DNA of 64,000 nt from positions 1,775,412-1,839,411 of the forward strand of contig JADJCV010000004.1 in assembly GCA_016703025.1 (NCBI GenBank). The letters run 5' to 3'. Positions 1 to 64,000 of this stretch are shown here, one piece after another. This stretch comes from Candidatus Avedoeria danica. Its GTDB lineage: Bacteria > Chloroflexota > Anaerolineae > Epilineales > Epilineaceae. The translations under genes were made by a program, and so were the position numbers. How positions within the stretch are numbered: position 1 is the stretch's first letter; every line of letters starts with the position of its first letter. The notes beneath the pieces were generated by a model, which saw only the letters and a list, made by a program, of their open reading frames with translations, was not told the origin of the DNA and ran no database searches.

Positions 1-7
1 GGTCGCC

Positions 8-1093
8 ATGCCCCCGCGCCGGCTGAGCGGCCCGGTCGCCGCCTGCGTGATCGCCAACCCGTCGGCCGGCCGCGGCGGCCGCCTGGCCGCTCTCGAAGTC
101 GCCGTCGAACGGTGGCGACGGCGCGGCTGGTCGATTGCGTGGCACTGGACCGGCGGCCCCGGCGACGCCACATCCCTTGCGCGTTCGGCGGCCGCCGACG
201 GCATCGAGGTCGTGGCCGTCGCAGGCGGTGACGGCACCGTGAACGAGGTGGCGAACGGGCTGGCCGGTTCGGCGACGGCGCTGGCGATCCTGCCGGCCGG
301 CACCGCCAATGTCCTGGCCGCGCAGCTCGGCCTCGTGCGTTGGCCCAGCCCGTTGCGCACGCCCGACCTATCGGCCGCCGCCGATTCGCTCGCCGCTGGC
401 GTGATCCGGCGTGTCGACCTCGGGCTGGCCGAGCCGACGGGCAGACCCGGGCGGCACTTCCTGCTGTGGGCCGGCGTGGGCCTCGACGCGGCCATCGTGG
501 CGACGATCGAGGGCCCCGGGCGGCCATTGAAGGAACGCTTCGGTGCGCTTGGCTTCGCCTGGGTCGCGCTGCGGAGCGCCATGCGCGAGCACGGCGGCGA
601 GGCCGTCGTGCGGATCGACGGCGTGCGAACGCGCGGTTGGCTCCGCGGCATCGTCCTCCACAACATCCCGCTCTACGCCGGCCTCGTGCACCTCGCCCCG
701 GAGGCGCGCCTCGACGACGGCCGGTTGGACGCCGTGGTGCTCATGGGCGACACGCAGCGGGGAGCGCTCGGCGCGTGGCTCCGCGCCGGCCACGCCGCGT
801 CGCCCGGCGCGTTCGTCCGTCGTGTCGTCCTCGGACGATCCGACTCGGACCACCCGCTGGCCACGCCGGCCGAAGTCGTCCACGTCGTGGGCCGTCCGCC
901 GCAGGCGGTGCACGTCGACGCCGAACCGTGGGGCACGACGCCGGTGCGCTTCAGCGTCGTGCCGGGCGCGCTGGCGCTCGTCGTGCCGGCCGGCGCACCG
1001 GCCGCGCTCTTTCAGGCGGGGGCGACGCCCGGGCCGCGAGTTGCAGCCGGCGCGTTCGTTCGGCGCCGGCACCCGGCGGCGGTGGACCGATGA
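8..1093 (+). CDS. Diacylglycerol-kinase catalytic-domain lipid kinase (YegS/BmrU-like)
   Basis: 361-aa ORF with the GGDGT and LPAGTANVLA motifs typical of the DAGK_cat family; the start is the first ATG of the window. Confidence 0.8.
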   Translation: MPPRRLSGPVAACVIANPSAGRGGRLAALEVAVERWRRRGWSIAWHWTGGPGDATSLARSAAADGIEVVAVAGGDGTVNEVANGLAGSATALAILPAGTANVLAAQLGLVRWPSPLRTPDLSAAADSLAAGVIRRVDLGLAEPTGRPGRHFLLWAGVGLDAAIVATIEGPGRPLKERFGALGFAWVALRSAMREHGGEAVVRIDGVRTRGWLRGIVLHNIPLYAGLVHLAPEARLDDGRLDAVVLMGDTQRGALGAWLRAGHAASPGAFVRRVVLGRSDSDHPLATPAEVVHVVGRPPQAVHVDAEPWGTTPVRFSVVPGALALVVPAGAPAALFQAGATPGPRVAAGAFVRRRHPAAVDR

Positions 1094-2163
1094 ACCTCAA
1101 GCCGCTCCGGTCGTTGTACGCCCTGCTGGTGTGCGTGCCGCTCACGCCGGCGCTCGCGGCCGCGGGGGCGGACTCCATGTGGGTCTTCGGAACGGCGGTG
1201 CTCGGGCTCATCCCGCTTTCAAGGCTCGTCAGCCGGGCGATCGAAGAGGCGGCAGCGCGCGCCAGCGCGCGTGCGGGCGGCCTGCTCACCGCGACGCTGG
1301 CCTACGCGCCCCAGCTGATCGTGTGCGCGATGGCGCTCGCGGCGGGGCGGCACGGGCTCGTGAAGTCCAGCATCACCGGCGCCTTGCTCTCGATGTTGCT
1401 GCTCGTGATGGGCCTGGCGTTCTTCGTCGGCGGGCTGAAGCACCGGCGCCAGTACTTCAACCGCGAGCAGGCCGAGCTCTCGGCGACGATGATGGTGCTC
1501 TCCGTCATCGCGCTGTCCGTGCCGGCGCTCTACGGGACGTTCGTGCCGCACGTGCGGAACAGCGGCCCGGTCGAGAGCCTGAGCGAGGCCGTCGCGGCCA
1601 TCATGTTGATCGTGTATGCCTTGGCGCTCTACTTCGCGCTCTACTGGGACGGCGACGGCACCGGCATCACCCCACCCCGAGCGGCCGCGCCGCGCTGGCC
1701 GCTCGGCCGTGCGCTCGGCACGCTGGCCGTCGCGCTGCTCGGGATCGGCTGGCTCGGCCACGAGCTCGTCGATCAGATCGGACCGCTGACGCGCGACCAC
1801 GCCGTGTCCGAAACCTTTCTCGGCCTCGTGATCATCCCCCTGGCCACGAACGTCTCGGGCCACCTCGTCGGCGTCGAGATGGCGTGGCGCAACCGCTCGG
1901 ACGTCAGCCTGGCGGTCACGCTCGGCGCCGGGATCCACATCGCCCTCTTCGTCGCCCCGCTGCTCGTGTTCCTCTCGCTCCTCCTCGGCCAGCCGATGGA
2001 CCTCATCTTCAGCCCGCTCGAGCTCGTTTCACTGGCTGCCGCCAGCGGCGTCGCCACGCTCGTGGCGCACGACGGGGCGTCGAACTGGCTCGAGGGCGTC
2101 CTGCTCATCGCGGTGTATGCGATGCTGGCGATGGCGTTCTGGTGGGTGCCCGTCGTCGGCTAG
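1090..2163 (+). CDS. Ca2+/H+ antiporter, CaCA family (ChaA-like)
   Basis: An internal ATG at 1090 forms an ATGA overlap with the upstream stop. The 357-aa polytopic membrane protein has two antiporter-like repeats (GALLSMLLLVMGLAFF.. and ..LVIIPLATN). Confidence 0.7.
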   Translation: MNLKPLRSLYALLVCVPLTPALAAAGADSMWVFGTAVLGLIPLSRLVSRAIEEAAARASARAGGLLTATLAYAPQLIVCAMALAAGRHGLVKSSITGALLSMLLLVMGLAFFVGGLKHRRQYFNREQAELSATMMVLSVIALSVPALYGTFVPHVRNSGPVESLSEAVAAIMLIVYALALYFALYWDGDGTGITPPRAAAPRWPLGRALGTLAVALLGIGWLGHELVDQIGPLTRDHAVSETFLGLVIIPLATNVSGHLVGVEMAWRNRSDVSLAVTLGAGIHIALFVAPLLVFLSLLLGQPMDLIFSPLELVSLAAASGVATLVAHDGASNWLEGVLLIAVYAMLAMAFWWVPVVG

Positions 2164-2208
2164 CGACGGTCCGGAGCGCCGATCCGGCCCCCGGCGCAAG
2201 CGGATGCG

Positions 2209-2238
2209 TTGACCGGACGAGCGATGCGCGGCTAGAAT
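2209..2238 (+). promoter_or_regulatory. Sigma-70-like promoter (-35 TTGACC, 17-18 nt spacer, -10 TAGAAT) upstream of secG
   Basis: Hexamers read directly from the sequence. The track ATG at 2237 lies inside the -10 element, which argues for the downstream secG start at 2288. Confidence 0.4.
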
Positions 2239-2287
2239 GCCGATCTTGCCTGAACGGGGCCGCGGTGCGGCGCCGGTGGAGGATCAC

Positions 2288-2512
2288 ATGGGATTCGTGG
2301 ATTACGTCAAGATCGCGATGATCGTCATCGCGACGTGCCTCGTCGGCCTCGTCATGCTCCAAGCCCGCAACGGTGGCCTGGGGGACATGTTCGGCGGAGA
2401 GAACCTGTATCGGACACGGCGCGGCGTCGAGAAGACGGTGTTCGACATGACCGTCGTCTTCGCGGGCCTGTTCCTGCTGCTGGCGTTTCTGTCCGTCTAC
2501 TACAGCAGCTGA
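2288..2512 (+). CDS. secG: Preprotein translocase subunit SecG
   Basis: The 74-aa product has two TM helices and resembles the SecG consensus (GLVMLQ..GGLGDMFGG). GGAGGA sits 5 nt upstream of the ATG at 2288. Confidence 0.7.
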   Translation: MGFVDYVKIAMIVIATCLVGLVMLQARNGGLGDMFGGENLYRTRRGVEKTVFDMTVVFAGLFLLLAFLSVYYSS

Positions 2513-2515
2513 GCC

Positions 2516-4174
2516 TTGCTCCGCAACCTGCGCTGGCAGATCGCGCTTGCCGCCGCCGGCGTCGCGCTCATCGGCCTTGTCCTGCTGTTCGTCTCCAACC
2601 GCGCGTTCGAGGATCGACCGGCCCGCGGTGGACAGGTCGTCGAAGCCGTCGTCGGCCGTCCGGGCACGTTCAACCCGGTGCTGTCCACGAGCGATGTCGA
2701 GATCGACGTCGCGCGGCTGCTGTTCAGCGGGTTGACCCGCCCCGACAGCGACGGCTCGATTCGGCCCGACCTGGCCGCGGAGTGGTCGATCAGCGACGAC
2801 GGCCGCGTGTACACCTTCCAGTTGCGCGATGCGGTCTGGCACGACGGCTATCCGGTGACGAGCGACGACGTCGTCTTCACGGCCCGGCTGGCCGGCGACG
2901 ACGCCGTCGGGACCGCCAAGCACCCGCTCGCCGCGGCGTGGCGGGACGCCGTGGTCGAGGCGGTCGATGCCACGACGGTCCGCATCACGCTGCGCGAGCC
3001 GTTCGCGCCGTTCCTGGCGGCCACGACGATGGCGCTCGTCCCGGCCCACATCTTCGCCGCCGTGCCGATCGGTGAGATCGCCCGCCACGAGGCCTCGACG
3101 CTGGCCCCGATCGGCACCGGACCTTGGCGCCTCGACCTGCCGGGCGGCCTCGAGCAGGACCAGATCCGGCTCGTGCGATTTCAGCGCCACTGGGACATCA
3201 CCCGCCGCCAGCCCTACCTTGACGGCATGACGCTGCGCTTCTACGACAGCCAGGCGGCCGCGCTCGAGGCGCTCGGGCGGCGCGAGGTCCAGCTGATGGG
3301 CGGCGTGACCCCGGACGCGCTCGCGTTGCTGGGCGATGACGTGCGCCAGCTCAACGCCGTGACGGGCGACTACACGCTCGTCTACCTGAACCCGGCCAAA
3401 GTGCTGTTCGCCGACGCACCGGTCAGGCGCGCCCTCGGCCTGGCGATCGACCGGAGCGGGATCATCCAGGACGTGCTGCGCGGCCAAGGCGCCGTGGCCA
3501 AGAGCCCGATCCCGCCCGGCTCATGGGCGTACGACGCCACTGTGCCCGCGCCCACGTTCGACCGCGCCGCGGCCGAGCAGCTGCTGACGGACGCCGGTTG
3601 GATCGACATCGACGGCGACGGGATCCGCGACCGCGACGGCCGCCCGCTGCGCTTTGCGCTCGACGTGTTCACCGGCGACACCGAGCTCCTGGCCGTTGCC
3701 GGCCGTCTGCGCGACGACTGGCAGAACGTCGGCATCGGCGTCGACGTGCGGCCCGTCGGCCAGGAGGAGATCCGCACGGCGCTGACGGAGCGGAGCTACG
3801 AAGCGGCGCTGTACGGCGTCCGCGCCCGCATGGACGACGACCCGGACCCATACCCACTGTGGCACAGCTCGCAGTCGGAGTCCGGACTGAACTTCGCCGG
3901 CTACGCCGACGCCCAGTCCGACCAGCTGCTCGTGGCGGTCCGACAGATGACCCCCGAAGACGTCGACGGGCGGCGCAGGTTGTACGGCCTCTTCCAGGCC
4001 CGCTTCGCCGAGCTCCAACCCGCCCTCCTGCTCTATCATCCGGTCTACACGACGGCGGTGGTCGACCCGAACCTCGGCGGCGTCCAGCTGCCGGCGTTCC
4101 TCGCCGAGCCGGCCGACCGCCACTTCACCGCGCGCGACTGGTTCGTTCGGACGGAGCGCATCTTCGGGAAGTGA
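2516..4174 (+). CDS. ABC transporter substrate-binding protein, family 5 (peptide/nickel type), membrane-anchored
   Basis: 552-aa protein with an N-terminal TM anchor and SBP_bac_5-like sequence throughout. TTG start 4 nt after the secG stop. Confidence 0.8.
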   Translation: MLRNLRWQIALAAAGVALIGLVLLFVSNRAFEDRPARGGQVVEAVVGRPGTFNPVLSTSDVEIDVARLLFSGLTRPDSDGSIRPDLAAEWSISDDGRVYTFQLRDAVWHDGYPVTSDDVVFTARLAGDDAVGTAKHPLAAAWRDAVVEAVDATTVRITLREPFAPFLAATTMALVPAHIFAAVPIGEIARHEASTLAPIGTGPWRLDLPGGLEQDQIRLVRFQRHWDITRRQPYLDGMTLRFYDSQAAALEALGRREVQLMGGVTPDALALLGDDVRQLNAVTGDYTLVYLNPAKVLFADAPVRRALGLAIDRSGIIQDVLRGQGAVAKSPIPPGSWAYDATVPAPTFDRAAAEQLLTDAGWIDIDGDGIRDRDGRPLRFALDVFTGDTELLAVAGRLRDDWQNVGIGVDVRPVGQEEIRTALTERSYEAALYGVRARMDDDPDPYPLWHSSQSESGLNFAGYADAQSDQLLVAVRQMTPEDVDGRRRLYGLFQARFAELQPALLLYHPVYTTAVVDPNLGGVQLPAFLAEPADRHFTARDWFVRTERIFGK

Positions 4175-4251
4175 TCTTCGGGAAGTGATCTTCGAACAGT
4201 GATCTTCGATCCGTGATCTTCGGACGTTGGTCTTCGGACGGGTAATCTTCG
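4159..4251. repeat. Tandem array of about 7 copies of a ~14-bp unit with core GTGATCTTCGG
   Basis: Copies begin at about 4159, 4172, 4187, 4201, 4215, 4229 and 4244. The first copy overlaps the last codons (..ERIFGK) of the SBP gene, and the array ends about 20 nt before the FtsB-like ORF. Confidence 0.8.
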
Positions 4252-4268
4252 GACAATAGGTCGATCCG

Positions 4269-4841
4269 TTGCCCCGATCGACCGTACTGCGAGGTGAGCC
4301 GATGGGACCGTCGACACCGCCCGGGACGACGCCGGAAGGGCCATGGCCGGTCGAGCCGACGCCGGCCGAGCCAACGCCGGCCGAGCCAACGGCAGCGACG
4401 TCAGCACCGTCCGCGCCCATGCAGTCTGAGCCCGTGCGGTCGGAGCCGCCGCGGCGCCCGCCGCCGCCCGCGCCGCCCCTCTCCCGCGCCAGCAGCCCGG
4501 GCGCACGCCGCGTCGTCGTGCTGGCCGTGTTGGCGCTGCTGTCGGTGTACACCGTTCGGCTCGCCCGCCAGTTCGCCGTGTCCCAGAGCGCCGAGGCCAA
4601 GCGCCTCTCGCTGGCGGCGCGCGTCGCAGCGCTCGAGACCGAGACGGCCGCCATCCAGACCGAGACCGCCTTCGCCGGCAGCGACGCCTACGTGGAGCGC
4701 TGGGCACGCGAGGACCAGCACATGGTCCGCCCCGGCGACCAGCCCGTCCAGGTGGCGCTGGCCACGCCGAGCACGCCGGCGGCGGGGACGCCGGAGGAGC
4801 CGGGGTTGTTCGAACGGTTATGGGGGTGGTTGCGGCGGTAG
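4269..4841 (+). CDS. FtsB/DivIC-like septum formation initiator family protein
   Basis: Pro-rich N-terminus, a single TM helix, then a coiled coil ending ..AYVERWAREDQHMVRPGDQPV, which is typical of FtsB/DivIC. An alternative start is the ATG at 4302. Confidence 0.55.
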   Translation: MPRSTVLRGEPMGPSTPPGTTPEGPWPVEPTPAEPTPAEPTAATSAPSAPMQSEPVRSEPPRRPPPPAPPLSRASSPGARRVVVLAVLALLSVYTVRLARQFAVSQSAEAKRLSLAARVAALETETAAIQTETAFAGSDAYVERWAREDQHMVRPGDQPVQVALATPSTPAAGTPEEPGLFERLWGWLRR

Positions 4842-4915
4842 GGGCGCACGATTGGCTTGTGTTGTGGAGTGGTGCACGTCGTCGGCCGGCCGAGAGGGGA
4901 TCGTTCACCCGTGCA

Positions 4916-4937
4916 GGGCGGCCACGGGGGGCCGCCC
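4916..4937. terminator. GC-rich hairpin (GGGCGGCC-N6-GGCCGCCC) between the convergent FtsB-like and LysM genes
   Basis: 8-bp perfect stem seen in the sequence. There is no strong T-tract. Confidence 0.3.
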
Positions 4938-6260
4938 CTACGGCTCCACCGACGGCGTCGGCCCATCGCCCACCGTCCACGTGAACGCGATCCAGTTCAC
5001 GTCGCCGGACAGCACGGTCGGATCGTCCGAGCCGAGCAGGCTGTCGCCGATCCGGCCGACGGCCACGGCCCAGACGAGTTCACGGCTCGCCCCGAGGGCC
5101 GGGCGGAAGCGCGCCGGTATCCGCGCCGCCGTCGCGCCGCCGCGGACGGTCACGCGCACGGCTTCGTCGATCGGCGCATCGGCCTCGTTCAGCAGAACGA
5201 TGTACGCGATGCCGGGCGGCAGCCGCCCGATGGACGACCAGCGCAGCATCGGCGCATCCCCCGTGATGGCCGTGCCGAAGAGTGGCGACAGCGCGAGCGG
5301 GGCGGCGTAGCGGTCGGCGTCGTCCGTCAGCGGCTCCTGCTGCGCGGCCTGCCCGGCGTCCGAGCCGGGCTGCCCGCCGGCGATCCCGCCCGGCAGCGGC
5401 GTCGCCGTCACGACCTCGGCCGTCTTCATCACGAGCACCTGACCGAGCTGGAGGATCGCGTCGGCGTCCGCCAAGCCGTTTGCGGCCACAACGTCCTCCA
5501 CCGTCACGCCGTTCGCTTCCGCCAGCGTCGACAGCGTGTCGTCCGCCGCGACGGTGACGGACACCGCCTGGACGACGACGGTCAGACCATCGGCCGCACC
5601 GGCCCTGGCCAGGATGTCCGCGGCCAGCGTGTCCGTCGCGGGCGCAGCGGCGTCGACCGCTGGAGGCGCTTCCTGGACGAGCGCGTCGGCCGGCGGCAGG
5701 GCGTCGGACAGCGGGATCTTGATCACCTGCCCGATCGACAGACGGTCGAGCGTCAGCTCGCCGACGTTGGCCGCCAGGATCGCCTCGACCGTCGTGTCGT
5801 TCTCGGAGGCGATGTTCCAGAGCGTGTCACCGGACGCGATCGTGTGCTCGAGGGCCGGCGGAGCGGCCGGGGTCGGCAACGGGGGCAGGGTGGCGGTGGC
5901 CGTGACGACGGCCGTCGCGACGCTCACCGCCATCGTCGGAGGAACCACAACCGCCACGTCCGTGCCGCGAAGCACGACGGCGGGCGGCGCCGGCAGCTGG
6001 CCGGGCGCTCCCGACCGCCACACCAGGATCGCCGCGACGATCGCCGCGAGGCCGACAACGGCCGCCGCGCTCTCGACGAGGACACCGCGGCGCGTCAGCC
6101 GCCATGGCACCCGCGTGCCGCACACCGAGCAGTTGCGCTCGTTGGCGAGCAGCGTCGAGCCGCAGCCGCTGCAGCGCCGCGCGCTGCGTCGAGGGAAACC
6201 GTCGATAAGCCCGACCTCCTGGGTCCGTCGGCCGGCGCGCGCAAACGGGGGGGGGCGCAC
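4938..6260 (-). CDS. Zinc-ribbon / transmembrane / tandem-LysM domain protein
   Basis: N-terminal CxxC..CxxC ribbon, one TM helix, and two LysM repeats (ASGDTLWNIA...; AADDTLSTLA...). The start is uncertain. Confidence 0.6.
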   Translation of the reverse strand: MRPPPFARAGRRTQEVGLIDGFPRRSARRCSGCGSTLLANERNCSVCGTRVPWRLTRRGVLVESAAAVVGLAAIVAAILVWRSGAPGQLPAPPAVVLRGTDVAVVVPPTMAVSVATAVVTATATLPPLPTPAAPPALEHTIASGDTLWNIASENDTTVEAILAANVGELTLDRLSIGQVIKIPLSDALPPADALVQEAPPAVDAAAPATDTLAADILARAGAADGLTVVVQAVSVTVAADDTLSTLAEANGVTVEDVVAANGLADADAILQLGQVLVMKTAEVVTATPLPGGIAGGQPGSDAGQAAQQEPLTDDADRYAAPLALSPLFGTAITGDAPMLRWSSIGRLPPGIAYIVLLNEADAPIDEAVRVTVRGGATAARIPARFRPALGASRELVWAVAVGRIGDSLLGSDDPTVLSGDVNWIAFTWTVGDGPTPSVEP

Positions 6261-6354
6261 GCCGAATGCGCGGCGCGAAGGCTAGCATAGGTGCGAACGC
6301 GGCCGCAAGGCCGACCGGCCCCGCCGATCCTCGAACAAGGGCGACCGAAGGGCA

Positions 6355-7524
6355 TCAGCCCGCCGTGTACCGGCTGGCCGCCCGCACGAGCGCCGCCGTG
6401 ACGGTCGGCTGGCGGAAGACTCCCTCGAGCTCATCCGCCAGCCACGGCCAGCGCTCGACCGTGGTCTGCCGGCGCTGCCGAACGGCCTCGAGGTCGGGCA
6501 CGGCAGCCGCGAGCTCGATCCGCAGCGCCTCGAGCGCGCTGACGACCTCGGCGCGCTCGGTGGCGGGCACGGCCAGCTGGCGGTTCGCGAGCACCTGCAG
6601 GCCGGTGAAGACCTCCTCGAGCGACGCGTCGCGGTCATCGCCGGCCGGCGCACCGGCCCGCGCGGCCGGGGCCTGCATCGCCGAGCCCATCATCTGCGCC
6701 AGGATCGCGCCCATTCCGGCGCCGGCGCCGAGGCCCATGCCCGCGGCAGCCGCGTCACCGGCTCCGCCCCCGCCGCCGCCCCCGCCGCCGAGCATCCGGG
6801 CGGCCTTGAACTTCAAGTAGGCATCCATGTCGCCGATCGCACCCATCGCCGCGCGCTCGTCGATGGCGGCCTGCGTCTCCTCGGTCGCCGAGATGTTCGT
6901 GATGTAGACCTGCTTGAGCGCGATCCCGACGGACAGGAAGGCGTCGCGCAGCCGCGCCGCGAGCCCGGCGGCAAGCTCATCGTACTTGGACGGCAGATCG
7001 AACAGGCCGATGCCGCTCTCGCCCAGCAGGTCCGACAGGCGCGCGACGACGATGCCGCGCAGGTAGCCGACGATGTCGTTCGTCGTGTACAGGCCCTGAC
7101 CGCCGACGATCTTGTTGATGAAGAGGCCGGCGTCGTCGATATCGATCGCCATCGTCCCGAACGCCCGCAGCCGGGCGACGCCGAGGTCCGGGTCGCGCAG
7201 CGCCACCGGTTGGGTCGTGCCCCACTTCACGTCGAGGAACGTGCGGTGGCTCACGAAATAGACCTCGGTCCGGAACGGGCTCTTTCCGCCGAACGGCAGC
7301 CCCATGAGTCCTGTGAGGAGCGGAATGTTCTCGGTGGACAGCGTGTACCGCCCAGCCGAGAACGTGTCCTGCGCCAGGCCGTTGTGGAAGAAGACGGCCG
7401 ACTGGAACTCGCGCACCACCAGCTGCGAGCCGAGCCGGAACTCGCCCGAGCCCCACTCCGGCACGCGGTGCACCATCTCGTTCGGTCCCGGGTTGTCCCA
7501 TTCGATGAGGTCGAGGATCGCCAT
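6355..7524 (-). CDS. SPFH/band-7 domain protein (YdjI-like, flotillin-like)
   Basis: The N-terminal MAILDLIEWDNPGPNEMVHRVPEWGSGEF... region is characteristic of the YdjI-type SPFH family. Central Gly-rich linker. Confidence 0.8.
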   Translation of the reverse strand: MAILDLIEWDNPGPNEMVHRVPEWGSGEFRLGSQLVVREFQSAVFFHNGLAQDTFSAGRYTLSTENIPLLTGLMGLPFGGKSPFRTEVYFVSHRTFLDVKWGTTQPVALRDPDLGVARLRAFGTMAIDIDDAGLFINKIVGGQGLYTTNDIVGYLRGIVVARLSDLLGESGIGLFDLPSKYDELAAGLAARLRDAFLSVGIALKQVYITNISATEETQAAIDERAAMGAIGDMDAYLKFKAARMLGGGGGGGGGAGDAAAAGMGLGAGAGMGAILAQMMGSAMQAPAARAGAPAGDDRDASLEEVFTGLQVLANRQLAVPATERAEVVSALEALRIELAAAVPDLEAVRQRRQTTVERWPWLADELEGVFRQPTVTAALVRAASRYTAG

Positions 7525-7620
7525 CGTTCGTTCTCCTTGTGGTCGGCGGCCGGCACGATGCCCACCGCCCTCGTCCGCGCGCTGCTCGCGCTGCCCGTCG
7601 CCGCTACTCGGCGCCGGGTG

Positions 7621-8598
7621 TCACCCGCTGCCGGACCCCGCGTCGGCCTCGACGCCGACGCCGCGCCAAGCGGCCGGGCCGTCTCCGGGCCGCGCCACCG
7701 CCAGCCAAAGCCACCCGCCCGCATCGCCGGCCATGAACGCCCGCGGCGCAGCGACGCTCCGCCGCCCCGCCGGCCCGCGCACGACCGCCGCGCCGTCGTC
7801 CGACCACGCCGCACGGAACGTGTCGTCCGCCAGCTCGAGCACCGGCGGCGGCGGCCAATCCGGCGGTCCGGCGGCAGCGGCCTCGAACGTGATCCGACGC
7901 CCGTCCCGGTCCTCCCAGAGCACGAGCCCGTCCGCCAGCGACACGCCGACGTCGCCCCGCGCGAAGCGCGCGACCTCGACGACGCGATGGAAGCGCCCGT
8001 CGTCGCTGACCTGTTCACCCGGCGCCACGGCCGCCAGCCCGGCCTGGACGGCCCGCGGCGTCCAATCGCGCGCCGCCAGCGCATCCCGCCGACCGTCCAG
8101 CAACGCGCCGGCCTCACCGACGACCCCGTCGCACGCCTGGACATCGGCCGCCGTCGGATCGCCGCCGGCCGCCGTCGTCGCCAGCTCCGCCAGCGCCAGC
8201 GAGAGCCGGCGATCGGCATCGGCCAGCCACGCGGCGGCGTCCGCCGGCAGCGCCTTGGCGGCGAACCACGGCCCGGACTTCGTCGGCGACGACAAGCGGT
8301 CGATCACGCGGTTCAGCCGGCCGAGGACCGCCTCGATCCGCGCCGCTTCCGCCATCCGTCCGGCATCCACGCCGCGTCGCTGCATGTCGCCCACCCGGTC
8401 ACGGGCAGTGCGCGCGGCCGCGGCCAACGCGGCGCGCGCCGCCCGTTCCGTCGCATCGCGGCGCGCAGCATCGGCGTAGCCGGCAGCGGTCGAGGGCGGC
8501 GGCGCGTCTGCGTCGGCGGCGCCGATCGGCGTGCCATCCGCCGGGGCTGCGCCGGCGGCGGTCGATCCGTGGGTCGGAGGTGGCCACGGCGTCGTCAC
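7621..8598 (-). CDS. Hypothetical protein (YdjH-like position in the operon)
   Basis: 325-aa Ala/Asp-rich protein. Its ATG shares an ATGA overlap with the upstream stop (8595-8598). Confidence 0.45.
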   Translation of the reverse strand: MTTPWPPPTHGSTAAGAAPADGTPIGAADADAPPPSTAAGYADAARRDATERAARAALAAAARTARDRVGDMQRRGVDAGRMAEAARIEAVLGRLNRVIDRLSSPTKSGPWFAAKALPADAAAWLADADRRLSLALAELATTAAGGDPTAADVQACDGVVGEAGALLDGRRDALAARDWTPRAVQAGLAAVAPGEQVSDDGRFHRVVEVARFARGDVGVSLADGLVLWEDRDGRRITFEAAAAGPPDWPPPPVLELADDTFRAAWSDDGAAVVRGPAGRRSVAAPRAFMAGDAGGWLWLAVARPGDGPAAWRGVGVEADAGSGSG

Positions 8599-9335
8599 GG
8601 ACGCGCACCGCCGCCCGGTCCATCGTCGGAGCTGCCGTCGGAGCTGCCGTCAGGGCTGCCGTCGGGCCCGCCCCCGGCACCGGTGCCGGCTTCCGCGCCA
8701 TCGTTCGGTCCGCCGCCGTCGAACGCGATCGCTCCGTCGGCCACCTTGTCCGGGCGCAGCGCATCCGGCCCGCCGCCGGCCGGCGGCGCGACACCGCGCA
8801 CGGTGGCCTGGCCGTCGCCGAGCGCCTGGAAGATCTCGGTGCCGCAGTACGGGCACTGCAGCACGCCGCGGCCGGCGATGTCGATCGTCCCACCGCAGTT
8901 CGGACAGGGTTGGACGCCGGCGGCGCCCTCGCGGCTGTAGAGCACGCCTTCGGACCAGTTCACGTAGCCCGAGAACAGGCCGCGGCCGACGGCCTCCAGC
9001 AGGAGGGCCCGCACCGTCTCGCGCGGCGCTTCGAGTTCGGTCACGGCCTCGCCGATCGAGACCTTGCCTTTCGTCAGCACCAGGTTCAACAGCTTTCGCA
9101 GCTGGGCCGCGCGCGCCTGCGCATCCGTGTCGGCGCTGCCGCGGGCGAAGAGGAGCACGGCCATCCCGCCGAGCGGCAGCGTGGCCAGCAGCGCACCGAA
9201 CAGGCCGAGCGCATACCCTCCGCCGGACAGCACGCCGTCGGCCCGAGCGCCGTTCAGCCAGCCGAGCGCCGCCATGAACAGCCCAACGGCCGCCACGCCG
9301 ACGACGATCCCGAGCAGTCGTGCATTCCGCATCAT
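8595..9335 (-). CDS. Membrane protein with C-terminal zinc ribbon (YdjG-like)
   Basis: The start MMRNARLL forms an ATGA overlap with the DUF2207 stop. Two TM helices are followed by CPNCGG...CPYCGTE. Confidence 0.6.
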   Translation of the reverse strand: MMRNARLLGIVVGVAAVGLFMAALGWLNGARADGVLSGGGYALGLFGALLATLPLGGMAVLLFARGSADTDAQARAAQLRKLLNLVLTKGKVSIGEAVTELEAPRETVRALLLEAVGRGLFSGYVNWSEGVLYSREGAAGVQPCPNCGGTIDIAGRGVLQCPYCGTEIFQALGDGQATVRGVAPPAGGGPDALRPDKVADGAIAFDGGGPNDGAEAGTGAGGGPDGSPDGSSDGSSDDGPGGGARP

Positions 9336-11407
9336 CCGAAACCTCCTCCGCCTCCTCCGCCGCCACCGCCACCGCCGCCGCTGAACCCGCCGCCCGACCA
9401 ACCGCCGCCGCCCGAACCGCCCGACCAACCGGAACCGCCGGACGGCGCCGGCTGGCTGCCGAAAACGACGGCGGCGCTCGAGAGCATGGAGGAGAGACTC
9501 CCCGAGAGCGCGGACAACCCGCCCCCGAGGCGATCACTGGCGCCCTGCAGGTCCGGCATGCCGCCCGACGCGCCGTCGCCGGACGGGCCGAGCGGGCCGC
9601 CGCCCATGCGCCCCGAACCGGCGCCGTGGTCGAACGGCCGCGGTCCGCGGCCCCAATCCACCCACGGCCGGCCGCGTGCATCCTGACCGGCCGGAACGTA
9701 CCACGGCGGCGCCGCGGCGTCCACGCGGGCGAACGCCGCGATCCATTGGCGGTCGATACCGAACGCCACCGCGTAGGGCAGGTAGCGATCGAACAGGTCG
9801 CCGGCCGTCTCGAGATGGCCGCGCTGCTGCTCGATGTTGACCAGCCAGTCGCGGAAGGCCCGCCAGCGCGCCGCGGCCTCGGCCCCGGCCGGCGTCTTGC
9901 GCGGCATCGCCGACGCGGTGAGCAGCGCGGCGATGCTGACGATGAGCAGCACCCCCGGCAGGCACATCGCCAGCGGGATCGTCTCGACGAGCAGGATCGT
10001 GGCGACGAACAGGACGATGCTCAAGACGACGCCGCCGATGCCGAGCCCAATGTACTGCCCGCGCGTCTTGTCGGGACGCGCCGTGAACAGGCCGGCGTCC
10101 ACGACGCTCTCGTACAGCTGGCTGTAGAGCGCCGGGAGCTCGCTGTAGAAGGCGTTCTTGAGGTCGGACAGCTTGCGCCGGTCGCTGCGGCCGAAGACCG
10201 CCTCGACGAGCGCCGCTTCGAACTTCGAGAGCGTCGATGGCGCGCCTGCGCTGCCCGCGTCCGGCGCCCGCTCGAACAGGATGTCCTGACGGACGCCGAT
10301 GCCGAGGAACCCGCCCTCGCTGACCTCGACCATCCGCAGCTCGCCGCGCCGTGCCAGGTCGACGAGCGTCGCAAGGACGTCGCGCAGGTGGGCTTCCTCG
10401 TCCAGCAGCGTGCCGACGACGCCGGGCGCGAGGTCGCTCGGCGGCTCGGCCAGGTAGTCGACGCCGAGATCGAACTCCGGGTCGCGGCCGCGCTGGTACC
10501 ACACCCAGTAGACGCCGAACAGGCCGCTGGCCAGCGCGACGACGCTGAGCAGCGCCACGATGAGGTTGAACAGGGCCAGCCAGCCGTCGGCCTGACCGGT
10601 CGACGTCGCGCCGCCGCGGGCCGCGTCGATCTCGGCCTGCTCGTCCACCCGTTCGGCATCGAGGTCGGCCTGGAAGGCGGTCTCGGTGGCCTGAACGTAG
10701 CCGTGCGGCCACTGGCCGCGCACTTCGACGGAGGCGCCGTTCTCGACGTCCTCGACCCGGATCCGCAGCACGCGGTCCGAGACGCGATCGGCCGGGACCG
10801 GCCGCCACGCCGCGTTCGGCCGCGGTTGGACGTAGCCGCTGCCGTCCGTCCAGCCCGGCACGGCGTCCGGCAGCGTGACCGTGATGACGGCGTTTTCCAC
10901 GAGCGGCCGATCGGGCCGGATGACCGTCCACCACAGCTGGTCGCCGCCCTCGTACGCCCGCAGCGCGCCCGTCACGGTGTACTGGACGATGAACCGGGCG
11001 GAGCGCGGCGCCCGGATCTCGGGGAACCACCACTGGACGCGGATCAGGTCGCCGCGTGGCGTCACGCTGAACGTGTTCGGATCGCCGTCGCCTTCGGCGT
11101 ACGGCTGGTCGGGCGCGTCGACCCGGGCCCCGTGGATGCCGGCCGCGCCTTCGCGGGACAGGTCGACGTAGCCGGTCGTGAAAGCGCCCGCGTCGAACGA
11201 CACCGTGATGTCCTCCACCACGTCGAACGTGCCGTCCGGCTGGACGGCGACGTCGACGGCGTAGGTCTGGTAGTGGGCCTGCTTGCTCTGCGCGGACGCG
11301 CGACCGCCACCCGTCCACGCGAGGGCGACGACGGCCACGGTGATCGCGCCAAGGATCCGTCGTCCGATCGTCTGACTTCTCACTTGCCCTCCTCCACGTT
11401 CGGCCAT
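9332..11407 (-). CDS. DUF2207 domain-containing membrane protein (YciQ-like)
   Basis: Signal peptide, extracytoplasmic domain, TM segments and a Gly-rich C-terminal tail, as in the DUF2207 architecture. The GTG at 11383, with GGAGG 5 nt upstream, is the likelier start. Confidence 0.75.
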   Translation of the reverse strand: MAERGGGQVRSQTIGRRILGAITVAVVALAWTGGGRASAQSKQAHYQTYAVDVAVQPDGTFDVVEDITVSFDAGAFTTGYVDLSREGAAGIHGARVDAPDQPYAEGDGDPNTFSVTPRGDLIRVQWWFPEIRAPRSARFIVQYTVTGALRAYEGGDQLWWTVIRPDRPLVENAVITVTLPDAVPGWTDGSGYVQPRPNAAWRPVPADRVSDRVLRIRVEDVENGASVEVRGQWPHGYVQATETAFQADLDAERVDEQAEIDAARGGATSTGQADGWLALFNLIVALLSVVALASGLFGVYWVWYQRGRDPEFDLGVDYLAEPPSDLAPGVVGTLLDEEAHLRDVLATLVDLARRGELRMVEVSEGGFLGIGVRQDILFERAPDAGSAGAPSTLSKFEAALVEAVFGRSDRRKLSDLKNAFYSELPALYSQLYESVVDAGLFTARPDKTRGQYIGLGIGGVVLSIVLFVATILLVETIPLAMCLPGVLLIVSIAALLTASAMPRKTPAGAEAAARWRAFRDWLVNIEQQRGHLETAGDLFDRYLPYAVAFGIDRQWIAAFARVDAAAPPWYVPAGQDARGRPWVDWGRGPRPFDHGAGSGRMGGGPLGPSGDGASGGMPDLQGASDRLGGGLSALSGSLSSMLSSAAVVFGSQPAPSGGSGWSGGSGGGGWSGGGFSGGGGGGGGGGGGGFG

Positions 11408-11410
11408 CCT

Positions 11411-12002
11411 CTACGCCCCCGCCGCCGCACGGTTGCGCCGCGCGACGACGACGAGGATGTCCGCCGGCCGCCGCCGGGTCCGATCGCCGGGGTTCAGCGA
11501 GAACGCGGTCCGCCTCGACCAGCGCCACGCGGACGTCCGGCAGGTGGTGGAGCACGCCCTGGCAGACGACGGCGTCGACCGCGCCGTCGGCCAGCGGTAG
11601 GTGCTCGGCATCGGCGATCAGCGGCCAGACGCCGGCGATTCCGGCCGCGTTCGCCTTGGCGACGGCCTGCTTGAGCATGCCGCGCGACATGTCCAGCGCG
11701 ACGACGGCCGGTCCGGCAGCGGCGACGGGCAGCGTCGTGCGCCCCGTCCCGCAACCGATGTCCAGGACGACGCGCGCGCCGTCCGCCGCCAGGCGCTCCG
11801 CCCACGGCCGTGCCGTCCAGAGCTGCTGGTACGGGGCGAACTCACGGCCGATCAGACGGTCGTAGCGGGCAGCCTCGCGGTCGTGATGGATCGCGTCGCG
11901 GCGCTTCCAGGCGGTTGGGTCGGACGGGACCGGCACGGCGCCGGTGTGCGCGACGGTCGTGCGCTCGGCCGCGCGGCGTCGAGGGGAGGGGGGTTCGATC
12001 AT
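11411..12002 (-). CDS. Class I SAM-dependent methyltransferase (3' end or frame uncertain)
   Basis: Motif I VLDIGCGTG and an acidic motif II are present. The ATG at 12002 forms an ATGA overlap with the rsmD stop. The reading frame loses methyltransferase character after ..VALVEADRVL and then runs into the DUF2207 gene. Confidence 0.45.
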
Positions 12003-12550
12003 CGCCGCGTCCAGAACTGCAACAGCACGCTCCCGTACTTCCGCTCGTCGAAGCGCTCGAAGTGCTTCACGTCCGGCACCACCGCCTCGCGGGGGTGGAT
12101 CTGCACGACGACCTGCCCGCCGTCGGCGGCGACGATCTCGGGCCGGGCATCCAGCGCCAGCAGGGCGCGCAGCCACATGCCCTTGTACTGGGGCGGCGCC
12201 ACGAAGACGATATCGTACGGCACGTCGGGCGTCGTGGCGAGGACGTCGAACGCGTCGCGGCGCATCACCCGCGCGCGGTCGGCAAGGCCGGTGGCGGTCA
12301 GGTTTGCGCGCACCGTCTTGACGGCGGCCAGCTCGCGGTCGATGAAGTCGCACCATGCCGCGCCGCGGCTGAGGGCCTCGATCCCGACGCCGCCCGTCCC
12401 GGCGAAGAGGTCGAGGACGCGCGCGCCGGGCAGGTCGGGGCCGAGCATGCTGAACAGGGCCTCTTTGGCGCGGTCCGTGATCGGGCGGGTCGCGTCGCCT
12501 GGGACCATGGCCAGGCGGCGGCCCTTGGCGGAGCCGGCGATGACGCGCAC
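11999..12550 (-). CDS. rsmD: 16S rRNA (guanine966-N2)-methyltransferase RsmD
   Basis: 183-aa product with LDLFAGTG and the DIVFVAPPQY (DPPY-like) motif. Confidence 0.8.
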   Translation of the reverse strand: MRVIAGSAKGRRLAMVPGDATRPITDRAKEALFSMLGPDLPGARVLDLFAGTGGVGIEALSRGAAWCDFIDRELAAVKTVRANLTATGLADRARVMRRDAFDVLATTPDVPYDIVFVAPPQYKGMWLRALLALDARPEIVAADGGQVVVQIHPREAVVPDVKHFERFDERKYGSVLLQFWTRR

Positions 12551-12553
12551 GGG

Positions 12554-13576
12554 TCAGCCTTCCGATCCGGCAGCGCGGTGGGCACGATCATCGCCATCGC
12601 CGTTGCCATTTCCATTGCCATTGCCGTCGCCGCCGTCGGCGTCGTCGGCGTCGACCCGCTGCGCCACGGCCGTGACCCACGAGCCGCCGAGAGCCCGGTC
12701 GAGCAACCGGAACAGCGGCTGGGCGACGAGGCGGACCGGGCGGACGTGGAGCACGAAGCGCAGGCTTCGCGCGATCGGCGACGGCAGGCGCTCCTTGGCG
12801 GCCAGCGAGATCGCGAGCGCGGTCAGGAGATAGCTTTCGCTGAGGTACGTCCAGTGCGAGAGCCGGAACCCGGCGTCGGCCAGCGTTCGCTCCAGCGTCG
12901 ACCGGCTGAACACCACCAGGTGCCGCGGCGTGTCCCAGCCCGGCCAGCGCGTGCGCCAGAGCCTGGCCTCCCAGCCGTCGAGAACGGGCGTCGTGACGAC
13001 GAGCCACCCGCCCGGCTTGACGGACGCGGCCACGTGCCGCAGATCGTCGGCCGGATGGTCCAGGTGCTCGACGACGTCCCACAGCGTCGCGACGTCGAAC
13101 GCGGCCGCCGGCAGGTCGGCCCGGTCGACGGTGGTCGACCAGACCGGGATCCCGCGCGCCCGCGCCGCCTCGGCCGCCCACGGCGCCGGCTCGACGCCCG
13201 CGATCACGAGCCCGGCGGTGCGCGCCGCATGAAGAAACGCCCCCGTAGCGCACCCGACGTCCAGCACGCGCCCGCCCGCCCCGGCGAGGCCGCGGACGAG
13301 CGCGACGCGGCGGCGCAGGTCGCGGGCGCGAAACCAGCGGAGCAGCCAGGCGGGACCCTTGCCGCGCCGGACGTAGTCGGGCGGGTAGTAGTCCGCCATC
13401 GCCGCGGGCGCCGGCCGCTCGCGCAGGTAGGTGAGGCCGCAGGACGCGCATCTGGCGTAGCGGAACGTGCCGGGGCCGTCGAACCAGCGGTCGCGGGCGA
13501 CGTGGAGGGGGGTGTGGGCGTCCGTGCGGCAGGCGGGGCACGGGACGGTGATGGGTGTCGGGGCGGGGTGGGTCAT
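12554..13576 (-). CDS. Zinc-ribbon plus class I SAM-dependent methyltransferase domain protein
   Basis: N-terminal CPAC...CASCG ribbon, VLDVGCATG motif I, and VKPGGWLVVT. The C-terminus is a (GN)n low-complexity tail. Confidence 0.7.
   Translation of the reverse strand: MTHPAPTPITVPCPACRTDAHTPLHVARDRWFDGPGTFRYARCASCGLTYLRERPAPAAMADYYPPDYVRRGKGPAWLLRWFRARDLRRRVALVRGLAGAGGRVLDVGCATGAFLHAARTAGLVIAGVEPAPWAAEAARARGIPVWSTTVDRADLPAAAFDVATLWDVVEHLDHPADDLRHVAASVKPGGWLVVTTPVLDGWEARLWRTRWPGWDTPRHLVVFSRSTLERTLADAGFRLSHWTYLSESYLLTALAISLAAKERLPSPIARSLRFVLHVRPVRLVAQPLFRLLDRALGGSWVTAVAQRVDADDADGGDGNGNGNGNGDGDDRAHRAAGSEG
12590..12640. repeat. Hexanucleotide microsatellite (GCCATT-like), about 7 units, encoding the (GN)n tail
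   Basis: Read directly: catcgccattgccattgccatttccattgccattgcc. Confidence 0.6.
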
Positions 13577-13636
13577 GGGGGGTGGATGATACACGGGGGG
13601 TGGGCGCACGGATGCGTGTGCCGCTATGGCCCCGTT

Positions 13637-13719
13637 CTCAGATCACCATTCGTAGACCGCCAGACCACAGTGACCTGCGCCCCGATTGCCGGCGATCTCG
13701 CCTCAGATCACCTGTGATC
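13637..13719. promoter_or_regulatory. Direct repeat CTCAGATCACC (x2) with a GATCACctGTGATC palindrome, 60-140 bp upstream of the minus-strand methyltransferase-rsmD operon
   Basis: Read in the sequence. Candidate operator sites. Confidence 0.3.
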
Positions 13720-15389
13720 CGCAGCCGGACCAACGTTGTCTGAGCGGCCAACCATCTGCCTCCCATGAACGCAGCGCCCACCCGATCCGCATCCCAATCC
13801 CGGCGCGGACGCGCCAGCAGGACTGGGCCCGCGCTTGCACGCGGGGCCCGGCGATTTCCGGTGATCGGAGGTTAGCCCCTCAGTTTGGCGGCCCTTCGGC
13901 CGCCGGGGCAATGCCTTGAGGTCGGCCTTGATGCCGTTGTAGGTGGCAGCGTCGACCGAACCGACTTCCGAGATGTCGTTCACGATGACGACGATCGGCT
14001 GGTCGCTGGTGACGACCGCGGAGCCAAACGAGTTCACCGGCATCGCGTTCGGCGAGTTGCTCGGGAAGAACGTCCAGGCGTTCAACGGCTGGACCACGAC
14101 CTTGCACGCCGCGCCGCAGGAGCTCAGGCCAACGCCCTTGTCATCCGCGAACACGACTTCGATGTTCGCCGGCCCGGTGCCGATGTTCATCACCTGGATG
14201 CCCGTCGTGAACTTCGCCGTCGTGTGACCGCGGCGCGCCAGCGGCAAGGCCACCTTCGTCGCGCCCTGCGCCGCCGGAACCGCGTTGTACGCAGCCGACG
14301 TCTCGGTCAGGTTCTTCGAGTCGTTCACGATCGCCAGGATGTTGCCATCCGACTCGAGCACGGCCGAACCCACGCAGCCCTTCGGCAGCGTCGCCGCCGT
14401 CGGCTGGTAGAACACGTGGCTCGAACCCGCCGGAATGGCCGCCGGGCCCTCCGTGTACGAGTTGCCGGCGCACTCCGCCGAGCCACCGTAGTACTTCGCC
14501 GTCACGTTCACCGGCGCGTTCGTCGGGTTCACGACCGAGATACCGGTCGAGAAGCCCTTCGCCCCGCCCGCGTTCGTCCCCGCCAGCTGCTCCTTGCGGA
14601 TCAGCGGCGCGTACAGCTTCATCGCGGCGCCTTCCGGCGGCACGCCTTCGAACGCGTACACGGCCTTCTGGCTGCTCTCGATGTCGACGAACGACTGGAC
14701 GCCCACGTCCACCGCGCTCGTCACCTTCATCGAACCCAGGAAGCCGCCCGGCGTGTTCGGCTGCACGCCGATGAACGCCGCGTCCTTCGAAAGGTCGAGC
14801 GTCACCGACGAACCCGGCTGCACCTGGTACGTCTTGTTCACCACCGCCGTCGTGTTGCCCTGCGCGAACAGCTCAACGGTCACCGTGGCCACCTGGCCCG
14901 TGTCCGTGTTCTGGATCGACACGAGCGACGTCTGGCCGTAGTACTTGATGACCGACAACGGCACGAACACTTCCTTTGCCCGGCTGAACGTTCGAGTAGA
15001 TCGCCGCAGCGCCCGACGTCGTCCAGTCCGTGCGCGCGATCGCCGCGATCTGGCGGTCGGCGCTGATGATCGCCGCGTACGCGCCGTTCGTCAGCTCCGT
15101 CACCGTCGGCAGGTACATGTTCACCGCGCCGCCCGCCGGTACGTTCGGCCGCGACACCTGGATCGCCGTCACCGCCGACGTGCTCTGCTTGTAGAAGTCC
15201 GCCAACACCGTCGCCGACTGCGTCGCGTCCAGGTTCTGCACCTGGATACCCGTCGCGCCTGCTCCCTGGATCCCGGCCAGGCGGCTGGCGCCACACCGCC
15301 GGCTGCCCACCCTGGAACATCCCGGCCGCGGCCATCGCCACGCCCGCCACCACTCCAACACCGGCCGTCATTACGACGAGCTTCTTCAT
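13708..15389 (-). pseudogene. Secreted repeat-domain (CARDB-like, ~100-aa repeats) protein interrupted by two +1 frame changes
   Basis: AAGGAG sits 10 nt before the ATG at 15389, followed by the signal peptide MKKLVVMTAGVGVVAGVAMAAAG. The repeats then continue in a second frame (..TGIQVQNLDATQ..) and a third (..VSIQNTDTGQ.., ..TGIQVMNIGTGP..). The C-terminal about 70 aa of the last frame look like a wrong-frame readthrough. Confidence 0.55.
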
Positions 15390-15632
15390 CTCGGGTCCGC
15401 TCCTTGTGGATTCCTGTGAGATCGGGTTCGGCACCTCATCGGCGCCTCTGGGGGCCTCGACACCGGATTGCGGTGGAGGCATCCCCACCGACGGGAGCTC
15501 AGTGTAGGCGGCCGATCGGCCGCCGCCCATGGTCCGTGGGGTGCACCGTGGGCCGAATCGGCTACGACTTTCGGTGTATTGCCGAGGGAAAGCCCACGAA
15601 TCGGCGCCTCAACGCCCCGGATTCGGCTGCGA

Positions 15633-16544
15633 TCACGGCGCTTCGATCGTCGCGGTGTCCGTCACGGCCAGCGTGTCCGTCAGGAGGGCGGTGTCCGTCA
15701 GGACGTCGGTCACCGCGGGCTCGTCGTACGCGTCCGGCGCCTCGGGCGTGTAGTCCGACAAGTCGTCGTCGGCGCGATCCGTCGGGCGGCTCTCGAGCAG
15801 CTTCACCTGCGAGTCGGCCATGTAGTACGCGCTGCTGCCGTGATCGGCGATCCGCTGGATCGTCTGGAAGTCCTCGTAGGCGGCGTTGAACCGGCCGAGC
15901 GAGTAGTTCAGCATCGCCCGGTTCTGCCACGCGTCGATGTTGTTGTCGATCGCGATCGCCCGATCGAAGTCCGCCATCGCCTTGACGTTGTCGCCCCGGT
16001 TCTGGTGCGCGAAGCCGCGGTTGCCGAACGCCTGCGAAAGCTGGTCGTTGATCGCGAGCGCTTCGTCCAGCTTCTCGATCGCCGTCACGTAGTCCCCGTC
16101 GTCGATGTACAGCCGGCCGATGTTCGCGATCGCCTCGGCGTAGTCGGGCTTGAGTTCGAGCGCGGCATCGAGGTCCGCCCGCGCCTCGTCGCGCCGGCGC
16201 AGGTTGATGTAGGCCACGGCCCGGTTGTTCAGGACCTCGTAGCGGTTGTAGCCCTCCGGCGACGACGCCTCGGTCAGCTCGAGGGACTTCGTGCAATCGC
16301 CGACGGCCTCGTTGTGGAGCAGGAGCGCGTCGTTGGCGATGCAGCGGTTGGCGTACGCGAACGGCAGGTCGATCCCGCGCTCGATCGCCTTGTCGAACGC
16401 CAGGAGCGCCCGTTCGTTGTCTCCTTGCGCCAGATAGTTCTGCCCCGTGATGAGCGGGCTGCGGAAGGCGGAGCAGCCGGCCGTCAGCAGGGCGATAAGG
16501 ACGGATGAGGCGCTGACGACGCGGCGGATCGAGGGCTGGGTCAA
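15633..16544 (-). CDS. TPR-repeat lipoprotein
   Basis: Lipobox LLTAGC, then multiple TPR units (AYANRCIA.., AYINL.., AIANIG.., AFGNRG..). Confidence 0.75.
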   Translation of the reverse strand: MTQPSIRRVVSASSVLIALLTAGCSAFRSPLITGQNYLAQGDNERALLAFDKAIERGIDLPFAYANRCIANDALLLHNEAVGDCTKSLELTEASSPEGYNRYEVLNNRAVAYINLRRRDEARADLDAALELKPDYAEAIANIGRLYIDDGDYVTAIEKLDEALAINDQLSQAFGNRGFAHQNRGDNVKAMADFDRAIAIDNNIDAWQNRAMLNYSLGRFNAAYEDFQTIQRIADHGSSAYYMADSQVKLLESRPTDRADDDLSDYTPEAPDAYDEPAVTDVLTDTALLTDTLAVTDTATIEAP

Positions 16545-16731
16545 TTCAGGACTCCCGGGGATGGCGCACGCGGACGGAATGCTTCATCGAGCGTGCCGGA
16601 GGAGCGTACTGGAGGAGCGTGCCAGAGGCGTGCGGACGGCGCAATACGCCGAACGTCGTAGCGCGGTCGATCCGCGTCGATCCGGCGATGGGTCCCGGCA
16701 CGTCGAGGGGTCCGATGGTGGTAGTGACCCC

Positions 16732-17652
16732 CTAACCCCCTTCGTCGTCCGGGCGGGCGATCCGAACCCACGCCGTCGCCAACACGAGCCAGCTGACCTC
16801 GACGGCGATCATCCACAACCGCCATGCCACGACGAGCCCGAGCGCCACGGCGCTCGATCCGTACAGTGGCTCGAGGAGGAGGACCATCCCGAGATCCTTC
16901 ACCAGCCCGGTCAGCGGAAGCGGCCCCATCAGGTTGCCGAGCGCCACCGCCAGCGAGCCGATGCCGATCGCGTCCGGCAGGGAAGCCGTCGGGCTCACGG
17001 CGCGCATGAACGCGTACAGCGCCACGCCGGAGAGCATGAGCACGCCGACGCCGCGCGCCAGCCAGAACCGCACGTGGCCGCCGTCGAACGCCGGCAGGGT
17101 CGAGATGGCCGTCCGGCGCCCGGTCAGGCGGCCGCCGAAGGCGACGAGGCGCCGGAACACCACGGGCTGCACCGCCGCAAGGGCGAACGCCGCCACGACG
17201 ACGAGCACCCAGACGCCGACCGGCGGAGCGGACGCCGCCCACGGCAGCGTCGCGCCGTACAGGACGAGGCCGGCGACGCCGAGCACCACCCACTCGATCG
17301 TCGTCGCCGCACCGACGGCCAGCGCATCCGCGCGGCCGTACGCGGCCAGGCGGCCGAGCGGCGTCCAGATCCCGCCGGGCACGACATGCGCCAGCGCCGC
17401 AAGGGCGTAGCGCTGCGCGTGCTGCGCCGGACGCGCCCGCACGCCGAACGCCGCGACGATCCGCCGCCAAGTGTCGACCATCAGGATCGCGCCGGCCGTC
17501 TGGACCGTCCACGTGACGGCGAGCCACCGGGCGTCGAGCCGGAACGCACTCGCCAGCGTGCCCCGCACGCGCCGGAGCTCACCGTACAACCGCACGCCGA
17601 CGACGCCGACGACAACCGCCGCCAAGACGACGCCGGCCGCGAGCCGGAACAT
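16732..17652 (-). CDS. UPF0104 / lysylphosphatidylglycerol-synthase-TM-like (flippase-like) membrane protein
   Basis: 307-aa polytopic protein beginning MFRLAAGVVLAAVVV.., typical of the UPF0104 family. The same frame continues upstream without a stop, so the start is inferred. Confidence 0.65.
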   Translation of the reverse strand: MFRLAAGVVLAAVVVGVVGVRLYGELRRVRGTLASAFRLDARWLAVTWTVQTAGAILMVDTWRRIVAAFGVRARPAQHAQRYALAALAHVVPGGIWTPLGRLAAYGRADALAVGAATTIEWVVLGVAGLVLYGATLPWAASAPPVGVWVLVVVAAFALAAVQPVVFRRLVAFGGRLTGRRTAISTLPAFDGGHVRFWLARGVGVLMLSGVALYAFMRAVSPTASLPDAIGIGSLAVALGNLMGPLPLTGLVKDLGMVLLLEPLYGSSAVALGLVVAWRLWMIAVEVSWLVLATAWVRIARPDDEGG

Positions 17653-17768
17653 CCGCCAACGGCGATCCCGGAGGCGCCGAACGGGGAACGCCGCGCCGGC
17701 CCCGGATTGCCCGTACGCGGCGCCCGCGTCGGTGCCGCCGGTCTCGACGCCGGCCGCCCCGGCGCGCT

Positions 17769-18745
17769 TCAGTCCAGCACCACGCGCAGCCCGTTGGGCG
17801 GCGCCGGGTACATGTGGCGGTGTTCGTACAGCCACTGCGGGTGGGCGACGACGGCCTCGCCGTGTGCGTGCGCGGCACACGCGATGAACTCGCGCTTGGC
17901 GGCGAGCCACGGCACCGGCAGCGCGCTGACGCCGTTCAGCACGGCGTTGCCCGTCCCCCTTGACGAGCGAGCGCACATTGCGGCCGCGGTACGTCGGCCA
18001 GACGTTGGCCGTCGCGAGCTCGGCCACGCGGTAGTGGCTGGCCTCGAGCAGCCGCCGCACCTCGACGGGCGCGTACTCGCGCTGGTGGCGGCCGTAGATC
18101 CCGTAGCCGGAGTACGGAAACTCCGTCGGGCGGTTGAAGAACAGGTTCACGAGGCGCTTGATGTTGATGAAGTTCGGCACGGTGATGAACATCAGCCCGC
18201 CCGGCGCCAGGACCCGGTGGCTCTCGGCCAGCGTGTGGCTCGGGTTGTAGCCGAGGTGCTCGAGCGTCTCCATGAACAAGACCGCGTCGAAGTGGTCGTC
18301 CGGGTACGGGAAGGCATCGCGCTCGATGTTGAAGATCCGGACGTCGATCGTCAGGCGGGACGGCGGCCCGCCGAGGGCCGGCACGTCGAGGACGACGCGG
18401 CCGGACGGCTGCCGCGGCGCCTCGCCCGGCCACGACCCGGCCCTCGACGCTGACGGCGTCGATCTCGGCGCCGAACGCGCTGTGGACGAGCGTCGTGAAG
18501 AAGTACGGCGCCGCGCCGAGCTCGAGGATCCGCAGCGGCCGGCCGACGACGGGCGGCAGATGGCGATCGATCATCCGCAGGCTGAGCGCGGCCGACTTGC
18601 CGTGCAGCCAGGCGTACTTCTCGAGGTCGGCGCGCGCCCGGACCAACAGGTCGCGGTCGAGCGTGTCCTCGACGATCCGGACCTGGCCGAGCACCGCCGC
18701 AAGCGCGGCCGGATCCTTGGCCAGCCGCAGCACCTCAGCGTTCAT
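17769..18745 (-). pseudogene. Class I SAM-dependent methyltransferase split across three reading frames
   Basis: N-terminus (MNAEVLRLAK...ILELGAAPYFF..) in one frame, core (FPYPDDHFDAVLFMETLEHL..APGGLMFITVPN) in a second, and C-terminus (..PVPWLAAKREFIACAAHAHGE..VVLD*) in a third. The ATG at 18745 overlaps the GT2 stop (ATGA). Confidence 0.55.
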
Positions 18746-19813
18746 CGTCGCCCATCCCTTCCATATGTGCCGCTTGGGTCGGCGACGTCCGCTGACCCGA
18801 TGGCGGTCGGCCAGGCCGACGCCTGCCGCGACCCTACGTCGCGGCAGCCCGCCGCGAGCCCGCGCACGTAAGCCGCGCCGGTCGCCGGACGGCCGCCCAG
18901 GAGCGACCGCGCCAGCGTCAGCCCGAGGCTGACGATCCGATACGCGACGACGACCGCGCGGTGCGCGCCGCGGCTGTGGGCCGCATAGTACGGCACGCTC
19001 GAGCGCGCCAGCAGGTACGCCTGCCCCGGCGAGCCGACGCCGGTGGACGCCGCGACGTGGTGGGCGATGCGCGCGCTCGGCACGTGCGCCAGGCGGAAGC
19101 CGGCCGCGCGGGCGCGCAGGCAGAGATCGTGGTCCTCGTAGTAGACCCGGAAGCGCTCGTCGAACAGGCCGATCCGCTCCCAGAGGGCGCGGCGGACGAG
19201 ATGCAGCAGCCGTTCGCCCAGTCGATGTCGTACGGATGGGGGGAAGGCGGGTCGGCCGTCGTGTCGTGCGCGTCGAGGGTCCAGGGTCGCCGGAATCCGG
19301 CCGATGGCCAGACGGCGCCCGGCGGATCGAAGTACGTGACGGTCGGCGCGACGAGGCCGATCGGACCGCGACGCGGCGCACGGCCGGGCAGCGGCGCGGC
19401 GGCGAGCTCGGCCACGGCGGCGCCGGCGTACAGCTCCGTCAGCAGGGACGGCGCGGCGACGGTGTCGTTGTTCACGAGCAGCGTCCAGGCCGCACCTTCG
19501 TCCAACGCCCGCCGGATCCCGACGTTCGCGCCGGCCGCGAAGCCGAGATTCTCGGGGAGGGCCACGAGCACGACATGCGGAAACGCCGCGCGCCCGCCTC
19601 GGCCGAGCCGTCCGTCGACCCGTTGTCGACGACGACGATGCGGTGTTCGACACCGGCCGGGACGGACATCGCTTCCAGGCTCGCAAGGCACGCCAGCGTC
19701 AGCTCGCGGCGGTTCCAGTTCAGGACGATCGACGCCACGACGACATCGGGCGGCTCGGTGCGCATGATGGGTCGTGTCACCGTCGCCAGAGAGCGGATGA
19801 AGGAGTCGTTCAT
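18742..19813 (-). pseudogene. Family 2 glycosyltransferase split across three reading frames (two -1 shifts)
   Basis: N-terminus ..ASIVLNWNRRELT..IVVVDNGSTDGS in one frame, middle ..FPHVVLVALPENLGFAAGANVG..LVNNDT..YDIDWANGCC in a second, and C-terminus LVRRALWERIGLFDERFRVYYEDHDL.. in a third. Confidence 0.55.
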
Positions 19814-19866
19814 CGAAGCCGGCCGTGCATCCGCGGTCCCTCACCCGGCGCGCAGTGGCGCGCCTG

Positions 19867-20039
19867 CCCTCTCCCGCGGGGGCGGGAGAGGGCGGTCCAG
19901 CCGGGGGCCGACGCGTCGATCCACTCGATCCCCCACGCAATGGATGGATCCTTTCTCCCGCCCCCATGGGAGAAACGCGGTACCCAAACGCGCCTGCCGG
20001 CGCGTTTGGGGCCCAATGGTGGCAGCGCCGCAGGCGCTG
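19867..20039. repeat. Four consecutive perfect or near-perfect hairpins between the rSAM and GT2 genes
   Basis: CCCTCTCCCGC/GCGGGAGAGGG (19867-19892), TTTCTCCC/GGGAGAAA (19952-19975), CCCAAACGCGCC/GGCGCGTTTGGG (19983-20010), and CAGCGCC/GGCGCTG (20023-20039). Confidence 0.5.
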
Positions 20040-20082
20040 ACGGATAGAGGGAGAGTTCGGCGGGCATGACTTGACCGGCTCT

Positions 20083-21178
20083 CTAGAACCCTTGACGATC
20101 GAAGAACAGCTTGAACATCGCCACCTGATCGCGCAGGCTGCGGCTGCGGTAGCAGTTCAACAGGCACGGCGCCTTGCACGGCTTCATCTTGTCGCGCACG
20201 TCCTGGGCGTGGGCCGACTCCCAGATCTGGCGGGGGTGGGTCGTCCGGACGTTGCCGACGAGGTCATCGACGGTGTAGCAGAAGTTCACGTCGCCGCGCG
20301 GGCCGATGTTGAACGTGCTGTAGCGGACCATGCACTCGTCCGGTCGCGGGTGGCTGGAGGGGCTCGCGGAAGTAGTGCTGCATCGCCACGAGGTGCTCAT
20401 CGGGGTTCCAGACGGCTTTGCCGGCGCGCTTGAGTTCGCGCACGGCCTCAAGGGCATCGTGGACCGCGTCGGGGTCGCGCGGCCAGTGTGGGTTGCGCTC
20501 GAACCATGCCGGGTCCATCCCCTCGTCCGTCGCGAACGTCGGATACAGCGGCTGGAACAGGACGCGGTCGACGCCAAGGCCGAGGGCCCACTCGGCGGTG
20601 GCAGCCATGTCGGCGTACGTCTCCTCCATGATGATCGACGCCACGCCGAGAACGATGCTCGGGTCGCGGCGCAGGTTCAGCACGGCCTCGACGCAGCGGT
20701 CGTAGAGCGGCACGCCCCGGCAGCGGTCGTGCACCTCACGGTTGAGCGTGTCGATCGAGATCGACAGGAAGTCGGGTCCGACCTCGCGAATGCGGTCGCA
20801 GGCCGACGGCGTGAGGTACATCCCGTTCGTCGACATCTTCGTCTTGATGCCGATGTCGCGGCAGTGCGCCAGGATGTCGAACATCCCGCGCTTCTGGAAC
20901 GGCTCGCCGCCGGAGATGACGATGAAGAACGGCCCGAGCCAGGAGCGCAGGTCGTCGAGGACGCGCTTCCATTCGTCCACGTCCAACTCGTTGTGCGCCT
21001 GGAGCGTCCAGATGTCGCACATCGTACAGCGCGCGGCGCACGCGTCGGTGATGATCACCGATACCTTGTCGGGCTTGCCGAGCGGGCGATCGAGGCTGTA
21101 GCTTGCCTTCAGACGCAGGTGGTTCAAGCCCTGCGTGGCGGCGAACTGCACATCGGCCAGCTGGATATCTGTGCGCAT
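20083..21178 (-). pseudogene. Radical SAM / SPASM-domain enzyme (anSME-like size) with one +1 frame change
   Basis: N-terminal CAARCTMC (CX3CX2C) and the radical-SAM core lie in one frame. The C-terminal SPASM-like ..ECMVRYSTFNIGPRGDVNFCY..KPCKAPCLLNC.. lies in another. The junction is near 20300. Confidence 0.55.
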
Positions 21179-21311
21179 GGTGTGACCCCGTCAGAGGCGC
21201 CGGTTCATCGAACCAGCCGGTCGAACATCGTGGGCGATCATCGTCGCCGCGCATTGAGACAGCGGAAACGACCGCCGCGGGTCCGCATGGCACGGACCGG
21301 CGTGATCCCGG

Positions 21312-21341
21312 TCATCGTGCCCCGGACTCGTCCGGGGCACG
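21312..21341. terminator. Perfect 14-bp inverted repeat ATCGTGCCCCGGAC-tc-GTCCGGGGCACGAT immediately 3' of the GT2 stop
   Basis: Read directly from the sequence. It lies between the GT2 stop (21343) and the rSAM start (21178) on the minus-strand transcript. Confidence 0.4.
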
Positions 21342-21342
21342 A

Positions 21343-22197
21343 TCATAGCGCCGGATCGGCCGCACCGAGGCACCATGCCAGCTTGGTGGCGTACACCGCC
21401 GGCCACGTCAGCGGGTAGCGCCGCCCCGGGCGACCCGCACCGTACAGCCGCGCCGTCGCCACCGCCGCGATGGCGGGTGCCAGCGCGTACAGCGCGAGCG
21501 GTCGGTAGATCCACGTCACACCGTCGAAGGCCGTCGGATGGCGCTGTCGCACGCCGACCATCCACCGCCCGCTCATGTACCAGTGGCGCCACATGTCGGC
21601 GGCCGTCGTCCGCGTCGGCCGGTGGAAGATCCACGCCGCGGGGTCGAGGAACGGTCGATGGCCGGCCGCCGCCAGCCGGATCGTCCAGTCGATGTCCTCG
21701 CCGCAGCGCAAACCGGGGTCCATCGCACCGACGTCGTCGACCGCCGTGGCCCGCACGCTCAGGTTCAGCGTCGGCAGGAAGGGGCGCGGGCCGGCGGGCA
21801 GGTGCGCGTCCACGTTGTGGAACATGGACAGGTTGTCCGCCAGTTGCCAGTACGGCCGCGGATCGTAGAGGACGGCGCCGCCCACGACGGTCTCGCCGGC
21901 GGCGTGCCGGGCGAGGTGGGCGGCCAGCCAGCCGGGTTCGGCGACGCAGTCCGCATCGAGGAAGACGTAGACGTCCCCGCTCGCCGCCTGGATGCCGCGG
22001 TTCCGCGCCCCGGCCGGCCATTCCGGCCGCTCGGTGTACAAGAATCGCACCCGCGGTTCGCCCGCCAGGCGCCCCGGACCGTCGCGGCCGACGACGATGA
22101 CCTCGTGCGCCCGCGCGCCCGCCTGGGCGAACACGCTCGCCACGGCGCGGTCGACGACGGGCGAGTCCAGGTTCGGGATGATGACCGAGGCCTTCAT
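21343..22197 (-). CDS. Family 2 glycosyltransferase
   Basis: MKASVIIPNLDSP.., DAD motif (FLDADC). ATGA overlap with the GT4 stop at 22194-22197. Confidence 0.75.
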   Translation of the reverse strand: MKASVIIPNLDSPVVDRAVASVFAQAGARAHEVIVVGRDGPGRLAGEPRVRFLYTERPEWPAGARNRGIQAASGDVYVFLDADCVAEPGWLAAHLARHAAGETVVGGAVLYDPRPYWQLADNLSMFHNVDAHLPAGPRPFLPTLNLSVRATAVDDVGAMDPGLRCGEDIDWTIRLAAAGHRPFLDPAAWIFHRPTRTTAADMWRHWYMSGRWMVGVRQRHPTAFDGVTWIYRPLALYALAPAIAAVATARLYGAGRPGRRYPLTWPAVYATKLAWCLGAADPAL

Positions 22198-23474
22198 CGC
22201 GCCGTCCCGGGCGCCGGCGCGCGATCGACGGCAGCGGCCTCGCCGACGCCCGCGGCCCCGTCGCCAACGCCCGCGTCGCCGACCAAGCCGACGAGCGCCG
22301 CCACGTACGCCGCCCAGCCGATCCGGCCCCGCGCCGCGACGGACCCCGCGCGCAGCCGCGCCGCCAGCCCTGGCTCCTCGCACAGCCGCACCACGGCCGC
22401 GGCCAGCGCCCGGGCATCCCCCGGCGGCACGACGAGCCCGGCGTCGCCGTCGACGACGACCTCGGGCAGCCCGCCGACATCCGTCACGATCATCGGGACG
22501 CCGTGCTCGATCGCCAACGTCAGGACGCCGCTCGAGGTGGCGGCGCGGTAGGGCAGGACGACGGCGTCGGCGGACGCGAACAACGGGGCCACTTCCTCGT
22601 TCTGCACGTAGCCGTCGCGGAGCGTCACCGCGTCGCCGAGTCCGAGCCGATCGGCCTGTGCGCGGAACGCATCGGCCCTCTGCCAGAACTCGCCGGCGAC
22701 GACGAGCCGCACGCCCGGCACGGCCTCGCGGGCGATGGCGAGCGCGTCGATGAGGACATCCAAGCCCTTGTACGGGCGGACGAGGCCGAAGAAGAGGAGC
22801 GTCGGCGCCGGCCCGATCGGCAGCGGTCGAACTTCATCGGGGGCGGCATCGCCTGGCGCGGTGGCGTCGAGCGCGGCATCGCCGGGCATGGCGCCGTCCG
22901 CGCCGTCGCCCGCCAGGTGGTGGAGCGGCAGCGCGGCGCGCGCCACGGCGCCCGGCATCCGCGCCCGCTCGCCGACGATGCCCTCCAGGACGGCGACGAG
23001 CGGCGTCGCGTGGACGAGCCAGCGGTCGCCGCGGCGGAGCGCGAGCGCGGTCAGCCAACGGGCCAACCGGCCGGGCGCGTCGTGCGGCAGGACATTGTGG
23101 CAGATCAGCACGATCGGCGGGCGCCGGCCGCGCCGGCCGAGGAGGGCGCTGAAGCCGACGACGAACGGGGCGAAGAACGGCACCCACCAGACGAGGAGAA
23201 CGGCATCCGGCCGTGCGGCGCGCACGCGGCGGGCGACGGCGGGCCAGCCGATCGGCCAGAGCGGCGCGATGATCCGTTCGGCCGGAACGCGCACCGGCTG
23301 TTCGGACGGGTCGATGACGGTCCGGCCCGGGAAGAGCCAAGCGGGGTAGAGGCTGCGAAAGGTCAGCGTCGTGACCTCGTGGCCGGCACCGGCGAGCGCC
23401 CGCGCCAGCAGGGCGGTGTGCTGGGCGATCCCGCCACGATACGGCCACACCGGTCCGATCAGGACCCAGCGCAT
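22194..23474 (-). CDS. Glycosyltransferase family 4 (GT-B, GT1/GT4-type)
   Basis: N-terminus MRWVLIGPVWPYRGGIAQH.. and a C-terminal EX7E-like region (LPYRAATSSGVLTLAIEHGVPMIVTDVGGLPEVV). Confidence 0.75.
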   Translation of the reverse strand: MRWVLIGPVWPYRGGIAQHTALLARALAGAGHEVTTLTFRSLYPAWLFPGRTVIDPSEQPVRVPAERIIAPLWPIGWPAVARRVRAARPDAVLLVWWVPFFAPFVVGFSALLGRRGRRPPIVLICHNVLPHDAPGRLARWLTALALRRGDRWLVHATPLVAVLEGIVGERARMPGAVARAALPLHHLAGDGADGAMPGDAALDATAPGDAAPDEVRPLPIGPAPTLLFFGLVRPYKGLDVLIDALAIAREAVPGVRLVVAGEFWQRADAFRAQADRLGLGDAVTLRDGYVQNEEVAPLFASADAVVLPYRAATSSGVLTLAIEHGVPMIVTDVGGLPEVVVDGDAGLVVPPGDARALAAAVVRLCEEPGLAARLRAGSVAARGRIGWAAYVAALVGLVGDAGVGDGAAGVGEAAAVDRAPAPGTAR

Positions 23475-23491
23475 CAGGCGGTCGACGCGGT

Positions 23492-24127
23492 CTAGGGCTG
23501 GTCCAGCCGGAAGCCGTAGCCCCGGATGGTCACCACATAGCTGTGCCGGGCGTCGTGCTCGGCCAGGCGCTGCCGGCAGCGCTTGACGAGAGCGTCGATC
23601 GAATCGTCGCTCACGCCGTCCCGCTCGGTCTCGGGCCAGACGGCGCCGACGATCGACTCGCGCGGCACCGGCCCGCCGTCGGCGTCGAGGAGGACCTTGA
23701 TCAGCCCGAACTGCTGTGCCGAGAGCGGCGGCGCCAGCACCTGGCCGTTCACGAAGACGTGCATCGTCTCGGGGTCGATCCGGATGCCGCGACCGGAGAA
23801 AGCGAGCGGCGCGGTGGCGTCGGCATCCACGTACCACAGCTTGTAGCGGGCCGAGATCGAGATGTCGTCACCGTCCTTCAGCGGTCGCGGTTCGCCGGTC
23901 ACGGGCTGGCCGTTCAGCCATGTCCCGTTCTTGCTGCCGTTGTCCACGAGGACGTAGCCGCGGCCGCTGCGGCGCACGGCGGCGTGCTGACGCGACACCG
24001 AGCGATCCGGCAAGCAGATCGCACACTCGGCGTCCCGGCCGATGACGATGACCTCGCGCCCGGCCAGCGGCCAGGTGCGCTCGGCAGCGCCATCGCGGAG
24101 CACGATCATCGCCCCTTCTTCTGCCAC
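23492..24127 (-). CDS. FHA-domain protein with C-terminal OmpR/PhoB-type winged-helix DNA-binding domain
   Basis: FHA signature (VIVIGRDAECAICLPDRSVSRQHAAV...GSKNGTWLNG) plus a trans_reg_C-like C-terminus (..VKRCRQRLAEHD..YVVTIRGYGFRL). Alternative start at 24109. Confidence 0.7.
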   Translation of the reverse strand: MAEEGAMIVLRDGAAERTWPLAGREVIVIGRDAECAICLPDRSVSRQHAAVRRSGRGYVLVDNGSKNGTWLNGQPVTGEPRPLKDGDDISISARYKLWYVDADATAPLAFSGRGIRIDPETMHVFVNGQVLAPPLSAQQFGLIKVLLDADGGPVPRESIVGAVWPETERDGVSDDSIDALVKRCRQRLAEHDARHSYVVTIRGYGFRLDQP

Positions 24128-24202
24128 GGTGCCCTCCCGCGACGACTATAGCACGACCGCGGGGCCGCATCGGCCGACGCGGAGCGCGCCGGGAATCGCG
24201 CC

Positions 24203-24237
24203 GCACGCGCTTGACCCGCCGGCCGCCGTCGCCCTAC
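24203..24237 (+). promoter_or_regulatory. Sigma-70-like promoter (-35 TTGACC, 17-nt spacer, -10 TACCCT) for the Ser/Thr kinase gene
   Basis: Hexamers read in the divergent intergenic region between the FHA gene and the kinase gene. Confidence 0.3.
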
Positions 24238-24246
24238 CCTGCCCGT

Positions 24247-25335
24247 ATGCGCAACCTCGAGCCCGACATCGTGCTTCGCGACCGCTACCGCTTGGTCGAG
24301 CTCGTCGGTCAAGGCGGTGCCGGCGCGGTCTGGCGTGCGGACGACCTGCGTTTGGCCGGCCGCGTCACCGCCGTCAAGGCGATCCTGCCGGACGTCGGCT
24401 CGGCGGCCGACCGGGCCGATCGCCAGGCACAGTTCCACCGCGAGGCCAGCATGTTGGCGCGCCTCGACCATCCGGCCCTGCCCAAGGTCTCGGACTATTT
24501 CGAGGACGACGGGACGGACTTCCTGGTCATGGACTACGTCGACGGGCCCGACCTTCGCCAGGTCGTCGATGCCGCGCTGGCGGCGGGCGAGCTCCTCGAC
24601 GTCGAGCGTGTGCTCGGCTGGGCCGATCAGCTCCTCGACGCCGTCGCCTACCTGCACGCCCAGTCGCCGCCCGTGCTGCACCGCGACATCAAGCCGGCGA
24701 ACATCAAGCTCGTGGCGGGCGAACGGATCAAGCTCGTCGACTTCGGCCTCGTCAAGGCGATGGACCCGGCCGACCCCCGGACGCTCACCGTGGCGCGCGG
24801 CGTCGGATCGCTGCCCTACACGCCGCTCGAGCAGTATGCCGGCGACACCGGCCACACGGACGTCCGGGCCGACCTCTACGCCGTCGGCGCGACGCTGTAC
24901 CACCTCATGACCGGCCGGCCGCCGGACACCGCCCAGGACCGCTTCCTGCTGCCCAATGCGCTCACCCGCCCGCGCCGGCTCAACCCCGACGTGCCGTCGC
25001 GCGTCGAGTCCGCCATCCTGACGGCGATGGCGCTCCACCCCGAGCGCCGGCCGCCGACGGCCGAGGCGCTGCGCGCGCTCCTCGTCGGCGACGCGCCGGT
25101 CCTCGGCAGCGTCGAGCTCGGTACGGCGGGGCTGGCGTGGCGGCAGGCGATCTGGGACAACGCCGGCCTGATCGCGCTCGTCGCGCTGCTCGTGTTGCTC
25201 ACCGTCGTCGCGACCTGGCAGGCGACCGCCGCGAGCGCGCCGGCCGCGGCGCCGACGGCAAGCGCTGGATCCACCGCCACCGCACCGATCGCCACGCCGA
25301 CGGGGCCAGCGGCAGCAGCGCCAGCAGGAAGCTGA
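24247..25335 (+). CDS. Hanks-type Ser/Thr protein kinase with C-terminal TM anchor
   Basis: Gly loop GQGGAGAVW, VAVK-like lysine, HRDIKPANI catalytic loop, DFG, and SLPYTPLEQ. A TM helix lies near the C-terminus. Confidence 0.8.
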   Translation: MRNLEPDIVLRDRYRLVELVGQGGAGAVWRADDLRLAGRVTAVKAILPDVGSAADRADRQAQFHREASMLARLDHPALPKVSDYFEDDGTDFLVMDYVDGPDLRQVVDAALAAGELLDVERVLGWADQLLDAVAYLHAQSPPVLHRDIKPANIKLVAGERIKLVDFGLVKAMDPADPRTLTVARGVGSLPYTPLEQYAGDTGHTDVRADLYAVGATLYHLMTGRPPDTAQDRFLLPNALTRPRRLNPDVPSRVESAILTAMALHPERRPPTAEALRALLVGDAPVLGSVELGTAGLAWRQAIWDNAGLIALVALLVLLTVVATWQATAASAPAAAPTASAGSTATAPIATPTGPAAAAPAGS

Positions 25336-27967
25336 GCACCGGCGCCTGGTAAGCCGGGTTCCAACTGCGCGGCCAGAGTCGGCCGCCGCTCGGCAGCCAG
25401 CTGGGCATGCGCAACCCGCCGACGAGGACGAGCAAGTAGCCCGCCAGCCCGCAAGCGAGGCTGAGCAGGAAGAGCCGCACCGCACGTGAAGGCACGCGCG
25501 GTCCCTCGCCGGCACCGAAGACGATCACGCCGGCCAGCAGGATCAGCGTCAAGCTGAAGAGCAGGATGCTCCAGTCGGCCGGCAGCTGTCGGATCGCCAG
25601 CGGCCCTTGGCCGGCGGTCGGCGTCGGGACGTCGAGGACGCTGCCGCTGACGTGGACGACGAGCGGTGCGCTGGCCAGCCCGCTGTCCAGCACGGCGGTG
25701 ATCTCGATGTCGCCCTGGCGATCCGCCGGGAGCGTGACGGTTGCCCGGCCATCGACGGTCTGCCCGACGACGTCGCGCAGGTAGACGTCCTCCGCGGGGT
25801 CGTAGCCGCGGACGGTGACCGTCGTGCCGTCGGGCACGGGGTGGCCATTGGCGTCCCGGATCTCGCCCGTACGCACCGTGATCCGCCCGCCGTGGGCGAC
25901 CGCGGCGTCCGGCCGGCCGCCGACCAAGCTGAGGTCGATCACCTGGCCGGATGCGGGGAGGAGCTGGGTGGCGAGGTCGTAGCCGGCGCCCGGCACCGAG
26001 ACCGGGCTCGCCCCGACCGCCGCCTCGTCCCCGAACACGGCGCGCAAGGCCACGCGCACGAACGGCCCCCCCGGACTGTAGACGGCATAGTAGGCGGCCA
26101 GCCGGGAAATCTCGCTGGCGTCGAGGCCGTACGGCGCGTCGAACGCAACGGCCACCAGTCGCTGGCCGGCCGACTCGGTCTCACTGGCCTGCAGGAACAG
26201 CCGCGGCGCATCCGAGCCCGGCGCCTCGGTCGGCCGGACGTCCCGCATGAAGAAGACGATCCAGTCGGCCTGGGCGACACCGCGCGCCACTTCGTCCTGC
26301 CGTGCCGCGCTCAACGGCGGCACGAGCGATGGGTTGTTCTCGGCAGCGATCCGGCCGGTGGCCCCGAGCCATGCCCGAAGCTCGCGGGCGGTCACGACGC
26401 CGACGTCCTCGGCGCGGACGATTCGCCGCGTGCCCGACCCCGTCGGGCCGTACGTCAGCAGGCACGTCGCGAGGACCTCGTCGGGGTCGAGCACCCACTG
26501 GGGCGGACACCCGTCGCACTCCCGGCTGTCGCGCGCGTCGACGACGAACAGCAGGCGATCGCCGGATTGCGGCGACGGCACCGGGGCACGGCCACCGCCG
26601 GCCGTCGGCGGGGCGAACAGCGTGAGCGCGGCGCGGGCGACGGCCTGCGCATCGTCGCCCCCCAGTCCGGTGGACGCAGGCGCGGCCTCGGCATCGACGG
26701 CGACGCCGTCCGGCGTGGCCGCAGCGTACAGCGCGCGCTTGCGGGCCAGGACGCGGCGCAGCGCCCGGTCGACGGCCTCGCGAACGTTGTCGTCCTCCTC
26801 GTAGGCCGCGGTGAGCCAGGCGAGCGCCTCCTCGATCTCCGCGGGCGAACGGGTCGGGTCGTCGGGCACGTCGAAGCCGGACAGGTTGAGGACGTCGTTG
26901 CCGGCCAGGAGCGCCTCGCGCACGACGCGGCGCACATTGAACGCCGCTCCCTGCGGGTCGGTGTAGCGCCGCACGCCGGCCAGCCCGAGTCCGGGGCTGA
27001 AGAGGAGCCCGCCGCCCTCCCGCCAGGCATCGAGGCTCGGTAGCTGGCCGCGCAGGTAGGCAAGGCCGCTGCCGTCGAGGGACAGCGGCCGATCGATCTG
27101 CCGCTGGACACCGCGGAACCGGACGTGGGTCGTCACGAGCGCGTCGACGACGCTGGAGCGGTTGTCCCGCGGCTCGACAACGGCCACGAACGGCACGAGC
27201 TCGGTGCGCCGCAGGTCGTCCAGGCTGCTCTCCACGATCGGCAACTCGGCGGTTTGGCTCCGGTCGGCGCCGCCGACGCCCGGGAAGCTGCCGGCGGCCA
27301 CGGCCACCCGCCCGTCGCTGCCGCGGTGGATGCCGCCGACGATCTCCCGGCCGAGCTTGGCCACCCACGACGGGTTGCCGCCGAGCGCCCGGGCGCCGAG
27401 GTCGCCGGTGCTGCCCGGGCGCGGCTGGGCGACGACATCCAGGTTGGGACCGAGCCAAAGGTTGACGCCGACGGCCCGCAGCTCACGCCCGACGACCTCG
27501 CCGACGCGCCCGGCCAACGCCGGGTCCCACGTGGCGCCGAGGGCCATCGCGCTCGGTACGTCGGTCATGCCGCCGCGCAGCGGGCTGAGCGGGAACGCCG
27601 CCCCGTCGCTGTCGACGGCAATCCACAGCGGGACGAACGCCGCGTGTCGTGCGGCGCGCGCCTGCAGCGCGTTCGCCAGCAGCGCCACCTGGCGCGGCGT
27701 GTCAGGTGCGTTCAAAAAGTTGCCGGCGCGCGGGTCGACGATGACGCCGCCGACACCCTGATCGACGAGGCGGGCGATCGCGCGATCGTCGGACACGCCG
27801 TCGCCCCGGAACGGCACGAGGAGGAGCTGGCCGACGCGCTCCGCGGGGGTCATGTCGGCGATCAGGGCGTCGATCTCGCCGGCGGCCGTTGCCGCTCGGG
27901 GCGGCACGGCGGTCGCACAGGACGCGGCGAGGGCCGCGGCGAAGCAGAGAAGTGTTCGGGTGCGCAC
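25199..27967 (-). CDS. Glycoside hydrolase family 3 (NagZ-like beta-N-acetylhexosaminidase) with a large C-terminal extension and TM helices
   Basis: GH3 N-terminal domain (TPAERVGQLLLVPF, ..VGGVIV..). The start is uncertain: the GTG at 27967 gives a plausible signal peptide. The 3' end overlaps the convergent kinase gene by about 137 bp. Confidence 0.6.
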   Translation of the reverse strand: MRTRTLLCFAAALAASCATAVPPRAATAAGEIDALIADMTPAERVGQLLLVPFRGDGVSDDRAIARLVDQGVGGVIVDPRAGNFLNAPDTPRQVALLANALQARAARHAAFVPLWIAVDSDGAAFPLSPLRGGMTDVPSAMALGATWDPALAGRVGEVVGRELRAVGVNLWLGPNLDVVAQPRPGSTGDLGARALGGNPSWVAKLGREIVGGIHRGSDGRVAVAAGSFPGVGGADRSQTAELPIVESSLDDLRRTELVPFVAVVEPRDNRSSVVDALVTTHVRFRGVQRQIDRPLSLDGSGLAYLRGQLPSLDAWREGGGLLFSPGLGLAGVRRYTDPQGAAFNVRRVVREALLAGNDVLNLSGFDVPDDPTRSPAEIEEALAWLTAAYEEDDNVREAVDRALRRVLARKRALYAAATPDGVAVDAEAAPASTGLGGDDAQAVARAALTLFAPPTAGGGRAPVPSPQSGDRLLFVVDARDSRECDGCPPQWVLDPDEVLATCLLTYGPTGSGTRRIVRAEDVGVVTARELRAWLGATGRIAAENNPSLVPPLSAARQDEVARGVAQADWIVFFMRDVRPTEAPGSDAPRLFLQASETESAGQRLVAVAFDAPYGLDASEISRLAAYYAVYSPGGPFVRVALRAVFGDEAAVGASPVSVPGAGYDLATQLLPASGQVIDLSLVGGRPDAAVAHGGRITVRTGEIRDANGHPVPDGTTVTVRGYDPAEDVYLRDVVGQTVDGRATVTLPADRQGDIEITAVLDSGLASAPLVVHVSGSVLDVPTPTAGQGPLAIRQLPADWSILLFSLTLILLAGVIVFGAGEGPRVPSRAVRLFLLSLACGLAGYLLVLVGGLRMPSWLPSGGRLWPRSWNPAYQAPVLSFLLALLPLAPSAWRSVRWRWIQRLPSAPRPARSRRSPARSRRR

Positions 27968-28603
27968 GGTGGGCAAGGATAGGGAATCCGCGGCCGAACG
28001 CCAGCGCCGGCCGCGCGGGGCGGTCGGGCGCCGACGCCGTGTCGGCCGTCGGACGCGACCGCACGACCCGGTTGACAGAATGGCCCGCGGCATGTTAATG
28101 TAGTTGTAACTCGCACGCTCGCACGGCGGCCGACGAAGGGTTGCGACAACGCCCTTCACCGAGTTGTGCGCGTGGACCTGAGGGCCGACTCGGGGTCGTT
28201 TGGCGGTCGAGCCGGCCCAACGACAGTCTACGGAGGTCATCCGGCCCGTGTGCGCAGCGACCGGTGTTATGCATGAAGAGAGGCGCCTGGCGACGAAGTC
28301 CTGGGTCTGCCCCTGCCCGAGCTCTGACGGGACCGCGCGCCGGCGCCTCTCGCCCGTGCATAACGGTGTTGGGAAATTGGGCGTTACGCACGGTTGTCGA
28401 TTGCGACTTCATTCCTGGACGATCCCCCATGCGTAGGGAGTGACGCAATACGGCCGATAGACACGGACCGCGGAGCGGCCCGTCTTCTCAGTTCGGGTCT
28501 CCTCGGTGCGATTGCGTTGAGGAGCGACGAGTCCGGCAATGGCGGGCTGTCAGAGATTGCCGTTTCCGCTGCCCCGGACGGCGAACGCGATGCGGAGGAA
28601 CAA

Positions 28604-31600
28604 GGCATGAGCCATCGACACGCGGCGGTGTTGCTGACAGCGGGAGCCGCCCTGCTGGTTGTCCTGACCGGCTCGACCACGACGCGCGGGGCGGCGCCAA
28701 GCACCGCCGACCACCCGACTTCCCTTCCGGCCCCGTGGTCGGCCGACGGCGGCGGCTTGCCGGGGGTGCTCGGTCCAGGCGACGCCGCGTCGGCACCCGC
28801 CGGCCTCGGCCTCGTGCCGCGATCGCGCGGCGCCGGTTCGCCGGGCGTGGCGGCCGGTGGGCGGGCCGCCGAGCCGCTGCAATCGGACCAGGTCGACGAC
28901 CCGGGCTACATTCCGAACCGCCTCGTCGTCGGTTTTCGTCCGGAGGCGACCGACGAGTACAAGCGCAAGCTACACGAAAAGTACGGCGGTCAGGTCATCG
29001 ACCAGATCAACAACCTGAACATCCAGGTCCTGCGGGTCACGGACACGGACCTGCTCACCCAGGTGCGGGCCTATCAGTCCGAAGTGCAGGTGGCCTTTGC
29101 CGAGCCGGACTACTTGGCCCACATCCTCGGCAGCCCCGACGCGGTGGCGCCCCGTGCGGACACCGCCGCCGGGCAGGCCGGCGGACGGAACCCACTGGCC
29201 CGACTCGGCCTCCAGATCACACCGAACGACCCGATGGTCGGCTCGCAGTGGCACCACACCAAGATCGAGTCGGCGGCCGCGTGGGACCGCCAGCGCGGCG
29301 CTGGGATCACGATCGCCATCGTCGACACGGGCACGAACTGCAGCCATCCGGATCTGGCCGGCAAGTGCGTCGCGGGCTATGATTATGTCAACCGAGACAA
29401 CAACCCGGCCGATGACCAGGGCCACGGCACCCATGTCGCCGGCATCGCGGCGATGCAGACGAACAACGGGGTCGGCGGCGCCGGCGTCGGTTGGGACAGC
29501 CGGATCATGCCGGTCAAGGTGCTTGACCGAACGGGCAACGGCGGTCATTCCGCGATCGCCAGCGGGATCACGTTCGCGGCCGACAACGGCGCGCAGGTGA
29601 TCAATATGAGCCTGGGCGGCGCGTTCACATCCTCGGCGCTCCGGAATGCGGTCGACTATGCGATCCAGCGCGGCGTCGTCGTCTTGGCGGCGGCCGGCAA
29701 CGAGAATACGTCGAACCCGAGCTATCCGGCGGCTTACAACGGCGTGATCGGGATCTCGGCCACCTCGCAGTCGGATCAGCGGGCCAGCTTCTCGAACTAC
29801 GGCAACGCGATCGACGTCGCCGCGCCCGGCGTCGCGATCCTCTCGACGGTCATGACGGGCGGCTACCAGCCATGGAGCGGCACGAGCATGGCCTGTCCCG
29901 TCGCGGCCGGGCTCGCAGCGCTCCTCGTGGCCCAGAACCCGAGCCGTACGCCGGCCCAGGTCGAACAGATCCTCGAGCAATCGGCCGACGACCTCGGGGA
30001 TGCCGGCTGGGATCCGTATTTCGGCTGGGGCCGGATCAACGCCCGCAAGGCCCTGAACCTTGCGCCCGGCACCACGACGCCCGGCACGCCCGAGGGCGGC
30101 GGCACGAGCACCGCCCCGCCGCCGATCCAGGCCACGGCAACGCCCTCCGGCAACTTCGTTCTCCAGGTCGAAGAGCTGATCAACCTGAAGCGCGCCAGCG
30201 CCGGCCTCAACCCGCTGGCCTCGAGCCAACAGCTGCGCAACGCCTCGACCCGCCACTCGAACGACATGGCGTCCGGCAACTTCTGCGGCCACGACGGCAC
30301 GGATGGCAGCACCGCCCAGTCGCGGATGTTGGACGCGGGCTACGGCCAGCCGTACGGTGAGATCGTGGCCTGCGGCCTCGTGTCGCCGGCGGCGGCCGTC
30401 GAAGCATGGTGGAACAGCCCCGCGCACAAGGCGATCATGTTGTGCACGACGTGCACCGAACTCGGCGCCGGGTACCGCAACATCGGCACGTACGGCCATT
30501 TCTGGACGGTCGACTTCGGCCGCCGGTCCGTGTCGGGCGCCACGCCGACGCTGGCGAGCACGGTGCCGCCGCCGGTGACCGGCACCGCTGCGCCGTCCGC
30601 AACGCCGCCGCTGCCCACGCCGACGCTCCACGCGCCGCCGGGTGGCGTGAACGTCGAGATCGCGCCGCGCAACAACAAGGCCGGCTGGGTCGTGAGCAAC
30701 GTGCCCAACCAGAACTTCTTCACGGATGAGGAGGACACGTTCACCGGAACGTACGCCAACCGGACCTATCACGGCGCGGCCCAGTTCGAGCTCGGCGTGA
30801 TCCCGGCCGGCGCGACGATCAACAGCGCCCGGCTGGAGATGATCGGCCGGGACGCCTCGTTCCTCGGGGTCGGCGGCACATGGACGGTGAACCTGCTGCG
30901 GACGGACATCGACGGCGGCTTCGCCGGCCAGGGCTACACCGGGATTCACAATGCGGCCATCGACGTCACGCTGATGCCGCTCCTCGGGCGCGACCTCTTG
31001 GGCGAATCGCAGAAGAACGCGTTCAACATGGACGATGGCGCGCTGAACGTGCTCCGCGCGCGGCATCTCGGCTCGCGCGCCCTTTCGATCCGGATGGACG
31101 GGCCGCCCCCCGGCGGCAACGTCACGAACCTCTTCACGTGGGACACCGGCTACGGCCAGACGACGCGCTACGCCGGCGTGCGGCTGTTCGTGAACTACAG
31201 CACGGCCGGTAGCGGTCCCCCGCCGTCCGCCACGCCGTCGCCGACCGAGCCGCCGGCACCGAACACGGCCACGCCGACCGTCGGCGCATCCCCGACCCCG
31301 ACCACGACGCTTGTCCCGCCGACAGCGACGTTCACCGCACCGCCGCCGCCGCCGACCGTCACACCGTCGCCGACGCTCGTCCTGCCGCCGACGCGCGAGC
31401 CGGACGGCAACGAGATCGACATCCTGCCGGCATGCCTCGACGTCGGCTATGTCCGATCGTACGAGGCGTTCAACCACTTCTGCGACGACGACATGTTCAC
31501 CGGCTATTATCAGGGCCGGATCTACTTCGGCGGCGTTCAGTTCGACCTCTCGGCCGTGCCGGCCGGTCGGGCGGTGCGCAGCGCGCGGCTCCTGATGAAT

Positions 31601-32392
31601 GGCCTGTCGACCCGCTACCTGTCCGATGCGGGCAATGGCGTCTGGGAGGCGAACCTGCTCGAGGCCGCCGTCGACGGCGGCTGGCGCGGCGTGTCGTACG
31701 AGTCGCTGCGCAGCGCCAGGATCTCGTCCAAACTCCAGCCGCAACTGCACCAGTACGACCTTGGCGTCGGCATCCAGAACGTCTTCACATTCGACGCGAC
31801 GCAGCTGCGCGAGCTCGAGTTCCGCAAGGAAGCCACCGGCAAGGTCAGCTTCCGGATGGACGGCCCGCAGGTCGGCGTGAGCAACGTCATGGACTGGGAC
31901 ACCGGCTTCGGCGCCGGGCAGCGGAACCCGCCGATTCTGCGGGTCACGCTCGGCCCGCCCGGCAGCGGCGAGCCGGTGCCGACGAAGTCAACGGACGACT
32001 TGGCGAAGATCAACGAGATCGTGGCCGAGATCAACCGGGTGCGCGTGGCCAGCGGCCGCGGCACGGTGGCGGTGTCCAGCGAGCTGCAGTCCGCGGCCGG
32101 CACGCACAACACGGACATGATCCGCAACAGCTTCTTCAGCCACACCGGCAGCGACGGCTCGTCGCCCGCCCAGCGCGTCGCACGCACCGGCTTCCCCGCC
32201 ACGGCAGTCGGCGAGCTGCTGGCCGCCGCCAACGGCACGCCGGCGGTCGTCGTGCAGGCCTGGCTGGATCAGGGGCAGCGGGACACCGTCCTCGACCCGA
32301 CGTACACCCAGATCGGCGCCCACTACCAGTTTGTCCGCGCCGTCGGCTACCAGCATTACTGGACGGTGGTGCTCGCCGCACGGGCCCGTTGA
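28604..32392 (+). CDS. Subtilisin-like S8 peptidase fused to two CAP (SCP/PR-1) domains and two copies of a ~150-aa module (DNRLRE-like?)
   Basis: GGAGGA sits before the ATG at 28604, followed by a signal peptide. The Asp/His/Ser triad contexts are DTGT, HGTHVAG and GTSMA. CAP-like segments lie near aa 560-680 and at the C-terminus, joined by Pro/Thr linkers. The module motif is FDLSxIPxGAxIxSARLEMIG. Confidence 0.8.
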   Translation, partial: GMSHRHAAVLLTAGAALLVVLTGSTTTRGAAPSTADHPTSLPAPWSADGGGLPGVLGPGDAASAPAGLGLVPRSRGAGSPGVAAGGRAAEPLQSDQVDDPGYIPNRLVVGFRPEATDEYKRKLHEKYGGQVIDQINNLNIQVLRVTDTDLLTQVRAYQSEVQVAFAEPDYLAHILGSPDAVAPRADTAAGQAGGRNPLARLGLQITPNDPMVGSQWHHTKIESAAAWDRQRGAGITIAIVDTGTNCSHPDLAGKCVAGYDYVNRDNNPADDQGHGTHVAGIAAMQTNNGVGGAGVGWDSRIMPVKVLDRTGNGGHSAIASGITFAADNGAQVINMSLGGAFTSSALRNAVDYAIQRGVVVLAAAGNENTSNPSYPAAYNGVIGISATSQSDQRASFSNYGNAIDVAAPGVAILSTVMTGGYQPWSGTSMACPVAAGLAALLVAQNPSRTPAQVEQILEQSADDLGDAGWDPYFGWGRINARKALNLAPGTTTPGTPEGGGTSTAPPPIQATATPSGNFVLQVEELINLKRASAGLNPLASSQQLRNASTRHSNDMASGNFCGHDGTDGSTAQSRMLDAGYGQPYGEIVACGLVSPAAAVEAWWNSPAHKAIMLCTTCTELGAGYRNIGTYGHFWTVDFGRRSVSGATPTLASTVPPPVTGTAAPSATPPLPTPTLHAPPGGVNVEIAPRNNKAGWVVSNVPNQNFFTDEEDTFTGTYANRTYHGAAQFELGVIPAGATINSARLEMIGRDASFLGVGGTWTVNLLRTDIDGGFAGQGYTGIHNAAIDVTLMPLLGRDLLGESQKNAFNMDDGALNVLRARHLGSRALSIRMDGPPPGGNVTNLFTWDTGYGQTTRYAGVRLFVNYSTAGSGPPPSATPSPTEPPAPNTATPTVGASPTPTTTLVPPTATFTAPPPPPTVTPSPTLVLPPTREPDGNEIDILPACLDVGYVRSYEAFNHFCDDDMFTGYYQGRIYFGGVQFDLSAVPAGRAVRSARLLMNGLSTRYLSDAGNGVWEANLLEAAVDGGWRGVSYESLRSARISSKLQPQLHQYDLGVGIQNVFTFDATQLRELEFRKEATGKVSFRMDGPQVGVSNVMDWDTGFGAGQRNPPILRVTLGPPGSGEPVPTKSTDDLAKINEIVAEINRVRVASGRGTVAVSSELQSAAGTHNTDMIRNSFFSHTGSDGSSPAQRVARTGFPATAVGELLAAANGTPAVVVQAWLDQGQRDTVLDPTYTQIGAHYQFVRAVGYQHYWTVVLAARAR

Positions 32393-32460
32393 CGGTCTGA
32401 CGGACCGGACGGCGCAGGCGATCAGACCGATTCACCGCCGCTTCGATTTCTGACGACAAG

Positions 32461-32498
32461 ACGGCGCCCTGGATCCCGCAAGGGAACCAGGGCGCCGT
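32461..32498. terminator. Bidirectional rho-independent-type terminator (ACGGCGCCCTGG-N14-CCAGGGCGCCGT, followed by TGTT)
   Basis: 12-bp perfect stem between the convergent S8 gene and the secreted-protein gene. Confidence 0.5.
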
Positions 32499-32525
32499 TG
32501 TTCGCGTCGTGAGGACGAGCTGCCG

Positions 32526-34460
32526 TTACGGGATCGGGGTCTCGAAGGCGGACACCGCCGGCCGCGTGCGCGACGCGATCGGCTGCGAGCGCACGAAACC
32601 GCTCGTGCGCAGTGCGATCGGCAGGAAGATCGTGCCCGTGCTGACGATCGACACGCCCGCGACCGGGGGCTTGCCGACCTCGACGATGTTCGAGTTCGCC
32701 TTGGCCCCATCGGCCTCGACCTCGACGATGACGTCGCCGTCGCGACCGTCCGACACGATGTAGACACCGGCCAAGTTGGACTGGCTCGGCGGCACGATCG
32801 TCCGGCCGCGGTCGGTGATCAGGTCGATCGACGTGCCGGAATTGACGACCTCGGGCTCGTTCTGGCCGGGCACGCGACGCTCGTACGCCAGGTAGCCGAC
32901 GCTCGGCGGCAGAAGGCGGAGCTTGACGGGGGTCCCGTCGGCCACGTTGTTCCCGTTCAGATCCTTGATCTCGACGGTCACGCCGCCGCGTCGATCCCGG
33001 ATCCGGTGGATCGCCTTCGGGTTGACGATGATCCGCATGTTCACCGCCGGGCCGACGACGTTGAACTTCGTTGCCGCCTCGATGTCGCCGGCGTCGGCGC
33101 GCAGCGTGACTTGGCCGTGATCGGGCTGCGGCGCCGGGACGGCGCTGCCGGCCGTATACGTCACCTCGGCCACGCCCTCGACCGGCGTCACCTCGGCCGA
33201 GCTCAGCGTCCCGAACCCGGTCGGATCGAGCGAGAACTCCACCTTGGTCCCGGACACGGGCAGGCAGTTGCGGTCCGTGACGAACGCGCTGAAGCGCGCC
33301 TGATGGTTCACGCCTGGTGCGGTGACGCTCGTGGCGAATACGGCCGTGGCACCGTCGGGATACGTCAGGCGCAGCCCGCCGAGGTTGCCGCGGTCCGTCT
33401 GGTCGGGGCTCGGGAAGATGAGCGCCGGTGCGCCCGGATCGCCGACGGTCCAAAGCGCCGTGTCGGCCGGCGTCGTACGCTGCTGCCCGCCGACAACGTC
33501 GAACAGGTCCGTGTTGTACTGGACGCACGCCTGCAACCGGCTGCCCTGGTAGCTGGCGGTGGTGCGTGGGATCGCCCAACCCGTCGTGTCGCTCGGCACG
33601 GCCGCGAGGCCGGTGGCGACCTTGGTCTGCGCGGTGGCGATGAGGGCCGTCGCTTCGGCGACGATCATGCAACCGCGCGCCGGGTCCGGCTTGATCGGCG
33701 GCCCCTCGTTGGCCTGCTGCGGCTGGAGGAGGCCGGGCACCTGCTGCAGCTTGACCAGCGCCTGTTCCAGCGCGTTCCGGGCCGCCGACAGGTCGGGCAC
33801 GGCTGCGGCGCCGGCGCGGCCGGGCGCCATGTCCGGCAGGCCAAGCATCGCCTGCAACGTGCGGCTGAGCTCACTCGTCGTCAGCGCCGAGGCGTCGAGC
33901 GGATCGAGGATCGTCGGCAGCCAGCGCTGGTAGGGGTGCGGGGGCGAGGCCGTCGGCGTTGGCTGGCCGGGCTGCGGCGTCGGCAGCTGGATCGGCCACG
34001 TGTCCGGCGGCGGCGGGAAGTTCTGGCACTTGGTGCCGACCGAAGCGATCGACTCGGACAACGCCAGCTGGGTCACGCTGATCGCCGATCGATAGCTCGA
34101 CACGAAGTCGGCGGCCGAAACGGCGATGGAGCGCTTGCCGGCACCGGCGCTGAGCGCCGGCAGCGACTGCTTCTTGACCACGACCCCGGAGAGATCGCGC
34201 AGCTGGACCACGAACTGCTCACCGCCGGCGGCATTGTCGTAGGCCACGACGGCGAAGAGGCTGGTGGCGGCTGCACCGAAATTGCGTCGGGGGTCACCAT
34301 CACGCACGTCGCTCATGTAGAGCTGGGCGTTCACGCGATCGGTCTGGGCGAGGGGCGCGGCCGCGGCCGGGTGGGCCGGGCCGCCGACGACCATCAGGAC
34401 ACCGATGGCGACGCCGAGGGTCGAGAGCACGGTGACCAGGACGGCGGACAAACGTGGCAT
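32526..34460 (-). CDS. Secreted protein with Ig-like (Big-type) repeats
   Basis: AAGGAG sits 9 nt before the ATG at 34460, followed by the signal peptide MPRLSAVLVTVLSTLGVAIG. A Pro-rich linker and beta-rich repeats follow. Confidence 0.6.
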   Translation of the reverse strand: MPRLSAVLVTVLSTLGVAIGVLMVVGGPAHPAAAAPLAQTDRVNAQLYMSDVRDGDPRRNFGAAATSLFAVVAYDNAAGGEQFVVQLRDLSGVVVKKQSLPALSAGAGKRSIAVSAADFVSSYRSAISVTQLALSESIASVGTKCQNFPPPPDTWPIQLPTPQPGQPTPTASPPHPYQRWLPTILDPLDASALTTSELSRTLQAMLGLPDMAPGRAGAAAVPDLSAARNALEQALVKLQQVPGLLQPQQANEGPPIKPDPARGCMIVAEATALIATAQTKVATGLAAVPSDTTGWAIPRTTASYQGSRLQACVQYNTDLFDVVGGQQRTTPADTALWTVGDPGAPALIFPSPDQTDRGNLGGLRLTYPDGATAVFATSVTAPGVNHQARFSAFVTDRNCLPVSGTKVEFSLDPTGFGTLSSAEVTPVEGVAEVTYTAGSAVPAPQPDHGQVTLRADAGDIEAATKFNVVGPAVNMRIIVNPKAIHRIRDRRGGVTVEIKDLNGNNVADGTPVKLRLLPPSVGYLAYERRVPGQNEPEVVNSGTSIDLITDRGRTIVPPSQSNLAGVYIVSDGRDGDVIVEVEADGAKANSNIVEVGKPPVAGVSIVSTGTIFLPIALRTSGFVRSQPIASRTRPAVSAFETPIP

Positions 34461-34653
34461 GTGGGGCATCTCCTTGGGTACGGATGAAGGCAACCAGCGA
34501 GCCTGACTGCGGACGCAGAGGATCGCAGGCGCGGCGTCCGCGCGGGCATCACATGCCAGCAGCGGCGCCGGAACACACGGTGGTCTTGACGTCAAGACGC
34601 ACAGGACGCGGTCAAGGTCACGGGGCGCGTCCCGCGCGTCACGGAAGGGCGCA

Positions 34654-36015
34654 CTATAGCCGGCGGCGGAACCAAAGGGCGAGCCCCACCAACACCGCGA
34701 TGCCGGCTCCGAGGACGATGAGGTTCGGACCGCCCCCGCCCGCCGGTGTCGAACCGCTCGATGTTGCGTTGCCCGCCGGCACGGTGAACGTCGGCAGCGG
34801 CACGCTGCCGGATGCCTCGTTCCCGGCGGCCGACCCGCCCGCCAGCGGCTGCGCCCCGCCGGCATTCTGCGGATCGCTCGCACCAGGCGGCACGGCGGCG
34901 CCCGCGCCGTCCTGCGGCGTCGGGAGCCCGAGCGCGACGGACGTGGCCGCCTTGCTCTCGACGAGCGCCGCCATCTGGGCGGACTGCGTCGCCACGACGG
35001 GCTTGCCCACCTCGACAGCCGCCGTGCTGCGGCCTGCCTGCGTTGTGTCGGCGGACACGGCTGTCGTCGGGACGGGCGTGTTCTGTCGCGTGCCCGCGCC
35101 GGAACCACCGCCACCGCCGGTGAACGTGGCCGGCAGCCGGGGCGTCGCCGACGGCGCCGCCGTGACTTCGGCGGCGGCGTTGTTCGGGCTCTTGTTCGAC
35201 GCCTGGATGACGACGAGATCCGCGCTCCCGGCCGCCGTGGAGGCCATGCCGAGCTCGTCGACGGTCACCGAGACGGTGTAGGGCGCGCTCTCGGCGTACA
35301 ACGCCGCCATCGTGAACGACGTGAGCTTGCCGACCTCCTCATCGAGTTCGCCGGCCGCGGTGGCGAGCTCGATCGCCACGGGCGCGAGCTGCGCCAAACG
35401 GGCGCGCGTTGCCGTGACATCGGTCACGGCGATCCCAAGGATGTCGGACACCGCTTCCTGCACCTCAGGGTAGAGGCGGTCGATCGTCTGCTTGGCCCCG
35501 AGCGCCGCGCCGGTCAAGCCGGCGCGGTCCATCGGCACGAGCACGCGCCCGAGAGAGCGCAGATCGCGCTCGAGGCTCGTCCGCGCGTTCACGATCTCGC
35601 CGTCGACGCGGCGCGTGTCGGCGCCCATCTCGGCCAGTTCGAGGATGTCGTCGCAATAGAGTTCGACCAAGCCGGCCGCGCCGTGGACGAGATCGGTGGC
35701 CCTCAACTCCACCCGGGCCGTGCCGGCGCCGCTGTAGCGCTCGGCCTCGAGATCGAGCAGCGGCTCGCCGCTGTTGTCGAAGACATCGACCTTGATCCGC
35801 GTCTTGTTCGCATCCGTGTAGTCGAACAACGCCCAGGCGCTCGTCGCATCGGTCGGCACGTTGCCGGACTCGACGGCGTCACCGCCGGCCTCGGTCGTCG
35901 AGATCCGGACATTCGAGACCTTCGTGATCGCCTGCGCCGATTGCGCCCACAGCGGGGTGAGAAGCAGCGCCGCGGCAAGGCCGGCGCCTGCGAGCATGCG
36001 TCGCATTGGGTACAT
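34654..36015 (-). CDS. Secreted protein, paralog family member 1, with C-terminal GGPN-TM-RRRL tail
   Basis: Signal peptide ..TPLWAQSAQA. The N-terminal beta-domain is homologous to the two downstream-listed paralogs. The C-terminus reads ..GGGGPNLIVLGAGIAVLVGLALWFRRRL. Confidence 0.6.
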   Translation of the reverse strand: MYPMRRMLAGAGLAAALLLTPLWAQSAQAITKVSNVRISTTEAGGDAVESGNVPTDATSAWALFDYTDANKTRIKVDVFDNSGEPLLDLEAERYSGAGTARVELRATDLVHGAAGLVELYCDDILELAEMGADTRRVDGEIVNARTSLERDLRSLGRVLVPMDRAGLTGAALGAKQTIDRLYPEVQEAVSDILGIAVTDVTATRARLAQLAPVAIELATAAGELDEEVGKLTSFTMAALYAESAPYTVSVTVDELGMASTAAGSADLVVIQASNKSPNNAAAEVTAAPSATPRLPATFTGGGGGSGAGTRQNTPVPTTAVSADTTQAGRSTAAVEVGKPVVATQSAQMAALVESKAATSVALGLPTPQDGAGAAVPPGASDPQNAGGAQPLAGGSAAGNEASGSVPLPTFTVPAGNATSSGSTPAGGGGPNLIVLGAGIAVLVGLALWFRRRL

Positions 36016-36087
36016 CGTCCACACGTCCTTGTCTGTATTCGTTGCGGTTCGGTCGGCACGGCGTGCCGCGAGCCGCGGTCGGGGCGA

Positions 36088-36804
36088 TCAGCGCTGCTTG
36101 AGCGCCGACATACCAGCCCACACCACGATTGCCAACAACACGATGACGCCAAGGCCGCTCCCGAGGAGCAGGAGCTGGCTCGGCTCGCCCGCCCGCGGCG
36201 CGGCGGCATCGTTGCCGCCGGCGGGCGGATTGACCACGGGCGCCGCCGGATTGACGCCACCCGAGTTCGCGTCGACCGGCACGTTCTGGACGTTGCTCGC
36301 CGGGATCACCTCGGCATTGCCGACGAGGAGCGTCAGGCCGTCGGCCGGGCTCTCCCGTCCGTCGACCTCGACGTAGGCGTTCACGAGGTACTCGGCATCC
36401 GCGAGGGGTTCCTCGAAGGTGAACTCGACCGAGTTCGTGCCCGGCACCGAGAGCTCCGCCTCCTGCATGCCAGCGATGACCCCTTGCGGCGCGATGACCT
36501 TGATCACGGCGCGCCGGGCGGCCGTGCCGTCGTACTCGAACCACACCTTGAACTGCTTCGTGCCGGCGGGCGCCTTGAAGAGCTTCTCGCCGGCCGGTGC
36601 CGGCTGCTCCCAGACCGTCTGGCCGGTGTCGTCGCCGATGCGGATGTTGCCGACGGTGGCGCGCCCGGACTGCGCAAAGACGGGCACGACGAGCGTGCCG
36701 GCAGCGACGGCGGCGCACAACAGCGCGCCGATGCGGCCAAGCCACACACGCAGGAAGGCGCCTTGGTCCGCACGCAGGTCGGCACGATGGCGGTGGATGC
36801 TCAT
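36088..36804 (-). CDS. Secreted protein, paralog family member 2, with PEP-CTERM-like tail
   Basis: Signal peptide, then an N-terminal domain similar to member 1 (VGNIRIGDDTGQTV..FKVWFEYDG..). The C-terminus reads ..AGEPSQLLLLGSGLGVIVLLAIVVWAGMSALKQR. Confidence 0.6.
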   Translation of the reverse strand: MSIHRHRADLRADQGAFLRVWLGRIGALLCAAVAAGTLVVPVFAQSGRATVGNIRIGDDTGQTVWEQPAPAGEKLFKAPAGTKQFKVWFEYDGTAARRAVIKVIAPQGVIAGMQEAELSVPGTNSVEFTFEEPLADAEYLVNAYVEVDGRESPADGLTLLVGNAEVIPASNVQNVPVDANSGGVNPAAPVVNPPAGGNDAAAPRAGEPSQLLLLGSGLGVIVLLAIVVWAGMSALKQR

Positions 36805-37079
36805 GCGTTTCTCCTCGCGCCGGCGCTGGCGCGCGGCGCATGATCTGACGATGTCGAGATGGACGTCGCCGAGCGCCCAGTGTCGGGGCACGGCGTAAGC
36901 CTTGGCTGAAGCCCGGGTAAGCGCCGCCTGAGCGGACGGTGGCCCAGGCATGGCGCGCCGCAGCGGCCATCGTCCCTACGGTGCGACCGAGGGCAAGGGA
37001 TGGCGATCATATCACCCGGCGACTCTGACGCCAAAAGCCGGACACGGTGGCGCGCCCGCCCTGCCGCGCTGGCTTACGC

Positions 37080-37976
37080 TCAGCGCTGGCGGAGGATTGC
37101 GCCCTTGCTCACGACCGGCAGGTGGATGCGGGCCGGCCCCCACACCCAGAACTCCGCGGTGACGGCGATATCGCCCGCCACCTCCACCTGGACCACAAAG
37201 GTGTCCGTCGCGTGGTGCCCGGTCGCCGGGAGCGGCAGATCGCGCTGCTGAGCCGCCTGCGCGCTCAGGTCCGTCGACGCCAGCACGACCTCGCCGAGCA
37301 ACGTATCCACCTGCGCCGCCCGACGCTGCTTGCCGGCGACATCGTCCGGCGGCAGCTCGATCGCCCGCGCGAGGATGAGGATCGCGTCACGCAGCGACCC
37401 GTCGATTTCGGCGACCGCGGCGGCAGGCGCCGGCGGGAGATCGATGCCGCCCAGCAGCTCCGCCGTCCACACCAGCCGCAGGACGGCCGCCTCCGCCGAC
37501 CGGAGGTACTCCTGCACGCCGACGCTGCGCTCCGCGGCCTGCTTCGCGCTCTGCTTGGCATCGCGCGCATCGGCGCTCAAGCCGCCTGTGAGCACGCCGT
37601 ACACCGCCGTACCTTCGATGTCGATCGTCGCGGTGCCGTCGCCGCTGTAGCGCGCACCGTGGCTGAACGCCGTCACGCCGCCGCGGCCCTTCACGACGAC
37701 CCGGATCTCCTGGTCGGCCGCTTGCTCGTACGCAAAGCGGGCGTACACATGGCGCGTGCCTTCGTCGAAGAGGGCGGCCTCAGCCGTGGCGGTGGACGTC
37801 GGAACCGGCGGCGGGCCCGCGTCGGGCCGGGCGGCCACATAGAGGGACGTCACGCGCACGGCGGTGGTGTCCGCCTCGGCCGGCCGCCCGCCGGTGATCG
37901 CGGCGAGGGCGGCGATGCCGAGTGCGGCAGGGCACGCGCGGCGCAGCAGGCGGCCGGCAAGGGTCGGTCCGGTCAT
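37080..37976 (-). CDS. Secreted protein, paralog family member 3
   Basis: Signal peptide MTGPTLAGRLLRRACPAALGIAALAA. Shares the ..RYSGDGTATIDIEG.. region with member 1 (..RYSGAGTARVELRA..). Confidence 0.55.
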   Translation of the reverse strand: MTGPTLAGRLLRRACPAALGIAALAAITGGRPAEADTTAVRVTSLYVAARPDAGPPPVPTSTATAEAALFDEGTRHVYARFAYEQAADQEIRVVVKGRGGVTAFSHGARYSGDGTATIDIEGTAVYGVLTGGLSADARDAKQSAKQAAERSVGVQEYLRSAEAAVLRLVWTAELLGGIDLPPAPAAAVAEIDGSLRDAILILARAIELPPDDVAGKQRRAAQVDTLLGEVVLASTDLSAQAAQQRDLPLPATGHHATDTFVVQVEVAGDIAVTAEFWVWGPARIHLPVVSKGAILRQR

Positions 37977-38172
37977 CGGGATCCTCCGTCTGGGGTCGCG
38001 TGGCGGGCAGGTCGGACAAGACACACGCCGGGGCGGAGCGCGTCGAGCGTTCGAGAGTCCGGTGATGGTAGTGCGTGCGGCACGGCGCAAGCAAGGTCGG
38101 TGACGCCGCGGTTTCGATCACGGGCACGGCAGCCGCAGATCGCCGTTACGGGGTCGGCCTCACGGACAGCCT

Positions 38173-41103
38173 CTAACGCAGTCGGGGCGGACGCCGGACG
38201 GTGAATGCGCGCACGACGAGCGGCAAGTAGACCCGCGGCCCGTGCTCGGGCGAGAGCCCGAACAGGACGGTCGTCGTCGTCCCGTCCGTGACGAAGGCGC
38301 CCTGTTCGGCCGGGCCGGTGACCACCCAGCCGGAGGGCGGCGCGACGCTCACGAAGAAGACGCCGGTCGGGAGGGTCGCACAGACAGGACGGTCCTCGCG
38401 GCTGCGGAGCTGCCGGTAGGTCGTGTGGCGGTCCGTCAGCACGTCGATGAGGACGTCGCTCTGCGCCGCCTCACCGGCGTCGCGGAAGCCGTCGCGGTTG
38501 CGGTCGTCGAACACGTCGACGCAGACCGTTCCTTGCGGGCCGTTCACGGTGGGTTCGGGCGTCGGCGAGAGGGTCGGGGCGCGCGTCGGCGGGAGCGTCG
38601 GGCCGCGGGTGGGCGTGGCGGTCGGACGCGGCGGGCTCGGCGTCGCGCTGGGCGTCGTCGGCGCGCGGGCGCCGAAGGCGAACGTCACGGACGCTTCGGC
38701 CATCGGTGCGCTGAAGTCGTATGCCCGCGCTCCGGAGGCCACGAGGTTGCGCGGCAGCTCGACGAGCTCGAGGCGGTAGGCGCCGTCCGCGAGGCCGCTC
38801 CAGCAATGATCGGGATCGTTCGAGCCGTCCGTCGTCCACGTGATGAAGACGCCCGAGAGCTGGTGCGTCAGCCGAAGCGTTGCCCCGGCCAGGAACCGCT
38901 CGCCGGCGTCGCGCCGGCCGTCGCCGTTGCGGTCGTCGAAGGCGATGATGCACGCCTGGCGGCCGGTAAACGTGGCGGGATCGCGCGTCGGGGTCGGCGG
39001 CCCGCTTGGCGTGTGGGTGGCCGTCACGCCGGGCGGCGTCGGCGTGGCGGAAGGGGTGCGCGGATCGACGGTCGGGCCGTCGGTCGGCGGCGGGACGGTC
39101 GGTTCGGGCGGTCGGGTCGGAGTGGCGCTCGGCGTCGCACTGGGCGTTTGGGCGAGGGCGGTCAGGGCGAGCCACGTGGCCGTGGCGCCCGGCCCTGCCG
39201 ACGCCGTGACGGCCGGCGCCGCGGTCATCGTCGCAATCCAGGCCGAGGTAGCGGTCGCGGCGGCAGCCGTCAGGGTCGGTCCGGCGATGACCGTCGCGGC
39301 GACCTCGGTGCGGAACGCCGCGATCGTGGCCGTGGCGCCGGCGACGGCGGTGGCGGTCTGGGCGATCGGCGGGACCGTGGCCGACGGCGTCGGGGACACG
39401 GACGGCGTCGGCGACAGCGTCGGCACGGCCGAGACCGTCGCGATCGATGTGGACGGCGCTGTGGCGGTGATCGACGGCGTGGCGCTCGAGCCGCCGCCCG
39501 TCGTCGGCGACGTCGGCGGCGTCGGCGACGCGGTCGGGACAGGGGTCAGCGTGGCGGCGAGGCCGATCGCGTAGCTGACGACGAGCGCCGGGCCGCTGGC
39601 GGGATCCGGCGGGGAGGGCTCGCGGTTGTAGACGTCGACGCCGGAGTGCCACGCCGCCAGGTTGTTCTCGTCGGGCAGCGGACCGTCGACCCGGAACGAG
39701 GCGCGGCCCGTCCCGTCGACGCGCGCCTCGAGGAGCGGCAGCTGCGCCGGCGCGAACCCGAACGCGTTCTTCCGCCCGGGCAGGAGGTCGGTCTCCTCGA
39801 GCGAGAGCCCGATCTGGGCCGCGATGGCCGCCGTGCTGACGGTCGTGAACGTGGCATCGCGCCAGCCCGCATCGATCTGCTCGTTCAGCAGGGCGAGCTT
39901 CCACTCGCCGGTCTTCAGGAACTCGTTCGTCTGGCCGATGAGCTCGACGCGCGCGCCAAGGATGTTCGCCTCGGGCGGGATCTCGGACAGATCGAACTGG
40001 ATCATCCCGTAGTGCGGGTTGTCGCCGCGGCCCCACATGCCGGCGTAGATCGAGGCGTAACCCAGGTGGTTCTTCCGGTCGCGCTGCGCCGAGACCTTGG
40101 GCACGTAACCGACGTCGGCGGGCGCGGGCCGGAGCGTGATCGTGTCGAACGACTGGGCGGGCGGCGGCGTCGGCGTCACCGTCGGCGGCGGGCCGGCGTA
40201 CGTCGGCAGCGGCGTCGGGGTGACGGTGGCGTTGCCCGCCAGCCACTGGGCGGCGTCGGTGTACTCCGTCTTGCAGTCGCGCGGGCAATACTTCACGGTC
40301 ACCGTCGCGCGGTCGACGACCTTGATGATCCCTTGCGCCTGGTTCGATTCCTGCGTCGAGAACCGCAGCGGCTGGACCGCCCGGAACAGCGGGAACGATG
40401 CGGCGTCCTCGACGAGCTCGACGAGGATGCCGACCGGATCGGCGTCGCTGACGACGCGAACGGTGATCCGGTCCTTCTTGGAGGCGTCGAGGTTCGCCGC
40501 CGGGTCGCGCGCCGTGATGTCCGCCTGCGCCGCAGCGCCGTAATAAACGTCGGCGTCGAAGGCGACGTAGAGGCCGACGTACCACTCGATTCCGGCGCCG
40601 ATGCCCGAGAACGGACCCTCGGGCCAAACCGCCGACGTGTAGTACGGGCTGCCGCCGGGCGGAATGCCGTTCTTCTTCTCGAACGTGATCGTCTCACAGC
40701 CCACACCACTGTACACGATGCCGTCGGGGTGGTTGACGAACTGCCGGCCGCCGCCCGAGTCCTTGACGAACACGCGGACGAGGTCCTCGAACGAGTGGCA
40801 GTAGATGATGTGGACGGTGTCCGTGCCCGCCGGGAACTCGGTGACGCCGGGGCCCTGCATGCAGTGGTTGTCGTCCAGCTGGGCCTGGTAGGTCTCGTCG
40901 CACATGTGGAGGTGCCAGGCCGGCGTGATGACCGGGGTCGTGCAGTACGGCGGGCAGGCCTGCGCGGCGGCGCGCGGCGGCACGGCCGTGGACACGACGT
41001 CCAGCACGAACAGCAGCGCCGACACCGCAATGCACAGGCCGAGCGGCCCGAGGCGGCGTGCGGCGCTCCGCAGGGGGGCGGAGGGCTGCGGGAAGGTTGC
41101 CAT
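38173..41103 (-). CDS. Large secreted multidomain protein with a Cys-rich N-terminal domain, the shared ~150-aa module, Pro/Thr/Ala linkers and two SdrD-B-like Ca-binding domains
   Basis: Signal peptide, then ..MIQFDLSEIPPEANILGARVELIGQ.., which matches the module in the S8 protein. Two C-terminal FDDRN[GR]DG[RF]RDAGE repeats follow. Confidence 0.75.
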   Translation of the reverse strand: MATFPQPSAPLRSAARRLGPLGLCIAVSALLFVLDVVSTAVPPRAAAQACPPYCTTPVITPAWHLHMCDETYQAQLDDNHCMQGPGVTEFPAGTDTVHIIYCHSFEDLVRVFVKDSGGGRQFVNHPDGIVYSGVGCETITFEKKNGIPPGGSPYYTSAVWPEGPFSGIGAGIEWYVGLYVAFDADVYYGAAAQADITARDPAANLDASKKDRITVRVVSDADPVGILVELVEDAASFPLFRAVQPLRFSTQESNQAQGIIKVVDRATVTVKYCPRDCKTEYTDAAQWLAGNATVTPTPLPTYAGPPPTVTPTPPPAQSFDTITLRPAPADVGYVPKVSAQRDRKNHLGYASIYAGMWGRGDNPHYGMIQFDLSEIPPEANILGARVELIGQTNEFLKTGEWKLALLNEQIDAGWRDATFTTVSTAAIAAQIGLSLEETDLLPGRKNAFGFAPAQLPLLEARVDGTGRASFRVDGPLPDENNLAAWHSGVDVYNREPSPPDPASGPALVVSYAIGLAATLTPVPTASPTPPTSPTTGGGSSATPSITATAPSTSIATVSAVPTLSPTPSVSPTPSATVPPIAQTATAVAGATATIAAFRTEVAATVIAGPTLTAAAATATSAWIATMTAAPAVTASAGPGATATWLALTALAQTPSATPSATPTRPPEPTVPPPTDGPTVDPRTPSATPTPPGVTATHTPSGPPTPTRDPATFTGRQACIIAFDDRNGDGRRDAGERFLAGATLRLTHQLSGVFITWTTDGSNDPDHCWSGLADGAYRLELVELPRNLVASGARAYDFSAPMAEASVTFAFGARAPTTPSATPSPPRPTATPTRGPTLPPTRAPTLSPTPEPTVNGPQGTVCVDVFDDRNRDGFRDAGEAAQSDVLIDVLTDRHTTYRQLRSREDRPVCATLPTGVFFVSVAPPSGWVVTGPAEQGAFVTDGTTTTVLFGLSPEHGPRVYLPLVVRAFTVRRPPRLR

Positions 41104-41158
41104 GGCTCGCGGGTTGAGACGTGCAGGACGGCGCCGGCGTTACGGTCAGCCGATGGAC

Positions 41159-41229
41159 GGATCGGGTGAGGGATCGGGGGAGGGATCGGGGAGGGATCGG
41201 GTGAGGGATCGGGTGAGGGATCGGGCAAA
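41159..41229. repeat. Tandem array of 6 copies of a 12-bp unit GGATCGGG(T/G)GAG
   Basis: Copies start at 41159, 41171, 41183, 41194, 41206 and 41218. The array lies in the divergent intergenic region between the 976-aa gene and clpC. Confidence 0.8.
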
Positions 41230-41263
41230 TGATCTATCGCGTCTCTGATACGGCGCGGCGACG

Positions 41264-41300
41264 TCTTCATTGGCGGGCCGTCTGGCCGCCGCTTATACTT
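41264..41300 (+). promoter_or_regulatory. Candidate clpC promoter (-35 TTGGCG, 17-nt spacer GGCCGTCTGGCCGCCGC, -10 TTATACT)
   Basis: Hexamers read about 40 nt upstream of the clpC start. The spacer is a partial palindrome. Confidence 0.3.
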
Positions 41301-41335
41301 GCGGCCAGTGCGATCAAGTGAGGAGACGCCCGAAC

Positions 41336-43834
<2,499 letters not shown>

Positions 43835-43837
<3 letters not shown>

Positions 43838-44111
43838 TACCCCGCCACTGGACATGCCTGGGGTGCCCGACAGCGTACGGAGGCCGGAGATTCTGCAGTG
43901 GCAGGGCACTAGTACTCCACCACTGAACATGCTCGTGGCGGCCACCAGAGTAGGGAACCCCTAGAATCCACAGTGGTGGAGTACTCGGAGCACTTGGCGC
44001 GCAGTTTGCGGCGGTGGTCCTGCACGTACGCCAGGGAATCGATCACAGTACGATCGATCACGGTACGCATGTGGAGTTGGTGCAAGATCACAGTGATCTT
44101 GGGTCAACTCC
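43835..44111. repeat. Lower-GC noncoding island holding a duplicated ~75-bp element, a 15-bp tandem direct repeat and a 39-bp perfect palindrome
   Basis: Element copies at 43835-43905 and 43909-43984, each reading CTAGTAC(T)CC(G/A)CCACTG(G/A)ACATGC ... CAGTGG. The second carries the 12-bp inverted repeat ACTCCACCACTG/CAGTGGTGGAGT. Direct repeat ATCGATCAC(A/G)GTACG x2 at 44039-44068. Palindrome GGAGTTGGTGCAAGATCACAGTGATCTTGGGTCAACTCC at 44073-44111. Confidence 0.6.
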
Positions 44112-44187
44112 ACGTGCCGTTTCTAGGGCGACATCCCACCGCGGTCTGCGTCGATATGCTGCGGGCTCACCGAATCGCCTACCGCCC

Positions 44188-45339
44188 CTACCGCCTCTCC
44201 CGCCCCTCCTCGACCACCTCGTGCTCGATGTCCACCCCCCCGCGCCGTCGCCCCCGCAGCCCGCGCGCGATCCGCGGCCCGGTGGGCTCGGGCGCGCGGC
44301 CGAGGAGGTAGCCGAGGCCGGTGACGACGGCGGCGCCGGCGACGACGGCGAGCCAGGCGAGGAGCGGCGTGCTGTCGCCCCCGCCCAGTCCGCCGAGCGC
44401 CGCGGTGAGGCGGTTCACCACGTCGCGCGCCATTCCCGCGACCGCGCCTCCGCCGGTGCCGCCGCCGCCCATCTCCGAGGCCGGCGCGGACGCAGCGACG
44501 AGGCTGTCGGACTGGGCGGTGACGCCGTCCGCCGTCGCTTCGGGCGGTCCGTCGTTGACGATCACGTTGACCGGGGCGTCGAGAACGACGTCGTGCTCCA
44601 CCCCATCGGCCGTGGTCACGGACGATGCGCCGGCGTTCAGCGTCAGCTCGGCGCTGCCGGCGGTCAGGGCCGCGAACGTGACGGTGGCGATGTTGGGGGT
44701 ACCGGTGGACAGCTGGGAAGGGTCGGTGGCGGTCAGCACCAAGGAAAGGCGCAGGCGGCCCGGCTCGAGGCGGTGCTTGAAGTCCGCTTGCGCGCCGCTC
44801 ATGGTCAGCAACGGGTCGACGGTGATCGCGGTCACCGCCACGCGGTCGGCGTCGAAGTGGAGGTCGAGCGCAACGCGCTGCACGGGCGCATCCGGCGACT
44901 GCAGCGCGACCGACACCGCTCGACCGCCCTCGGCCGCCAACATGAGCATCGTCGGCGAGAGCATGACGCGAACGGCGGCCGCGTCGCCGGCCGGGGCCTC
45001 TTCCGTGGCCGCATCCCCGGCGGCGCCGGCCTGCCCCGTGAACGGGGCTCCGAGGCCGGATGTCGGGTCGGTCGTCGGCACTCCGAACGGCATGCCGCCG
45101 AACGCGGGCGTCGGGACGCCGTACGGCGCCCCGCCGACGCCGAGGCCGTTCGGCGCCCCATCGCCGGACGGCGGCGGGTAGCTGCTGCCGGGCAGGTTCA
45201 GCGGCGCCTGGGCATCCGCCGTCGCGCGCGTGCCGACGGCGACGAGCACCGCCAGGCACACCACTGCGAACAGGAACGGCCGCCCGGCCACCCGTCGCTC
45301 GTCGGACGAAGGCGCCGGCCTAACGGGATCGGATCGCAT
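44188..45339 (-). CDS. Membrane-anchored protein with cohesin-like domain and Gly/Pro-rich N-terminal region
   Basis: N-terminal TM or signal segment, then a beta-domain (..VALDLHFDADRVAVTAITV..ATVTFAALTAGSAELTL..), a C-terminal TM helix and a basic tail. Confidence 0.5.
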   Translation of the reverse strand: MRSDPVRPAPSSDERRVAGRPFLFAVVCLAVLVAVGTRATADAQAPLNLPGSSYPPPSGDGAPNGLGVGGAPYGVPTPAFGGMPFGVPTTDPTSGLGAPFTGQAGAAGDAATEEAPAGDAAAVRVMLSPTMLMLAAEGGRAVSVALQSPDAPVQRVALDLHFDADRVAVTAITVDPLLTMSGAQADFKHRLEPGRLRLSLVLTATDPSQLSTGTPNIATVTFAALTAGSAELTLNAGASSVTTADGVEHDVVLDAPVNVIVNDGPPEATADGVTAQSDSLVAASAPASEMGGGGTGGGAVAGMARDVVNRLTAALGGLGGGDSTPLLAWLAVVAGAAVVTGLGYLLGRAPEPTGPRIARGLRGRRRGGVDIEHEVVEEGRERR

Positions 45340-45922
45340 ACGGCAGGTAGATGTGCGGCTGCGGCACCGGCGTCGGCTCGATGATCGCGAACTCGGCGGC
45401 CTCGAGATCGGCTGCGATCGGCTCGTTGGCGGTGTTCGTCAGGAGGAGCTGCCGGAGGACGACGACCGCCTGACCGGGTGCGATCGCCCGGAAGCGGAGC
45501 GTGGCCAGGTCGCCGTTGCCGCCGACACCGGGGACCGACGAGCCCGGCGGCTGCGGCAGCGTGTACACCAGGAAGTCGATCGAGTGGTCCGTCACGCGCG
45601 GCGGGATCGTCTCGATCTGACGGCCCGTCGTGCCGAGCCAGTCCGTCGGCTCGACGGCCTCGAGCTCGACGAGCGCCTCGTCCCAGTCGATGCCGGCCTG
45701 GTAGCCGGCCAAGTCGGTCACCCCGCTCACGCCGAGCGTCAGCGTGACCCAGCCGCCCGGGGCGATGCTCTGCTCCGACGGGGTCAGCCGTGCCGTCGCA
45801 CCCTGCGCCGTTGCCGCCGGCACGACGTGCAGCAGCAGGGCGAGCGCCACGCCAACGACACCGAGGCACGCGGCGTGCGCGGCCCGGTTCGAAGCGGAAG
45901 AGGCGGGGGTCTGTGGCTCCAT
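45320..45922 (-). CDS. Secreted cohesin-like domain protein
   Basis: Inferred start MEPQTPASS.. with a signal peptide. Cohesin-like segment ..APGGWVTLTLGVSGVTDLAGYQAGIDWDEALVELEAVE..LATLRFRAIAPGQAVVVL. Confidence 0.5.
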   Translation of the reverse strand: MEPQTPASSASNRAAHAACLGVVGVALALLLHVVPAATAQGATARLTPSEQSIAPGGWVTLTLGVSGVTDLAGYQAGIDWDEALVELEAVEPTDWLGTTGRQIETIPPRVTDHSIDFLVYTLPQPPGSSVPGVGGNGDLATLRFRAIAPGQAVVVLRQLLLTNTANEPIAADLEAAEFAIIEPTPVPQPHIYLPYAIRSR

Positions 45923-46063
45923 CGGCGCCGGCGATTGTAGTGGGGCGGCGGAGACAGGGGCAAGCGCCGATCGGGTGGCTCGCCGTCGCGCCGCTTCGTC
46001 GTCGCCCTTCGGTGCGCTATGCTCCGGCGCGCTGCGCGACACCCCCAGCCGGAGAATCGCCCG

Positions 46064-46843
46064 ATGCGGATCCTCTTCACCCTGATCACCACCGCGGCCG
46101 TGGCGGCGCTCGCGGCGTCGACGGCGGGCTGCAACGCCGGCGGCGCGGACGGAGACGGTGCGCACGACGTCGGCACCACGGTCGGCGACCGGTCGACGGC
46201 GGGCGTGCCGGCGGATGCGATCGGCGGCGCACCCGGCATCGTCGATGACGGCGGATCTCCTTCCGCTGCGCAGCCGGAGGCGGCGGCTGCGGTGAACGAC
46301 TTCGCGGCAGCCGAGGGCATCGAGCCGGGGTCGGTGACGGTGGTGGAGGTCAAGCCGGTCACGTGGCCCGACAGCGCACTCGGCTGTCCGTCGCCCGGCG
46401 AGATGTACACGCAGGCGCTCGTGCCGGGCTACGAGGTCCGGCTCAGCGCCGGCAACAAGACGGGGGTCTACCACACGAACCGCGGCAAGAGCGGTGCGAT
46501 CGCCATCCGTCGCTGCGGTGCGGCGACGATCGCGTCAAGCGACGATCCCGTCGTGCTCACCCGGATCCGCGCGGACCTCGCCGGCCGGATCGCACCGGGC
46601 ACCCCCGTGGTTCTCGAGCGCAGCGGGCCGGTGGCGGCGACGACCCTCGTCTGCCCGGGCACGCCGGATGCGCCGGCCGATCCGAGCGCACCGACGCTGC
46701 AGTTGGCCGTGTCGGAAGCGCTGTTCCGCGTCGGGTCGGATCGACATGCCTACCGGGTGTGGAATGGGCAGTTCATCTACTGCGGGATCGCGCCGCCCGC
46801 CGAACCGGTCGGCGCCGGAACGCCGACGGTGGCGACGTCGTAG
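46064..46843 (+). CDS. Lipoprotein of unknown function
   Basis: MRILFTLITTAAVAALAASTAGC lipobox. Confidence 0.55.
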   Translation: MRILFTLITTAAVAALAASTAGCNAGGADGDGAHDVGTTVGDRSTAGVPADAIGGAPGIVDDGGSPSAAQPEAAAAVNDFAAAEGIEPGSVTVVEVKPVTWPDSALGCPSPGEMYTQALVPGYEVRLSAGNKTGVYHTNRGKSGAIAIRRCGAATIASSDDPVVLTRIRADLAGRIAPGTPVVLERSGPVAATTLVCPGTPDAPADPSAPTLQLAVSEALFRVGSDRHAYRVWNGQFIYCGIAPPAEPVGAGTPTVATS

Positions 46844-46885
46844 GACCGGCCGTGGAATCCCCACCGCCGGCGGCAAGCGGCCGGA

Positions 46886-47536
46886 TCATCCGTCGAGGTC
46901 GATCAGCCCGCGCCGGATCGCCACGCGCACGAGATCGACGAGGTTGTGGACGTCGAGCTTGGCCATGAGCTGCGTGCGGTGGCGTTCGACGGTCTTGATG
47001 CTGATCGCGAGCGCATCCGCGATCGCGCGGTTCGTGTGCCCGTGGCCGATCAGGCGCAGCACCTCCTGCTCCCGCTGCGTGAGCGTCGCCGGGACGGTTT
47101 CCGCCGCGGCGCCGGCGGCCGGGTACGGCGCGGTCAGGAGCGCGGCCGAGACCGCCGGGCTGAGGTAGGTTCCGCCGCGGCGGGCGGCGCGGATCGCCAG
47201 GAGCAGTTCGTCCGTGACGGAGTCCTTGAGCACGTAACCACGCGCCCCGTTGGCCAGCGCGCGGCGGGCCAGCGCCTCCTCCGCGTGCATCGTCAGGACG
47301 ACGACGGCGGTCGGGATGCCCAGCGCCGTGACCTGGGCCGCGGCCTCGAGACCGGACAACCCGGGCATGCTGATGTCCGTCACGAGGACGTCGGGGGACA
47401 GCGCCTTGACCATGGCCAGCGCCGACGCACCGTCACCGGCCTCGCCCACGACCTCGATGTCGTCCGACTTGTCGAGCAGCGCGTGGATGCCCTCGCGTAC
47501 CAGCCGATGGTCGTCGGCGATCACGACCCGGATCAT
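46886..47536 (-). CDS. NarL/FixJ-family response regulator (REC + LuxR-type HTH)
   Basis: MIRVVIADDH.., DVLVTDISMPG, and C-terminal LTQREQEVLRLIGHGHTNRAIADALAISIKTVERH. Confidence 0.85.
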   Translation of the reverse strand: MIRVVIADDHRLVREGIHALLDKSDDIEVVGEAGDGASALAMVKALSPDVLVTDISMPGLSGLEAAAQVTALGIPTAVVVLTMHAEEALARRALANGARGYVLKDSVTDELLLAIRAARRGGTYLSPAVSAALLTAPYPAAGAAAETVPATLTQREQEVLRLIGHGHTNRAIADALAISIKTVERHRTQLMAKLDVHNLVDLVRVAIRRGLIDLDG

Positions 47537-47642
47537 CCGCTCACCTCTTCCGTGATTGACCGTCCGCTCATCGATCCGCTCATCGAAACGGACTGTCCGG
47601 TCATCGAAGCACCGTCCGCACATCGAAACGGGATAGGCGGCT

Positions 47643-48821
47643 TCACGTGGAGCCGCCTTCCGCCCGATCCGGCGCCACCGGCGCCTTCGGCGGGCCGAAG
47701 GGCAGCGTTGCCACCAGCCGTGCGCCGGCGGCGGCGCGGCTGTCGATCGTGAGGTCGCCGCCGAGGAGCTCGAGCCGCTCGCGCATCCCGACCAACCCGA
47801 GACCGTCGCCGGTCCGCTCGCCGCGCGCGTCGGGCGCAAACCCGACGCCGTCGTCCGCGACGGTCACGTGGACGAGGTCATGCTCATGGCCGAACGTCAC
47901 CAGGACGTTGGCGGCCTGGGCGTGGCGAGCGACGTTCGTCAGCGCTTCCTGGACGAAGCGGTAGAGGCTGATGCTGGCCGCGTCCTGCAGCGGCACGCGG
48001 TCGGCGGCCGGCGCGGCGCGGAACTCGATCCGCAGGCCCGTCCGCTGGGCGAACGTCCGGCAGTGGTCTTCGATCGTGGCCACGACGCCGAGCGCATCCA
48101 TCGCCGGCGGCCGGAGCCCGTGGGCCAGCGCACGGAGCGACTCGCGCGTGGAGTCGACGAGTCCGATCACGTCGTCGATCTCGCGCGCGACGCGGGTCAG
48201 GCGCGCCGGCAAGTCGTCACGAATCAGCTGAAGGCTGATCTTGAGCGCGGTGAGCGCCTGCCCGGCCTCGTCGTGCAGCTCCCGGCTGACCCGGTGCCGC
48301 TCCTCCTCCTGGGCCATCACGACCTGGCGGGCCAGCGTCTGGATGGCCGCCTCGGCCCGGCGGCGAGCGGTGACGTCGTGGGCATAGACGCGCACGACCA
48401 TTCGCTCGCCTTCCTGGGTGCGCGTGATCTGCTGTTCGAAGATCGCCGAGCCCGTGTCGACCTCGCGCCAGACCTTGTCCGTGGCGCCGCGCTCGAGCTG
48501 TGCGATGACGTCATCGATGCCGGCGAGGAACGGGTGCCGCTTGCCGCGATCGCCCAGCTCGGGCAACAGCGCGCCGGCCACCGGGTTGCAGTACGTCACG
48601 CGGCCGTCGCGGTCCGTTTCGATGACCAGGTTGGGGTTCTGCTCCGGGAACGTCGCCAGCCGCTCGAGCTTCGCGCGTTCGTGGGCATGCGTGGCCGCCG
48701 CCTCCTCGAGCGCGGCCAGTCGCTCGAGGAGCGCGCCGACGTCGACTTCGGCGCCGTCGTCGGCACCGCTCGGCGCCCCCATCGCCCTCTGTTCTGCGTT
48801 CATCCGTGCATTATGGCGCAT
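47643..48821 (-). CDS. Sensor histidine kinase (PAS + HisKA_3 + HATPase_c), partner of the NarL-type response regulator
   Basis: H-box ..RVSRELHDEAGQALTAL.., N-box ..VQEALTNVARHA.., and G-boxes DDGVGF..GLGLVGMRERLELLGG. Alternative start at 48803. Confidence 0.8.
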   Translation of the reverse strand: MRHNARMNAEQRAMGAPSGADDGAEVDVGALLERLAALEEAAATHAHERAKLERLATFPEQNPNLVIETDRDGRVTYCNPVAGALLPELGDRGKRHPFLAGIDDVIAQLERGATDKVWREVDTGSAIFEQQITRTQEGERMVVRVYAHDVTARRRAEAAIQTLARQVVMAQEEERHRVSRELHDEAGQALTALKISLQLIRDDLPARLTRVAREIDDVIGLVDSTRESLRALAHGLRPPAMDALGVVATIEDHCRTFAQRTGLRIEFRAAPAADRVPLQDAASISLYRFVQEALTNVARHAQAANVLVTFGHEHDLVHVTVADDGVGFAPDARGERTGDGLGLVGMRERLELLGGDLTIDSRAAAGARLVATLPFGPPKAPVAPDRAEGGST

Positions 48822-49974
48822 CGCTGCCCGGGCGCCGATACCCGGCGGTCGACTCGGTCCCGAGCGGCACGAAGCCCTCGCCGAGCACCTGGGCCACCGG
48901 CATGACGATGACGAACGCCTTCGGATCGGCCGCCTCGACACACGTGCGCAGCTGTGCGACCTCGGTCACGGTCAACGCGCACAGGAGCACCGAGCGGTCG
49001 GCGCCCGAGTACATGCCGGTGGCCGCCATGCCCGTCACGCCGCGGTGCATCTCGGTCATGATCCGCTGGCTGACCTCGGTCGCCCGGTCCGTGATGATCA
49101 GCGTCGTCAGCTCGGCGCGGCGGCGGCTGGGGCGGTACCACGCGCCCCGGTCGCTCATCGGCCCGGTCAGCTTGGACGATCCGCCGCCCTGGCCGCCCTT
49201 GCGCGCCGCGGTGCGCGCCCGGCCGAGCAACTGGCGCTCGACGAACCGCGGCAGCACCTCGCCGGCCGAGTCCTGCAGCTGGACCGTCCACAACCCAACC
49301 GCCCCGACGACGACGTAGAACGCCACGCCGAGGGCAATGACGACCTCGCCCGCCAGCGGTCCGAGCCGGGCGTTCCCGACGAACATGGTCCACGTCGTCG
49401 CCGGCTCGGGATGGAGCGAGACGCTCACGGCCCAGGCCATGGCCAGCAGGACGTAGATCAGCATGTAGTTGCGCCGGAAGCGGCGGCCGATCGCCTCCCA
49501 GTTCGAGATCGGGAACGACGGGTGGAGGAGGTTCTCCGCCAAGCTCTCGGCCCAATCGGGGGCCGGCCGAAACGGCGGGACGAGCATCGCCGCGAAGAAG
49601 TCCGTCTCGAGGAGCCGGACGCGGTACGCCCACATCTCGTAGTACCGGTAGCGGCGGGCCTCGATGAGCAGAAAGATCGTGATGAGCACGGTGTTCAAGA
49701 TGATCACGCCGTGGTCCTGCGGGCCGCGCGAGCTGAACGCGAACGAGATCGCGGCACCGGTGGCGATCACGGCCCAGTTCGTCGTCGTGTCGAGCCGCGT
49801 GCGCCACGTGTTCGATCGCTGCACCTCGGCGCGGAAGAAATGGACCATGGCCGTGTTGAACTCGGCCGAGCGCATCTCGTAGCCGCGGTACGTCCAGACG
49901 GCGTTCTCGGACGTCCGGCGGGCCGCAGCCTCCGGTGTGTCCGGCGTCGGATCGGACGGTTCGTCTGTCGCCAT
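48811..49974 (-). CDS. DUF2270-like membrane domain fused in frame to a DUF2179-like C-terminal domain
   Basis: N-terminal ..WTYRGYEMRSAEFNTAMVHFFRAEVQRSNTWRTRLDTTTNW.. (DUF2270-like, multiple TM helices) and C-terminal ..LIITDRATEVSQRIMTEMHRGVTGMAATGMYSGADRSVLLCALTVTEV.. (DUF2179-like). There is no stop codon between them. Confidence 0.5.
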   Translation of the reverse strand: MATDEPSDPTPDTPEAAARRTSENAVWTYRGYEMRSAEFNTAMVHFFRAEVQRSNTWRTRLDTTTNWAVIATGAAISFAFSSRGPQDHGVIILNTVLITIFLLIEARRYRYYEMWAYRVRLLETDFFAAMLVPPFRPAPDWAESLAENLLHPSFPISNWEAIGRRFRRNYMLIYVLLAMAWAVSVSLHPEPATTWTMFVGNARLGPLAGEVVIALGVAFYVVVGAVGLWTVQLQDSAGEVLPRFVERQLLGRARTAARKGGQGGGSSKLTGPMSDRGAWYRPSRRRAELTTLIITDRATEVSQRIMTEMHRGVTGMAATGMYSGADRSVLLCALTVTEVAQLRTCVEAADPKAFVIVMPVAQVLGEGFVPLGTESTAGYRRPGSDAP

Positions 49975-50196
49975 TCTCGGAACGTTCCCCCCTCGCACGC
50001 GGCACCGATGGGCACCGTCGCCGGTCCGCACGCGCGACGGTAGCGTAAGGCGGGCGGTGGGGCAACCCCTCCGACGGACATCTCCAGGGCGCCCGCCGCG
50101 TCTGCGGAAACGCACAGCTTCCCCCAATCCGCCCCGAGCCGCTACGATGCCTCCATCCACTGCCATCCGCTCGCCGTCCCAACTGCGAGAACCCCC

Positions 50197-52014
50197 TTGC
50201 CCACCCCCGCCGTGCTCGCCGTCGCGATCATCGCCGTCGCCATCGCCGTGATGCTCACCTCCCGCGCCCGACCGGACGTCGTCGGTCTGACCGCGGCGCT
50301 TGCGCTCGGCGTCGTCGGCGTGCTCACGGCGGACGAGGTGTTCGCCGGGTTCAGCCGATCGTCCGTGGTCACGATCATGGCGGTCTTCGTCATGGCGGAC
50401 GGGTTGCGGCGGGCCGGCGTGACGGACGCGCTGGCGGCGCTCCTCCTCCGGTTCGGCGGCCGCCGCGAGCCCCGCCTCGTGGCGACGCTCATGCTCACAG
50501 GCGCAACGCTGAGCCTGTTCATGAACAACATCGCCGCCGCGAGCGTCGTGCTGCCGATCGTGCCGAGCGCGGCGCGGCGGACGGGCGTCCGGCCGTCCCG
50601 CCTGCTCATGCCGCTGGCCTTCGGCACGACGCTCGGCGGGATGGCGACGCTCCTGACGACGACGAACATCGTCGTCAGCGGTGCGCTGCGCGACCGCGGG
50701 CTCGCCGCGTTCGGGCTGCTGGACTTCGCGCCCGTCGGCGGCGTGCTGGCGTTGTGCGGCATCGCCTACATGACGCTCTTCGGACGCCACCGCCTGCCGG
50801 CGCATGACCTCGGCGGACCGGACGGTCCGGACGCGCAGGCGCTGCTTGAGCTGTACGGCATCCCGGAGCGGCTCCTCCGGCTGCGCGTGCCGGAGGGCAC
50901 GTTCCTGCACGGGCGCACGCTGACCGAGAGCACGATCCGCGAGCGCTTCGACGCCCATGTCGTCGCCGTCGAGCGCGACGGCGACGTGACGCACGCTCCG
51001 TCGCCGGACTTCGTCCTGCGCACGGGCGACGTGCTCGTCGTGCAGGGACGCCTCGAGGACCTCGTGGCCCGCGACGTCGCGCCGTACTTCGAGGTGCTGC
51101 CGGTGGGCGGATGGGCCAAGGGCGCGCTGGCCGAAGGCGACGCCGTCGTGCTCGAGGCGGTCCTCGCGCCGCGGTCGGCGCTGATCGGTCAGACGCTCCG
51201 CACCGCCCACTTCCGCGCCAAGTACGGCTTCAACACGCTCTCGATCTGGCGCCGCGGCGCCCCGCTGGCCGCCGGGCTGGCGGATCAGTCGCTCCGCTTC
51301 GGCGACGCGCTGCTGCTGCGCGGACCCGCCGCGAACATCGCCGCGCTGCGCACCGAGCCCGGCCTCATCCTGCTGGCCGAGCCCGACGTGCTGGCCGCCG
51401 AGCCGCCGCTCGTGGCGTGGCGCGGCCGGCTTGCCCTGGCGGTGTTCGTCGGCACGATCGTCCTCGCCGCCCTCAACGTCCGTCCGGTCTCGGAGGTCAT
51501 GTTCGCCGGCGCGCTGCTCATGGTCATGCTCGGCACGCTCTCGATGGACCAGGCGTACCAGGCGATCGAGTGGAAGACGGTGTTCGTGGTGGCGGGGATG
51601 CTGCCGCTCGGGATCGCGCTGACCAAGACCGGCGCGGCGACGGCGGCGGCCGATGCCGTCGTCGGCGCGCTCGGCGCGCTCGGGCCGCGGGCGGTGCTCG
51701 GCGGCCTCGTGGTCGTCACCGTCCTCCTGGCGCAGGTCATGCACGGTGCGGCGGTGGCGACGATCATGGCCCCGATCGCGCTGGATGCCGCCGCGGTCGT
51801 GCATGCCGACCCGCGGGCGATGGCCCTCGGCGTCGCGATCGCCACCTCGATGGCGTTCATCACACCGCTCGGCCACCCCGTCAACCTGCTCGTCATGAGC
51901 GCCGGCGGCTACCGCGGCCGCGACTTCGCCGTCGTCGGCGCGCCGCTGGTGGCGCTGCTCGTGCCGTTGCTGCTTGTCCTGTTGCCGTGGTGGATGCCGT
52001 TGATCGGTCCGTGA
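50197..52014 (+). CDS. SLC13/DASS-family permease with two central TrkA_C (RCK_C) domains
   Basis: 605-aa protein with the CitMHS/ArsB-like TM topology and two ..VPEGTFLHGRTL../..VLAPRSALIGQTL.. RCK_C-like inserts. Start codon TTG or GTG is uncertain. Confidence 0.7.
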   Translation: MPTPAVLAVAIIAVAIAVMLTSRARPDVVGLTAALALGVVGVLTADEVFAGFSRSSVVTIMAVFVMADGLRRAGVTDALAALLLRFGGRREPRLVATLMLTGATLSLFMNNIAAASVVLPIVPSAARRTGVRPSRLLMPLAFGTTLGGMATLLTTTNIVVSGALRDRGLAAFGLLDFAPVGGVLALCGIAYMTLFGRHRLPAHDLGGPDGPDAQALLELYGIPERLLRLRVPEGTFLHGRTLTESTIRERFDAHVVAVERDGDVTHAPSPDFVLRTGDVLVVQGRLEDLVARDVAPYFEVLPVGGWAKGALAEGDAVVLEAVLAPRSALIGQTLRTAHFRAKYGFNTLSIWRRGAPLAAGLADQSLRFGDALLLRGPAANIAALRTEPGLILLAEPDVLAAEPPLVAWRGRLALAVFVGTIVLAALNVRPVSEVMFAGALLMVMLGTLSMDQAYQAIEWKTVFVVAGMLPLGIALTKTGAATAAADAVVGALGALGPRAVLGGLVVVTVLLAQVMHGAAVATIMAPIALDAAAVVHADPRAMALGVAIATSMAFITPLGHPVNLLVMSAGGYRGRDFAVVGAPLVALLVPLLLVLLPWWMPLIGP

Positions 52015-52103
52015 ATCCAGCAGGCCGTGAGTCAGGCCGTCCGCGAATCGTGTAGAATCGCCCGCCCGCCCCCATCCCATCGCCGCCCGAAAGGCCACCG
52101 CCC

Positions 52104-53627
52104 GTGTCCATCGAAGCCGACCTCGCCGAACTCAAGGCCCGGCTGCAGGAGATCGACGACCTGCAGAGCACGAACTCGGTTTTGGGCTGGGACCAAGCGG
52201 TCTACATGCCGCCGGGCGGCGCGGCGGCCCGCGGCCGGCAATCGGCGCTGCTGAGCCGGCTGTCGCACGAGCGCATGACGGACCCGGCGGTCGGCCGGCT
52301 GCTCGACGCGCTCACCGCGTGGGCCGCGGGACTGGATCCGGACAGCGACGAGGCGTCGCTCATCCGCGTCACGCGCCGGGACCACGACCGCGCGACGCGC
52401 GTGCCTTCCGCGTTCGTCCAGCGCGTGAGCGCCCATCTGGCGGCGAGCTACCACGCCTGGGAACGCGCACGGCCGGCGAACGACTTTGCGAGCGTGCGGC
52501 CGTTCCTCGAGACGACGGTGGCGCTCAGCCGCGAGTACGCGGGCTACTACGAGGGCTTCAACCCGGCCTACACGCACCCGTTCGACGCGCTGATCGATCT
52601 GGCCGAGGAAGGGATGACGGTGGCCAGCGTGCGGGCGCTGTTCGACGAGCTGCGAGCCGGCCTCGTGCCGCTGCTCGCGCAGATCCGCACCCGGCCCGAG
52701 ATCGACGACGGCTGTTTGAAGGGCGACTTCCCCGAGGACGCGCAGCGGACGTTCGGCGAGACCGTCATCCGGGCATACGGCTACGACTTCACGCGCGGCC
52801 GCCAGGACAAGACCGCTCACCCGTTCATGACCAAGCTCGGCCTAGGCGACGTCCGGATCACGACGCGGTTCAAGTCGGACGATCTGTCCGAGGGGCTGTT
52901 CTCGACGCTGCACGAGGCCGGACATGCGATGTACGAGCAGGGCGTCGCCGACGAACTCGACGGCACGCCCCTCTTCAGCGGCGCGACGTCGGGCGTCCAC
53001 GAGAGCCAGTCGCGGCTCTGGGAGAACCTCGTCGGCCGGAGCCGGCCGTTCTGGCGGCACTACTACGGTGCGCTGCAGTCCGCCTTCCCGGCGCAGCTGA
53101 TGGGTGTCGACGACGAGACGTTCTATCGCGCGATCAACCGGGTTTCGCCGTCCCTCATCCGCACGGATGCCGACGAAGTGACCTACAACCTCCACATCAT
53201 GCTGCGGTTCGATCTCGAGCTGGCGCTGCTGGATGGGTCGTTGGCCGTCGCCGACCTCCCCGAGGCATGGCGGGAGCGGATGCGCTCCGACCTCGGCGTC
53301 GTTCCAGCGGACGACTCCGACGGGGCGCTGCAGGACGTCCACTGGTTCGGCGGCCTGGTCGGCGGCGCGTTCCAGAGCTACACGCTCGGGAACATCATGA
53401 GCGCGCAGTTCTTTGCGGCGGCACGGCGTGACCTGCCCGACCTCGACGGGTCGATCGCTGCCGGCTCGTTCGGCGAACTCAGAAGCTGGCTGACGGCGCA
53501 CGTCTACCGGCACGGCCGGAAGTTCACGGCGCCGGAGATCGTGACGCGCGCGTGCGGCCAGCCGATGTCGATCGCGCCGTACATGGCCTACCTGCACGCC
53601 AAGTACGGGGCGCTGTACGGTCTTTGA
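52104..53627 (+). CDS. M32 metallocarboxypeptidase (carboxypeptidase Taq family)
   Basis: HEAGHAMYEQG zincin motif and overall M32-like sequence (..DPFDALIDLAEEG.., ..IRTDADEVTYNLHIMLRFDLE..). Confidence 0.85.
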   Translation: MSIEADLAELKARLQEIDDLQSTNSVLGWDQAVYMPPGGAAARGRQSALLSRLSHERMTDPAVGRLLDALTAWAAGLDPDSDEASLIRVTRRDHDRATRVPSAFVQRVSAHLAASYHAWERARPANDFASVRPFLETTVALSREYAGYYEGFNPAYTHPFDALIDLAEEGMTVASVRALFDELRAGLVPLLAQIRTRPEIDDGCLKGDFPEDAQRTFGETVIRAYGYDFTRGRQDKTAHPFMTKLGLGDVRITTRFKSDDLSEGLFSTLHEAGHAMYEQGVADELDGTPLFSGATSGVHESQSRLWENLVGRSRPFWRHYYGALQSAFPAQLMGVDDETFYRAINRVSPSLIRTDADEVTYNLHIMLRFDLELALLDGSLAVADLPEAWRERMRSDLGVVPADDSDGALQDVHWFGGLVGGAFQSYTLGNIMSAQFFAAARRDLPDLDGSIAAGSFGELRSWLTAHVYRHGRKFTAPEIVTRACGQPMSIAPYMAYLHAKYGALYGL

Positions 53628-53791
53628 CGGCCGGGGCGCCGTTCGGACCGGAATCGGACGTGCCTCGACGCCGATTCGGGCCTCCAGCGGGGTGCCGTTG
53701 GTTGACCGTTGCTCCCCGCCAACCTTAGAATCCCCCGCCGCACACGGGGGCCTGGCCCGATGCCCACACGGGTGCCGCGCCAAGCCGCCCC

Positions 53792-55267
53792 GTGCGCAGA
53801 GGCCCGATGTGCGGCCTTCCGCTTCTCTCAAGACGTCGAATGGGAAACGCGATGCCCAGCAACAGCCCGACCCGTGACAGCTCGACCGGTGGCGGCCCGT
53901 CCGGCCACCACGCACCGGACACCGGTCGGACCACCAGCCGGATCGTCATGGTCGCGCTCGGCGCAGCGCTGCTCGTCGGCCTGGCGCTCGTCGGTCTGCT
54001 GGCCTTCGCCGCCACGCCATCGAGCGCTCTCTACGGGACGGCGCGAACACCGTCGCTGTCCCGGACGGCGTCGGACGTGGCGGCCGATCTGAGCACGCTC
54101 TACAACCGGGTCACGTGGATCGCCGTCGTGATCTTCGTCCTCGTTCAAAGCGCGATCCTGTACGCCGCGCTTGGCTTCCGCCGCAAGTCGGACAACGATC
54201 CCGAGCCGGTCCAAACGCACGGGAACAACACGCTCGAGGTGATCTGGACGGTGGTCCCGTCGCTGATCGTCCTCGGGCTGGCGTTCCTGAGCTACCGCGA
54301 GATGCGCGCAGAGTACGTGACCGAGGTGCCCGACGACCTCGTCATCACCGCCACCGGCTACAGGTGGTATTGGGCCTTCGACTACGCCGACAAGACGCTC
54401 GGCGGGCCATCGGCGCCGTTGACGCTGACGACCTCCACCGAGCTTGTGATCCCGGTCAATCGTCCGGTCAAGGTCCTCATCGACAGCCAGGACGTCATCC
54501 ACAGCTTCTGGGTGCCGCAGCTGGCGGGCAAGCGCGACGCGGTGCCCGGTGCGCGCGACGGCGGGTACGGGATGAACTCGGTGTGGTTCGAGGCCGACAC
54601 GCCCGGCCGCTACGAGGGTCAGTGTGCCGAGCTGTGCGGGACGTGGCACTCCGGGATGCGGTTCTCGGTCGTCGCGCTGCCGGAGGCGGAGTACGCGGCG
54701 TGGGCCCGCGCGATGGCCGAGGTGCCGAAGGCGCCGACGGATGCGGCCTCGCCCGCGTACGCCGGTTACACATACGCCAAGGCGGTGTGCAGCGCCTGCC
54801 ACATGCTCGACCTCGTCGGGCCGGGCGGCGGACACGTCACGGAGACGCTGCAGGCCGGGAGCTCGTCCACGCGCGGCCCGAACCTGACCCGCGTCGCATC
54901 CCGCAGCCACTTCGCCGGCGGCATGTTCGAGACGACCGACGAGAACCTGCACAGCTGGCTGGCGGACCCGCAGGCGCTCAAGCCCGGGACGCTGATGAGC
55001 ATCAACGTCGCCGATGAGAAGACCGCCGCCGACGTCATCGCGTTCCTGAAGAGCCTCGCGATCGACGAGGCGGTGCTGGCGCCGGTTCGCGCCGCCGGCC
55101 CGCAGAACGTGCCGAACGACCTCGACGGGCTCGGCGAGATCGGTGGCGGCGCGGCGGATGAGCACGGCGGCGACGGCGAGCACCAAGACGAAGGTGACGG
55201 CGAGCACGACGCCCGTGCACCACGGGACGACACGCACCTGGCAAGCACGTTGGAGAGAACACGATGA
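53792..55267 (+). CDS. ctaC: Cytochrome c oxidase subunit II fused to a C-terminal cytochrome c domain (caa3-type)
   Basis: CuA site ..HSFWVPQLAGKRDAVPG..CAELCGTWHSGM.. and a CSACH haem c motif. The start could be internal (MGNAMPSNSP). Confidence 0.8.
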   Translation: MRRGPMCGLPLLSRRRMGNAMPSNSPTRDSSTGGGPSGHHAPDTGRTTSRIVMVALGAALLVGLALVGLLAFAATPSSALYGTARTPSLSRTASDVAADLSTLYNRVTWIAVVIFVLVQSAILYAALGFRRKSDNDPEPVQTHGNNTLEVIWTVVPSLIVLGLAFLSYREMRAEYVTEVPDDLVITATGYRWYWAFDYADKTLGGPSAPLTLTTSTELVIPVNRPVKVLIDSQDVIHSFWVPQLAGKRDAVPGARDGGYGMNSVWFEADTPGRYEGQCAELCGTWHSGMRFSVVALPEAEYAAWARAMAEVPKAPTDAASPAYAGYTYAKAVCSACHMLDLVGPGGGHVTETLQAGSSSTRGPNLTRVASRSHFAGGMFETTDENLHSWLADPQALKPGTLMSINVADEKTAADVIAFLKSLAIDEAVLAPVRAAGPQNVPNDLDGLGEIGGGAADEHGGDGEHQDEGDGEHDARAPRDDTHLASTLERTR

Positions 55268-56922
55268 CGACGATCAGCGGGGACGTGGCCGTCCTGCGCA
55301 AGCCGGGCGTGTGGGACAAGGGCATCGCCTCGTGGCTCGCGACGGTCGACCACAAGCGGATCGGCCTGATGTACATCGTGACGTCCGGCATCTTCTTCGT
55401 CGCCGGCGCCTACCTGGCGCTGCTCGTGCGCCTCGAGCTCGCGCTGCCCGGGCGACAGCTCATCGGCCCGGACACGTACAACCAGGCGTTCACGATGCAC
55501 GCCACGACGATGATCTTCCTCTTCGTCATCCCGATGTGGGTCGGCATCGGCAACTACCTTGTGCCGCTGATGATCGGCGCGATCGACATGGCTTTTCCGC
55601 GCCTCAACGCGCTCTCGTATTGGGTCTTCCTGTTCGGCGCGCTGTTCATGTACTCCAGCTTCCTCGTCGGCACGCCGGCGGCCGCGGGCTGGACGAGCTA
55701 CCCGCCGCTGACGAACAACGTCTACTCGCCCGGCGTCGGCGTCGACTTCTGGATCGCCGGCGTCCTGATCGTCGGCACGGCGTCGATGCTCGGTGCGGTG
55801 AACTTCCTGGTGACGATCTGGAATCTTCGCGCACCCGGCATGACGTGGATGCGCATGCCGATGTTCGCATGGGCCCAGTTCGTCACGTCCCAGCTCGTGC
55901 TCTTCGCGACGCCGATGCTGACCGGCGGCCTGATCCTGCTGTTGTTCGATCGGACGCTCGGCACGCACTTCTTCACCGCCGACGGCTACCCGGTCCTCTT
56001 CCAGCACATCTTCTGGTTCTACTCCCACCCGGCGGTCTACATCATGATCCTGCCGGCCTTCGGCGTCGTCTCGGAGATCCTGCCGGTCTTCAGCCGCAAG
56101 CCGCTCTTCGGATACAAGGCGCTCGTGTTCGCCACCGCCGGCATCGGCATCCTCGGCTTCCTGGTCTGGGCGCACCACATGTTCACCGTCGGCCTCAACC
56201 CGAACGCCCAGCTGGTGTTCATGACCGCCACGATGTTCATCGCCGTCCCGACCGGCGTGAAGTTCTTCAACTGGATCTTCACGATGTGGGGTGGTTCGGT
56301 CCGTCTGGCCACGCCGATGCTGTTCACGGTGGCCTTCCTGAGCATGTTCCTCATCGGCGGCATCTCCGGCGTCTACCTGGGCAACGTCCCGATCGACTGG
56401 CAGCTGCACGACACGTACTACGTCGTCGGCCACCTGCACTACGTCCTGTTCGGCGGCTCGGTGTTCGGGATGGCAGCCGCGTTCTACTACTGGTGGCCCA
56501 AGCTGTTCGGCAAGATGCTCGACGAGGGCATCGGCAAGGTGCACTTCTGGTTGCAGCTCATCGGCTTCAACTTGACGTTCTTCCCGATGCACATTCTGGG
56601 CGTCCGCGGTATGCCGCGCCGGATCTACGACTACGCCCCTGACCGCGGCTGGGTGTTCTGGAACTTCGTCGAGACCATCGGCACGCTGGTCCTCGGCGTC
56701 GCCTTCCTCGTCTTCCTCTACAACGTCTGGATCACGCGCAAGCGCAACGTCCCGGCACCGTCCGACCCGTGGGACGGCTACACGCTCGAATGGGCCACGA
56801 CATCGCCGCCGCCGGCCCACAACTTCGACCGCCTCCCGCCCATCCTCAGCGAGCGTCCGCTGCGCGACCTGCGCTTGGCGCGAGCTGCGCGCGCAGCCGC
56901 ACCGCAGTCTGGAGAACGATGA
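55264..56922 (+). CDS. ctaD: Cytochrome c oxidase subunit I
   Basis: Highly conserved COX1 sequence (..WFYSHPAVYIMILPAFG.., ..HHMFTVG.., ..YYVVGHLHYVL..). ATGA overlap with the subunit II stop. Confidence 0.9.
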   Translation: MTTISGDVAVLRKPGVWDKGIASWLATVDHKRIGLMYIVTSGIFFVAGAYLALLVRLELALPGRQLIGPDTYNQAFTMHATTMIFLFVIPMWVGIGNYLVPLMIGAIDMAFPRLNALSYWVFLFGALFMYSSFLVGTPAAAGWTSYPPLTNNVYSPGVGVDFWIAGVLIVGTASMLGAVNFLVTIWNLRAPGMTWMRMPMFAWAQFVTSQLVLFATPMLTGGLILLLFDRTLGTHFFTADGYPVLFQHIFWFYSHPAVYIMILPAFGVVSEILPVFSRKPLFGYKALVFATAGIGILGFLVWAHHMFTVGLNPNAQLVFMTATMFIAVPTGVKFFNWIFTMWGGSVRLATPMLFTVAFLSMFLIGGISGVYLGNVPIDWQLHDTYYVVGHLHYVLFGGSVFGMAAAFYYWWPKLFGKMLDEGIGKVHFWLQLIGFNLTFFPMHILGVRGMPRRIYDYAPDRGWVFWNFVETIGTLVLGVAFLVFLYNVWITRKRNVPAPSDPWDGYTLEWATTSPPPAHNFDRLPPILSERPLRDLRLARAARAAAPQSGER

Positions 56923-57161
56923 TGGATGACTTCGAGGGCGAGGAACTGCATGTCCATCTGCCGCCGCCGACGCCGTGGCCGCTCGTGTTCGGCCTCGGCA
57001 TCGCGCTGATGATGGCCGGCTTGGTCGTGTTCGCCCGCGAGCCGAAAGAGCTGGGCGAGTTGGCCTTCCCGTTGTTCGGGGCCTTCATCTTCTTCTTCGC
57101 GCTGGTCATGATGCTGCGCGACGACGTCAAGGCGAGCAGGCATGGCGACCCGCATCACTAG
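56919..57161 (+). CDS. Small two-TM membrane protein, oxidase-associated (subunit IV-like?)
   Basis: 80-aa product whose ATG overlaps the ctaD stop (ATGA). Two predicted TM helices. Confidence 0.45.
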   Translation: MMDDFEGEELHVHLPPPTPWPLVFGLGIALMMAGLVVFAREPKELGELAFPLFGAFIFFFALVMMLRDDVKASRHGDPHH

Positions 57162-57792
57162 CCCCGGCCCGCTCGGCCACCTGCCGCGGCGGCCCGTACC
57201 GCCGCCCGGCCTCGAGCCCGAGGCGCTGGCGGAGGCGTACCGCGCCGCCGGCCCGCGCAACCGGCGGCTGGCGATGCGCTTGGCGATCGTGGCCGAGGCG
57301 CTGTTCTTTGCCGGGCTGATCGCGGCGGTGTGGCAGATCCGACGCGACGCGACGGTGTGGCCGCCCGCCGGTGCGCCGCTGCCGGATCGAACGCTGCTCC
57401 TGACCAACACGGCGGTCCTCCTGGCTTCGGCCGTCACGGCCTGGCTTGGCCTGCGCTCGTTCGAGCGCGGCCGTGCCCGCGCCGGCTTGGCATGGACGGG
57501 CGCGACGACCGCGCTCGGCGTCGGGTTCCTGTACGGCCAATGGCGCGAGTTCGTCCACATGGGCGGCTGGCAGGCCGGCGAGGATCTCTTCTCGCCGTTG
57601 TTCAACATCCTGTCCGGCTTCCACGCCGCGCACGTCTTCGCCGGCCTCGTGCTGCTGCTCGTGACGCTCGCGTTCGGGTTCGGCGGCCGGATCACCGCCG
57701 GCGACCACCTCGTCGCCCGACTGAGCGCCTGGTTCTGGTGGCTCGTCGCCGCCGTTTGGCTGGTGCTGCTCTTGTCCTTGTTGTCGTTCTGA
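57142..57792 (+). CDS. Haem-copper oxidase subunit III-like protein (short form)
   Basis: 216-aa protein with about five TM helices and a COX3-like C-terminal region (..FHAAHVFAGLVLLLVTL..). Confidence 0.55.
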   Translation: MATRITSPGPLGHLPRRPVPPPGLEPEALAEAYRAAGPRNRRLAMRLAIVAEALFFAGLIAAVWQIRRDATVWPPAGAPLPDRTLLLTNTAVLLASAVTAWLGLRSFERGRARAGLAWTGATTALGVGFLYGQWREFVHMGGWQAGEDLFSPLFNILSGFHAAHVFAGLVLLLVTLAFGFGGRITAGDHLVARLSAWFWWLVAAVWLVLLLSLLSF

Positions 57793-57876
57793 GCCGAGGA
57801 TGTCGCCGCCTGCGGTCGGCTTCGCGGTCGCGGTTCGAATCGTCCACGACGTTCTCGTCATCCTTCCGGGAGGGTC

Positions 57877-58557
57877 TTGCCCATGAGCGCTCATGTCGAT
57901 GCCCCGGCACTGGCCGCACCAGCGGCCACCGCCACCGGGCTGCCATCGCGCAAGCTGGCCGTCTGGCTGTTCCTGGGCAGCGAGATCCTGTTCTTCTCCG
58001 CCCTGATCTTCAGCTACATCGTCCTGCGCATGACGTCGCCGCTGCCGACGGCCGCCGACCCGAATCCGGTGGGCATGTGGCCAACGCCTCATGAGATCCA
58101 GCATATCCTCAACATCCCGCTAACCGCGCTGAACACGTTCCTTCTCATCGTCTCGAGCGTGAGCGTCGTGATGGGGCTGGATGCGATCCAAAAGGGCAAC
58201 AAGAAGGCGCTGACGCGCTGGCTGGGCGTCACGCTCGTGCTCGGGATCACCTTCCTGTCCATCCAGGGATACGAGTACTTCAAGCTGCACGAACACCATC
58301 TGTGGTTCAACAGCATCCCGCAGGAGCTGAGCGACAAGGGCCGCAACGTCCTGATGGGGACGACGTTCTACGCGATGACCGGCTTCCACGGAATGCACGT
58401 CTTCGCGGGCGTCGTCATGCTCCTCATCTTCTTCGTGAAGTCGGCCCTCGGCCTGTACACCCAGCAGGATCACGAGGGCATCGAGCTGTTCGGCCTCTAT
58501 TGGCACTTCGTCGACCTCGTCTGGATCATCCTCTTCACGATCGTCTACCTGCTGTAG
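57877..58557 (+). CDS. ctaE: Cytochrome c oxidase subunit III
   Basis: ..FLGSEILFFSALIFSYIV.., ..TGFHGMHVFAGVVMLL.., ..YWHFVDLVWIILFTIVYLL. Confidence 0.8.
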   Translation: MPMSAHVDAPALAAPAATATGLPSRKLAVWLFLGSEILFFSALIFSYIVLRMTSPLPTAADPNPVGMWPTPHEIQHILNIPLTALNTFLLIVSSVSVVMGLDAIQKGNKKALTRWLGVTLVLGITFLSIQGYEYFKLHEHHLWFNSIPQELSDKGRNVLMGTTFYAMTGFHGMHVFAGVVMLLIFFVKSALGLYTQQDHEGIELFGLYWHFVDLVWIILFTIVYLL

Positions 58558-58613
58558 CCGTCGAACTGCTGTAGCCGTCGAAGTGTAGCCATCGCATCCC
58601 CCGGAGTACGCAC

Positions 58614-59015
58614 GTGTCCGAGCAAGCCACCGCCGCGGAGTCCCACACCGCCGAACTGAACGCCGTCGCCCATCACGGCCCGACGGTCAAAGCCTACTGG
58701 ATCGTCTTCGTGCTCCTGGCCGTGCTGACGCTCGTCGAGATTCAGATACCGACGATGATCGACGCAGGCGACCGGGCGCGGCCGAGCGGCTTGCTCGTCA
58801 TCGGGCTCATGGTCACGGCCCTCATCAAGGCCGGTCTCGTAGCGGCGTTCTACATGCATCTGAAGTACGACAGCCGCACCTACACCTATATGATGATCGT
58901 CGCCACGATCGTCATCATGTTCTTCCTTTGGCTGCTGACCTGGGGCACGGTCGGACCGTTGGACTTCGATCTGTTCAGCAGCGGGATGGCGGCGATCGCC
59001 TCCCGCTCGGCGTAA
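58614..59015 (+). CDS. Cytochrome c oxidase subunit IV (prokaryotic CtaF-like)
   Basis: 133-aa three-TM protein with ..KAYWIVFVLLAVLTLVEI.. and ..FYMHLKYD.. motifs. GTG start. Confidence 0.6.
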   Translation: MSEQATAAESHTAELNAVAHHGPTVKAYWIVFVLLAVLTLVEIQIPTMIDAGDRARPSGLLVIGLMVTALIKAGLVAAFYMHLKYDSRTYTYMMIVATIVIMFFLWLLTWGTVGPLDFDLFSSGMAAIASRSA

Positions 59016-59202
59016 CCCGCCCGCGATGCCCTGCACCGCACGTCACGGACGCCCTTGTCTTTGACGAGGTCATTGACAAGGGTTGCGGCCCTCGCTATAG
59101 TCGCCGACCACTCTGGGCCGCCTCCCACGCGGCGCCGATCGCACCCGCGATCGCGCATCCGCGGCATGCGATGCTGCCCGCACCACCCTGAGGAGATCAC
59201 GC

Positions 59203-60909
59203 ATGTCGCGCACCACCCTGCGGGCCGTGCGGGCGCTGGCCGCCGGCGTCCTGTTCGCCGGCGTAGCCGCCTGCGGCGAGCCGCCAGCACCGCTGCCCGA
59301 GTCCACGCCCATGACGGCGTCCTCCGCGCCCACCGAAGGACCCGAGGTCGGCAAGACGCCGGCCGACACGCTCGTCTTCGGCCACGCCGACGATGCGACG
59401 AAGCTCGACCCGGCCGACGTGACGGACAGTGAATCGCTCCTGGCCACGTGGCAGATCTTCGAGGGCCTCACGCGCTACAAGGCCGGTGGCACCGAGGTCG
59501 AGCCGGCTCTGGCCACGGAGTGGTCGGCCAGCGACGACGGTCTCACGTGGACGTTCAAGCTCCGGACGGGCGTGAAGTTCCACGACGGCACGGACTTCAA
59601 CGCCGACGCCGTGGTCTGGAATTTCAACCGCTGGTTCGATCCCACCCATCCCCAGCACTTCGCCGACTGGGAGTTCGAGTACTGGAAATCGATGTTCCAG
59701 GGGCTGAAGGACGAGAAGAACGACGACGGCACGCCGAAGTCCGTCTTCGCCGGCGCCGAGGCCGTCGATGCCTCCACCGTCAAGCTGACGCTCAACCGTC
59801 CGAGCGCGCCGCTCCTGCAGAACCTGGCGATGGGCAACTTCGCGTTCTCGAGCCCGGCGTCCGTCGAAGCCGCCGGCAGCGCGTACGGCACGCCGAATGG
59901 CAGCCCGATCGCCATCGGCACCGGGCCGTACAAGGTGGCGGAGTGGATCAAGGACGATCGGCTGCTGCTCGAGACGAATGCCGACTACTGGGGCACCCCG
60001 CCGGCCACGGCGAACCTCGAGCTGCGCTCGATCCCCGACAACACGTCGCGTTTCCTCGCCCTCCAGAACGGCGAAATCGACGGCATGACCCAGCTCAACC
60101 CCGACAACATCGCCACGGCCCAGGAGGACACCAACCTGACCGTGACGTTCGAGCCGCCGAACAACGTCGGCTACATCGGCTTCAACCAGGCCAAGGCGCC
60201 GTGGGACAACATCGACTGCCGCAAGGCCGTTGCGCAGGCGATCGACAAGTCGGCGATCGTCGACACGATGTACGCCGATGATGCCGAGCCGGCGGCGCAG
60301 ATGATGCCGCCCAGCCTCTGGGGCTACAACAAGGCTCTCACGGACCATGCGTTCGACATGGCCGGCGCCAAGACATCGCTCGAGGCGTGCCTCGCCAAGT
60401 CCACGCTACCGGAGAAGGTGCAGTTCTACGTGATGCCGGTGGCCCGCTTCTACTTCCCGCAGCCCAAGGAGTTGGGCGAGTACATCCAGGCGCAGCTCCA
60501 GGAGCTGGGCGTCACGACCGAGATCCAGTCGCCCGATTGGGGCACGCAGTACTTGCCCGACGTTCGGGACGGCAAGGCCGAGCTGTTCATGCTCGGCTGG
60601 GGCGGCGACAACGGCGATCCGGACAACTTCCTGTGCCAGTTCTTCTGCGGCGCCGAGTCGTCGTTCTTCAGCAAGGACGGCCAAGCGGCGCCGCCGGACG
60701 AGGCGCTCGCCACCCTCCTCAAGGAGGCCTCGGCGACGACCGATCCGGCCAAGCGAACGCAGATGTACGAGCAGGCGAACCAGATCGTGCACGACCTTGT
60801 CCTGGCCGTGCCGCTCGTCCATCGATCGCCGCCGATCGTCTTCCGCGCCACCGTCACCGGCTACACGGCCAGCCCGCTCCAGCACGTGCTGGTAGGGGTC
60901 AAGAAGTAG
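59203..60909 (+). CDS. ABC transporter substrate-binding lipoprotein, family 5 (DppA/OppA-like)
   Basis: Lipobox ..FAGVAAC, then SBP_bac_5-like sequence throughout. Confidence 0.8.
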   Translation: MSRTTLRAVRALAAGVLFAGVAACGEPPAPLPESTPMTASSAPTEGPEVGKTPADTLVFGHADDATKLDPADVTDSESLLATWQIFEGLTRYKAGGTEVEPALATEWSASDDGLTWTFKLRTGVKFHDGTDFNADAVVWNFNRWFDPTHPQHFADWEFEYWKSMFQGLKDEKNDDGTPKSVFAGAEAVDASTVKLTLNRPSAPLLQNLAMGNFAFSSPASVEAAGSAYGTPNGSPIAIGTGPYKVAEWIKDDRLLLETNADYWGTPPATANLELRSIPDNTSRFLALQNGEIDGMTQLNPDNIATAQEDTNLTVTFEPPNNVGYIGFNQAKAPWDNIDCRKAVAQAIDKSAIVDTMYADDAEPAAQMMPPSLWGYNKALTDHAFDMAGAKTSLEACLAKSTLPEKVQFYVMPVARFYFPQPKELGEYIQAQLQELGVTTEIQSPDWGTQYLPDVRDGKAELFMLGWGGDNGDPDNFLCQFFCGAESSFFSKDGQAAPPDEALATLLKEASATTDPAKRTQMYEQANQIVHDLVLAVPLVHRSPPIVFRATVTGYTASPLQHVLVGVKK

Positions 60910-60971
60910 CATACGCGACCGGTCTCGGCTGGTCGGCACCAGCGCCGACCAGCCGCGCCAGCGCCTGACCC

Positions 60972-61973
60972 ATGCTGTCCTACATCGTCCGCCGCGTCCT
61001 CGCCGTCGTCCCGGTTCTCATCGGGATCTCGTTCCTGACGTTCGCGCTCCTGCACGTGATCGGCAACCCGTGCGTTGCGCTCCTCGGCGATCACTTCACG
61101 CCGGACGCATGCGCGGACATCCGTCTGCGCTATCGACTCGACGATCCGCTGCCCGTCCGCTATGCCCACTTCGTCGGACGGATGCTGCACGGCGACCTCG
61201 GCAACTCGATCACGACGAAGCGCCCCGTCGTCGCCGAACTGGCCGAGAAGCTCCCAGCGACGTTCGAGCTCGCGCTAGCCGCCATCGTGCTGGCCGTCCT
61301 CGCCGGGATACCGCTCGGCATCGTGGCCGCCGCGCGCCACAACTCGGCCATCGACGTCGGCGCGATGGTCTGGGCGATGCTCGGCGTCTCGATGCCGGTG
61401 TTCTGGCTCGGCCTCATGCTGATCTACGTCTTCGCCTTCCAGCTCGGCTGGTTCCCGAGCCTCGGCCGGCTGCCGTCGGGGCTCACGATCCCGCGCTGGA
61501 GCGGGATGTACACGCTCGATGCGCTTCGCACCGGCGACATGCAGGCTTTCAAGATCGTGCTCCAACACCTCGCGCTCCCCGCGTTCGCCCTCTCCACGAT
61601 CCCGGCGGCATTCATCGCCCGCATCACGCGCTCGAGCATGCTCGAGGTGCTCGGTCAGGATTACATCCGGACGGCACGGGCCAAAGGCGTGACGGAGCGG
61701 GCGGTTGTGGCCCGCCATGCGCTGAAGAATGCGCTCCTGCCGCTCGTCACCGTCATCGGCCTCCAGACCGGGGCGCTGCTCTCGGGCGCCGTGCTGACCG
61801 AGACGATCTTCGCCTGGAACGGCGTCGGCCGCTGGACGGTCGATGCGATCACCGGCAGTGATTACCCGGTCGTCCAGGCCGGCGTGCTCGTGTTCGCGGT
61901 GACGTTCGTGTTCATCAACCTCATCGTCGACCTGTCCTACGTCTGGCTCGACCCGCGCATCCGCTACGAATGA
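60972..61973 (+). CDS. ABC transporter permease (DppB/OppB-like)
   Basis: MLSYIVRRVLAVVPVLIGISFLTF.. and an EAA-like loop ..YIRTARAKGVTERAVVARHALKNA.. Confidence 0.85.
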   Translation: MLSYIVRRVLAVVPVLIGISFLTFALLHVIGNPCVALLGDHFTPDACADIRLRYRLDDPLPVRYAHFVGRMLHGDLGNSITTKRPVVAELAEKLPATFELALAAIVLAVLAGIPLGIVAAARHNSAIDVGAMVWAMLGVSMPVFWLGLMLIYVFAFQLGWFPSLGRLPSGLTIPRWSGMYTLDALRTGDMQAFKIVLQHLALPAFALSTIPAAFIARITRSSMLEVLGQDYIRTARAKGVTERAVVARHALKNALLPLVTVIGLQTGALLSGAVLTETIFAWNGVGRWTVDAITGSDYPVVQAGVLVFAVTFVFINLIVDLSYVWLDPRIRYE

Positions 61974-62878
61974 GCGCCCTCGACCTGGCGCTGCCGCCGC
62001 GCCCAGCACCCGCCCGCTCCCCGCTGCGCGACGCGATGCGCCGCGTCCGGGCCAGCCGCCTTGCGGTGGCCGGCCTTGGCATCATCGGCTTCCTGACCTT
62101 ATGCGCCATCGCCGCACCGTGGATCTCGATCCAGCACCCGGACGCCGACGGCATCTGGTCGGCCTTCATGCGCGACGCCAAGCAGCCGCCGTCGCTCCGA
62201 CACTGGATGGGGACGGACAAGCTGGGACGCGATCTGGCCAGCCGCATCGTCTACGGCGCCCGCACGTCGCTGCTCATCGGCGTGACGAGCGTCTCGCTTG
62301 CGATCGCCGTCGGCGCGGCGCTCGGCGCGGTGGCGGGCTTCTTCGGTCGCTGGGTGGATGCGGTGATCATGCGCCTGATGGACGTCATGCTCGCGTTCCC
62401 AAGCCTCTTGCTGGCGCTCGGGATCGTGGCGCTGACCGGCCCGCGCCTGCTGAACGCCATGCTGGCCGTGGGCATCGTCTCGATCCCGACATATGCGCGG
62501 ATCGTTCGGGCCAGCGTTCTGGCCGAGGTTGGCAAGGACTACGTGACGGCCAGCCGGGCACTGGGCGCGAGCCCGATGCGCCTCCTGCTCCACCATGTCA
62601 TGCCCAACGCGCTGGCGCCGCTCATCGTCGCTGCAAGCCTCGGCATCGGCACCGCCATCCTCGAGGCCGCCGGCCTCGGGTTCCTCGGCCTCGGCGCCCA
62701 GCCGCCCCTCGCGGAATGGGGGCTGATGCTCGCGGACAACCGCCAGAGCATGACCAGCTTCTGGTGGCTCGTCACATGCCCCGGCGTCGCGATCATGCTC
62801 ACCGTCCTCGGATTCAACTTGCTGGGCGACGGCCTGCGCGACGTCCTCGACCCACGCCTGCGCGGCGGTCGACGATAG
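61970..62878 (+). CDS. ABC transporter permease (DppC/OppC-like)
   Basis: ATGA overlap with the upstream stop. ..WMGTDKLGRDLASRIVYGAR.. and an EAA-like ..YVTASRALGASPMRLLLHHVMPNA.. Confidence 0.85.
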   Translation: MSALDLALPPRPAPARSPLRDAMRRVRASRLAVAGLGIIGFLTLCAIAAPWISIQHPDADGIWSAFMRDAKQPPSLRHWMGTDKLGRDLASRIVYGARTSLLIGVTSVSLAIAVGAALGAVAGFFGRWVDAVIMRLMDVMLAFPSLLLALGIVALTGPRLLNAMLAVGIVSIPTYARIVRASVLAEVGKDYVTASRALGASPMRLLLHHVMPNALAPLIVAASLGIGTAILEAAGLGFLGLGAQPPLAEWGLMLADNRQSMTSFWWLVTCPGVAIMLTVLGFNLLGDGLRDVLDPRLRGGRR

Positions 62879-62921
62879 CCGCGCGGCCCCATCCGACCCA
62901 CCACGACCAAGGAGCGCTCTC

Positions 62922-63632
62922 GTGAACCCAACCCTGCACCCGGACACCGCGCGACGACATCCCAGCCGGCTCACCGCCGCGCTGCTCGCGCTGTGCGCCA
63001 CACCTCTGCTCATCACCGCCTGCCGCCCATCGCCGTCCGGCGATGCGGTTGGCGACGGGGCGAGCACCGCCATCACCGCCACGCTCGGCGCCGATGCCTC
63101 CGGCAGCATCACTCCGCCGGCCGGCGCCGCCGCGACGGGTGCCGTGACGTCGACCGCGGCCGCCATGCCGACGACGGCCGAACACCTGACCGCCGAAGAC
63201 GAGGCGGCCATGATCTCGCTCATCCGCACGCTGTTCGGTCCGGTGACGGGCTCCGCCGAGCCCGACATGCAGGACACGATCGTCCGCCAGATCTCCACCA
63301 TTCAGCTGCGGGCGCTGCGCGGCGAGGAAGGGCCGACGGCAGGCGTCTACGGCTATTCGGCCGGGCTCGTTTGGATCGTCGGCTTCAAGACGTCGGCGCC
63401 GCTGACGCTCTCGACGTTTGCGGCCGACGAGTCGACGCTGATCGACCTGAAGGACCTCGGCCCGACGGCATCGCTGGCGGGGCCGGACGGCAAGACGAGC
63501 GTCTACTACATCGTCTCGACCCAAAGCGTCGAGGGTGACCGTCGGTTCGTGCCGATGAGCCAGGGCGTGCTGGTGGAAGGCAAGTCGAAGTGGACGCTGG
63601 ACGATCTCGCCAAGCTGCCCGCTACGCCGTGA
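62922..63632 (+). CDS. Lipoprotein of unknown function
   Basis: GTG start. ..LLALCATPLLITAC lipobox. Thr/Ala-rich linker, then a globular domain. Confidence 0.5.
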   Translation: MNPTLHPDTARRHPSRLTAALLALCATPLLITACRPSPSGDAVGDGASTAITATLGADASGSITPPAGAAATGAVTSTAAAMPTTAEHLTAEDEAAMISLIRTLFGPVTGSAEPDMQDTIVRQISTIQLRALRGEEGPTAGVYGYSAGLVWIVGFKTSAPLTLSTFAADESTLIDLKDLGPTASLAGPDGKTSVYYIVSTQSVEGDRRFVPMSQGVLVEGKSKWTLDDLAKLPATP

Positions 63633-63659
63633 GGGTCGGTCGGTGCGGCGCCTGCATGC

Positions 63660-64000
63660 TCACTCGTCCCCGTCCGGCGCCGTCGGCCCTGGCCGCCGTG
63701 GCCGGCTCCGCCGCGTCGGGTGGGGGCTGGCCGGCTCGTCGCCGGACTCCCGCCGCCGCGCGCTGAACGCGGCCAGCCGGGCCTCGACCGCCGCGTTGGC
63801 GGTGCCGTCCGGGTAACGGCCGTCGGCCGCGCGTTCGCCGGCCGGCAGACCGGTCAGGAGCGACAGACCGGAATCGACGTGATCGACGGTCCACACGTGG
63901 AACTGACCGGCCGCGACAGCCTTGACGACGTCAGGGCGCAGCATGAGATGTTGGGCGTTGGCGGCCGGGATGGCGACACCTTGCGTGCCGGTCAGGCCAT
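63660..64000 (-). CDS. 3' fragment of a gene running off the window; C-terminus resembles Lon-like (S16) protease C-terminal regions
   Basis: ..AGQFHVWTVDHVDSGLSLLTGLPAGERAADGRYPDGTANAAVEARLAAF.. Weak, motif-level resemblance only. The N-terminus lies beyond position 64000. Confidence 0.3.
   Translation of the reverse strand, partial: GLTGTQGVAIPAANAQHLMLRPDVVKAVAAGQFHVWTVDHVDSGLSLLTGLPAGERAADGRYPDGTANAAVEARLAAFSARRRESGDEPASPHPTRRSRPRRPGPTAPDGDE

Follow-up and report, generated by a model that had tools for sequence, protein, structure and literature searches.

A gene for a ClpC-type chaperone and a divergently oriented gene for a 976-aa secreted protein are separated by a short tandem array of 12-bp units. 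The question raised by this locus is whether the array controls one or both of these genes, or whether it is a repeat that occupies the space between their promoters. We find that the array is an intergenic VNTR, which is an already known class of element. Specifically, we consider it likely that this VNTR is young, restricted to a single lineage, and situated in the sole unconstrained DNA between two conserved, back-to-back core promoters. We favor this explanation because relatives lack the array, because its copy number varies, and because both promoters are retained.

Structure and Position of the Array

The window, by which we mean the whole 64-kb stretch of DNA that was analysed, has a G+C content of 71%. 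The first-pass annotation had reported a six-unit array of 12-bp repeats at 41159–41229, between the divergent clpC and 976-aa genes, and both the sequence and a TRF analysis bear this out. The array consists of five full units and one partial unit of GGATCGGGTGAG, and one of the units is 11 bp long:

41159–41170: unit 1, GGATCGGGTGAG
41171–41182: unit 2, GGATCGGGGGAG
41183–41193: unit 3, GGATCGGGGAG, 11 bp
41194–41205: unit 4, GGATCGGGTGAG
41206–41217: unit 5, GGATCGGGTGAG
41218–41229: unit 6, partial, GGATCGGGCAAA, 8/12 matching

TRF describes this segment with a period of 12, 5.7 copies, 94% matches, and a score of 120, which is the top TRF score in the 64-kb window. Searching the same window for the GGATCGGGTGAG 12-mer with up to two mismatches returned 19 matches, four of them in the array, compared to 24.5 expected from shuffled sequence. 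Because the top TRF score coincides with a chance-level 12-mer count elsewhere, the units must be regarded as non-randomly clustered at this site and not as dispersed. The array therefore displays the head-to-tail arrangement of 10–100 bp units, well above chance, by which VNTRs (minisatellites) are recognized. Its surroundings are organized as follows:

38173–41103, − strand: gene for the 976-aa secreted/surface protein, with a signal-peptide-like N-terminus and an SdrD_B (CnaB-like) domain
41117–41143, − strand: predicted ECF-sigma-like promoter of the 976-aa gene, a conserved bipartite motif
41144–41158, no strand: left spacer from the ECF-like −35 to the array, GGTCAGCCGATGGAC, identical in all conspecific assemblies
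41159–41229, no strand: the array, a 12-bp minisatellite (VNTR) detected by TRF, polymorphic in seven conspecific assemblies and absent from sister lineages
41233–41269, no strand: block ATCTATCGCGTCTCTGATACGGCGCGGCGACGTCTTCA abutting the clpC −35, recognized by sequence conservation
41270–41299, + strand: sigma-70-type clpC promoter from the promoter scan, TTGGCG, 18-nt spacer, TATACT
41336–43837, + strand: gene for the ClpC-type AAA+ chaperone, 833 aa, with the Pfam domains Clp_N, AAA, AAA_lid_9, AAA_2, and ClpB_D2-small

The distance from the array to the start of the 976-aa gene, given earlier as about 55 nt, measures 56 nt to the ATG. On the other side, the roughly 100 nt assigned to the interval between the array and the clpC promoter needs correction: the clpC −35 is only 40 nt away, and 107 nt is the distance to the clpC start codon.

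Core Promoters on Either Side of the Array

Homologues of the 833-aa protein carry the name ClpC in their sources, and its gene is preceded by a Shine–Dalgarno sequence (GAGGAG, 41320–41325). The 976-aa gene has a GC3 of 0.93–0.94. The divergent pair of clpC and a gene for an SdrD_B protein is kept in all relatives examined.

On the clpC side, the −35 element TTGGCG at 41270 and the −10 element TATACT at 41294–41299 form the sole promoter-like site in the region 40900–41500, where 0.0 such sites are expected. The pattern TTGnnn-N17/18-TATACT recurs on this side in 14 of 14 loci. Equally constant is a bipartite motif on the opposite side, CGTAACG-N16/17-CGTC, which ends 13 nt before the 976-aa ATG in all 14 loci. 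Its two halves are invariant in seven lineages down to 79% ClpC identity, whereas the sequence of the spacer between them differs. This motif consists of a −35 GTAAC (41143–41139), a 17-nt spacer, and a −10 CGTCT (41121–41117) located 13 nt before the ATG, and it matches once in the window compared to 0.07 matches expected. In ECF consensus promoters, the −35 element contains AAC and the −10 element CGT(C) (PMC5758882). From this pattern of conservation we infer that the motif is a putative promoter of the secreted-protein gene with ECF-type architecture. Its position about 13 nt from the ATG, with a transcription start predicted near 41110, would imply a very short leader. A scan of 10 nearby candidate ORFs revealed no gene for an ECF sigma factor.

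The block ATCTATCGCGTCTCTGATACGGCGCGGCGACGTCTTCA is near-identical in the closest relatives (L092, L094, and L095) and recognizable in L089 (90% identity). In the window, the array stands between this block and the divergent ECF-like promoter. In L089, the block takes up the greater part of the 56 nt that separate the two −35 elements, and in the relatives with such a 56-nt gap it adjoins both promoters. The block could possibly be an operator common to both divergent promoters. CGTCT occurs in it at 41240 and again 22 nt further on, at 41262; the ECF-like −10 contains the motif a third time, in inverted orientation.

Around the clpC −10, an inverted repeat (CTGGCCGC/GCGGCCAG) spans 41282–41308, and similar but different palindromes are present at this position in L089, L093, and L090. 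An RNA or DNA hairpin formed by CTGGCCGC and GCGGCCAG was considered and rejected as not convincing, with a covariation term of the alignment fold near 0.

Strain-Level Variation of the Array

To compare copy number between strains we used seven conspecific assemblies, namely the window and six contigs (L001–L006), all of which encode an identical ClpC protein. Proteins identical to both ClpC and the 976-aa protein are found in NCBI MAGs annotated as Ardenticatenales bacterium (Chloroflexota) and in several wastewater metagenome assemblies. The clpC genes of the six contigs are 99.80–99.96% identical to that of the window at the DNA level. In an alignment of the intergenic region from the seven assemblies all flanking bases are identical, and every difference is confined to the array:

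L001: six perfect units
L003, L005, and L006: six units, G>C at the end of unit 2
L004: three units
L002: six units plus an extra 8 bp
Window: a G-for-T change and one 11-bp unit (units 2–3)

The comparison of repeat number between isolates that had been proposed for this locus thus yields a range from three to six-plus units. Among the seven assemblies we observe three length classes, with six units in the majority. Copy number differs (3, 6, and 6-plus units) between conserved flanks in strains with at least 99.8% clpC identity, as is characteristic of a VNTR.

How reliable are these alleles? The three-unit allele of L004 is known from one short-read contig. The short-read assemblies were built at k = 127 or 141, which exceeds the length of the array, so both the three- versus six-unit difference and the G/C substitution probably reflect true variation. 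Irregular units (GGGGGAG, the 11-bp unit, and the extra 8 bp) occur only in the window and in L002 (GCA_963852785.1, 1.9-Mb contig; region 2746–3010), and they are absent from every k = 127/141 short-read assembly of the strain cluster. The megabase size of the contigs suggests that both the window and L002 are long-read assemblies, and their irregular units may be residual long-read errors of the homopolymer type, left by basecalling or polishing of a repeat rich in G and in GATC. Repeat-internal differences in long-read MAGs should for this reason be read with caution. Two Logan contigs assembled at k = 31 terminate within the array and give no copy number; such breaks are expected of k = 31 assemblies at a genuine repeat.

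The G>C variant restores the flank junction between GAC and GGATCGGG. By recreating this junction, the allele fits a duplication or unequal exchange in a 24-bp register in which the flank took part.

The Orthologous Spacer in Relatives

A ClpC search of species-representative genomes returned no relative closer than 64% identity. Closer loci, seven from six further lineages, were obtained by protein search and protein cluster look-up. Their clpC nucleotide identity to the window and the gap between their −35 elements are:

L092: 96–97%, gap 117 nt (sister lineage)
L094 and L095: 96–97%, gap 237 nt (sister lineage)
L089: 90%, gap 56 nt
L093: 90%, gap 56 nt
L090: 80%, gap 75 nt
L091: 80%, gap 59 nt
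Array-bearing strains: gap 91–135 nt

Neither the array nor any other tandem repeat is present at the orthologous site in L089–L095, despite conserved synteny and promoters. In the sister lineages, this site is filled with unrelated sequence of very different length, again with both promoters retained. Among the loci examined, the array is confined to one strain cluster. It is transient on an evolutionary time scale, as VNTRs are: it postdates the split of the strain cluster from lineages about 3–4% divergent, and it is still changing. A survey of 80 genomes for conserved tandem arrays upstream of clpC produced just five sporadic and unrelated ones.

At the inter-promoter site that holds the array in the window, L094 carries a 120-nt hairpin-forming palindrome (1253–1372 of that locus), and the same sequence is found in L095. 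Its DNA fold has a predicted energy of −80 kcal/mol (z = −12), and at the 3′ end it repeats the pre-existing flank CCGGCAGCTGAAGCTGGCCGG in inverted orientation. The spacer of L092 is that of L094 and L095 minus the palindrome, whose arm was also not found in the window. This palindrome may represent a MITE-like element or a quasipalindrome generated by template switching. Since the palindrome and the array share the same site, the spacer evidently tolerates, and has repeatedly acquired, large unrelated insertions.

Operator and GATC-Family Readings

The array had been described as matching none of the known heat-shock operators, and a motif comparison agrees. As consensus sequences we used TTAGCACTC-N9-GAGTGCTAA for CIRCE, RGTCAAANANRGTCAAA for CtsR, and CTTGAGT-N7-ACTCAAG for HAIR. 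CIRCE has no match at up to seven mismatches, and the best CtsR match within the array agrees at 8 of 15 specified positions (7/15 mismatched). The best HAIR-like site (CTTGCGG-N7-GATCAAG, 10/14) is located outside the array at 41298–41318, overlapping the predicted transcription start site. We rejected this site as an operator: it is within chance (about 0.1 expected, an estimate) and is not conserved in L089, the 90% relative. An Rfam scan of both strands of 40900–41500 returned no match at E ≤ 10.

The proposal that the array serves as a binding array for a regulator of clpC or the secreted-protein gene fares poorly. Every relative, even at 96–97% identity, lacks the array while both promoters are conserved, and the copy number ranges from three to six. 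Conserved or reused sites, the hallmark of direct-repeat or iteron-type binding arrays, are not what we observe here. The suggestion of a family of GATC-centred tandem elements is likewise unsupported. GATC occurs 578 times in the 64 kb, or once per 111 nt, which is 1.02 times the number expected from a second-order Markov model, and a GATC within the repeat unit is unremarkable because this tetramer is common and present at expected frequency. The array places seven GATC sites in 75 nt, with a local observed/expected ratio of 1.02, and no Dam methylase or regulator was identified. The second supposed family member, at 4160, has a 14-bp unit unrelated to the 12-bp unit at 41159. We conclude that the array is neither a conserved heat-shock operator nor part of a GATC element family. 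What looked like an operator array of clpC is a strain-level minisatellite and not a new heat-shock control element. Among the first-pass interpretations the G-quadruplex motif, described below, stands, whereas the operator and GATC-family readings fall.

A scan of public metagenomes for two perfect units (24-mer) detected two unrelated loci only. This is a weak negative and hardly informative for other parts of this genome, since the scan missed the known positive L006, a JGI contig. One of the two hits, L088, is a 2.5-copy chance site. In the other, L087, an unrelated metagenome contig, the 24-mer lies at 1540–1575 within coding sequence of GrpE-like context and specifies an (EGSG)n linker, a coincidental match that has nothing to do with the array.

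G-Quadruplex Potential

Read on the + strand, the array amounts to a series of twelve telomere-like G3N3 hexamers, which a regex scan reports as a predicted G-quadruplex (G4) motif:

41164–41225, + strand: G-quadruplex motif, 12 G3–5 tracts, loops of 1–3 nt

This motif is the longest of eight in the 64 kb and the sole intergenic one. Its G4Hunter score has a mean of 1.65 and a maximum of 2.32. With G4 formation allowed, ViennaRNA predicts two G4s and a minimum free energy of −38.2 kcal/mol for the array, as compared to −13.8 kcal/mol without. The array thus satisfies the thresholds for a G4 motif (at least four G3 tracts, loops of at most 7 nt, G4Hunter above 1.5), and the earlier idea of a G-quadruplex-like structure gains a strong candidate at the motif level from the G4 prediction that had been called for. 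On general grounds it is very likely that the single strand of the array folds as a G4 in the presence of K+. The inter-promoter spacers of the relatives contain no G4 motif; the G4 matches in L092–L095 fall in a G-run within the 5′ end of the 976-aa gene, outside the spacer. Minisatellites that form G4s are unstable in length (PMC3486850), and by analogy G4 formation may help to explain the length instability of this array.

Origin of the Array and Alternative Explanations

If the array is indeed a young VNTR in promoter-spacer DNA, replication slippage or unequal recombination in 12-bp (and 24-bp) registers would create and resize it, and folding of the G-rich strand into G4s would probably promote these length changes. 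Under this model, we infer that the array does not function as an operator. Physically, its chief consequence would be to place about 36–80 bp more between the ECF-type promoter on one side and, on the other, the clpC promoter together with the conserved block upstream of it. Each unit would add about 1.14 helical turns, so that one side is rotated by about 50 degrees against the other. If expression is affected at all, this would be a copy-number-dependent by-product, either of spacing and insulation or of a G4 roadblock, and not a conserved regulatory function.

A different reading of the same length variation is that the array is a contingency locus, in which unit number tunes the ECF-driven surface-protein gene (or clpC) by changing the distance or helical phase between promoter and upstream elements. 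Copy number does differ between near-identical strains, a second intergenic VNTR exists within the same window, and the array begins upstream of the surface-protein gene, 16 nt from its putative −35, which is a classic location for contingency repeats. Moreover, copy-number variation of promoter tandem repeats is an accepted mechanism of phase variation in another high-GC bacterium (PMC12817950). However, neither core promoter includes the array (it is 16 nt from the ECF-like −35 and 40 nt from the clpC −35), so the spacing between −35 and −10 elements is unaltered, and the unit itself contains no promoter hexamers. Just three length classes are seen in seven assemblies, mostly with six units. 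Sister lineages do without the array and have unrelated spacers of 56–237 nt, which suggests that the promoters are insensitive to spacer content. We therefore regard tuning of this kind as unlikely. It is rather improbable that the structural potential of the array is its function, in the sense that negative supercoiling generated by the divergent promoters would fold up to three G4s on the + strand and an i-motif on the C-rich strand, and that these structures would modulate or couple the promoters. Such an element is favored by the twelve G3+ tracts with loops of 1–3 nt, by the mean G4Hunter score (1.65), and by the 24 kcal/mol that G4 folding is predicted to contribute, as well as by the position of the array exactly between the promoters and by the cruciform-capable palindrome at the same site in a sister lineage. 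According to PMC7015867, bacterial promoters are enriched in G4 motifs, and these are more stable in high-GC genomes. Yet no orthologous spacer keeps G4 potential, the three-unit allele has about six G-tracts, which is enough for one G4 and half the potential, and G-rich repeats arise easily at 71% GC. A broader version of this idea would make the spacer a selected hot spot for non-B-DNA inserts, the copy-number-variable G4 array in one lineage and the perfect 120-nt palindrome in its sister, which could absorb negative supercoils from transcription and insulate or tunably couple the promoters, so that array length becomes a heritable rheostat; we consider this a long shot.

We hold it very unlikely that the array recruits a transcription factor to 12-bp direct repeats, similar to iterons or PHO boxes, or that it forms a Dam-dependent GATC switch of the pap/agn43 type. 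The attraction of this reading lies in six to seven regular, identical sites, each with a GATC, upstream of two stress/surface genes. It is opposed by relatives that conserve the promoters without the array, by the unconstrained copy number, and by a 12-bp period that is out of helical phase. The unit is not above chance elsewhere in the window, and the metagenome scan, which missed the known positive L006, found no array; GATC is very common and at expected frequency, and neither Dam nor a partner regulator was identified. There is a negligible chance that the array is a product of misassembly or belongs to a small coding sequence. An ORF on the + strand (40904–41248) does remain open through the array, where the unit, a multiple of three, encodes Gly-Ser-Gly-Glu; in a metagenome gene unrelated to this locus the 24-mer codes for an EGSG linker, and the long-read assemblies show irregular units. 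But the array is present in seven independent assemblies, including short-read assemblies at k = 127/141 that span it. The ORF runs antisense to the strongly supported 976-aa gene, it has no homologue and no ribosome-binding evidence, and the 11-bp unit shifts its frame. Since relatives lack the array, the ORF is also not conserved. For its antisense position to a strong gene, we rejected a GSGE-repeat protein as the product of this ORF. These comparisons leave the young VNTR in promoter-spacer DNA as the explanation that we prefer.

Relation to Known Repeat Systems

The array resembles the intergenic VNTR/MLVA loci of Mycobacterium and Burkholderia, which also consist of head-to-tail units of about 10–60 bp in a high-GC host. 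In both cases, copy number differs between close strains with identical flanks, and slippage or unequal recombination, the origin of such loci, probably also created the array. Unlike these loci, the present array has a short, 12-bp unit, is only as old as one strain cluster, and belongs to an uncultured Ardenticatenales (Chloroflexota) from activated sludge.

Promoter tandem repeats in M. tuberculosis (dop, lpdA, cysG-efpA) have been proposed to act as phase-variable knobs of expression (PMC12817950). They are similar to the array in that repeats of variable copy number directly precede genes of a GC-rich bacterium. The M. tuberculosis units, in contrast, measure 54–58 bp and duplicate the promoter itself (PMC12817950), whereas the 12-bp unit of the array is too short for a promoter and lies between, not within, the core promoters. 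A promoter scan inside the array detected no −35/−10 pair, so repeats of the M. tuberculosis type are not what we see here.

Contingency repeats upstream of promoters include the TAAA tract of Neisseria nadA and the 7-bp repeats of Haemophilus hmw. As in these systems, the tract lies upstream of a surface-protein gene, and its length could alter promoter geometry. Their units, however, are 1–7 bp long, occur in tens of copies, and switch at a documented high rate, while the array has three to six copies of 12 bp. Intergenic SSRs of Haemophilus are treated in PMC12721329.

Telomeric GGGTTA repeats, the human minisatellite CEB1, and promoter G4s share with the array a regular G3N3 pattern and many G-tracts, from which folding into stable G4s is expected (PMC7015867, PMC3486850). 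Unlike in those systems, the G4 of the array is a prediction only, and its motif is not conserved at orthologous promoters.

Should the array turn out to tune expression, it would provide Chloroflexota with a first case of a contingency repeat, or of a G4 rheostat, close to a promoter. Its study also delimits two conserved putative core promoters, one of them of ECF type, in a phylum with barely characterized promoters.

A Second VNTR in the Window

The second array, at 4160–4254, is made of about seven 14-bp units (ATCTTCGGGAAGTG-like) that are unrelated to the GGATCGGGTGAG 12-mer. Among conspecific contigs, it varies by −1, 0, +1, and +3 units with identical flanks. Both top-scoring arrays of the window are therefore VNTRs, and both lie mainly in the roughly 10% of the sequence that is intergenic. 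Because this array is also variable in copy number, intergenic slippage appears to be general in this population. The arrays at 41159 and 4160 share a mutational process and not a sequence family. Together they provide strain markers for an abundant uncultured wastewater Chloroflexota.

The second array begins in the last codons of an SBP_bac_5 gene (2516–4174) and is located upstream of a DivIC-like gene (4269–4841). Each of its units holds a small CTTC..GAAG palindrome. Apart from the repeats, other palindromic tetramers that contain all four bases occur near expectation in the window, and CTAG is strongly under-represented, with 12 sites observed and 45 expected (ratio 0.26).

Follow-up and report, generated by a model that had tools for sequence, protein, structure and literature searches.

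The island that follows clpC in Candidatus Avedoeria danica is, over positions 43834-43987, very probably the product of two insertions of a CTAG-targeting, non-coding family of miniature inverted-repeat elements (MITEs) that is dispersed in uncultured Ardenticatenales, and its remainder a spacer that carries a hairpin. The family is apparently undescribed, and the kind of element is ordinary. Positions are those of the window, by which we mean the whole 64,000-nucleotide stretch that was analysed. Read in this way, the island and the genes beside it contain the following features.

41336..43837, plus strand: clpC, encoding an 833-aa Clp ATPase; it lies upstream of the island, and its stop codon is where the insertion took place.
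43835-43837, plus strand: the clpC stop codon TAG, within the CTAG target site 43834..43837; the stop is preserved through insertion.
43834..43912, plus strand: MITE copy 1 (W1), 79 nt with both flanking CTAGs; arms 43834-43850 and 43896-43912 around a core of ~45 nt.
43909..43912, plus strand: the CTAG common to copies 1 and 2; period 75 nt.
43909..43987, plus strand: MITE copy 2 (W2), 79 nt with flanks; perfect 15-bp stem of 43911-43925 with 43971-43985.
43988..44187, no strand given: species-specific spacer.
44038..44067, plus strand: 15-nt direct repeat ATCGATCAC(A/G)GTACG, two copies.
44067..44117, plus strand: 51-nt hairpin, then CGTTTCT; candidate clpC terminator or 3'-end hairpin.
44178..44207, no strand given: 9-nt tandem repeat CCTACCGCC, 3.3 copies, which spans and duplicates the stop codon of the 367-aa gene.
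44188..45291, minus strand: convergent hypothetical gene of 367 aa with no Pfam family; its stop codon, empty here, bears a MITE copy in relatives.

The initial annotation of this DNA, made from its letters, had described a drop in G+C content and the lack of a credible ORF, and both descriptions agree with our measurements. G+C is 0.56-0.64 over 43850-44150 against about 0.70 in the flanks, there are no Pfam matches, and no frame of 43988-44190 has a coding-like composition. The downstream gene had been called cohesin-like, which was mistaken: the adjoining gene encodes the 367-aa protein (367 aa being the length from the true start of the 383-aa ORF), and the sub-threshold Cohesin match belongs to the next ORF. 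A tRNA/tmRNA scan of the island returned nothing, and a promoter and terminator scan of 43600-44400 returned no sites. Strains with exactly this ClpC, represented by wastewater-metagenome contigs and the MAG GCA_963852785.1, carry the same island. Three scattered polymorphisms separate them within it, at the density of the surrounding 22 kb.

The two units lie head to tail and start, as had been described, at 43834 and 43909 with CTAGTAC(C/T)CC(G/A)CCACTG(G/A)ACATGC. Allowing up to 3 mismatches, this 24-mer matches nowhere else in the window and gave 0 matches in shuffled sequence. The complementary arm expected at the other end is present as well, since each unit ends in CAGTGG(C/T)(A/G)G. 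The terminal inverted arms, CTAGTACCCCRCCACTG ... CAGTGGYGGGGTACTAG, are 15-17 bp long, flank the core of ~45 nt and are found in every copy of the family. In W1, 15 of 17 arm positions are complementary and two are A.C mismatches. The stem of W2 had been described as perfect over 12 bp; it is indeed perfect, but it is 15 bp long. The predicted fold of W2 has an energy of -36.5 kcal/mol (z = -4.4) and that of W1 about -33 kcal/mol. At 79 nt with flanks, the units are under the ~300 bp that bounds a MITE, and they contain no ORF and no Pfam match. The family consensus is CTAGTACCCCACCACTGAACATGCTCGTGGTGGCTACCAGAGTACGGAACCCGGAGAATCTGCAGTGGTGGGGTACTAG. Among 18 copies compared, none deviates in the core motif ACATGC or in several further positions of the core, and pairing is kept in 92% of the stem cells. 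The net gain per copy at a CTAG is 75 nt.

Copies of the unit are dispersed over many unrelated places. An exact 21-mer, GTACYCCRCCACTGRACATGC, was searched in a collection of 185,579 genomes and was found in one other genome only, the Ardenticatenales MAG SJ541 (GCA_020853525.1), which has it at 5 places spread over 4 contigs. With a relaxed pattern 14 metagenome stretches were added, most of which came from one activated-sludge sample. Among its matches, two (in the fetched loci L013 and L020) were set aside as chance matches rather than elements, and at a third (L017) only a 5' fragment is present. That fragment is 34 nt long and abuts the TAG stop of a gene of about 190 codons (L017 1425-1458 and L011 5657-5690); it is cut at the same point in both samples and represents a decayed copy. 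A covariance model built from seven copies (R1) recovered full 79-nt copies at 55-104 bits in the fetched loci, together with further copies that the patterns had missed, and scored W1 at 62.9 bits and W2 at 95.6 bits. SJ541 contains at least 8 full copies and one fragment, spread over 6 contigs, and the family occupies at least 20 loci in all, in related Ardenticatenales (Chloroflexota) MAGs and metagenomes from wastewater. Further copies had been named by the initial annotation as the thing to look for; they exist in related genomes and metagenomes but not elsewhere in the 64-kb window, where R1 with filters off found none beyond W1 and W2. The source genome, counted within the window, therefore has two. 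Copies that are nearly identical may stand in different surroundings, as do L007a and the copy in L024, which are 99% identical and differ in their flanks. The locus L008, at a contig end, has the left flank of L009 and the right flank of L023 joined across the element, ~130 nt from the contig end. It was considered as a sign of a larger repeat and is treated here as an assembly-graph artefact, probably caused by the repeat.

All copies stand between two CTAGs or one-base variants of it, and empty sites have CTAG or NTAG once. In the flanking CTAGs the outer C and G never vary (18 of 18 copies), and the inner TA shows occasional decay towards G or C; the right flank of W2 itself has decayed to CTCG. 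CTAG is a scarce tetranucleotide. The 64-kb window has 12 CTAG sites where a Markov model expects 45 and base composition 169. Four of the 12 lie in the island, and several others serve real genes as stop codons. Outside the elements, CTAG is found mostly at gene ends (e.g. 2160, 20083, 23492 and 57158), where it constitutes an unoccupied potential target; TTAA occurs once in the whole window. The terminal TAG of the element is the stop of a long ORF (GC3 ~0.9) at about 10 of 17 loci, so often because CTAG is rare and mostly found at gene ends. The symmetry of the element's ends restores the stop codon whichever way round the element inserts, and the ClpC protein is left unchanged; it ends in ...EAT* in filled and empty genomes alike. 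Read-through of the clpC TAG, in which the 75-nt period would keep the frame, was considered and rejected, because the unit occurs in both orientations and in other contexts and because relatives without the element end ClpC at the same codon.

The mobility of the family is evident from orthologous sites that are filled in one genome and empty in another. SJ541 and the source species are 92-96% identical in the DNA of the flanking genes, and they differ at three clean sites and at a fourth, the stop of the 383-aa gene. Site (a) is the junction between a CotH-like gene and asnB. SJ541 has GGCG CTAG[71 nt]CTAG[72 nt]CTAG GCATCGTG there, and the empty form GGCG CTAG GCATCGTG is found in L030 (GCA_963852785.1) and three other samples; identity of the flanks is 92% across 3-4 kb, and what the BLAST blocks have in common is exactly the 4 nt of CTAG. 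At site (b), the stop of an SdrD_B-like gene, SJ541 (L037), L039 and L040 have GCG CTAG[71]CTAG CGG and the window has GCG TTAG AGG. Site (c) is the clpC stop itself, which has two copies in the window and is empty in SJ541, L039 and L040 (GACG TAG GCC) and also in the more distant L026-L028; the right flank of this site is not alignable, and the whole spacer differs from that of the relatives. Site (d), the 383-aa gene stop, belongs to the intergenic region of site (c); it has one diverged copy in SJ541 and is empty in the window. These differences indicate that insertions have taken place in both lineages since their split. At (b) and (c), two of the three clean sites, the allele without an element has TTAG and GTAG, respectively, in place of CTAG, and the base that differs is a synonymous third position. 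We infer that a synonymous mutation creates or removes the CTAG target at these two sites.

The filled site (a) has a further peculiarity. In SJ541 the right arm of the copy (L007 3975-3990) ends 6 nt before the GTG start of asnB, where the native Shine-Dalgarno-like AGGTAAGG of the empty site (L030) is replaced by the arm sequence GGTGGGG, which is predicted to be base-paired. This replacement may affect the translation of asnB in SJ541.

The surroundings of clpC vary in other ways among these genomes. A 9-nt tandem repeat, CGACCGAGG (2.6 copies, 43812-43834), gives ClpC extra C-terminal residues relative to SJ541. Just upstream of the conserved promoter-like/5'-UTR block of clpC, a 12-nt tandem repeat, GGATCGGGTGAG (5.7 copies, 41155-41225), is missing in SJ541, L039 and L026, each of which has a different sequence there, and these differences indicate that the upstream intergenic region of clpC is also turning over rapidly. 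From 43838 onward there is a synteny breakpoint relative to L026, L027 and L028 (ClpC identity 79-93%). In these three, clpC is followed on the same strand by a 2-oxoacid dehydrogenase E1 gene (E1_dh), which is not present anywhere in the 64-kb window, and L028 has a Na+/H+ exchanger gene on the opposite strand between the two. In the source species and SJ541 it is the convergent 367/383-aa gene that follows clpC, and not E1_dh. Large, lineage-specific, secreted-looking proteins cluster around clpC (38173-41103, 44188-45291, 45320-46474 and neighbours). They have no or faint Pfam matches (SdrD_B faint; Cohesin E = 2.4e-4, below the cut-off), and their gene order is kept across Ardenticatenales relatives. 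Upstream of clpC in L039 and L040 (9911-10043) lies a member of another MITE-like family, unrelated to the present one; it is ~133 nt long, and its terminal inverted repeats, CAGCTGAAGCTGGCCGGCTGG, are perfect over 21 nt. This second family also lies beside copies of the present family in L008, L009 and L025, is not at the same site in SJ541 (L037) and has no copy in the window.

How the two units came to stand side by side, and what kind of unit they are, can be weighed from these observations. The initial annotation spoke of a duplicated element of ~75 bp. If one 75-nt element had been duplicated in tandem on the spot and its two copies had then diverged, the head-to-tail order of the units, their register at a 75-nt period and their gap-free alignment would be accounted for. 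W1 and W2 are, however, only 70% identical to each other, and they are 87% (W1 and the L019 copy) and 92% (W2 and the L021/L022 copy) identical to copies in contexts unrelated to the clpC island. They belong to different subfamilies, which also speaks against the insertion scar or local duplicate that had been offered. The pairs at L007 and L018 moreover combine other subfamilies than W1 and W2, and the pair at L007 too has a CTAG in common, which is what nested insertion into a regenerated target predicts. A local duplication is accordingly very improbable, and the closer kinship of each unit to a copy at another locus argues for two independent insertions sharing one CTAG. Equally hard to sustain, and the least probable of the readings considered, is a structured small RNA gene or cis-acting RNA that is selected in two tandem copies at the 3' end of clpC. 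The folding with covariation that the initial annotation called for gave it a partial backing: the hairpins are stable, the invariant ACATGC and core positions are compatible with an RNA, and three stem positions change on both sides across copies with complementarity kept, and a second, internal helix is weakly supported. Selection for an RNA or a single-stranded-DNA hairpin could be an alternative cause of the both-sided changes. These changes follow subfamily lines, and the same pattern is expected if the subfamilies derive from different parent ISs. The Rfam scan that had also been called for gave no match in 43000-45000 (E up to 10) and none at gathering thresholds in the whole window. 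The elements are missing after clpC in SJ541, L039, L040 and L026-L028, and there is no promoter-like or terminator-like site. The copies take both orientations relative to the abutting gene (8 to 4) with no clear bias, stem mismatches on the presumed transcribed strand are A.C in 5 cases against G.U in 2 and thus show no enrichment of wobble pairs, and the strain-level polymorphism of the island is at the background rate. Nothing points to a strand-specific RNA function, and the small structured RNA gene among the original candidates lacks support, there being no Rfam match, no retention at the orthologous locus, no clear orientation bias and no wobble bias.

The stem pairing has a bearing on another reading as well, that of REP/REPIN-like hairpins spread as single-stranded DNA by a RAYT (an IS200/IS605-type Y1 transposase), with the hairpin as the selected unit. 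The elements are extragenic, hairpin-forming, ~80 nt long, at gene 3' ends and sometimes in tandem, and their stem complementarity is kept while the sequence changes. The 17-nt arms CTAGTACCCCACCACTG, on the other hand, have no internal stem and are not self-palindromic, whereas a REP unit is expected to be an imperfect palindrome that carries a conserved GTAG-type tetranucleotide at its 5' end. CTAG bounds the element strictly on either side and empty sites have one NTAG, a pattern that resembles a target-site duplication; to our knowledge, RAYT/IS200-type elements make no such duplication. No Y1 transposase is found in the window and fetched loci, and the symmetrical arm changes by subfamily also fit different parent ISs. 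We regard this reading as quite improbable. A little less so, and still unlikely, is a view in which elements with symmetrical TAG ends home to stop codons, colonising those CTAGs that a genome of 70% GC, depleted of CTAG, tolerates, with their hairpins co-opted, or in which mobilisation is by something other than an IS630- or IS5-type DDE transposase. The hairpins would then serve to stabilise transcripts from the 3' UTR or to attenuate expression inside operons, the copies after clpC and just before asnB being examples, and such a mobilisation would fit the covariation of the arms and the lack of a detectable parent IS. The MITE among the original candidates is the one that the evidence favours for 43834-43987, on account of the dispersed copies in relatives, the CTAG flanks and the filled and empty orthologous sites; every property of MITEs that was tested on the copies is found in them, save an autonomous partner.

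A MITE of this kind would depend for its movement on a DDE transposase that acts in trans, belongs to the IS630 or IS5 family and has its gene elsewhere in the genome. A Pfam scan of about 40 window genes found no transposase, nor was one found in ~300 kb of fetched loci, and a search of the window and these loci for a larger or autonomous IS with matching terminal repeats returned MITE copies only. The element may be delimited in two ways, as a 73-nt element GTAC...GTAC whose insertion would duplicate the central TA in the style of IS630/Tc1-mariner, or as a 71-nt element TAC...GTA whose insertion would duplicate CTAG in the style of IS5. Because the element ends in G...C, its flanks fit TA duplication within CTAG and a 4-nt duplication of CTAG equally well. 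In either case an insertion would create a second CTAG, and hence a fresh target, in a CTAG-poor genome, which explains tandem pairs that share one CTAG. The CTAG at 43909-43912 would have been regenerated by the first insertion and then used by the second. Both copies would be transcribed together with clpC and form stable hairpins in its 3' UTR, under little or no selection for a function; such transcribed hairpins might stabilise or attenuate the mRNA.

Several known systems resemble the family in part. IS630/Tc1-mariner MITEs such as RUP of Streptococcus pneumoniae and Correia/NEMIS of Neisseria are likewise short and non-coding with terminal inverted repeats, and like RUP and Correia the new family is dispersed, mostly intergenic and hairpin-forming if transcribed. 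RUP is 107 bp long and Correia ~100-155 bp; the new family, at 73-79 nt, is shorter than either. Unlike RUP and Correia, it has no partner IS630-type transposase or IS in the window and fetched loci. Its termini are GTACCCCACCACTG...CAGTGGTGGGGTAC, of which GTACCCCACCACTG has no recognised relative, its host is an uncultured lineage of Chloroflexota, and its target preference appears absolute (18 of 18 copies). As listed in Table 1 of PMC2577343, which cites Tenzen & Ohtsubo 1991, IS630 duplicates TA within CTAG. Every copy of the new family has the matching form C-TA-G...C-TA-G, as TA duplication gives with G...C ends. The IS5-type MITEPsy1 of Pseudomonas syringae is 100 nt long, has 18-nt terminal repeats and duplicates CTAG/YTAA (PMC3189936). 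IS5-family MITEs with a 4-bp CTAG/YTAR duplication, of which MITEPsy1 is one, resemble the new family in size class, in the length of the terminal repeats (~17 nt) and in having CTAG on either side of each copy. IS5-group termini typically begin with GG or GA. The new family begins with TACCCC inside CTAG and, again unlike the IS5 group, has no IS5-type parent in the window and fetched loci. The IS630-type and IS5-type precedents both fit the flanks. REP, BIME and REPIN sequences are also extragenic palindromic repeats at gene 3' ends that form clusters and keep the complementarity of their arms, and they too would be expected to give an mRNA a 3' hairpin; the new family differs from them in arms that are not self-palindromic and in a CTAG resembling a target-site duplication, which makes a REP/REPIN-RAYT mechanism less likely. 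Its genomes are also not known to have a RAYT. Rho-independent terminators and terminator-like repeats, SPRITE of S. pneumoniae (PMC10969869) among them, have in common with the island a stable hairpin after a stop codon, and 44067-44117 is followed by UUUCU. The island differs from these in having no canonical U-tract, and MITE copies occur between co-directional genes as well.

The spacer between W2 and the convergent gene has a different character. Its alignment to the element or to the 60-nt spacer of SJ541 scored no better than shuffled sequence, and a BLAST search of 43988-44190 against all other fetched loci and plasmids gave no match. The 39-bp palindrome that had been called perfect does exist here but is imperfect (16 Watson-Crick, 2 G.T and 1 G.G positions), and it is the centre of the 51-nt hairpin, which has 25-nt arms that are 84% complementary. 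The hairpin contains 23 pairs, of which three are G.U on the plus strand, and one G.G mismatch. Its predicted energy is -34.4 kcal/mol (z = -7.5) on the plus strand and -26.8 kcal/mol (z = -6.3) on the minus strand, the former being the more stable because the three wobble positions are G.U there. The stem and U-tract of an intrinsic terminator are not both found at 44067-44117, where the tail is CGUUUCU with 4 U and the terminator scan finds nothing. The hairpin is the strongest candidate for a 3'-end structure of clpC and most likely marks the 3' end of the clpC mRNA. The spacer as a whole is probably a fast-evolving, species-specific sequence that contains the clpC terminator hairpin.

Two further readings, which start from original suggestions, would give this region a larger role. 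In one of them, clpC and the 367-aa gene would share the whole island as a bidirectional terminator complex. The two genes are convergent, there are three strong hairpins in 350 nt, and the 51-nt hairpin is very stable on both strands and followed by CGTTTCT on the plus strand. The empty terminator scan speaks against it, as do the MITE hairpins, which have no U-tract and elsewhere lie inside operons (the L007 copy before asnB is one), and the spacer, which is not kept in SJ541, where a different GC-rich hairpin follows clpC. The proposal applies at most to the 51-nt hairpin, for which it is possible even in the absence of a proper U-tract and which is already part of the explanation that we prefer; for the rest of the island it does not hold, and a terminator complex spanning all of it is improbable. 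No more probable is that the GATCAC cluster and palindrome at 44038-44117 form a protein-binding site (of a regulator or recombinase, or of partition type) or the end of an unrecognised mobile element. The 15-bp tandem direct repeat that had been reported was found at 44038-44067, and with 44086-44098 it brings four GATCAC half-sites into 60 nt, two of them direct and the others an inverted pair GATCACAGTGATC. The region is AT-richer than its surroundings, and the second MITE-like family in sister genomes makes further families plausible. Yet no gene start lies nearby to be regulated, and the 15-mer, allowing up to 2 mismatches, matches here only, 6 of 100 shuffles also reaching two matches. 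Other fetched loci and plasmids have no copies, and the stretch is not kept in SJ541 in spite of 92-96% DNA identity.

An apparent structured RNA island thereby becomes an annotation, that of a CTAG-specific MITE family in the Ardenticatenales, filamentous Chloroflexota of activated sludge, and the family should be masked in searches for non-coding RNA. The general understanding of MITEs is unchanged by it. The family helps to explain the rapid turnover of intergenic regions and the contig breaks in Ardenticatenales MAGs. Since four sites differ between genomes at 92-96% DNA identity, the family has been active recently, and this activity makes it usable as a strain or species marker. It also provides an example of how the availability of targets affects the distribution of a mobile element, in that the depletion of CTAG funnels insertions onto TAG stop codons and the new targets that arise there lead to tandem pairs.
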